Shown: positions 1 through 31,483 of the stretch, piece after piece
Numbering within the stretch: the first letter of the stretch is position 1
Layout: the number at the start of each line of letters is the position of its first letter
From: a virus
Taxonomy: Duplodnaviria; Caudoviricetes
Virus record (IMG/VR): IMGVR_UViG_3300034388_000009
Span: 1-31,483 of that record
Strand: one strand, 5' to 3'
DNA: 31,483 nucleotides
Notes under the pieces: model-generated
Told to the model about the DNA's origin: nothing
What the model saw: only the letters and a program-made list of their open reading frames with translations
Databases searched by the model: none
Made by a program: the position numbers and the translations under genes

Positions 1-236
1 CGTGGCGACTCCAATGCTTCACCGATCTCGGCACCGACTACACCTTCCAGGCCCTTCGTGAGCGGGTCTACCTGGACGCGCAGGGCAACGTGGTCAAGCG
101 CGAAGCCCTGCCCGATGTCACCCGGCGAGTGTCCCAGGTGATGGACGATCCCGCCGCCATGGCGATGCTTGCGGCTGTCCGCGACATGGCCGACAAGTGG
201 TCCGAGGAAGACGAAGCCCTCAGCGGTAACAACTAA
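1..236 (+). CDS. Partial hypothetical phage protein (5' end outside window), probably tail-fibre associated
   Basis: Frame starting at nt 3 is open to TAA at 234-236 (WRLQCFTDLGTDYTFQALRERVYLDAQGNVVKREALPDVTRRVSQVMDDPAAMAMLAAVRDMADKWSEEDEALSGNN) with GC3-rich codons; not in the supplied ORF track. Confidence 0.7.
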   Translation, partial: WRLQCFTDLGTDYTFQALRERVYLDAQGNVVKREALPDVTRRVSQVMDDPAAMAMLAAVRDMADKWSEEDEALSGNN

Positions 237-270
237 CCCGGTGCGTTCACCGGCCACAAGGAGCAACACC

Positions 271-585
271 ATGCCCAAGATCAACCTCTCCGTCGTGCTC
301 GACAACGTCGTCACCGGCAAGCCCCTGGAGGAGTCGAAGGACAAGCCTCTCACCCTGGAGTTCATCGTGGTCGAGTCGCTGGCCCAGCCGATGGCTCCCG
401 ACACCACCCCTCTGCAGATGGTCGAGCGGTTCGACCTGATCAAGAAGGTCAAGACCGCCGAGGACAGCATCGTCACCCTCAAGGCCGAAGAGGTGTCCCT
501 GCTCAAGGCCCTCATCACCAAGAGCTTCCCCGCGCCCATCATCGCAGGGGCCGCTCTCATCGCCATCGAAACCCCTGCCGAATAG
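271..585 (+). CDS. Hypothetical phage protein (104 aa) upstream of the tail fibre, possible fibre assembly factor
   Basis: AAGGAG RBS before ATG 271 (MPKINLSVV...), phage-typical codon usage; the start at 169 in the ORF track lacks an RBS and overlaps the upstream gene. Confidence 0.8.
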   Translation: MPKINLSVVLDNVVTGKPLEESKDKPLTLEFIVVESLAQPMAPDTTPLQMVERFDLIKKVKTAEDSIVTLKAEEVSLLKALITKSFPAPIIAGAALIAIETPAE

Positions 586-593
586 GAGCAGCC

Positions 594-2732
594 ATGACCG
601 TGAACTCCACCACCAACCGCATCGACTACGACAGTGGATCCACGTCGTTCTCGTTCCCGTACAAAGTTCTTGCGCAGGAGGATCTCGTCGTCACCCAGAC
701 CGATGAGGATGGGGTGGAGTCCACGCTCGTGCTGGACACCGACTACACGGTCACCATGCTCGGCGTCGGTGCCACCGTCACGCTCGACACAGCTCTGCCT
801 GTCACCGACACGCTCAGCATCGAGCGCATCGTCGACCTGACGCAGGACGTGTCACTGCCCAACCAGGGAGCGTTCTTCCCCGCCACCATCGAGGCCGCGT
901 TCGACAAGCTCACGATGATCGCTCAGCAGCAGCAGGACGCTCTCGACATCGCTGGCAACGCTCTGCGGTTCGACCCAGACGTGGTGGCCGATCCAGACTT
1001 CGTACTGCCCGACCCCGAGTACGGGATGGTCCTGGGGTGGAACGCGACCGAGGACGGCCTCATCAACGTGGAGAACTACTCCAACATCACCGACGCTGGC
1101 ATGACCCAGCTCCTCGACGCCGACTACGGTGATGCACTGGTGGCCGTGAAGTACCCGTTCACCGGAGCTACCGCACGGACCCAGCACGAGCACAACGCCG
1201 ACACGATCAGCGTGAAGGACTTCGGTGCTGTGGGTGACGGTGTGGCCGACGACACCACCGCGTTCGAGGACGCCATCGCTGCGTGCGAGGACGGTACCAT
1301 CGCGAACTTCACGCTGAGGATCCCTGCTGGCGTCTACAAGATCACCAGCGGTCTCTCCGCGCTGAGCACCAACTTCCTGGGTGACGGGTCCACCCAGAGT
1401 TCGATCCTGTGGGCGCCCACCGCGAACGGCACCTGCCTCACCATCGGTGACGGTGTGACCGGAGTGGCCGGTGGGTACCTGCGTGGCCTGCACATCTACA
1501 CCGAGGACACCACCTACACCAAGACCGCGCTGAAGCTCGACGGCCTCACCAGCTTCATCGTGGACGACCTCTACATCAGCGGCACCGCGACCGGCACCCC
1601 CACCGCGAACTACTGGGGGGATGGTACGTACGTCTCCGTCGGGATCGACGTGGACGACTGCACGTCCTGCACTCTCGGCCACCTCAACGTCAACGCCGAC
1701 GCTCCCGTCACGCTGACCGGCGTGAACACGTCGACCCACTTCCACGACTGCAAGTTCGTCGCGCGCGACAACTACTCGGTGGTCGCCAGCCGCGTGTACG
1801 GCCTCGTGTTCGACGGCGCGCAGCTGTGGGAAGGCGGCGTCGGTGGGTTCCACCTCGACGACGCGGTGGTTGGCGGAGGGTCGACAAACGTGGTCCTCAA
1901 GAACGTGCGGTTCAACGACCAGAACCTGGGGCACGGGTCTGCGTACGCTGGTCCGTCCACCGAGTGGTGTATCAAGCTGCTGCCCACCGAGGCCGTCAGC
2001 GGGGTGCTGGTAGAGAACTGCTACTTCAGCGCGGACAGCAAGGGTCTGAAGGCTCAGGACGTGAACGACCTGAAGCTGGCGAACGTGGTGGCCGTCACCA
2101 ACGGGGTCGCGCTTCAGGTGGTGGGCGACTTCTACTCGACGCTCACCCTCGACGCCTGCACCTGGGGTGCGTCCTGCACGTTCGACCTGACCTACCTCGT
2201 GCCTGCGAACATCGGCGCGTACAGCACCACCGACGCGTCCAGGTTCCCCAGCTCCGCCACGTTCCGCTACAGCATCGGCGACAACCCTTACAGCACATGG
2301 ACCATCATCGGCAGGTCAGTGGCGACCAGCTCCGTCCCTGCCGACACGAGTGAGGACACCCTCGCCACGATCCCTCTCAAGGCCGAGTTCATGGGCTCCT
2401 ATGGGTGCTTGAAGATCACCACGTTCTGGTCAACGACTAACAACGCCAACGCGAAGACTGCTCGTGTGCGGCTTGGCGGTGGCGCAGGCACTGACTTCCT
2501 CGCGAAAGACCTCGCGTCGAACGCGCTGCACAAGTACGAGACCCTGATCTTCAACACCGACTACAACGTGCAGGTCGGGTCCAGCGCGCAGGACGGCAGC
2601 GCCACGGGGTCTACCACCGCTGGTGCCATCGACACGTCGGCCGCCACCACGATCGTCATCACCGGCCAGAAGGCCAGCGCAGGCGACACCATGACCCTCG
2701 TGGCCTACATCGTCGAACTGGCAGGGGGTTGA
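594..2732 (+). CDS. Tail fibre/tailspike: T7 gp17-like N-terminal anchor, pectate-lyase-like beta-helix (putative depolymerase) and C-terminal beta domain
   Basis: N-terminus MTVNST...FSFPY...DLVV...LDTDYTV...IEAAFDKLTMIAQQ matches T7-type fibre anchors; SVKDFGAVGDGVADDTTAF...LRIPAGVYKIT is the classic beta-helix cap motif; AGGAG RBS. Confidence 0.88.
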   Translation: MTVNSTTNRIDYDSGSTSFSFPYKVLAQEDLVVTQTDEDGVESTLVLDTDYTVTMLGVGATVTLDTALPVTDTLSIERIVDLTQDVSLPNQGAFFPATIEAAFDKLTMIAQQQQDALDIAGNALRFDPDVVADPDFVLPDPEYGMVLGWNATEDGLINVENYSNITDAGMTQLLDADYGDALVAVKYPFTGATARTQHEHNADTISVKDFGAVGDGVADDTTAFEDAIAACEDGTIANFTLRIPAGVYKITSGLSALSTNFLGDGSTQSSILWAPTANGTCLTIGDGVTGVAGGYLRGLHIYTEDTTYTKTALKLDGLTSFIVDDLYISGTATGTPTANYWGDGTYVSVGIDVDDCTSCTLGHLNVNADAPVTLTGVNTSTHFHDCKFVARDNYSVVASRVYGLVFDGAQLWEGGVGGFHLDDAVVGGGSTNVVLKNVRFNDQNLGHGSAYAGPSTEWCIKLLPTEAVSGVLVENCYFSADSKGLKAQDVNDLKLANVVAVTNGVALQVVGDFYSTLTLDACTWGASCTFDLTYLVPANIGAYSTTDASRFPSSATFRYSIGDNPYSTWTIIGRSVATSSVPADTSEDTLATIPLKAEFMGSYGCLKITTFWSTTNNANAKTARVRLGGGAGTDFLAKDLASNALHKYETLIFNTDYNVQVGSSAQDGSATGSTTAGAIDTSAATTIVITGQKASAGDTMTLVAYIVELAGG

Positions 2733-2733
2733 G

Positions 2734-3177
2734 ATGGAACTCGAACTCCACCGACTGTCTGAGATTAACAGCGCAACTGTGGGACAACTTCTCAAGGACG
2801 GGGTCTTCTTCTGCCACACGCTGGAGGATGTCGTCCGGCCGCTGGGACCGAACGGGGAGGGCAAGGTCCTTCACGAAACCGCCATCCCGGCCGGTAGGTA
2901 CGAGGTCATCGCCAACATGTCCCCCAAGTTCAAGCGCGTCCTGCCCCGCCTCCTGCTGGTGCCTGGGTTCGACGGCATCCTCATCCACCCCGGCACCACC
3001 CACGAGCACACGTGGGGCTGCATCCTGGTGGGTGAGAAGGTGAACGTCGAACGAGGCACCCTCGTCCCCGGCACCGGCAAGGCCCTGGTCGACCTGCTCG
3101 TCGCTGGCATCGAGCACGCCGCGTCGAAGGGCGAGAAGACCTGGATCACGATCACCGACAGCGCGGTGCTCGGATGA
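2734..3177 (+). CDS. Putative endolysin, DUF5675 family (L,D-transpeptidase-like fold)
   Basis: Motifs FFCHTLED, TAIPAGRYEV and GILIHPGTTHEHTWGCILVG (His...GC catalytic-type motif); position after the tailspike and before a holin-like gene. Confidence 0.82.
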   Translation: MELELHRLSEINSATVGQLLKDGVFFCHTLEDVVRPLGPNGEGKVLHETAIPAGRYEVIANMSPKFKRVLPRLLLVPGFDGILIHPGTTHEHTWGCILVGEKVNVERGTLVPGTGKALVDLLVAGIEHAASKGEKTWITITDSAVLG

Positions 3178-3440
3178 AGCCGATCCTAGACTTCATCAAG
3201 CCCCGCATCGGTCGCCTGTTCAACAGCAAGGACCACACGCTTGAGGTCCACCTCGCAGCGTTCGGCTGCGGGATCCTGGCGTTCATCACGTGGCTCACGA
3301 TCTGGGTCCTGCGTGGGCCTCGCGACGCCAACCTCGTGGCAGCGCTCGTCGTGTTCGCAGGTGCCATCACTGGTGGTCTGTTCAAGAAGGGAAGCGCGAA
3401 TGGCGAAGCGCCAAAGGATGGAGAGGGAGGTGCCCCATGA
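3174..3440 (+). CDS. Putative class II holin
   Basis: 88 aa with two hydrophobic segments (LAAFGCGILAFITWLTIWVL; LVAALVVFAGAITGGLF) and a charged C-terminal tail; ATGA overlap with the endolysin. Confidence 0.7.
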   Translation: MKPILDFIKPRIGRLFNSKDHTLEVHLAAFGCGILAFITWLTIWVLRGPRDANLVAALVVFAGAITGGLFKKGSANGEAPKDGEGGAP

Positions 3441-4057
3441 TGTGGACCGGAAGGCACGCAGTCGCAGCGTTGGGCGCGACGCTGATCTTCGTGGCAGGTC
3501 TCGGTCTGGGCTGGGTGCTCTGGGGGGAGAAGCCGAAGGTGGTGGAGACCTACGCACCTGCGTCGACCCAGGAGGACGGGAGCAGGATCCTGGAGCGGAA
3601 GCCGCAGGCCGACGCGGTGCCTGCTCACGAGGTGCCGAAGGGGGGCGTGGTGGAGCGCGTGGTCCAGGTGACCATTCAGCCCACTCCACACGTCGAGGTG
3701 ATCAACCGAACCAGTGGCTCAGACCTCGTGGTCGCACCTGGGACGGTGGTGCCGTGCCCTCCGGTACGTGTGGACCTGAGCCTCGTACGGATGCCGGACC
3801 AGACCCGCAGGGTGGTGGCTTCGAGCCCTGATGGGCGAGTGGTCGCAGGTGTGGACATCCCCGTCGAGTCTGCGCCAGCGCCTGCGGTCCCGCTGCGGTG
3901 GGCGGCTGGCGGCCTGTACAACCCGACCGACCGTACGTACGGCGCGTTCATCGACCGCGACCTGGGTCCTCTGCGTGTAGGAGCGGAGCTGTTCCAGGTC
4001 CGCACGTTCGACCGCGTGACATGGTCCGGCCAGCTGAGGCTGGGCATCAGGTTCTGA
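3437..4057 (+). CDS. Membrane-anchored lysis protein, spanin candidate
   Basis: GGGAGG RBS and ATGA overlap with the holin stop; N-terminal TM segment AVAALGATLIFVAGLGLGWVLW, Pro/Val-rich middle, amphipathic beta-strands ending LRLGIRF; last gene of the lysis block. Confidence 0.65.
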   Translation: MMWTGRHAVAALGATLIFVAGLGLGWVLWGEKPKVVETYAPASTQEDGSRILERKPQADAVPAHEVPKGGVVERVVQVTIQPTPHVEVINRTSGSDLVVAPGTVVPCPPVRVDLSLVRMPDQTRRVVASSPDGRVVAGVDIPVESAPAPAVPLRWAAGGLYNPTDRTYGAFIDRDLGPLRVGAELFQVRTFDRVTWSGQLRLGIRF

Positions 4058-4065
4058 GCACAACG

Positions 4066-4092
4066 AAAAAGGCCCCCAGTACGGGGGCCTTC
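4066..4092 (-). terminator. Intrinsic terminator between convergent blocks (U-tract on - strand, possibly bidirectional)
   Basis: AAAAAGGCCCCC-agtac-GGGGGCCTT: 9-bp stem 4069-4077/4083-4091, with an A5 run on + giving a U-tract on -. Confidence 0.8.
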
Positions 4093-4100
4093 GCTTGCCG

Positions 4101-4122
4101 GGTCAACGCTGGTCGTTAGGCG
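4101..4122 (+). repeat. 22-bp direct repeat copy 1, the right half (L'-R') of an attC site
   Basis: GGTCAACGCTGGTCGTTAGGCG is identical to 4443-4464 and contains the GTTRRRY core GTTAGGC at 4115-4121. Confidence 0.85.
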
Positions 4123-4382
4123 TCAGTCCTGCTATCCCATACGACTGTGGAATCAGCCCAGTAGCCACTTACTTCCTGGTCGTCCCGGCTGAAGCTGAAA
4201 AGCGCCACAACCTTGTCGGTCCGGTGCTTCCGTAGCTGCACATAGTTTGTTTCGCCCTGGCACCTGTAAAAGTGCGCCTCCGCAGACACCCCATAATTTT
4301 CATGGCTTCCGATTCTGCGAACGTCCACGCTTGCGGGAAACCCGCTGCCTGCTCTGATGTAGTCGAAGTTACTGATTTCCAT
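4116..4382 (-). CDS. Cassette-borne hypothetical protein (88 aa, MEISNFDYIRAG...)
   Basis: GGAGG RBS 4 nt before ATG 4382; many A/T-ending codons unlike its neighbours; the TAA stop lies inside the attC core site (GCCTAAC on -). Confidence 0.75.
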   Translation of the reverse strand: MEISNFDYIRAGSGFPASVDVRRIGSHENYGVSAEAHFYRCQGETNYVQLRKHRTDKVVALFSFSRDDQEVSGYWADSTVVWDSRTDA

Positions 4383-4457
4383 GTGTCCTCCGTTTTGTTT
4401 GTGTCCCCGCCTAACCATGCGTTCCAACGGACCCTTCGGGCCGGTCAACGCTGGTCG
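4116..4457 (+). mobile_element. Integron-type gene cassette (G^TTAGGC to G^TTAGGC, 342 bp) carrying one inverted ORF
   Basis: Bounded by two GTTAGGC core sites and ends in a complete attC; 4141-4380 is about 55% GC by hand count versus roughly 65% in flanking genes. Confidence 0.7.
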
Positions 4458-4463
4458 TTAGGC
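4409..4463 (+). other. attC-like recombination site (55 bp)
   Basis: R'' GCCTAAC - 5 nt - L'' GTTCCAAC - GGACCCTTCGGGCC - L' GGTCAAC - 7 nt - R' GTTAGGC; R''/R' are perfectly complementary, with unpaired C and A at the usual extrahelical positions; L-box pairing is imperfect. Confidence 0.75.
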
Positions 4464-4465
4464 GC

Positions 4466-4774
4466 TCATCGTTTCACTACCTTGTCGAAGACCCAGGCGT
4501 AGCCTGCGAGGTCGACCACGCTGTCGTGGTGGGCAGGGTCCTGCCGCAGTCGAGCCAGCTTCATCGCGATCGCGAAGAGCACAGCCTCCTCGGGTTCGAT
4601 CTTCTTGCCGAGCAGCGCGCTCGCGATCTCGGCGGTGTTGATCCAGTTCGTGGCGGGGTCGCCGTACTGCTTGGCTCTCGTGCCGTTCACCAGCGCGTTC
4701 GCTTCGAGCAGGATGTTCGAGGATGTCTCGACCTCGGCGTCGATGGTGCCAGGGGTCACTTCTGGAAAGCTCAT
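4466..4774 (-). CDS. DUF6378-family protein
   Basis: Motifs ILLEANALVNGTRAKQYGDP...MKLARL...HHDSVVDLAGYA; AAGGAG RBS. Confidence 0.8.
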   Translation of the reverse strand: MSFPEVTPGTIDAEVETSSNILLEANALVNGTRAKQYGDPATNWINTAEIASALLGKKIEPEEAVLFAIAMKLARLRQDPAHHDSVVDLAGYAWVFDKVVKR

Positions 4775-4794
4775 GTGGTTCTCCTTGTGGAATG

Positions 4795-4829
4795 AAACAG
4801 CGGGGTGGTCCGAAGAGCCCCGCTGTTTT
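4795..4829. terminator. Hairpin, terminator-like in both directions
   Basis: AAACAGCGGGG-N12-CCCCGCTGTTT(T), an 11-bp stem in the intergenic gap. Confidence 0.55.
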
Positions 4830-4859
4830 CAGTCCGCACATACGCGGACGGTCAGGGTA

Positions 4860-5060
4860 TCAGTTCTTGAAGATGGAGTGGACGAAGTTGTCGTTGAAGA
4901 GTCGACGCTGCTCGCGGGAGAGGAACGCAGCGTAGTCCTCGGTCTCGCCGAGCTTGAGGGCCTTGTGGTAGACCTTCTCGGGCGTGCTGCTGGGCCCACC
5001 GTCGCAGAGCTTGAGCAGCTTGCGCATGACGGTGTCCCTCATCTTGTCGTTGTCGTTCAC
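4860..5060 (-). CDS. Hypothetical protein (66 aa)
   Basis: GTGA overlap with the helicase stop, GGAGAGG upstream, GC3-rich codons. Confidence 0.65.
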   Translation of the reverse strand: MNDNDKMRDTVMRKLLKLCDGGPSSTPEKVYHKALKLGETEDYAAFLSREQRRLFNDNFVHSIFKN

Positions 5061-6538
5061 TTGCCTCTCCTTTCACGCGCCATGCGCACGATGCCGTCGA
5101 ACAGTGCTTGCTCAACGGAGCCCTTGGATCCCATCACACCGTACAGCACCTCGTCGATGGTGTCCTCGGCGAGCAGGTGATGGATGAACACTTGCTTGAA
5201 CTTGCTTCCTTGCCGCCAAACACGGTCGATGAACTGGTCGTAGAGTTCACGGTTCCAGGTCATCGAGTGCCAGCACACGTTCTGCGCGCTCTCCTGCAGG
5301 TTGAGTCCGTGCCCGATGGAGGCCGGGTGGCCGAACAGGAGAGGGATCTCGCCACGGTTCCAGCGGCGCTCGATCTGGTCGAGCTGCTTCATGTTGTAGT
5401 CGCAGGCGAACACGCCGTCCTTGAACGCAGCTCGGAGACGGTCGAGGTCGTGGCCGAAGTCGTAGGCCACAAGCAGCGGGTCTCCCTGCAGTTCGTCTAC
5501 AAGGTCGCGCAGAGCGGTGATCTTCTCGCTGTGCAGGTTGACGTGGTCCTTGTTCTTCCCCGGCTTGAAGAGGCCGTTGGGCAGCATCTCCGGGTCGAGG
5601 TAGATCCCGCCGTTCGCGACCTGCCGGAGCTTCGTGGACTTCGCCGCAGCGTTCGCGGCCGACACCACGCGGTCGTCAACGGCGGAGAGGAAGAACTTCT
5701 CCATCTGGTTGTAGACCTCGCGCACGTCAGGAGGGAGCTGGACGAAGATGTTGTTCTCGATCTTCTCCGGCATGTCCAGGTGCTCGTAGCCCATCGACAG
5801 CATCAGCGGTTCGATGCGCTCGTAGATCCGTTCCTCGGCCCCAGGCTGCAGGTCCCAGTCGAAGCCGTTGCGGTGAGGGTAGAAGAACTCGTCGCGGAAC
5901 TTGGTGATGTACCGGCCGAGAGCGTTGCCCTGGTCGAGGATGTAGCACTGCCCGAACAGGTCCATCAGGCCGTTCGCTGACGGCGAGCCAGTGAGGCCCC
6001 ACCGACGGCCGAGAGTGTGGTGCACCTGCTTGAGGGCCTTGAAGCGGTCGGTGTTGTGGTGCTTCCACTTCGACAGCTCGTCGAGCACCATCGCGTCGAA
6101 GCCGTGAGACTTCCACCGCTTCATGTCGACAGCGATGGACTTCTTCTTGTTGCCCATCACGGTCTTCGACACGCCGAGCAGCCAGTCGATGCCTTCGGGG
6201 TTCATCAGTACGATGTCCACGTCGGCCTTGAGCGCGGCCTCCTTGTCGGGCCCATGCGCGATCGCGTAGGTGAGGTGGTTGAAGTCCGCCCACTTCTGGA
6301 TCTCGCGCGGCCACACGAGGTAGCACGGCCGCAGCGGCGCGATGATGAGCACCTTGCCCAGCACCTTCCGCTTCTTGAGCAGGCTGATCGCGGCCAGGGT
6401 TGACGAGGTCTTGCCGAGCCCAGGCTTCAGCAGCAGGCCTGCGCAGGCGTGCTCAAGGAGAAACTTTATGGCGACCTTTTGGTACTTGCGCGGCGTGTAG
6501 GGCCGCGCGGACTGCCGATACGGCTGAGTCGTGGTCAT
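5057..6538 (-). CDS. SNF2-family (SF2) DNA helicase/ATPase
   Basis: PRKYQ Q-motif, PGLGKT Walker A, VLDELS Walker B, GLTGSP motif III, HPASIGHGLNLQ motif V, QFIDRVWRQG motif VI. Confidence 0.93.
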   Translation of the reverse strand: MTTTQPYRQSARPYTPRKYQKVAIKFLLEHACAGLLLKPGLGKTSSTLAAISLLKKRKVLGKVLIIAPLRPCYLVWPREIQKWADFNHLTYAIAHGPDKEAALKADVDIVLMNPEGIDWLLGVSKTVMGNKKKSIAVDMKRWKSHGFDAMVLDELSKWKHHNTDRFKALKQVHHTLGRRWGLTGSPSANGLMDLFGQCYILDQGNALGRYITKFRDEFFYPHRNGFDWDLQPGAEERIYERIEPLMLSMGYEHLDMPEKIENNIFVQLPPDVREVYNQMEKFFLSAVDDRVVSAANAAAKSTKLRQVANGGIYLDPEMLPNGLFKPGKNKDHVNLHSEKITALRDLVDELQGDPLLVAYDFGHDLDRLRAAFKDGVFACDYNMKQLDQIERRWNRGEIPLLFGHPASIGHGLNLQESAQNVCWHSMTWNRELYDQFIDRVWRQGSKFKQVFIHHLLAEDTIDEVLYGVMGSKGSVEQALFDGIVRMARERRGK

Positions 6539-6773
6539 CGTGAACCTCTACGTCGTAGCCCAGTGCCCTGAGCATGTGGTGGATGAGAACCTGCAGCGGC
6601 TCAGGCGTTTCGCCTGGGCGCTTGAACTCGATGAACAGCGGACGTCCACCGGGGATGAAGAACATGCGGTCGGGGTACCCGGCCTTGCCGGGGGTGGTGA
6701 GTTTGCAGCTCGCCACCCCAAGCACGTCGAGCACCGTCTTGCACACCTTGCGTTCGATTTTCTTTTCAAGCAT
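6453..6773 (-). CDS. VRR-NUC domain nuclease (Holliday junction resolvase-like)
   Basis: MLEKKIE...GYPDRMFF...FIEFKRPG...LQ PD-(D/E)XK pattern; GAGG RBS; 86-bp overlap with the helicase. Confidence 0.9.
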   Translation of the reverse strand: MLEKKIERKVCKTVLDVLGVASCKLTTPGKAGYPDRMFFIPGGRPLFIEFKRPGETPEPLQVLIHHMLRALGYDVEVHDDHDSAVSAVRAALHAAQVPKGRHKVSP

Positions 6774-6781
6774 GGCGCACC

Positions 6782-7447
6782 TCAGAACTCACACGGCCCA
6801 CCGTTGGACTTGCTGTAGAAGCACCAGCGGCACGCGAAGCCTGGACGGGGAGCGAACACGGTGTCGTGCAGAAGGTGCGCGGGTGCTTGGGTCCACGCGG
6901 CCTTCATGTCCTCCAGCTCGTGACGCTCGTAGCGGTCGGTCTGATTGTGCTCAGGACCCTGGTCGAGGTACCAGAGAGCGGTGTCGACGACGTCGACCTC
7001 GGGGTGCACGAGCAGGACCAGCAGCGCGTAGAACGAGAGCTGCTTGCGGTTCTCCTCGTACACCTTGCCGGTCTTGAAGTCGACCACCAGCATGTGCTTC
7101 CTGCCCAGCTTGACGCGGACGTCGAGCTTGGCACGGACCCACGCTTCGCGGGAGTCGTAGGGCACACGGTTCCAGGCCATGTCGAACGCGAACTCCTCCT
7201 CGGCCACAGCCTTGGCCTTGCGCAGCCGCTGCATCTCGGCCGTGAACTTCTCGTACGACTTCGGCACGGTCTTCACCTTGTGGTTGAGGTAGTCCTCACC
7301 CTCAAGGTGGATCGCGGTACCACGCTCCATCGCCGGTGAGGCAGGCTCGCGGATGCCGTCGATCTTGTTGTACTTCACCTTGCGTGGGCAGGTACCGTAC
7401 GTCTTCCAGAGCGAGTAGCTCCATCGTGTGATGCGCTTCGCGCTCAT
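6782..7447 (-). CDS. Cas4-like PD-(D/E)XK exonuclease (RecB family, probable 4Fe-4S)
   Basis: WSYS...CPRK, RGTAIH, KLD...VVDFKTGK...QLSFYA and C-terminal CRWC-x8-C; ATG 7447 overlaps the polymerase TGA. Confidence 0.88.
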   Translation of the reverse strand: MSAKRITRWSYSLWKTYGTCPRKVKYNKIDGIREPASPAMERGTAIHLEGEDYLNHKVKTVPKSYEKFTAEMQRLRKAKAVAEEEFAFDMAWNRVPYDSREAWVRAKLDVRVKLGRKHMLVVDFKTGKVYEENRKQLSFYALLVLLVHPEVDVVDTALWYLDQGPEHNQTDRYERHELEDMKAAWTQAPAHLLHDTVFAPRPGFACRWCFYSKSNGGPCEF

Positions 7448-9312
7448 ACGCGCACTCCCTTCTTGTCGTAGGGCACAAGCTCTGCCCAGTTGGTGATTGA
7501 GATCTTGCCCTCGGACGTCATGGGCACCTCGAAGGGTGTGAACTCCATCGCGCCCTGCAGGACCTGCATGCCGACAGCCTCGTGGGGCTGAGGGCACATC
7601 GCTAGCATTTCGTCGTGCACCGTGAGCAGCAGCTTGTGCGTCACGGGCTTGGTCCGGTAGTAGTTGATCACGGCCTGCTTCGTCTGATCAGCGGCGCTGC
7701 CCTGCACCAGCACGTTGAGCATCTTGTACTCGAAGGTGCGGGGCTGGCCGTTGATCAGCTTGGGAGGTTCGCAGTGGTACTCGCGACCGCCCCAGGTGCG
7801 GAGCGGCTGCTTGGTCTGCGCAAGCTCACGCAGGCCCTGCTGCAGGTCCTTCAGGCCGGGGTAGATCGACAGCACCGCGCGCTTGGCCTCAGCGGCCTCG
7901 TCGTAGGTGCAGCCAGCCTTATCCGCCATGAGCTGGATGCCCATGCCGTAGATCAGTCCGAAGTTGATCTGCTTGATCACGCCACGCTTGAAGTCCTTAT
8001 CGAGTCGCGCGTTGATCTCCTCCATCGCGGTCTGGTGGGCGTCCATCCACGCGTCGGTGAGGTAGGCCTCGCTGAGTGCTCCGTCCTCGAAGTGCGCGAG
8101 GATGCGGATCTCCTGCTGGCTGTAGTCACGGTCGAGCAGGACGTAGCCCTTGGGCGCGATGATGTAGCTGCGCACCAACGGCAGCGGCGACAGCGCGAGA
8201 GGGCACTTGGGCAGGCCCTTCTGCTGGTGCGCCCACAACGGCGAGAACTCCTTCGGGATGTTCTGGAAGTTCGGGCTGGAGCTGAGTCGGCCGGTGACGG
8301 CACCGGCCACGCCCTTGCCGCCGTACTGCTTGAGCTGGTTCCACTGCGTGAAGATGTAGCCCTTGCTCGCGCGAGCGGTCTCAAGCCACGGCTTCATGAA
8401 CGTGCCCAGGCAGGTCTGCAGCGACGCCCGGTGGTTCAGAGCGGCACTCAGGGTCTTGTCCGTGACGGCACGGGCCAGAGCAGCCTTGTCGGTCTTGTAC
8501 GCGCCGGTGGGGGTGGTGCCCAGCAGCTCGGTGTCGACCTTCCCGGCCTCGATGAGCGCGTTGACCAACTCCTCGCCGCTGTCCAGGTTGACCTTCGACT
8601 TGATGCGCCTGTGGCACCAGCTGGACAGCGCAGCGAGTTCGCTGTCGTACTTCTCGCAGTCGCGCATCAGGCCCACCAGATCGACCGGTACGCCTTGGCG
8701 CTCCATGTCGAGCAGGCACGTGAGCAGCTCACGCTCACGGTCCAGAGCGCCGATCATCTTCCGCTTCTTGAGCACAGGCATCAGCTTGCGGTGCAGCATC
8801 TCGGTGCGGATGACGTCGCCGTCGGCGTACTTACCGACGAGGTCCCCGGGTGCCTTGCAGATGAACGCTCCCCAGTTCTTCGACGCGCGTGTGCAGTAGC
8901 CGTGCTTGACCAGCCAGTCGCGCACTTCGTCACGCTCGGTGGGCGCGATGCCAAGGAGTACCTCGGCCTGCGCCTTCAGCGCGTGGGACGGCGCGTGAGG
9001 GTCGTGGAGGAAGACCTCCAGCATCGTGTCGTGGATCTTGTCCCAGGGGAGCTGGGGCAGGTTCATGTGCGTCTCGGCCACGTCGATGTCGAACTTCGCG
9101 TTGTGGCAGAGGACGCCGCCCTCGTGGGACCACGCCTTGGCGAGCGCGATCTGGGCCTGGGCCTTGGTGCAGTTGTTCCCTTCCGGGTGGCCGAAGGCGT
9201 AGTAGCGCGCCTTCTCGCCGGGGTACTTGATGGAGACACCCACCGGCTTGGGCGGGTAGTCGGGGCGGGGGGCTATCGCTTCGGTCTCGAAGTCGATGGT
9301 GACGGGGTGCAC
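7444..9312 (-). CDS. polA: Family A DNA polymerase with 3'-5' exonuclease domain
   Basis: IDFETE (ExoI), HNAKFD (ExoII), YADGD (ExoIII), TGRLSSSPNFQNIP, DYSQQEIR (motif A), RGVIKQINFGLIYG (motif B), VQGSAAD, VHDE (motif C). Confidence 0.96.
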   Translation of the reverse strand: MHPVTIDFETEAIAPRPDYPPKPVGVSIKYPGEKARYYAFGHPEGNNCTKAQAQIALAKAWSHEGGVLCHNAKFDIDVAETHMNLPQLPWDKIHDTMLEVFLHDPHAPSHALKAQAEVLLGIAPTERDEVRDWLVKHGYCTRASKNWGAFICKAPGDLVGKYADGDVIRTEMLHRKLMPVLKKRKMIGALDRERELLTCLLDMERQGVPVDLVGLMRDCEKYDSELAALSSWCHRRIKSKVNLDSGEELVNALIEAGKVDTELLGTTPTGAYKTDKAALARAVTDKTLSAALNHRASLQTCLGTFMKPWLETARASKGYIFTQWNQLKQYGGKGVAGAVTGRLSSSPNFQNIPKEFSPLWAHQQKGLPKCPLALSPLPLVRSYIIAPKGYVLLDRDYSQQEIRILAHFEDGALSEAYLTDAWMDAHQTAMEEINARLDKDFKRGVIKQINFGLIYGMGIQLMADKAGCTYDEAAEAKRAVLSIYPGLKDLQQGLRELAQTKQPLRTWGGREYHCEPPKLINGQPRTFEYKMLNVLVQGSAADQTKQAVINYYRTKPVTHKLLLTVHDEMLAMCPQPHEAVGMQVLQGAMEFTPFEVPMTSEGKISITNWAELVPYDKKGVRV

Positions 9313-9497
9313 AGTTCCTCCCTCTCGCGCTTAGCGCGGAGACGATTGATGCGTGAGTGGATCCGCTTGAGCATGAACGGACGGTTCTGGTTCAGAATCT
9401 CGGCGCGGAGCAGGAGCTTCGCGTAGTCCTCGGTGCAATCGCGCAGCGCGTCCTGTAGCGTGTGCCACGTGCGCAGCGCCTTCTCGATCGAGGTCAT
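9273..9497 (-). CDS. Hypothetical protein (74 aa) immediately upstream of the polymerase
   Basis: GGAGG RBS; helical, Arg-rich (RIHSRINRLRAKREREEL); overlaps the polymerase start. Confidence 0.75.
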   Translation of the reverse strand: MTSIEKALRTWHTLQDALRDCTEDYAKLLLRAEILNQNRPFMLKRIHSRINRLRAKREREELCTPSPSTSRPKR

Positions 9498-9506
9498 AGG
9501 GCCTCC

Positions 9507-9545
9507 GAAGAAGCGGGGGCGACGTGGTGAGCGCCGCCCCCTGCT
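9507..9545 (-). terminator. Weak intrinsic terminator/hairpin after the ssDNA-binding gene
   Basis: On - strand GGGGGCGGCG-ctcacca-CGTCGCCCCC (one G-U pair) followed by GCTTCTTC. Confidence 0.5.
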
Positions 9546-9550
9546 GTGGT

Positions 9551-10381
9551 CTAGGTGTACTTACGCTTCGCCTTGGCGGCAGGCTTGTCCGGCTTCGGCT
9601 GGTTGACGCTGAAGGGGAAGGCGATGTCGTCGACAGCGGCCTTCATCTTCTTGTAGATCGCGTCCATCACCGCGTTGGGCGCAGCGGCCAGAGCGTCGAA
9701 CTGCACGACGGTGGCAGGCAGCTTGCCGGTCGGGTTCGGCACGACCTTCATGTGCGTGAACATCGACCAGATCGGGCGGCTGAGGGCCTGGGCCGTCTCC
9801 ATGATGAGTCGGGAGAGGCTGGGCACGCTGGTGACGGGCAGCTTGACGTACGCGATCTGCGCGCCGTCGAACTGCTCGGCCTTGGTGAACGGGGTGAACT
9901 TCTCGCCAGCGGCCATGGTACCGGCCGGGATCACGGCGAGTCGGCGGGTGTTCTGGCAGGCCTTGCCCTTGCCGGTGCCGCTGCCCCACTGGTTCAGGGG
10001 GCAGGTCGCGCACTTGTCGCTGACCCGCTGCACCACGTCCTTGTGGGGAGCCATGTCGGGCTTGCCGTCCCAGGTGTTGATGCCCTGGACGACCACGTCG
10101 CCGGTCTTGGGGTCGACCACGTCGCGAGCGAACGCGTAGCAGTCGGGACTGACGATGTTGTTGGGGTCGTACGTGCCCTCGTAGTAGAGGTTCGCGTGGA
10201 TGTTGTCCAGCACGACGACGGCCGCGCCGTAGGGCAGGGGGGCCCCGCCGAACTTGAGCTGGTTGTTCGTGTTGAAGAAGGGGCGGTCGACCGACTTGCT
10301 CTCGGCCTTCGCGGCGAAGACGGCAGACGCTGCCATCTCGGATTCCCAGGTGTTGAGCTGGGTGGTGGTCTTCTTGGCCAT
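9551..10381 (-). CDS. Putative ssDNA-binding/annealing protein with Cys cluster
   Basis: NLYYEGTYDP...PDCYA...CATCPLNQWGSGTGKGKACQNTRRLA pattern; sits in the replication module next to PolA. Confidence 0.6.
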   Translation of the reverse strand: MAKKTTTQLNTWESEMAASAVFAAKAESKSVDRPFFNTNNQLKFGGAPLPYGAAVVVLDNIHANLYYEGTYDPNNIVSPDCYAFARDVVDPKTGDVVVQGINTWDGKPDMAPHKDVVQRVSDKCATCPLNQWGSGTGKGKACQNTRRLAVIPAGTMAAGEKFTPFTKAEQFDGAQIAYVKLPVTSVPSLSRLIMETAQALSRPIWSMFTHMKVVPNPTGKLPATVVQFDALAAAPNAVMDAIYKKMKAAVDDIAFPFSVNQPKPDKPAAKAKRKYT

Positions 10382-10495
10382 GGGGGATGCTCCATGATGT
10401 GCCCCTGTGGGGCGTGGTAGGGGGTAGAGGGTGCCTCTGCGGTGTCGGACGACCCAACACCGCAGGACGGGGTGCCAGGGGCCTTAAAAAGGCTC

Positions 10496-10891
10496 CTAGG
10501 AGATCTTGTTGAGGGAGACGGTGACCTTGGGGTAGGCGACGATGCCGGGGACCTTCTTGCCGTCCTCCCACAGCTCCTCGACAGCCTTGGAGCTGACGCG
10601 CTTCTGGAGGAGGTGCCACGCCTTCTGCTTGGCGACGTACGCGTAGACCTTGACCCAGTCCTCGACCTGGGGCACGTCCTTGATGATGAGGGAGACGCGC
10701 GCGACCTTGCCCTGGACGCCGGTGCTGTCGTCCTTGGGGAGGCGGTTGATCAGCTCGGCTTCGATGGCCTTGCGCTCGTCGTCGATCGCGTCGAGCTTGG
10801 CCTGGGCCTCGGCCTTCAAGGCCTTCAGCTTGTAGAGCCGGTCAGCCATGGCGGCGACGGTCTTGGGGAGGGTGATGCTGGCATGTGACAT
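10496..10891 (-). CDS. Conserved hypothetical replication-module protein (coiled coil plus beta domain, Gam/gp157-like architecture)
   Basis: N-terminal coiled coil (ADRLYKLKALKAEAQAKLDAIDDE), then PQVEDW...LLQKRVS...VPGI; GGAG RBS. Confidence 0.7.
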   Translation of the reverse strand: MSHASITLPKTVAAMADRLYKLKALKAEAQAKLDAIDDERKAIEAELINRLPKDDSTGVQGKVARVSLIIKDVPQVEDWVKVYAYVAKQKAWHLLQKRVSSKAVEELWEDGKKVPGIVAYPKVTVSLNKIS

Positions 10892-10959
10892 GTGGGGCTC
10901 CGTGTGGTCAGTGTACGCCTGACCGTGGCGTGCCGCTGGGAATCAGCAGCGCAGGTTTA

Positions 10960-11070
10960 CTAGAACAGGACGGTGATGGTGGCATCGACCGCGTCAGGAA
11001 GGAAGCGCAGGAGCGCACCGATGAAGGCGGCTCCTGCGATGAAGAGGATGAGGCGATCGCGCTTGGTCAT
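10960..11070 (-). CDS. Small membrane protein (36 aa, MTKRDRLILFIAGAAFIGALLRFLPDAVDATITVLF)
   Basis: Read by hand; GGAGG RBS, ATGA overlap with the upstream stop, one hydrophobic helix; below the ORF track cutoff. Confidence 0.65.
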   Translation of the reverse strand: MTKRDRLILFIAGAAFIGALLRFLPDAVDATITVLF

Positions 11071-11237
11071 CGCACCCTCCGCGCCTCTGCGATGAGTTGG
11101 CGCATCAGGAGTTCCTTCAGCTGAGACTCGGCCTGGGTCATCTGTTGGCCGGTCAGCTTGCGCTTGAGCATGGCTGTCTCTTCCTTGCTGAGCAGGATGA
11201 GAGTCTCGTCGTTGATGGTGGTGGTCACATAGGCCAT
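11067..11237 (-). CDS. Hypothetical protein (56 aa, MAYVTTTIND...)
   Basis: ATG 2 nt after the DUF932 gene stop; GC3-rich codons. Confidence 0.65.
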   Translation of the reverse strand: MAYVTTTINDETLILLSKEETAMLKRKLTGQQMTQAESQLKELLMRQLIAEARRVR

Positions 11238-11239
11238 GG

Positions 11240-12214
11240 TTACACCGTCACGAGTTCGAGCAGGGTGGAGAGGGCCTGGGTCTTCTGCTTCGCGCCGTTG
11301 CCGAACACGATGGAGTTGGTCCGGTCGTCGGTGCCCTTGACCTGGGACATCCAGTCCGTCCACTCGGTGAAGGCCTGCAGCATGCCGTAGGCGTTGCCGG
11401 TGCGGCCGGGGATCTCGGTGCCCTTGCCGTTGACCATGAGGTACTCGAACTGGTCGAGCTTGTTGAGCAGCACGGTCTTGCCACGGCCTTCCTCGCGCTC
11501 GTCGATGCTGCCGAACATGCGGCGCTCGAACTCGGTGACGAGGTCGTTCGTGAGCTTCTTCTTGGCCAGGAACTGCAGGGCCTCGACGAAGGACTTCTGG
11601 TGCTCCGCGTGGGCCGCGACGATCTTGGCCGCGATCGCGAGCTTGTCCTTCTGGCTGTTGGTGTGGCGGATGCGCACCACACTGGTGGCCTTCTCGCTCT
11701 CGGCGATGTTGAGCGTGTTGTTGCAGACCACGGTGATGCTGGTGCCACGGTACTCGGTCACGCTCTGACCGTCGAAGCCGGTGGTGAACAGGTGGCGGAT
11801 CTCGATCGGGTCGCCCTTGACGATCTCGATCGTGCGGTCGGTCTTCGGCGCGGCCAGGATCCAGATCTTCCCGGTGCTGAGCATGCCAGCGGTGCGGTAC
11901 TGCATCTGGTCCGACTTGATGAGGCTGTCGGTGAAGTCGAACGCCTCCTGCGGCTGCAGGGGCTCGTAGCGGTCGCCGACGATGCCGAAGACCTGCTTGG
12001 TGTCGCTGCTGACGTTGGCGTACGAGCCGTCGATCTTGGTGCCGTCGGCGAGGAAGATCGGCATCTTCTCGACCGTGAAGTCGAGCTTGGCGGCGCGGAT
12101 CATCTCGGCGGAGGTCTGAGCGGTGCGGACGTTGGTGCCCAGCTGGTGCCAGGGGTTGACGTCGGCGTGTGCGAACCGGGCTTCGCCGTTGCGGAAGGAA
12201 AGGTTGTGGGCCAT
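11240..12214 (-). CDS. DUF932/DUF945-family phage/plasmid protein
   Basis: MAHNL...PWHQLG...AKLDFTVEK...VGDRYEPLQPQEAFDF...ITVVCNNTL...IRHT...AFTEWTD motifs; AAGGAG RBS. Confidence 0.9.
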   Translation of the reverse strand: MAHNLSFRNGEARFAHADVNPWHQLGTNVRTAQTSAEMIRAAKLDFTVEKMPIFLADGTKIDGSYANVSSDTKQVFGIVGDRYEPLQPQEAFDFTDSLIKSDQMQYRTAGMLSTGKIWILAAPKTDRTIEIVKGDPIEIRHLFTTGFDGQSVTEYRGTSITVVCNNTLNIAESEKATSVVRIRHTNSQKDKLAIAAKIVAAHAEHQKSFVEALQFLAKKKLTNDLVTEFERRMFGSIDEREEGRGKTVLLNKLDQFEYLMVNGKGTEIPGRTGNAYGMLQAFTEWTDWMSQVKGTDDRTNSIVFGNGAKQKTQALSTLLELVTV

Positions 12215-12244
12215 GGTGGTGCTCCTTGGGATGTGAGTGGTGGT

Positions 12245-12541
12245 TTAGATGTTGGTGAACGCGGCGGTGAGGATCTCGGTGGTCGGCTCGTGGGGCACGA
12301 GGTCGAGCATCTGTGCGTACTCCTCGCCCATCCGTTCGACGACGAGTTCGCGGGAGCCCGTGGTCCCGGGCTTGACGTCGTAGCGGCTGGGGACCCGGTT
12401 GCCCCAGAAGTCGGTGGTCTGCGTGGGCCCGAGCATGACGAGCCCTTCCCGCATCATGTCGGTGGCGGTGCGGCCCATCGCGCCTTCGAGACGCCAGATG
12501 AGGCCTGAGTTGAGGACGAGTTGAGCGGTGACGGGGTTCAT
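12245..12541 (-). CDS. Hypothetical protein (98 aa, MNPVTAQLVLNSG...)
   Basis: AAGGAG RBS and ATGA overlap with the upstream gene; the longer 288-aa frame in the track is an upstream extension across other genes. Confidence 0.75.
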   Translation of the reverse strand: MNPVTAQLVLNSGLIWRLEGAMGRTATDMMREGLVMLGPTQTTDFWGNRVPSRYDVKPGTTGSRELVVERMGEEYAQMLDLVPHEPTTEILTAAFTNI

Positions 12542-12804
12542 GACTGTTCTCCTTCGAGCAGGACCATCTCGGTCTCGATCTCGTTGACGATGTGCTGGAG
12601 CTTCTCCATCCTGCGTACGTGCTGGGCCATCGCCATCTCGAAGACGCCCTCGACGGGGTAGTAGTCGCGGGGGTGCGGCGTCATGGCCGCGAGCTTCTCC
12701 AGGGTGGTGTGGAGCGCCATGCGGAGGTCGTGGCGCTCGCGGATCAGGGTGTGACGGCCGGAGCCGTTGAGGTGGACGATGGGGACGATCGGGGTGATGG
12801 TCAT
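12538..12804 (-). CDS. Hypothetical protein (88 aa)
   Basis: AGGAG RBS; PIVHLNGSG...PHPRDYYP motif; tight gene packing. Confidence 0.75.
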   Translation of the reverse strand: MTITPIVPIVHLNGSGRHTLIRERHDLRMALHTTLEKLAAMTPHPRDYYPVEGVFEMAMAQHVRRMEKLQHIVNEIETEMVLLEGEQS

Positions 12805-12807
12805 GGG

Positions 12808-13029
12808 CTACTCCTGGGGGTAGATGGCGGAAGCTGCCTCGTCGTGCAGCGCGAGGATGAAGTTGGCGGGGATGGCAGCTGCCACGCGTGAGTTCTGCAG
12901 GATGACGAAGAACAGGCGGGACATGAGCCGTTCCATGCGGGCATTGTGGGTCAAGTCCTGGTACCAGGACAGGCCGTGTTCGCTGATGAGACGGTTGAGT
13001 TCTGCGCGGACGATCTGCTTGGGAGTCAT
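12808..13029 (-). CDS. Hypothetical protein (73 aa)
   Basis: GGAG upstream of ATG; fills the gap between neighbours. Confidence 0.7.
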   Translation of the reverse strand: MTPKQIVRAELNRLISEHGLSWYQDLTHNARMERLMSRLFFVILQNSRVAAAIPANFILALHDEAASAIYPQE

Positions 13030-13035
13030 GAGCTG

Positions 13036-13212
13036 CTACTCCATGTAGTTGGCGATGTCGATCTGCCGCAGGGTGTGCTGCAGGTCGCGGATGGTGGCGA
13101 GGAGGCGGCATGCGTCGACGCGACTGGCAGGGCCGTCGTTGTCGAGCCGCGCACCGAGCGTGATCAGCTCGGCGTCGGTGAGTGGGGTGTTGAGGATCTC
13201 GGGCCGGGTCAT
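13036..13212 (-). CDS. Hypothetical protein (58 aa, MTRPEILNTPLTDAELITLG...)
   Basis: Read by hand; AGGAGG RBS, TAG stop at 13036-13038; below the ORF track cutoff. Confidence 0.7.
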   Translation of the reverse strand: MTRPEILNTPLTDAELITLGARLDNDGPASRVDACRLLATIRDLQHTLRQIDIANYME

Positions 13213-13221
13213 GTGGACCTC

Positions 13222-13443
13222 CTAGATGAAACCAAGACGGCGGAAGAGCATGCGGTTGTCGTTGTGGCGGGTCACAGCGTAGTCGAGCGCCTGCTTCATG
13301 AAGCCGGGGGTGACCTCCGTGGTCTTCATCCGACGCTTGATGTCGGCCTCGATCACGTGGCTGAGGGTGTCGACGTGGTACTTGTCGACGACGCTGCGGA
13401 TGATGTACTTGTCGGTGGTGCTGAGCTTGCTCTTACGGGCCAT
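13222..13443 (-). CDS. Basic hypothetical protein (73 aa, MARKSKLSTT...), first gene of an early unit
   Basis: AAGGAG RBS before ATG 13443. Confidence 0.75.
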   Translation of the reverse strand: MARKSKLSTTDKYIIRSVVDKYHVDTLSHVIEADIKRRMKTTEVTPGFMKQALDYAVTRHNDNRMLFRRLGFI

Positions 13444-13708
13444 GGTGGTCTCCTTGTCATGTGGCATGTGTGGGGTGTTGGCGAGCACCGCGCCATCGCA
13501 ACAGCGCGGTGCCCTGGGTGTTTCGTTTCCGGTATGTCGATCACTCGCTCAAGGCCCGTTCGCTTCACGTCCGCTCTCCATGCGGCACGTCGTCGGTGTC
13601 TTTGCCTCGCGTCAGCTCTCGACCGTCTCGCTCACGTTCTGAAACGCGGCGGCTGGGGTGTCTTGTTCAGCGTTCTTAGGTTTTCAAGGATCGTGGTACT
13701 GCTCCATC

Positions 13709-13739
13709 ATTTTACCCACCTGCACAGCTGGCTTGTAAA
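13709..13739 (-). promoter_or_regulatory. Putative sigma70-type early promoter
   Basis: TTTACA-N19-TAAAAT on - strand with an AT-rich tract upstream (13745-13758), just downstream of a terminator; the spacer is longer than consensus. Confidence 0.5.
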
Positions 13740-13770
13740 CCACTATTTTCAAGAAAAACGCAACCCATTG

Positions 13771-13794
13771 AAAAGGCCCACACTTAGGTGGGCC
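13771..13794 (-). terminator. Intrinsic terminator
   Basis: GGCCCAC-N6-GTGGGCC stem followed by TTTT on - strand, downstream of gene 13819-14112. Confidence 0.65.
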
Positions 13795-13818
13795 AGTTCA
13801 GGGTGGGTGTGACCCAGA

Positions 13819-14112
13819 TCACAGGGGTCGGTAGCTGTCCGGGTCGTAGTGGGTACCCGCGATCTTCTCCATCGCGATCAGCACGTCGGGGTTGAGCGGA
13901 GGCCGCACCGGCTCCGGCACACTCTCGTGGTAGGTCACGGCGACGACGGGGATCTCGGCCTCGATCACGAGGACCGACTCCAGGACGTGGACACGGTGGC
14001 GGGTCTCCTTCGCCAGTGCACGGGCACGCTGGCGAGCGGACTCCTTGTTGAGGTACTTGGTGCGAGGTCCGACGGTACCTTCGACGTGGACCATCCAATA
14101 CTTGTTGGACAT
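13819..14112 (-). CDS. Hypothetical protein (97 aa)
   Basis: AAGGAG RBS; YWMV...P...ESARQRARALA...VHVLE pattern typical of small phage early proteins. Confidence 0.75.
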   Translation of the reverse strand: MSNKYWMVHVEGTVGPRTKYLNKESARQRARALAKETRHRVHVLESVLVIEAEIPVVAVTYHESVPEPVRPPLNPDVLIAMEKIAGTHYDPDSYRPL

Positions 14113-14142
14113 GGTGCTCTCCTTCTTGTGTTGCGGCGAGGG

Positions 14143-14406
14143 TCAGCCGCAGGTGGGGCAGGACGTGGACACGGTGGTCCACCCTACGGTGTGGGTCACG
14201 CGCTTGGTGCCGTGACAGTTGGGACACTTGCGAGCTGCGACGGCCTGCAGTGCGGCCTTGTAGTTCTGGTGGCCCTCGTCGAACGAGACGGGGTCGCCCC
14301 CCAGGTCGGGGTGAAGACTGCGAGCGAGTGTGCGCCACGCAGCCTTCACCTCGTCCGCGCTCGCCGTGTCGGTGAGTCCGAGTCGGGCGAACGGGCAGTC
14401 GCTCAC
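14143..14406 (-). CDS. J-domain (DnaJ-like) protein with C-terminal zinc finger
   Basis: PFARLGL...ASADEVKAAWRTLARSLHPDLGG has an intact HPD motif; CPNCHGTK...CPTCG resembles the DnaJ zinc-binding repeats. Confidence 0.88.
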   Translation of the reverse strand: MSDCPFARLGLTDTASADEVKAAWRTLARSLHPDLGGDPVSFDEGHQNYKAALQAVAARKCPNCHGTKRVTHTVGWTTVSTSCPTCG

Positions 14407-14621
14407 AGTACGGGCCTGCTCTTGCGGTCGTTCAGGAAGACGAGCAGGTCGCCCTTGCTGGTGGGGATGTCGAGCGCGGTGATGTCGACCTCCTTCCGCT
14501 TCATGCCGTAGTCACGCATGATGCCGACGCGGACCTGACGTGCCTCGGCCTCGGAGCCGGTGTACTTGGTGATGCCCCCGCCTTCAGGGCTGTAGGAACT
14601 GACCTTGTAGACCTTCATCAC
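14403..14621 (-). CDS. Hypothetical protein (about 72 aa)
   Basis: GGAGG RBS; overlaps both neighbours at start/stop codons. Confidence 0.7.
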   Translation of the reverse strand: MMKVYKVSSYSPEGGGITKYTGSEAEARQVRVGIMRDYGMKRKEVDITALDIPTSKGDLLVFLNDRKSRPVL

Positions 14622-15211
14622 GCACCTCCCTTCAGCGCGGCCTTGATCTCGCGCATCGCAGCGTTCTTGCCCTCGCGGTAGCCGGTAGCGTAGGCCTTGT
14701 CGGCTGCCTTCTTGACCTCAGCGGCGGTGTGCAGGCCCTTGGTCGCGGACTTCACAGCCTTGGTCTTGTCCTTGTCGAACTGCTTCGCGGCCTTGCTGGC
14801 GCTCTTCTTCGCCTGCTCCAGGGCCTTGTTCGCGGCCTTCATCTCCTTCTCGTGGGCCTTGTTCGCCTTGGCCACTGCCTTGCTCACAGCGTCATGCACG
14901 AGGCCCTTCAGGTCGGTGTGCACGACGGGATCGGTCTTCGGCTTCGCGGCGCGGGGCTTGCGCTCCTTCTTCTCCTTCACCGGCTTCGCGACGGCGACCG
15001 GCTCGGGGTTCATGACGACCTCGGCCTTCTGCTTGGCGACGAGGCTGTCGACGAAGGGCGTGTCGCTCTTCTTCTCGGCCTTCGGCTTCGCGGCCTTCTT
15101 GGCCTTGTCCGCAGCGGCGAAGACCTTCCGCTTCTTCTCCTTGGTGGTGGAGTCGAGCGGCAGCAGACCGGCCTGCTCGGGGTGGGGAGTGGTGGTGTTC
15201 TTGGTGGCCAT
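14618..15211 (-). CDS. Lys/Ala-rich basic protein (197 aa), histone H1-like composition
   Basis: GAGGAG RBS before ATG 15211; repeats such as AADKAKKAAKPKAEKK and KAVAKANKAHEKEMKAANK. Confidence 0.75.
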   Translation of the reverse strand: MATKNTTTPHPEQAGLLPLDSTTKEKKRKVFAAADKAKKAAKPKAEKKSDTPFVDSLVAKQKAEVVMNPEPVAVAKPVKEKKERKPRAAKPKTDPVVHTDLKGLVHDAVSKAVAKANKAHEKEMKAANKALEQAKKSASKAAKQFDKDKTKAVKSATKGLHTAAEVKKAADKAYATGYREGKNAAMREIKAALKGGA

Positions 15212-15287
15212 GATGGCTCCTCGGTTGTGGGGACGGTGCCCCGGTTGGTGGCTCTGAGACACGGCAGCAGAGCCTGGGAAAGGTGGT

Positions 15288-17348
15288 CTATTTTACCGCC
15301 ACAGGCTTAGCGGTTTTGAATGAATTTTTCAGGTATCGAAGGATCGTGTCGGACGAAGCACGGGACCACTTGGACACGTTACGGATGAACCACACACGGC
15401 CACGATGGTCACGGCCCATGCTGTCGGTCCATCGGTACTGGCCCTTGCTCCTGGTGAAGCCTGCCGCGCTCATCGCGTTGCCGAAACCGTTGGGCTTCAC
15501 CGCAGTGGCAGGGTCTGCGCGCCTGAAATGCGCGAGCAGGTCTTCGCTCGTGAACAGGTCGCCCTCGATCGGTACACCGTTGAAGACCAGCACATCATCA
15601 GGGCTCTCACGCAGGGCCTTGATCCAGCTGCCCAGCGTGGATCTCCCGTTCTCCAGCATCTCCTCCTTGGCGTCGGTCATGGGCGGGGCTTGAAGAGGCT
15701 CGAAGCCGGTGAGGTCTACGTTCATAAGGTAGTGGTACAGGTAGTCCATGTTCAGCGCGTTCTTGTACCACCTGTCGAAGGACTTGAAGAACTCGTCCGG
15801 TGCCTTCTCCTTCACCTCCCAGATGAAGTAGCGGCGGTCACCATCCTCAACATGGATAGCGGTAGGTCGGTTGCTGGTGAGGTAGAAGCTTGCGTAGTTG
15901 GGGATCGTGAACTCTGGGATGTTCTTCTCTTCGATGGTGATGGTGTGACCTGAGATGAGCCGCTTCATCAGATCGACATGGCTGTGCGCGTCAGAGCCGG
16001 TGATCTCGTCGCCCATGATGAACTGGCGGTTGCAGGCCCATCCGTTGAACCTCTTCCGCAGGTCGTTCTCATCGACCTCTTTGAAGTTCTCGCCGTAGAT
16101 CTTCTCCATGACGTAACCGATCAGGGACTTGCCAACGCCCTGGAGCGGCGACCACATGAGCACGCAGGAGTACATCTTGAGCCCTGGGCGTTGGAGCGGA
16201 TAGGCCAGCCACTGCGTGAACCACTTCATCGAGGCCTTGCCTTCTGGCTCTCTACCGAAGATGTACCCCAACAGCTCCTTCCACGGTGTGACGTCGCCCT
16301 TCCGCGCGGTCACAGGCAGCGGCTTCCACATATTGAGCCTGCCGTCCACCACGTCCGCTCCTCCAGGCAGGTAGGTGATACCTTCCACTTCGCATCGGTT
16401 CTGCCACTTCAGCCACTTCGCTGCCGCGCTCACCTGCTTGTAGGACATCTCACCTGCAGGGGTGAGGATCTGCTCCCGCACTGTCTTGTTGCCTTCGTCC
16501 AACAGGAACCGATCCACACGCATGGGCATGTCCGCGCCCTTGCGGAAGACACCGCCGATCTCGCCCCTGATGTAGGTGTACTTCTCGTTCATCCTCCACA
16601 ACACCTCGGCCATGCGCATCGCCTCGCTGCCCTTCAGCAGGTCGATGAAGTCAGCGGCGCTGTGCGTGAGGAAGTAGTCGTCGAGCCCTACCTTGACCCC
16701 TGAGTCGTTGGGCAGGCGCAGGAAGTAGGGCATCGCGCCGCGTGCGTGAAGCTCCGCAGACAGCTCGTTCACTGCGGCCACGACGTTGGGGTTCACGGTG
16801 CCGTCGTTGTCGAAGACGATCGTGACCTTGCGCTGTACCCAGTCAACCCACTCCAGGCTGGCCAGGAAGTCATCGCCTGTGCCCCGGCTGTAGAAGTTCC
16901 ACACCCCGCCGAGGCCGATGGTGGGAAAGCCCATGTCGCAGCCCTTCGCGGCCTTGAACTCACCCTCGGTGATGTAGATGGGGATGCTCGGATCCTTGAG
17001 GATCTCGCACCATTCAAGATGGCTGGGCAGCGTGAGAGGGTAGTACGCACCGACGCCGGACTTCGCGACCTGGAAGTAACGCTGCAGCTTGTTGTCCTTG
17101 CCAGCGTACACATCGACGAGGTAGCGGCCGCGCTCGAACGGAGCCCACATGGGATGGTTGCTGAGGCGCTTGCGATCGGCTCTGGGCTGTCGCGGGTCGA
17201 AGTATTTGATCATCAGGCTCGGCGCATCAGCGCCGCCTGCGGCCTTGGTCTGCTCCGGCACATACACCTCCACGCCCAGGTCGCGGAAGCTGTGGTGATC
17301 GAGCCCAGATGACTTCAACTTGGTTCGTGCGAGGTCTGCGAAGCTCAT
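15288..17348 (-). CDS. DNA primase-helicase (DUF3854/Toprim-like primase plus SF3/DUF5906-type helicase, P4 alpha-like)
   Basis: YITEGEFKA...IGLGGVWN...IVFDND...KVGLDDY primase motifs; WLAYPLQRPG...QGVGKS Walker A, FNGW...MGDEI Walker B, LTSN, DRRY. Confidence 0.9.
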   Translation of the reverse strand: MSFADLARTKLKSSGLDHHSFRDLGVEVYVPEQTKAAGGADAPSLMIKYFDPRQPRADRKRLSNHPMWAPFERGRYLVDVYAGKDNKLQRYFQVAKSGVGAYYPLTLPSHLEWCEILKDPSIPIYITEGEFKAAKGCDMGFPTIGLGGVWNFYSRGTGDDFLASLEWVDWVQRKVTIVFDNDGTVNPNVVAAVNELSAELHARGAMPYFLRLPNDSGVKVGLDDYFLTHSAADFIDLLKGSEAMRMAEVLWRMNEKYTYIRGEIGGVFRKGADMPMRVDRFLLDEGNKTVREQILTPAGEMSYKQVSAAAKWLKWQNRCEVEGITYLPGGADVVDGRLNMWKPLPVTARKGDVTPWKELLGYIFGREPEGKASMKWFTQWLAYPLQRPGLKMYSCVLMWSPLQGVGKSLIGYVMEKIYGENFKEVDENDLRKRFNGWACNRQFIMGDEITGSDAHSHVDLMKRLISGHTITIEEKNIPEFTIPNYASFYLTSNRPTAIHVEDGDRRYFIWEVKEKAPDEFFKSFDRWYKNALNMDYLYHYLMNVDLTGFEPLQAPPMTDAKEEMLENGRSTLGSWIKALRESPDDVLVFNGVPIEGDLFTSEDLLAHFRRADPATAVKPNGFGNAMSAAGFTRSKGQYRWTDSMGRDHRGRVWFIRNVSKWSRASSDTILRYLKNSFKTAKPVAVK

Positions 17349-17707
17349 AGGAACGCCTCTGGTACGGGAGCGAACGCATAGGCGTTGAGGAACCTTTGGT
17401 TGGAGATTCGCTTGAGCCTGACGTGATAGGTGTGATGGCTGTAGTGATACAGCTTCAGGCCTGGGATCTCGATGACGTCGCCATAAGCCACACCATCGAA
17501 CAGGCGCAGGACGTGCACTGTTTCGTTGGCGGGGATGTGACCGGCGTCGTACAGCATCTCGGCGAGACGCCGCAGAGTGATGTCGAACCCGCGCTGCTGC
17601 TGGTTGTCGGCTTCGTTGTGGATACGGAACCTCACAGGCTCCTCGATGATCTGCATCATGTATCGCTTTCGGGAACCCAGCTTGATGTTGTCCTGACGTA
17701 GGGACAT
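17345..17707 (-). CDS. Hypothetical protein (120 aa, MSLRQDNIK...)
   Basis: GAGGAG RBS before ATG 17707; ATGA overlap with the primase start. Confidence 0.7.
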   Translation of the reverse strand: MSLRQDNIKLGSRKRYMMQIIEEPVRFRIHNEADNQQQRGFDITLRRLAEMLYDAGHIPANETVHVLRLFDGVAYGDVIEIPGLKLYHYSHHTYHVRLKRISNQRFLNAYAFAPVPEAFL

Positions 17708-17753
17708 GGCTACTCCTCGCGCTCTCAAGAGCGCAGACGATGCTGTTGAGGGG

Positions 17754-18023
17754 CTAGTCCTTGAAGGGGAAGGGACGGTCTACGTTCTGCGGCGTGGCCC
17801 TCCGCACCCTCACAAGCGTGTCCTCCCCATCAGAGGAGATCACGCGCTCGATCGTCGCGTTGGGGCCTAGCACGCTGTGGTGCGTGCGCAGATAGGACAC
17901 CGACCAACCGAGCGCGACGGCCGCGCCTTCGATGGTGGTGACGTCGATGTTCCGAGCCTCGGTGCCTACTACAGCGGGTAGTCGGAACCGGGCGATCTGG
18001 TACTTCAGGCTTGGCCGTGACAT
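17754..18023 (-). CDS. Small putative DNA-binding protein (HTH-like), first gene of the leftward operon
   Basis: AGGAGG RBS; TTIEGAAVALGWSVSYLRTHHS resembles a helix-turn-helix. Confidence 0.55.
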   Translation of the reverse strand: MSRPSLKYQIARFRLPAVVGTEARNIDVTTIEGAAVALGWSVSYLRTHHSVLGPNATIERVISSDGEDTLVRVRRATPQNVDRPFPFKD

Positions 18024-18043
18024 GGATGCTTCCTCCTGGGATC

Positions 18044-18071
18044 AGGATGGCGTGTTCGAGGCACTTTGCAA
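18044..18071 (-). promoter_or_regulatory. Putative leftward promoter
   Basis: TTGCAA-N16-CATCCT on - strand with a T-rich UP-like tract upstream (18072-18083). Confidence 0.4.
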
Positions 18072-18082
18072 ACAATAAAAAA

Positions 18083-18096
18083 TAGCTGCGCAGCTA
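18083..18096. promoter_or_regulatory. Perfect 14-bp palindrome, operator candidate
   Basis: TAGCTGCGCAGCTA is its own reverse complement and lies just upstream of the putative leftward promoter. Confidence 0.45.
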
Positions 18097-18118
18097 CGCT
18101 CTTATCGGGTCAAAAAGT

Positions 18119-18476
18119 TTGCCTCACCCCCCTGAAAATGGGTGGGTGAGGCAAGGGGTGAGGCAAGGGGTGAGGCAAGCCTCAAACGCAGTGGTGGCGC
18201 GGGCTCGCAGAGATTTTGCCTCACTGCCTCACCCAGATCGCCAAAAATCTTTTCCCCTACACACCCCCTCTTTCATTACATATTAAAAATAATCTTTTTT
18301 TCTCTTAAAGAATAAGAAAAGGGTGAGTCAGGTGAGGCAAAATCCTCGGCGGGCCGCACCAGTACTGCGTTTACGTTTGCCTCACCCACTCTTCCCAGGT
18401 GAGGCATGGGTTGAGGCAAAATTCGCTAGGACGTAGTGGTGTAGCGGGTTTGCGCCATGTTTGTTGGGTGAGGCAA
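18119..18476. repeat. Iteron cluster (12 copies of (GG)TGAGGCA(A), both orientations) around an AT-rich core; putative replication origin
   Basis: Copies start near 18119(-), 18145, 18157, 18169, 18216(-), 18225(-), 18321 (variant TGAGTCA), 18331, 18377(-), 18398, 18410, 18467; AT-rich core about 18243-18320. Confidence 0.8.
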
Positions 18477-18488
18477 GCGTATATGTTG

Positions 18489-18516
18489 TTGCGCCTGTTG
18501 GTGGCGTGTCCATACT
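18489..18516 (+). promoter_or_regulatory. Putative rightward (late) promoter
   Basis: TTGCGC-N16-CATACT, 19 nt upstream of the terS start; same geometry as the leftward candidate. Confidence 0.35.
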
Positions 18517-18535
18517 CCTGAGTGTGGAGGACGCA

Positions 18536-18883
18536 GTGGCAAAGGCTCCAGGAAAACAACCTACCCCCGCGACAGCGGTGGCGAAGCCTGCGTCGAAGCG
18601 CAAGAAGCAGCCCAAGGATCCGAACGCTCCGAAGAATCTGGGCGGTCGTCCCGCCGGTGTGCCGAACCACTGGAGCCGCGAGATGCGTGAGGTGGTGCGA
18701 GAGGCCTTCGAGAAGGCTGGTGGCGTCGACTACCTCGTGAAGCTCGCGAAGACCAACCCCAACACGTTCGCCACGCTCATCGCCAAGCTCGTGCCCAACG
18801 CGCTCACAGCGGAGATCAACATCACGGTCAACACTCTCGCCCAGCGTCTCGCTGAGGCCCGTGCCCGTGCGAGCAAGTCGTGA
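18536..18883 (+). CDS. terS: Terminase small subunit
   Basis: GGAGG RBS before GTG 18536; GGRPAGVPN...AFEKAGGVDYL...FATLIAKLVP motif; GTGA overlap with terL. Confidence 0.75.
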   Translation: MAKAPGKQPTPATAVAKPASKRKKQPKDPNAPKNLGGRPAGVPNHWSREMREVVREAFEKAGGVDYLVKLAKTNPNTFATLIAKLVPNALTAEINITVNTLAQRLAEARARASKS

Positions 18884-20364
18884 GCGTCCTCACCTCCCCC
18901 GTCGACGTTGAGCAGGCGCTCATCGAAGACATCGCTGGCTTCGCTGGTGATCCTCTGGGGTTCGTGCTCTACGCGTTCCCGTGGGGCACCGGTGAGCTGG
19001 AGAAGTACAGCGGCCCCGACGAGTGGCAGGTCGGTGTGCTCAACGACATCAAGAACGGCATGAGCGTCAACAAGGCCCTGCAGATGGCGACAGCGTCGGG
19101 CCACGGCATCGGCAAGAGCGCCATCGTGTCGTGGATCATCCTCTGGGCCATGTCCACGATGGAGGACACCAAGGGCATCGTCACCGCGAACACCGAGACG
19201 CAGCTCAAGACGAAGACCTGGGCAGAGCTGGCCAAGTGGCACCGACTCTCCATCAACGAGCACTGGTTCGAGCTGACGGCCACCGCGTTGTTCAGCAAGC
19301 AGGTCGGTCACGACAAGACGTGGCGCGTCGATCAGATCGCGTGGAGCGAGACCCGCAACGAAGCGTTCGCAGGTCTGCACAACAAGGGCAAGCGTGTGCT
19401 GCTCGTCTTCGATGAGGCATCAGCCATCCCCGACATCATCTGGGAAGTGGCCGAAGGTGCCATGACCGACGAGGACACCGAGATTGCGTGGTTCGCATTT
19501 GGTAACCCGACCCGTGCACGGGGCCGGTTCGCTGACTGCTTCGGCCGGTTCAAGCACCGGTGGATCACGCGCCAGATCGACAGCCGCACCGTCGCCATCA
19601 CCAACAAGGCTCAGCTGCAGGCGTGGGTCGACGACTATGGGATCGACAGCGACTTCGCGAAGGTCCGCGTGCTTGGGCAGTTCCCCAGCGGTGACGTCAA
19701 CGCTCTGCTCACCCGTGCAGAGGTCGACGCTGCGATGAACCGCCACTACAACCCAGGCGAGTACGAGTTCGCGGCCAAGGTGCTCGGTGTCGACGTGGCC
19801 CGTCAGGGCATGGACGACAGCGTCATCGCGTTCCGCCACGGGAACGTGTGCTGGCCTCTCGTGGTGACGCACATCCCCGACAGCGTGTTGGTGGCGCAGG
19901 TCGTCGCGTCGAAGATGGACGAGCACAACCCTGACGGTGTGCACGTCGACGCGACCGGCGGCTACGGCGCAGGCGTGATCGACGCTCTACGTTCGACGAT
20001 GCTGCGCAGCTGCACAGAGGTGTACTTCAGCGGCAAGTCGAGCGACCCACGATACTTCAACAAACGGAGCGAGATGGCGTTCATCATGGCCCGTTGGATC
20101 AAGACCTCGGGTGCTCTGCCCAAGGACGAGCTGCTGGCCGAAGAGCTGTGCGCGCTGACCTACGAGTTCAAGGGCGACAAGTTCAAGCTCGTCGACAAGG
20201 AGACCATCCGCGACGAGATCGGACGCAGCCCTGACCGCGCAGATGCGCTGGGCCTCACGTTCGCGTTCCCAGTGGCGCCCGCCGCTGGCGAACTGCCCAC
20301 CCCTGGTGCTCGGCGCATCAAGGCAGACTCCGGGTCGTACGATCCGTTCAAGGAGAACTGGTGA
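18880..20364 (+). CDS. terL: Terminase large subunit
   Basis: ASGHGIGKS Walker A, LLVFDEAS Walker B, FGNPTR motif III, LGVDVARQGMD and RSPDRADAL RNase H-like nuclease motifs. Confidence 0.96.
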   Translation: MSVLTSPVDVEQALIEDIAGFAGDPLGFVLYAFPWGTGELEKYSGPDEWQVGVLNDIKNGMSVNKALQMATASGHGIGKSAIVSWIILWAMSTMEDTKGIVTANTETQLKTKTWAELAKWHRLSINEHWFELTATALFSKQVGHDKTWRVDQIAWSETRNEAFAGLHNKGKRVLLVFDEASAIPDIIWEVAEGAMTDEDTEIAWFAFGNPTRARGRFADCFGRFKHRWITRQIDSRTVAITNKAQLQAWVDDYGIDSDFAKVRVLGQFPSGDVNALLTRAEVDAAMNRHYNPGEYEFAAKVLGVDVARQGMDDSVIAFRHGNVCWPLVVTHIPDSVLVAQVVASKMDEHNPDGVHVDATGGYGAGVIDALRSTMLRSCTEVYFSGKSSDPRYFNKRSEMAFIMARWIKTSGALPKDELLAEELCALTYEFKGDKFKLVDKETIRDEIGRSPDRADALGLTFAFPVAPAAGELPTPGARRIKADSGSYDPFKENW

Positions 20365-20573
20365 TGTGCTTCGGCGGACCCTCTATCCCTGCACCTCAGA
20401 AGCCTCCCCCGACGGCGACGCCATCGGACCCCACCGTCGTCGCTGCGCTGGACCGTGAGCGTCGCAGGATGGCAGCGATGGGTGGGCGTCAGGCGACGAT
20501 CCTCAGCTCTGGTATGGGCGTCGGGGCTGGCTCAACCACGGGCTCTGGCCCCAAGACTGTGCTGGGGGCGTGA
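20364..20573 (+). CDS. Small virion/assembly protein (T7 gp7.3-like position)
   Basis: MCFGGPSIP...GRQATIL...KTVLGA pattern typical of the podovirus gene before the portal; TGATG coupling on both sides. Confidence 0.7.
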   Translation: MCFGGPSIPAPQKPPPTATPSDPTVVAALDRERRRMAAMGGRQATILSSGMGVGAGSTTGSGPKTVLGA

Positions 20574-22291
20574 TGTACACGATGACGCAGCGCGAGTTCC
20601 ACACGAGGCAGCTGGCTGGGATGGAGGCCGAGCGAGCCATGTTCATCCCCCACTGGCGCGACATCAACGACTACATCATGCCCCGCACGTCGCGCTTCTT
20701 CGCGCAGACCCCGAACAAGGGCAACCTGCGCAACACGAAGATCAACGACGCGACGGCCACACTGGCCCTCCGTGCGTTGAGCGCAGGCATGGTCAGCGGC
20801 ATCACGAACCCTGCACGGCCTTGGGTGCAGATGCGAGTCGCTGACCCTGACCTCAACAAGCGGCACAGCACCCGTCAGTACCTCGACCTCGTGCGCGACG
20901 CGATGCAGGAGATCTTCCTGCGGTCGAACATCTACACAGCTCTGCCTGCTACGTTCTCCAACCTGGGCGGCTACGGCACCGACGCGTTCATCCTTGAGGA
21001 GGACGACGAGGCCGTGATCCGCGCGTACAGCTGGCCCATCGGCAGCTACATGCTGAGCACCAACGCACGAGGCGTCGTCGACACCGGCTACCGCAAGTTC
21101 CAGATGACGGCGTCCCAGCTCATCCGCAGGTTCGGCATCGACAACGTGACGCAGCCCGTGCGCAAGGCCTACGAGCGCGGCAGCTACAACGAATGGTTCA
21201 TGGTCATCCACGCTCTTGAGCCGAACCCTGACTTCAACCCTGGTGGCCTGAGCAGCAGGAACATGCCTCTGCGTTCGGTGTACTACGAGGAGGCGTCCCG
21301 CCCTGACGAGTGGCTGCGGCGCGGTGGGTACAAGACGAACCCGCTGATCGCGTCCAGGTGGGCGGTGTTGGGTGAGGACACCTACGGCACCAGCCCTGGG
21401 ATGGAGGCCCTTGGCGACGTGATGGCCCTGCAGCTCGAACAGCGCCGCAAGATCATGGTCGTCGACAAGCACGTCAACCCTCCGACCCAGGCACCTGTGA
21501 GCCTTGAGAAGCGCGGCGTGTCCAACCTGCCCGGTGGTGTGACCTACGTCGACGTGATGCAGAACGGACAGCCGATCACCCCGACCTACCAGACCCAGCT
21601 CAGCGGCATGCAGTACCTGCTGCAGGACATCCAGGAGGTCCAGGGCCGGATCAACAGCTGCTTCTTCAAGGACCTGTTCCTGCTCATCGCGAACGACGAG
21701 CGGAGCAACATCACCGCGACCGAGATCGCCGCGAGGCAGGAGGAGAAGCTCCTCGCGCTTGGCCCCGTCTACCTGCGCGCCAATGACGAGCTGCTCGACC
21801 CGATGGTGTCCCGCACCTTCGAGATCATGGTCGATCGCAGCAGGCCGTACTGGGAGGGCAAGCTCAACGGAGCACCGATCATCCCTCCCCCGCCCCCTGA
21901 GCTGGCTGGCGCTGACGTGAGCTTCGAGTTCATCAGCACCATGTCCCAGGCCATGAAGTCCGTAGGCATCACCTCCATCGAGCGGACCCTCACGTTCGCT
22001 GGCAACCTCGCGCAGGCGTTCCCCGACATCCTGGACAACCTGTCCGGCGACCGAGCCATTCGGACCTATGCGAATGTCAACGGCACGCCTGCCGACTTGC
22101 TCACCGACGAGAAGGAGGTGGAGAAGGTCCGCGCAGCTCGCGCTCAGCAGGCCGCTGCTCAGCAGCAGATGATGGCTGCTCAGCAGATGGCTGGCACCGC
22201 GAAGGACCTCGCACAGGCTCCTCTCTCCGACAACAACGCGCTGTCCCAGCTCCTGGGCCGTATGAACGAAGCTCAGGGGGTGCAGCCATGA
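20573..22291 (+). CDS. Portal (head-tail connector), BPP-1 Bbp21/T7 gp8-like
   Basis: HWRDINDYIMP...LSAGMVSGITNPARPW...RW...YGTSPGMEALGD...ITATEIAARQEEKLLALGPV...ELLDP. Confidence 0.93.
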   Translation: MYTMTQREFHTRQLAGMEAERAMFIPHWRDINDYIMPRTSRFFAQTPNKGNLRNTKINDATATLALRALSAGMVSGITNPARPWVQMRVADPDLNKRHSTRQYLDLVRDAMQEIFLRSNIYTALPATFSNLGGYGTDAFILEEDDEAVIRAYSWPIGSYMLSTNARGVVDTGYRKFQMTASQLIRRFGIDNVTQPVRKAYERGSYNEWFMVIHALEPNPDFNPGGLSSRNMPLRSVYYEEASRPDEWLRRGGYKTNPLIASRWAVLGEDTYGTSPGMEALGDVMALQLEQRRKIMVVDKHVNPPTQAPVSLEKRGVSNLPGGVTYVDVMQNGQPITPTYQTQLSGMQYLLQDIQEVQGRINSCFFKDLFLLIANDERSNITATEIAARQEEKLLALGPVYLRANDELLDPMVSRTFEIMVDRSRPYWEGKLNGAPIIPPPPPELAGADVSFEFISTMSQAMKSVGITSIERTLTFAGNLAQAFPDILDNLSGDRAIRTYANVNGTPADLLTDEKEVEKVRAARAQQAAAQQQMMAAQQMAGTAKDLAQAPLSDNNALSQLLGRMNEAQGVQP

Positions 22292-22656
22292 CGGCCACCC
22301 TGAGCAACGAGATCATCACCGCGTTCGTCGTCGGTAGCGTCGTGCTCTGCGTCAGCGCGATGACCTACTTCGCCAAGGCATGGGTGGCGACCCTGAACGC
22401 CACGATCAAGGAGCTGTCCAGCAGCGTCCATGAGCTGACCGGAGTGGTCCACGAGCTGCGGCAGGAGCAGGCGCTGCAGCGTCTGAGGTTCAAGCACCAG
22501 GAGGCACGTCTGCGTGAGCTGCAGGCCCAGGCCGTGTTCTGCAGCCGCGAGGAGTGTGAGAACTTCCGCACCGGCACTGACCCTGGGCACAAGGTCCACC
22601 TGCACGCACGCGCCGAGGACACCGACCTCGACAGCGGGGAGTTCCACCATGTCTGA
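22288..22656 (+). CDS. Membrane protein with coiled coil (122 aa)
   Basis: One N-terminal hydrophobic helix, heptad region IKELSSSVHELTGVVHELRQE; ATGA overlap with the portal. Confidence 0.7.
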   Translation: MTATLSNEIITAFVVGSVVLCVSAMTYFAKAWVATLNATIKELSSSVHELTGVVHELRQEQALQRLRFKHQEARLRELQAQAVFCSREECENFRTGTDPGHKVHLHARAEDTDLDSGEFHHV

Positions 22657-22984
22657 GTTCCGAGTGCCCGACAACTTCGACTCCGGCGACCTGAAGCAGG
22701 TCAAGCGCAAGCAGGCCAAGGGAGCCGCACAAGAGCGCCAGCTGCTCAACGACTTCTGCGCCGTGATGGCGTCGCCCGAGGGCCGACGTGTCATGGTGTG
22801 GCTCCTTGAGCAGACTGGCCCGTATCGGTCCAGCTTCGCGACCAACGCGCTGCAGATGGCCTACCAGGAGGGCATCCGCAAGCTGGGCCTCATCGTCACC
22901 GACAAGATGGCATCCGCGTCACCTGAGACCTGGGTAGCCATGCAGCTTGAACTTCTCTCACCAAAGGAGGACACCAATGTCTGA
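22649..22984 (+). CDS. Bbp19-like conserved head-module protein
   Basis: VMASPEGRRVMVWLLEQTG...SF...MAYQEGIRKLGL motif; GGGGAG RBS before ATG 22649. Confidence 0.8.
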   Translation: MSEFRVPDNFDSGDLKQVKRKQAKGAAQERQLLNDFCAVMASPEGRRVMVWLLEQTGPYRSSFATNALQMAYQEGIRKLGLIVTDKMASASPETWVAMQLELLSPKEDTNV

Positions 22985-23600
22985 CCAAACCGCAGCTGCT
23001 GGGACAACCCAAGACACCAGCACCTCGCTCACTGCAGCGGTTCCGCCCGCTGATGCTGCAGCCACGCCTGTCGTGCCTGCTACTGAAGTACCCGCCACCA
23101 ATGAACCGAAGACCGACGCCGCCGTCGACGACAAGGCCATCGAGAAGGTAGCCGAGCCGAAGGTGCCAGAGGTCTACGACTTCAAACTCCCCGAAGGCGT
23201 GAAGCTGGACGATGCCGCTGTAGACATCGTCACGCCCGTGCTGAAGGAGCTGGGTGTCGGCAATGAGGGAGCGCAGAAGCTCGCCACCGCTTTCATGTCC
23301 ATCCAGGCCGACCAAGCAGCGCGGCAGTCCGCGCAGTGGCTTGCCGATGCCAAGGCAGACAAGGAGATCGGCGGCGCGAAGTGGGACGCCACGACCAAGG
23401 CCGCGCAGAGCGCGTTTGCCGAGTTCGCGACCCCCGAACTGAAGAACTTCCTCGACAGCACCGGTCTGGGTAACCACCCAGGCCTCATCAAGGCCTTCGC
23501 CAAGATCGCTGAACGTTCCGCGCAGGACAAGCACGTCCCTGCCGACGCGAACGTGATGGAGACCGATCCCGCTAAGCGCCTCTTCCCCAACACCAAATAA
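22977..23600 (+). CDS. Capsid scaffolding/assembly protein
   Basis: AAGGAGG RBS; Ala/Pro/Thr-rich N-terminus, VPEVYDFKLPEG and LDSTGLGNHPGLIKAFAKIA motifs; directly before the capsid gene. Confidence 0.82.
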   Translation: MSDQTAAAGTTQDTSTSLTAAVPPADAAATPVVPATEVPATNEPKTDAAVDDKAIEKVAEPKVPEVYDFKLPEGVKLDDAAVDIVTPVLKELGVGNEGAQKLATAFMSIQADQAARQSAQWLADAKADKEIGGAKWDATTKAAQSAFAEFATPELKNFLDSTGLGNHPGLIKAFAKIAERSAQDKHVPADANVMETDPAKRLFPNTK

Positions 23601-23612
23601 GGAGACACAGCC

Positions 23613-24605
23613 ATGGCTGCTCTTGGAGTTTACAACCCCACCCTTCTGGATCTGGCCAAGATGACCGATCCCGACGGCACCATCGGCGACATCGCCGAGA
23701 TGCTGTCTCTGCAGAACGACATCCTCAAGGATGCCACCGTGATGGAGGGCAAGCTGACGAACGGCGACGAGAACATCGTCCGCACCGGCATCGGCGGCGC
23801 GACCTGGAAGAAGCTGTACGGCTACATCCAGCCCGAGAAGGGCACCCAGGCCAAGGTCGTCGATCAGTGCGGCATGCTGCGCCGCTACTCGGAGATCGAC
23901 GTCGATCTCGCTCGCAAGAGCGGGAACGTGCAGAAGTTCGTGATGAACGAGTCCTACGCTGCCATCGAGGCGATGAACCAGGAGATGGCCTCCACGCTGT
24001 TCTACGGCAACGAGACCACCGAGCCCGAGGCCTTCACCGGCTTCGCTCCCCGTTACAACGACCAGAGCGCGCAGAACGCTCGCAACATCCTGACCTCTGC
24101 CGCCACCCCCGACAGCACCGACAACACCTCGATCTGGCTGATCAACTGGAGCCCCCAGACCGTGTTCCTCTGCACTCCCAAGGGCAGCAAGGCCGGTCTG
24201 CAGCACCAGGACTTCGGCGAGGTCGGTAAGACCGACAGCAACGGCGCGATCCTGCAGGTCTACCGCTCCCTCTTCTCCTGGGACCTCGGTCTCGTGGTGA
24301 AGGACTGGCGGCACGTCGTGCGCATCAACTTCGACCTGGAGGACATCGTCGCCACTGGTGCCACCGGCCCCGTGCTGCGCGACCTGATGGCGAAGGCGAT
24401 CCGCCGCATCCCTGCCATGAGCATGGGTCGTCCCGCCTTCTACATGAACACCGACGCCCTCGACGCGTTCGATCTGCAGTGCAACGGCAACGCCAACCTC
24501 GCCTTCAAGTCGGTCGAGGACGCCCAGGGCAAGGCCATGGACACCTTCCGTGGCATCCCCGTCCGTCGCTGCGACTCCATCACCTCCACCGAAGCCGGTA
24601 TCTAA
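23613..24605 (+). CDS. Major capsid protein (BPP-1 Bbp17-like)
   Basis: PTLLDLAK...IAEMLSLQNDIL...VRTG...SEIDVDLA...LFYGN...FTGFAPRYN...GLVVKDWRHVVRI...FRGIPVRRCDSI; strong codon bias and TAAGGAG RBS. Confidence 0.93.
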   Translation: MAALGVYNPTLLDLAKMTDPDGTIGDIAEMLSLQNDILKDATVMEGKLTNGDENIVRTGIGGATWKKLYGYIQPEKGTQAKVVDQCGMLRRYSEIDVDLARKSGNVQKFVMNESYAAIEAMNQEMASTLFYGNETTEPEAFTGFAPRYNDQSAQNARNILTSAATPDSTDNTSIWLINWSPQTVFLCTPKGSKAGLQHQDFGEVGKTDSNGAILQVYRSLFSWDLGLVVKDWRHVVRINFDLEDIVATGATGPVLRDLMAKAIRRIPAMSMGRPAFYMNTDALDAFDLQCNGNANLAFKSVEDAQGKAMDTFRGIPVRRCDSITSTEAGI

Positions 24606-24616
24606 GGAGATCAACC

Positions 24617-25072
24617 ATGGCTCTCATTGACAAGCTCCTCGAATTCTGCGACGCCACCGCCCTCAACACCGGCGCTGCTGGCACCTACCTGATCGGATCC
24701 CAGGTCGATCTCCAGGCCGCTGGCATCAACATCGGCGTCGGCCACCCCACCGTCTACTTGGTCGTGCGCTGCACCACCGACGTGACCGTGACGACCACCA
24801 CCGGCACGCTCGCCATCAAGCTCGCGAGCGACGACAGCGCAGCGATCCACACCTCGACCTCCACCGTCCACCTCGTGTCCGCTACCTTCACCGGTACCGG
24901 CGTGGACGCTGGTGACGCGATCTTCGTGGGCGCTCTGCCGGTCGACGACACGTACGAGCGTTACCTCGGCATCCTCCAGGTGACCGGCACCGAAGCCCTC
25001 ACCGCCGGGAACATCGACGCGTACCTCACCCTCAACCCGCCCAGCTGGAAGGCGTACCCCGACGCCCTGTAA
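24617..25072 (+). CDS. Capsid cement/decoration protein (Bbp16-like)
   Basis: MALIDKLLEFCD...VDL...LYLVV-like strand...YERYLGI...LTAGNIDAYLT pattern; follows the capsid gene with TAAGGAG RBS. Confidence 0.8.
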   Translation: MALIDKLLEFCDATALNTGAAGTYLIGSQVDLQAAGINIGVGHPTVYLVVRCTTDVTVTTTTGTLAIKLASDDSAAIHTSTSTVHLVSATFTGTGVDAGDAIFVGALPVDDTYERYLGILQVTGTEALTAGNIDAYLTLNPPSWKAYPDAL

Positions 25073-25084
25073 GTTGAGCCAACA

Positions 25085-25115
25085 GGGGAGCGGCTAACCA
25101 CCGCTCCCCACCTTT
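25085..25115 (+). terminator. Hairpin/weak terminator after the capsid genes
   Basis: GGGGAGCGG-ctaacca-CCGCTCCCC, a 9-bp stem followed by ACCTTT. Confidence 0.55.
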
Positions 25116-25128
25116 ACGGAGCACCGTC

Positions 25129-25392
25129 ATGAAGAAGGTGATCGCAATCAAGGACGGCTTCTACGACGGTGTGCGCCGTCGCGCTGGCGAGACCTTCAAG
25201 GTCAGCGACCACACCACCGGCAAGTGGTTCGTCGAGCCCGAGAAGTTCGTCGCCCCGCCCCCGAAGCCCGACTTCGACCTGGAGCGCCAGGGCGCGAAGC
25301 AGGCCGCTCAGAGCTTCGTCACGCTGATGAAGCAGCCCACCATGACCTCGGTCAACGAGCCCGAGATCAAGAAGCCTTCCAACAAGAAGTAG
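25129..25392 (+). CDS. Hypothetical virion-module protein (87 aa)
   Basis: GGAG RBS; KVIAIKDGFYDGVRRRAGETF...KWF N-terminal motif. Confidence 0.75.
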   Translation: MKKVIAIKDGFYDGVRRRAGETFKVSDHTTGKWFVEPEKFVAPPPKPDFDLERQGAKQAAQSFVTLMKQPTMTSVNEPEIKKPSNKK

Positions 25393-25413
25393 CATCTTCA
25401 ACAAGGAGCCGAC

Positions 25414-26235
25414 ATGGCCACCACCGCTTCCTTCACCGATGTCGGCGTCGGCCCCTTGCTGGGTCTCGCTGTCGGTGACACGTTCGACTACGTCGTCAGC
25501 AGCACGTTCGACGGCACATGGGTGCTTGAGTCCAGCAACAGCTCTGGCGCTTCCTGGACCCAGGTCGCCACCGGCACCGCAGCTGGCACCGGCACCGTGA
25601 TCGTTGAAGGTCACGACAAATACTACCGCTTCCGCTGCAGCGTCTACACGTCCGGCACCATCACGACCCGCATGGCCGTGAAGGCCGATTCGGCGGTCGT
25701 CGCGTCTGGGGCTGGAGCTGTGGTCGAGGCCCTCGCGCCCTACGTCCGAGCGGTCGAGTCCGGCGACGTCGTGAAGCAGACCCTGCTCACGCTGACAGAC
25801 CTCCCGCAGGCGCTGCCCAACGCCACGCAGTACGTGGGCACCAAGCTGTACGACTTCCCCGAGGGTCGGATCCTGGTGCTCGGTGTGACGGCCACCCTGC
25901 AGGAGACCACCCGGTCTGCCATCGCCAGCACTCTCAACGGGGGCAAGACCGGCGCTGCGTCCCTGGGCACTGCTACCGCCAGCTCCACCACCCTGAACAG
26001 CACGATGGCTGACCTGCTGCCCAGCACCGCGTGGGTGTCCTCCGCCACCATCGACGTGGCTGGTACCGCCGTGACCGGCGCGCTTGCGGCTTCGGCTCAC
26101 TTCGATGGGACCGGCACCGCGAAGGATCTGTACCTCAACGCCGCTGTGGTCACCGACGGCGACGTCGACGCCGACGCCGACATCTCCTGGAGCGGCAGCA
26201 TCCGCATCACCTGGATCAACCTGGGCGACCTCTAA
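25414..26235 (+). CDS. Putative structural/decoration protein (273 aa, beta-rich)
   Basis: AAGGAG RBS; Thr/Ala/Gly-rich; lies between capsid and tail genes. Confidence 0.7.
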   Translation: MATTASFTDVGVGPLLGLAVGDTFDYVVSSTFDGTWVLESSNSSGASWTQVATGTAAGTGTVIVEGHDKYYRFRCSVYTSGTITTRMAVKADSAVVASGAGAVVEALAPYVRAVESGDVVKQTLLTLTDLPQALPNATQYVGTKLYDFPEGRILVLGVTATLQETTRSAIASTLNGGKTGAASLGTATASSTTLNSTMADLLPSTAWVSSATIDVAGTAVTGALAASAHFDGTGTAKDLYLNAAVVTDGDVDADADISWSGSIRITWINLGDL

Positions 26236-26244
26236 GGAGTTCAC

Positions 26245-26877
26245 ATGGCTGCTGAGGTCGACATCTACAACATCGCACTCGCGCGCATCGGCGTCTTCGA
26301 GACGGCGATCCAGGACGTCAACGAGGCAAGCAAGGCCGCGAACGTGTGCCGCATGTTCTTCGACAGCATCCGCGACTACGTGCTGGAGGACTTCCCTTGG
26401 CCCTTCGCCGAGAAGCGGGTGTTGCTGGCCGACCTCGGCACGCCTCCCACGAACTGGGACTACAAGTACGCCTACCCTGCCGACTGCCTCAGCGCGAAGT
26501 ACATCGCGGTCGAGGGCGCTCGCAATCCTCGCGACACGCAGAAGATCCCGTTCCGCATCGCCAACGACGCGGACGTGAAGGTCATCCTCTGCGACTGGCC
26601 GGACGCTGAGCTGGTCTACACCGCGCAGGTCACCGACCTCAACCTGTGGACCAACTGCGCGAGGTCTGCACTGGCCTACCGTCTGGCCGCTGAGATCGCG
26701 ATGCCGATGTCCGTGAAGCCCGACATCGCGAACTCCGCGATGAACGGCTACTACCGCGAGAAGAGCATCGCCGCAGCGAACACGATGAACGAGGGCCAGC
26801 CTGACGCGCAGCCCGAGAGCGAGTTCATCGCGATCCGTGGCACCACCAGCAACGCAGACCTCACGGGTGCCCAATGA
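26245..26877 (+). CDS. Tail tubular protein A / adaptor (T7 gp11-like)
   Basis: EVDIYNIALARIG...RDYVLEDFPWPFAEKR...WDYKYAYPADCL...ALAYRLAAEIA. Confidence 0.88.
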   Translation: MAAEVDIYNIALARIGVFETAIQDVNEASKAANVCRMFFDSIRDYVLEDFPWPFAEKRVLLADLGTPPTNWDYKYAYPADCLSAKYIAVEGARNPRDTQKIPFRIANDADVKVILCDWPDAELVYTAQVTDLNLWTNCARSALAYRLAAEIAMPMSVKPDIANSAMNGYYREKSIAAANTMNEGQPDAQPESEFIAIRGTTSNADLTGAQ

Positions 26878-29744
26878 CGATCACGCTCCAGACCTCGCTG
26901 TCCGGCGGTGAGCTGCCTCCTTCCCTCCACGGGATGGTGGATCTGGCGTGGTACAAGAACTGCCTGAAGACCTGCCGGAACTTCATCGTGCAGCCCTACG
27001 GCGGTATCAAGAACCGACCCGGCACCAAGCTCATCGCTGAGCAGAAGACGTCCTCGTCCCGTGCGCGACTGATCCCGTTCAGCTACAGCACGACCCAGAA
27101 CTACGTGCTGGAGTTCGGTGTCGGTTACATCCGCTTCATCTACGACGCGACGCAGCTCGTCTACGACGGCACCCCCACGAGCTGGCTCACCGCCACCGTG
27201 TACGCCGAGGGCGACGTCCGTCGCAACAGCGGCACCGACTACATCTGCCTCGTGGGTCACACGTCCGGCACCTTCGCGACCGACCTCGCTGCGGACAAGT
27301 GGTACGAGCTGCCGCTCAACACCGCCGGTGAGTCGATCATCGAGCTGCCCACCGACTACACTGCGGACGAGCTGCTGACGCTGAGCTACACGCAGTCCGC
27401 AGACGTGCTCACCGTCGTCCACCCTAACCACCCCCCGATGCAGCTGTCGCGGTACTCGTCCACGTCGTGGTCGTTCACCGAGCAGGAGCTGAACTACGGC
27501 CCGTTCCAGAACATCAACACCGACAGGTCCATCACCGTGTGGCCGTCGAAGAGTGCTGGCGTCATCACGCTGACCGCAAGTGCCGACCTGTTCCGAGCGA
27601 AGCACGTGGGCATGCTGTTCTACCTTGAGCAGAAGGACTTCGGAGAGTCGTGGCTGCCCGGCAAGGTCGTGACGCTCGGTCAGGTCGTGCGCTCAGGTGG
27701 CAACTACTACCGCGCGCACGCGGCTGGCACCACCGGACAGAACATCCCCATCGGCACCGAGGCCAACTGGAACGACGGAGGGGTGGACTGGGAGTACCTA
27801 CACAACGGGTTCGGTGTGGCTCGCATCGACTCGCTGACCAGCGCGAAGGTCGCCAACGCCACCGTGCTGTCGTACATGCCGCAGGGCATCACGTCTGCAG
27901 GCTATGGAGCCGCAGTCAACGTCACGAGTACGGCCGCGTACTCTGACGGCTACGCAGAGCTGACCAAGGCAGGCCACGGCCTGACCGTGGGGTCGTACGG
28001 CGTCATGCTTATCGACTGGTCGGTTGGTGGCACTCAGGTAGGCGACGATTACGCGGTCAACTACCGAGTGCTGTCCACCAGCACGATCTGGATCGACCTG
28101 CCCTCGTCCTTCGTGCTCATCGGCAACGTCACCGTCACCAGCTACAAGGCCCCGATCACCGCGAGCACGCCGTCCAGCTACAAGTGGGCGTTCGGCGCGT
28201 TCGGCGATCCCGCGCTGGGCGACGCCACCTACGGTTACGGTCCTGGCTACCCTACCGCCGTCACGTACTACCAGCAGCGGCTCTGCTTCGGGGGCACGAG
28301 CCAGCAGCCCGACACCGTGTGGATGAGCAAGACCGGCAGCTACTCCGACTTCGGCACCAGCAACCCGATCCTGGACGACGACGCCGTCACCTTCACCCTG
28401 GCGGGGAGTCAGGTCAACGCGATCAAGAGCCTGCTCCAGCTCGACAAGCTGCTCATGCTCACCAACGGTTCGGTGTGGGCCGCAGGGTCCGGCCAGCAGA
28501 CCGACGTGATCACCCCATCGAACGTGGGGGCGAAGCTGCAGAGCTACCAGGGCGTGTCCGACCTACCTCCTCTCGGCATCGGCGGGTCCGCGCTGTACGC
28601 GCAGGACAAGGCCCAGGTCGTACGCGACCTCAACTACCAGTTCGCGAACGACGCCTACACGGGGCAGAACCTCACCGCACGTGGGTCGCACTTGGTCGAC
28701 GGGTACTACTTCACTGAGTGGTGCTTCCAGCAGTCCCCCGCGAACGTGATCTGGATGTCCCGCAACGACGGCACCCTGGTCGGTCTCACCTACCTGCGTG
28801 AGCAGGAGGTCGTCGCGTGGCACCACCACGACACCGACGGCACCTTCGAGTCCGTGTGCTCGATCAGCGAGGGCCAGGAGGACGTACTCTACGTGACCGT
28901 GCTGCGCAACATCGACGGCGTGGACACTCGGTTCATCGAGCGGTTCAACACGCGCCTCGTGACCGACATCGTCGACGCATGCTTCGTGGACTGCGCGATC
29001 ACGTACGACAACACCAACGCCACAGCCACGACCATGACCCTGAGCGGCGGCACCGACTACGACAACGACGAGCTGATCACGGTCACCGCGTCGGCAGCTG
29101 CGTTCGCCTACCCAGCCACCACCGACGTCGGTGACCAGATCATCTACACCGACACCGACGGCACCGTGTACCGGGTCACCATCGTGAGCACCAGCTCCAC
29201 GACCGTCGCGACCGGCAGGCCTGACAGCGCGATCCCCGCCAGCCTGCGGTCGGCCACCGCTACGTGGTCCTGGGCGCGCAACACCCTGGCAGGTCTCGAT
29301 CACCTGGAGGGCAAGATCGTGTCCGTGCTGGCCGACGGCTACGTGCAGGCGCAGCAGGTGGTGACCGGCGGAGCGATCACGATCGACCCTCCTGCGGTCA
29401 TCGCTACGGTCGGCCTGCCGATCACCGCAGACGCGGAGACGCTGCCCATCGTCATCAACAGCTCCGAGACCATCCGTGGGAACCTCAAGCTCGTGAGCGT
29501 CCTGCGTGTGCTGGTCAACGAGACCCGTTCGGTATGGGCAGGACCTGACGAGGACCACCTGTACGAGGCCAAGACCCGCACCGTGGCCGACCAGTACGCA
29601 CAGCCCAACCTCGTCACCGGTCTCGTTGAGTTGCGTCTCGCGTCGACATGGGAGCGTAACGGTAGCGTGCTGATCAGGCACACCGACCCCACCCCCATCG
29701 GCCTCCTGGCCCTGATGCCGGAGGTGCACGTTGGCGGAGCCTAA
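26874..29744 (+). CDS. Tail tubular protein B / nozzle (T7 gp12-like)
   Basis: SLSGGELPP...NFIVQPYGGIKNRPGT...RLIPFSYS...YTQSAD...YPTAVTYYQQRLCFGG...EQEVVAWHHH...LDHLEGKIV. Confidence 0.92.
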   Translation: MTITLQTSLSGGELPPSLHGMVDLAWYKNCLKTCRNFIVQPYGGIKNRPGTKLIAEQKTSSSRARLIPFSYSTTQNYVLEFGVGYIRFIYDATQLVYDGTPTSWLTATVYAEGDVRRNSGTDYICLVGHTSGTFATDLAADKWYELPLNTAGESIIELPTDYTADELLTLSYTQSADVLTVVHPNHPPMQLSRYSSTSWSFTEQELNYGPFQNINTDRSITVWPSKSAGVITLTASADLFRAKHVGMLFYLEQKDFGESWLPGKVVTLGQVVRSGGNYYRAHAAGTTGQNIPIGTEANWNDGGVDWEYLHNGFGVARIDSLTSAKVANATVLSYMPQGITSAGYGAAVNVTSTAAYSDGYAELTKAGHGLTVGSYGVMLIDWSVGGTQVGDDYAVNYRVLSTSTIWIDLPSSFVLIGNVTVTSYKAPITASTPSSYKWAFGAFGDPALGDATYGYGPGYPTAVTYYQQRLCFGGTSQQPDTVWMSKTGSYSDFGTSNPILDDDAVTFTLAGSQVNAIKSLLQLDKLLMLTNGSVWAAGSGQQTDVITPSNVGAKLQSYQGVSDLPPLGIGGSALYAQDKAQVVRDLNYQFANDAYTGQNLTARGSHLVDGYYFTEWCFQQSPANVIWMSRNDGTLVGLTYLREQEVVAWHHHDTDGTFESVCSISEGQEDVLYVTVLRNIDGVDTRFIERFNTRLVTDIVDACFVDCAITYDNTNATATTMTLSGGTDYDNDELITVTASAAAFAYPATTDVGDQIIYTDTDGTVYRVTIVSTSSTTVATGRPDSAIPASLRSATATWSWARNTLAGLDHLEGKIVSVLADGYVQAQQVVTGGAITIDPPAVIATVGLPITADAETLPIVINSSETIRGNLKLVSVLRVLVNETRSVWAGPDEDHLYEAKTRTVADQYAQPNLVTGLVELRLASTWERNGSVLIRHTDPTPIGLLALMPEVHVGGA

Positions 29745-30204
29745 GTTCCAGGTAGTGAGCGCCACCCCTCACCTGCTCGCCTACGTCGCCGAGAACGCGC
29801 GGCAGGGCGACATCGACGAGCTGTACGCGTCGAACCTCGCCACCCCAGCGGACGCGCTTGAGTACGGCGCGAAGCACGGCAACTGCTTCGTGGCCCTGGC
29901 TGACGAGAGGCCGATCTGCGCGTTCGGGATCGTGCCCTACTCGGTGCTGAACGGCATCGGCATCCCGTGGATGGTCGGTACCGTGGACCTGGACCGCTAC
30001 GCGATGGGCTTCATCCGCCGCTGCAGGACCGACCTGAAGGGCTTCTTCGGCGAGTGGGCCATCCTGGTGAACGTCGTGGACGCGCGCAACGAAAAAGGTA
30101 TTCGCTGGCTGAGCTGGTTGGGGTTTACCATACACAGTGCGGTACCGTACGGCCCCTTCAAGATCCCGTTCCACCCGTTCTCCATGGAGGTGCGTCATGT
30201 GTAA
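29731..30204 (+). CDS. T7 gp13-like internal virion protein A (GNAT acetyltransferase-like)
   Basis: GGAGG RBS before TTG; RQGDIDEL...GIPWMVGT...LVNVVDARNEKGIRWLSWLGF. Confidence 0.82.
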   Translation: MAEPKFQVVSATPHLLAYVAENARQGDIDELYASNLATPADALEYGAKHGNCFVALADERPICAFGIVPYSVLNGIGIPWMVGTVDLDRYAMGFIRRCRTDLKGFFGEWAILVNVVDARNEKGIRWLSWLGFTIHSAVPYGPFKIPFHPFSMEVRHV

Positions 30205-30658
30205 CCCAGCTGTAGCGATGTTGGCCGTCAGCGCCTTCCAGGCCTATGGTCAGTACGAGCAGGGCAAGACCCAGAGCGAGATCGAGGAGAACAAGGCGAA
30301 GGCCCTTGAGTATCAGGCGCAGTCCGTGGCCGAGACCAGCTCGATCAACGAGATGCGCCAGAACGACGTGACCAAGCAGCAGATCGCCAAGGCCAGAGCC
30401 ATCGCTGGTGCGTCCGGCGCTGACGTCAACTCGCAGTCCACACTCAAGTCGATCGAGCAGATGGCAGTGGTGGGAGCGGAGGCAGCTCTCGACATCCGCA
30501 CACAGGGCCTGCAGCAGGCATGGGGCATCGGTCAGCAGGCCAAGGCTCAGAGGTACACGGCGAAGGCCGTGAAGCAGCAGGCCGCGTGGACCGCCGCAGG
30601 GACCGCACTCACGGGAGCCACGAAGGCTGGCAGTATGCAGGGCGGTTGGTGGACCTAG
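30197..30658 (+). CDS. Internal virion (ejection) protein, T7 gp14-like
   Basis: MCNP start, hydrophobic N-terminus, Ala/Gln-rich, ASGADVNSQS motif; GGAGG RBS. Confidence 0.8.
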   Translation: MCNPAVAMLAVSAFQAYGQYEQGKTQSEIEENKAKALEYQAQSVAETSSINEMRQNDVTKQQIAKARAIAGASGADVNSQSTLKSIEQMAVVGAEAALDIRTQGLQQAWGIGQQAKAQRYTAKAVKQQAAWTAAGTALTGATKAGSMQGGWWT

Positions 30659-30667
30659 GAGGTAGTC

Positions 30668-31483
30668 ATGGCACAGCTCCCCAAGTACGAGCCGCTGGGA
30701 CGTCAGCAGGCAGCTCCGTCAGGAGTGATGAACATCCAGGCCCCCAACCTCATCGCGCCCATCGCGCAGGCCGCAGGCGCAGCTGTTGATGCGTGGGGCA
30801 AAGAGGCCAAGCGGATCTCCGACCTGCGCGTTGAGGAGTTGAACAATCGCGCCGACGAGCAGCGAGCCCTGATCGAAGCGCAGATGGCTGGCACCAAGGG
30901 CGAGTTCGCGCTCAAGGGTGTGAATGGTGCAGAGCCATTCGAGGACCAGCGCAAGCAGTGGCTGGCGTTTCGCGAAGAGGCTCTGAAGGGCCTGCAGGAC
31001 GACTACCAGAAAGAGCAGGCTTCTCTGCTGCTGGACAAGCACACGAGCGCGCTGGTGAAGTTCGGCCTGAAGCACCAGCTGCGTGAGCAGGATGAGTGGG
31101 AAAAGCAGGTCCACTCCAACACCGCTGATCGTGCCGCTGTAAACATCACAGCCCGTCCTGACGACGTGACCAACGTCGAAGAGAACATGTCGAAGATCAG
31201 GGCTTCGGTGCTAGCGACCAACCCCGGCATCAAGGAGTCCGACCTGGACATGACCATCCTGCGAGCCCAGAGCGCGCCTGCTCTGGCAGCGTTCTCTGCA
31301 GCTGTAGCCAAGGGCCAGACCGTGGGCGACACGTTCGACCATCTATACAGCTACATGACCCCTTCGGACCAAGCGAAGGCCAAGGATCTGGTGAGCAAGG
31401 GCGACCGCGTCAACGAGTCTGCCAAGGTCGCAGACTACCTGTACCGCCCAGGTATGACGAACACCGAAGCAGTGGAGGCAGCT
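30668..31483 (+). CDS. Internal virion (ejection) protein, T7 gp15-like position; partial, runs off the window
   Basis: AGGAGG RBS, ATG 30668 (MAQLPKYEPLGRQQAAPSG...); frame open to the window end; helical Ala/Gln/Glu-rich. Confidence 0.78.
   Translation, partial: MAQLPKYEPLGRQQAAPSGVMNIQAPNLIAPIAQAAGAAVDAWGKEAKRISDLRVEELNNRADEQRALIEAQMAGTKGEFALKGVNGAEPFEDQRKQWLAFREEALKGLQDDYQKEQASLLLDKHTSALVKFGLKHQLREQDEWEKQVHSNTADRAAVNITARPDDVTNVEENMSKIRASVLATNPGIKESDLDMTILRAQSAPALAAFSAAVAKGQTVGDTFDHLYSYMTPSDQAKAKDLVSKGDRVNESAKVADYLYRPGMTNTEAVEAA

Follow-up and report, generated by a model that had tools for sequence, protein, structure and literature searches.

In an integron, a cassette is a gene that reads toward its own attC site, so that it can be expressed from Pc. 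The integron recombinase, IntI, is linked to the SOS response (PMC9892861) and acts on the folded bottom strand of attC, in the normal polarity of which genes are oriented away from Pc (Nivina et al. 2016, PMC5027507, in its accessible part). Phage attC sites without an integrase are already known: both attC sites and CALINs, clusters of attC sites lacking an integrase, have been published from phages, and those of virulent phages serve as substrates of IntI1 (Qi et al. 2023, PMC9892861). The accessible text of a further study reports that IntI1 also inserts cassettes at short GWT sites in genomes and treats attC decay as a route to domestication (10.1101/2022.09.11.507474), and the available portions of two others report that integron cassettes often encode anti-phage systems (10.1101/2024.07.02.601719, 10.1101/2024.07.02.601686). 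A rule that phage cassettes are reversed was not found in print. The text of Qi et al., figures aside, mentions divergent sites and multiple ORFs and does not give reversed ORFs as a rule; the accessible parts of PMC13323075, 10.1101/030866 and PMC13676570 contain no such phage rule; and no description of it was found in the literature searched, which covered few subscription papers.

Here, we describe a computational analysis of a 342-bp unit in a phage contig, which an earlier note made from the sequence alone had taken for an attC gene cassette. We present evidence that the locus is a real but minimal member of a class of phage cassettes, one that has a single unusual feature and gives no direct evidence of being active. 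The whole stretch of DNA that was analysed, hereafter the window, is a linear viral contig of 31.5 kb with a CheckV completeness of 71%, so that 29% of the genome lies outside it. Its gene products include a GP7 major capsid protein, Bbp16- and Bbp19-like proteins, a head-tail connector and tubular tail proteins, together with a terminase, a family A polymerase, a primase and an SNF2 helicase, and another contig, of 35.4 kb, carries these proteins as well. From the Bbp labels in Pfam, we take the phage to be a BPP-1-like podophage. The cassette lies where rightward late genes, ending at 4057, converge with a leftward gene block that extends from 4116 to ~18 kb. The last gene of the rightward late operon (3437..4057, + strand) encodes a protein of 206 aa without a family match, spanin-like by position only, and the leftward operon ends at an intrinsic-terminator-like hairpin (4068..4092, - strand), which is supported by its position and not by rarity, because one such hairpin was found compared with 1.3 in shuffled sequences. 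Upstream of the cassette within the leftward operon lies a DUF6378 gene (4466..4774, - strand) with a native-like GC3 of 0.83, and no sigma-70-like promoter was found in 3900-5200.

The complete attC site occupies 4409..4463 on the + (top) strand, with its presumed crossover, G|TT, between 4457 and 4458. Read in the sequence, R'' (4409-4415) is followed by a 5-nt spacer, L'' (4421-4428), a hairpin (4432-4440), L' (4443-4449), a 7-nt spacer and R' (4457-4463), and the extrahelical bases C4424, within L'', and A4431 lie in one arm and give the site its strand polarity. The full attC architecture that the earlier note had described is borne out by covariance model R1, with which the site scored 48.8 bits (E 1e-10) on the + strand versus 9.9 bits on the - strand, a score that is somewhat favoured, since the pattern that supplied 7 of the 20 training sites had itself been modelled on this one. 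The second-best R1 match within the window reached 13.4 bits, and the folding z at the site was -4.3 on the + strand and -2.8 on the - strand. R1 is a home-built model of 20 bacterial attC sites (one of 21 was dropped as misaligned), with the phage site excluded. Its training sites were drawn by a pattern scan of GTDB genomes from 9 loci, three of which are clear arrays, one of them adjoining a gene that scores 474 bits on TIGR02249; the model also recovered 6 attC sites outside the training set in these loci.

Two features of the site had been called non-canonical. The 7-nt L'-R' spacer does not deserve the term, as it occurs in arrays adjoining intI and in 15 of the 214 viral sites surveyed below. 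The two L-box mismatches are real, in that L'' departs at two positions from the usual partner box of L', and at least two such mismatches are found in 31 of the 214 viral sites as well; L' itself is of a natural type, its usual partner box being present in attC2 of phage TJE1 and in two viral sites. The predicted pairing probability of the R box is 0.43, compared with medians of 0.87 in viral and 0.85 in control sites, and the site therefore looks weakened; from the two L-box mismatches and a competing fold, low present activity is predicted. The nearest attC sequences lie in bacterial arrays (L054, L048), and patterns built on the exact 19-nt right arm, on the 7-nt spacer and on the specific L' each returned 0 matches in IMG/VR.

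From crossover to crossover the cassette unit spans 4116..4457 (+ strand, 342 bp). Its GC content of 0.558, compared with 0.633 for the window, agrees with the figure of about 55% given earlier for the 342 bp between the two GTTAGGC cores, and the complementarity between its R'' and its own 5' core is complete, a property shared by 98 of the 134 adjacent viral pairs. The unit carries a single 88-aa ORF (4116..4382, - strand, start at 4382) that is antisense to the polarity of attC, with its stop codon TAA inside the left R' core and a Shine-Dalgarno GGAGG (4387..4391, - strand) within the 26-nt leader between R'' and the ATG. The earlier description of a promoterless, inverted ORF with its own RBS and its stop in the neighbouring core, placed at the end of the phage early transcript, therefore stands; the ORF is the last of the leftward operon, immediately before the terminator. 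Its coding score is positive, and its GC3 is 0.65, compared with 0.75-0.96 in 42 of the 44 genes called besides it; the two exceptions, lower in GC3, are short, weak calls near 18.3 kb. The GC3 of the ORF points to a recent arrival. Assigning attC to the minus strand, by which the ORF would become canonical, was rejected on the R1 scores (9.9 versus 48.8 bits).

The 88-aa protein has 69 relatives at E values up to 0.001, and a 2.5-kb ENA contig encodes a protein, P0002, that is 93% identical to it. It was modelled by AlphaFold with a pLDDT of 95 as a small, mainly beta-strand protein, for which one structural match was obtained in BFVD (TM 0.79) and none in the PDB (Foldseek best E 2.2; VIA best Z 3.1), a result that neither proves nor excludes a new fold. 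The protein did not match Pfam, NCBIfam or PHROG, and 50 aligned members of the family did not match Pfam or PHROG. Several long proteins with 4-9 repeats (P0055, P0061, P0064, P0066, P0069) weakly match its C-terminal third. Nine homologous loci were examined: five metagenome contigs, whose rows of small, packed genes are read as phage-like, three IMG/VR contigs that encode the same protein as one of these five, and Bacillus phage vB_BhaS-171, in which the homologue sits after two small HTH genes in the early region. R1 found no attC site in any of the nine, the family was not found in plasmids, and its profile detected no member in the viral attC arrays fetched. Since the homologues are all from phages or phage-like DNA and lack attC, the gene is of phage type rather than one known from bacterial cassettes, and the family is not otherwise known as cassette cargo. 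The suggestion that this ORF links phage and bacterial integron gene pools is accordingly not supported.

The orientation of the ORF was compared with that in other phage attC sites. A general attC pattern was applied to 18 of the 64 parts of IMG/VR and returned 127 stretches, 80 of them with flanks, and R1 gave 253 matches, reduced to 214 in 74 loci after removal of repeat views and duplicate contigs; genes were assigned with a simple caller that reproduced the genes of the window and the bacterial arrays. Among the 214 viral sites, the gene on the R'' side was reversed in 181 and canonical in 4 (24 were uncalled and 5 lay at an edge), whereas among 27 control sites, 26 bacterial and one from TJE1, 23 were canonical, 1 was reversed and 3 were uncalled, a comparison limited by a small control set (8 loci), by relatedness among some of the viral loci and by a pattern that picks one GC-rich type of site. 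Counted by locus, 67 of the 74 viral loci were reversed, 2 canonical and 5 undecided, and a stricter gene score left 132 reversed versus 3 canonical viral sites and 0 reversed versus 17 canonical controls. A reversed ORF is the rule for the sampled phage attC sites, and the inversion that the earlier note had singled out as an anomaly is the norm in phages.

The locus also matches the detailed geometry of these reverse-polarity cassettes, with an antisense ORF that starts ~20-30 nt outside R'' and with stops in or near the neighbouring core. The start codon lies 20-30 nt outside R'' in 87 of the 181 reversed sites, and 27 nt outside it here. The stop codon falls inside the R' core in 75 of 131 stops, as it does for the 88-aa ORF, and the second commonest position, +8 to +11, accounts for another 30; the stop of the DUF6378 gene lies at +9, that is, 9 nt beyond the G of R'. 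In nine pairs of viral loci the same cassette has different neighbours, and the switch occurs at G|TT or no more than a few bases from it. Of 174 cargo proteins, 100 were scanned, and 36 of these match PHROGs, 15 of the 36 being DNA methyltransferases or Mom-like. Phage sequences therefore contain many sites with the opposite layout to that of integrons (~430 IMG/VR stretches are estimated overall, from one restrictive pattern), and their cargo is of phage type.

With the phage CALINs of Qi et al. the locus shares attC hairpins without intI, a host IntI as the likely enzyme and a position adjacent to a terminator, as in phage TJE1; it differs in having one complete attC and a half-site (≤3.7 bits), which is below the two-site definition of a CALIN. 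One of the published clusters, MW202573 (2069-3738), is itself reversed, with 5 R1 matches on the - strand and annotated genes on the + strand, and the single TJE1 site found by R1 is canonical. PH101, P12002L and Shewanella phage 3/49 gave no R1 match in a fast search that also missed TJE1. The plus-strand genes of the reversed cluster in MW202573 come after an excisionase.

Canonical integron cassettes resemble the unit in their R''-L''-L'-R' hairpin, extrahelical bases in one arm, G|TT crossover, promoterless ORF and an R'' complementary to the cassette's own 5' core. Here, in contrast, the ORF is on the bottom strand and does not end near its own R'', two L-box mismatches are present, intI, Pc and a recognisable attI were not found, and the cargo belongs to a phage family. 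Insertion at attG sites likewise produces a lone cassette outside an integron, at GTT and expressed from a resident promoter (10.1101/2022.09.11.507474, accessible text), and is insufficient by itself, because attG needs only GWT and here 15 more bases match the attC arm. A third comparison is with cassettes of the truncated-attI type, described in the available part of PMC12901181, which are likewise bounded by a short, non-hairpin site still usable by IntI1; in the present locus the source of the short site is an attC arm rather than attI, and the site stands at the head of the array.

This short site is the feature particular to this locus: its head is a copied attC arm. The half-site (4101..4122, + strand) comprises L', the spacer, the R' core and one more base, and has its presumed crossover between 4115 and 4116, the array-head position in which other phage arrays often carry an attI-like site. 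The repetition of the right 22 bp of attC that had been noticed earlier is exact, at a distance of 342 bp from 4443-4464, and none of the other repeated 15-mers listed for the window extends to a longer exact repeat. As the right arm only, the half-site scored ≤3.7 bits with R1; a perfect L'' partner for it at ~4006-4013, within the late gene, was rejected for want of an R'' (3.7 bits). Of the 55 viral arrays whose flanks are long enough, 35 have a first gene that terminates at a core matching the cassette's R'', and in 13 of these 35 heads an attI-like box precedes the core by 5-6 nt. Such boxes coincide with the stop codon of the last gene (L078, L126, L067, L097, L069, L129, L096 and others). 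A copy of the array's own right arm was found in 0 of the 35 other heads, a few of which are probably undetected attC sites, and none came within 5 mismatches. Seven of the 22 repeated bases, plus the last, belong to the common core, which is shared by 19 of the 214 viral sites. The identity of the 15 bases to the left of the crossover requires common descent, and identical 15-nt right arms were found in 6 of 355 within-array pairs of viral sites. Most simply, the head arose from a second attC with the same right arm, in a duplicated or sibling cassette, followed by a deletion up to the terminator.

We consider it fairly probable that the 342-bp unit is a single reverse-polarity, integron-type phage cassette that a host integron integrase, supplied in trans, likely placed at G|TT and that has by now probably decayed in part. 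IntI would recombine the folded minus (bottom) strand of attC. Expression of the cassette gene would come from the early transcript of the phage itself, ending at the 4068-4092 terminator, because the array head stands at the far end of the leftward operon. Moved into a host integron, the same cassette would point away from Pc and go unexpressed, and an ordinary host cassette landing here would be antisense and equally silent. Several points count against this reading: the contigs of four runs hold no sign of movement at the locus, no close relative carries other cargo, the head is unlike the 35 other heads, and a recombinase could sit in the missing 29% of the genome.

The enzyme was sought in the window and in related records. 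No intI adjoins the cassette, which is flanked by genes of the late and helicase operons within the 31.5 kb of a 71% complete genome; the earlier remark that an integrase is lacking extends to tyrosine recombinases generally, as no PF00589 domain was found in these 31.5 kb (71% of the genome). Of 15 viral records that bear arrays, including 4 with a completeness of at least 90%, none had a TIGR02249 match above the cut-off, and two had a weakly matching tyrosine recombinase near the array. These latter frames, of 334-349 aa and 28-31 bits on TIGR02249, lie near reversed arrays (L124, L129) and could be phage integrases or divergent cassette recombinases. Host IntI acting in trans is the most plausible candidate.

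Evidence of movement was sought in sequencing runs that contain the locus, all 2020 sediment metagenomes that may represent one campaign. Contigs of runs X1 and X2, which may be the source of the window, span both junctions without difference; the left junction is spanned also in X3 and X4, and the right also in X4. All four runs carry the same cargo wherever it is covered, and their contigs, an assembly product that drops rare variants, contain neither an empty-site joint nor other cargo. Runs X5 and X6 yielded short pieces only, among which one 154-nt contig from X5, at a depth of 2.2, matches 45 of 50 nt of attC and then runs on into another neighbour, which hints weakly at sibling sites. 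No relative could be aligned across the junction among 34 helicase loci (35-65% identity) and 11 loci of the late gene (206 aa), R1 detected no attC in these 45 loci or in 5 whole records, and BLASTN against GenBank phages and plasmids returned short DUF6378 matches or chance matches only. Of the proposal that the locus is an accessory-gene slot loaded and excised by a host integrase, the enzyme remains the most plausible one, and the exchange itself finds no counterpart, in the form of a swap or an empty site, in the contigs of the four runs.

These results bear on a more active version of events, which we regard as unlikely, in which an attC arm has been remade into a functional, double-stranded landing site, the half-site, and cassettes enter and leave the phage population through it, either by host IntI or by recombination between the 22-bp repeats, both of which would yield the same 342-bp deletion. 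The half-site does occupy the position of the attI-like heads of other arrays, the predicted empty site would leave the DUF6378 stop at the typical offset of +9, and IntI1 accepts short GWT sites (10.1101/2022.09.11.507474, accessible text) and truncated attI (PMC12901181, available part). The neighbour change in the X5 contig would fit as well, but it is one 154-nt record at a depth of 2.2. Against such a slot, the four runs contain no empty-site joint and uniform cargo wherever covered, the L-to-R spacing is 7 nt rather than the 5-6 nt of attI-like heads, and an incoming cassette would not be expected to match its target at the 15 bases to the left of the crossover. A related idea, that the locus records the birth of a cassette at a docking site made by the phage, with a free-standing phage early gene (of a family found elsewhere without attC) enclosed by a duplicated attC arm on one side and a full attC on the other and the half-site serving as the landing pad for host IntI, seems to us doubtful.

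The origin of the truncated left site is addressed directly by a passive history, in our judgement improbable, in which a segment consisting of a right arm, a gene and the next attC was captured from the reversed array of another phage by illegitimate or single-strand-annealing recombination, no integrase ever having acted here. Mosaic relatives are close at hand, with loose ends and variant alleles of the helicase at 5074-5263, a PD-(D/E)XK exonuclease is among the phage's own gene products, and illegitimate recombination has also been invoked for phage attC clusters by Qi et al. (PMC9892861). Capture would require, however, adjacent sites with identical right arms, as rare as the 6 of 355 pairs above, and a right breakpoint that happened to leave DUF6378, of native GC3, with its stop at a cassette-typical offset. 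It is very unlikely that the unit is an ordinary host cassette inverted out of a bacterial array, or the work of a phage recombinase in the missing part of the genome, because, despite the closest attC sequences being bacterial (L054, L048), the window genome being 71% complete and two array-bearing records having a tyrosine recombinase of 334-349 aa near the array, only 1 of 27 control sites is reversed, the ORF family is found in phage or phage-like DNA and not in plasmids, and four array-bearing phages at least 90% complete lack a TIGR02249 match.

Returning to a reverse-polarity cassette inserted in trans, if host IntI moves such cassettes, phages would be borrowing an SOS-linked host recombinase to shuffle their own accessory genes, and reversed polarity would then separate the phage cassette pool from that of the host. 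With this polarity, cassettes of a pool private to phages would go unexpressed in host integrons, as would anti-phage cassettes of the host in the phage, and silencing of this kind would matter because integron cassettes, in the available portions of the two reports cited above, often encode anti-phage systems. A phage gene that exists both free and bound in a cassette provides a testable case for the origin of cassettes. The present locus is a minimal and probably decayed example, and larger arrays are better suited to the study of mechanism.

Several minor observations concern the surroundings of the cassette. A second terminator-like hairpin at 4795-4828, between a 66-aa ORF and DUF6378, has a loop that exceeds the limit of the terminator scan and could lower or separate the expression of DUF6378 and the cassette gene. 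At 5074-5263 and 3975-4004, runs X1, X2 and X4 contain another allele of the helicase, together with loose ends and a break between contigs, variants of a mosaic phage population that flank the cassette region on both sides. In two relatives, a tRNA-like sequence, recognised by eye, follows the homologue of the last late gene (L038:4615-4760, L039:1508-1650). Within the leftward block, 11240-12214 encodes a DUF932 / TIGR03299 phage-plasmid-like protein. Finally, 41-nt inverted arms, 107 nt apart, at 18184-18372, in the low-GC gap between the divergent gene blocks, mark a candidate control, origin or genome-end region.
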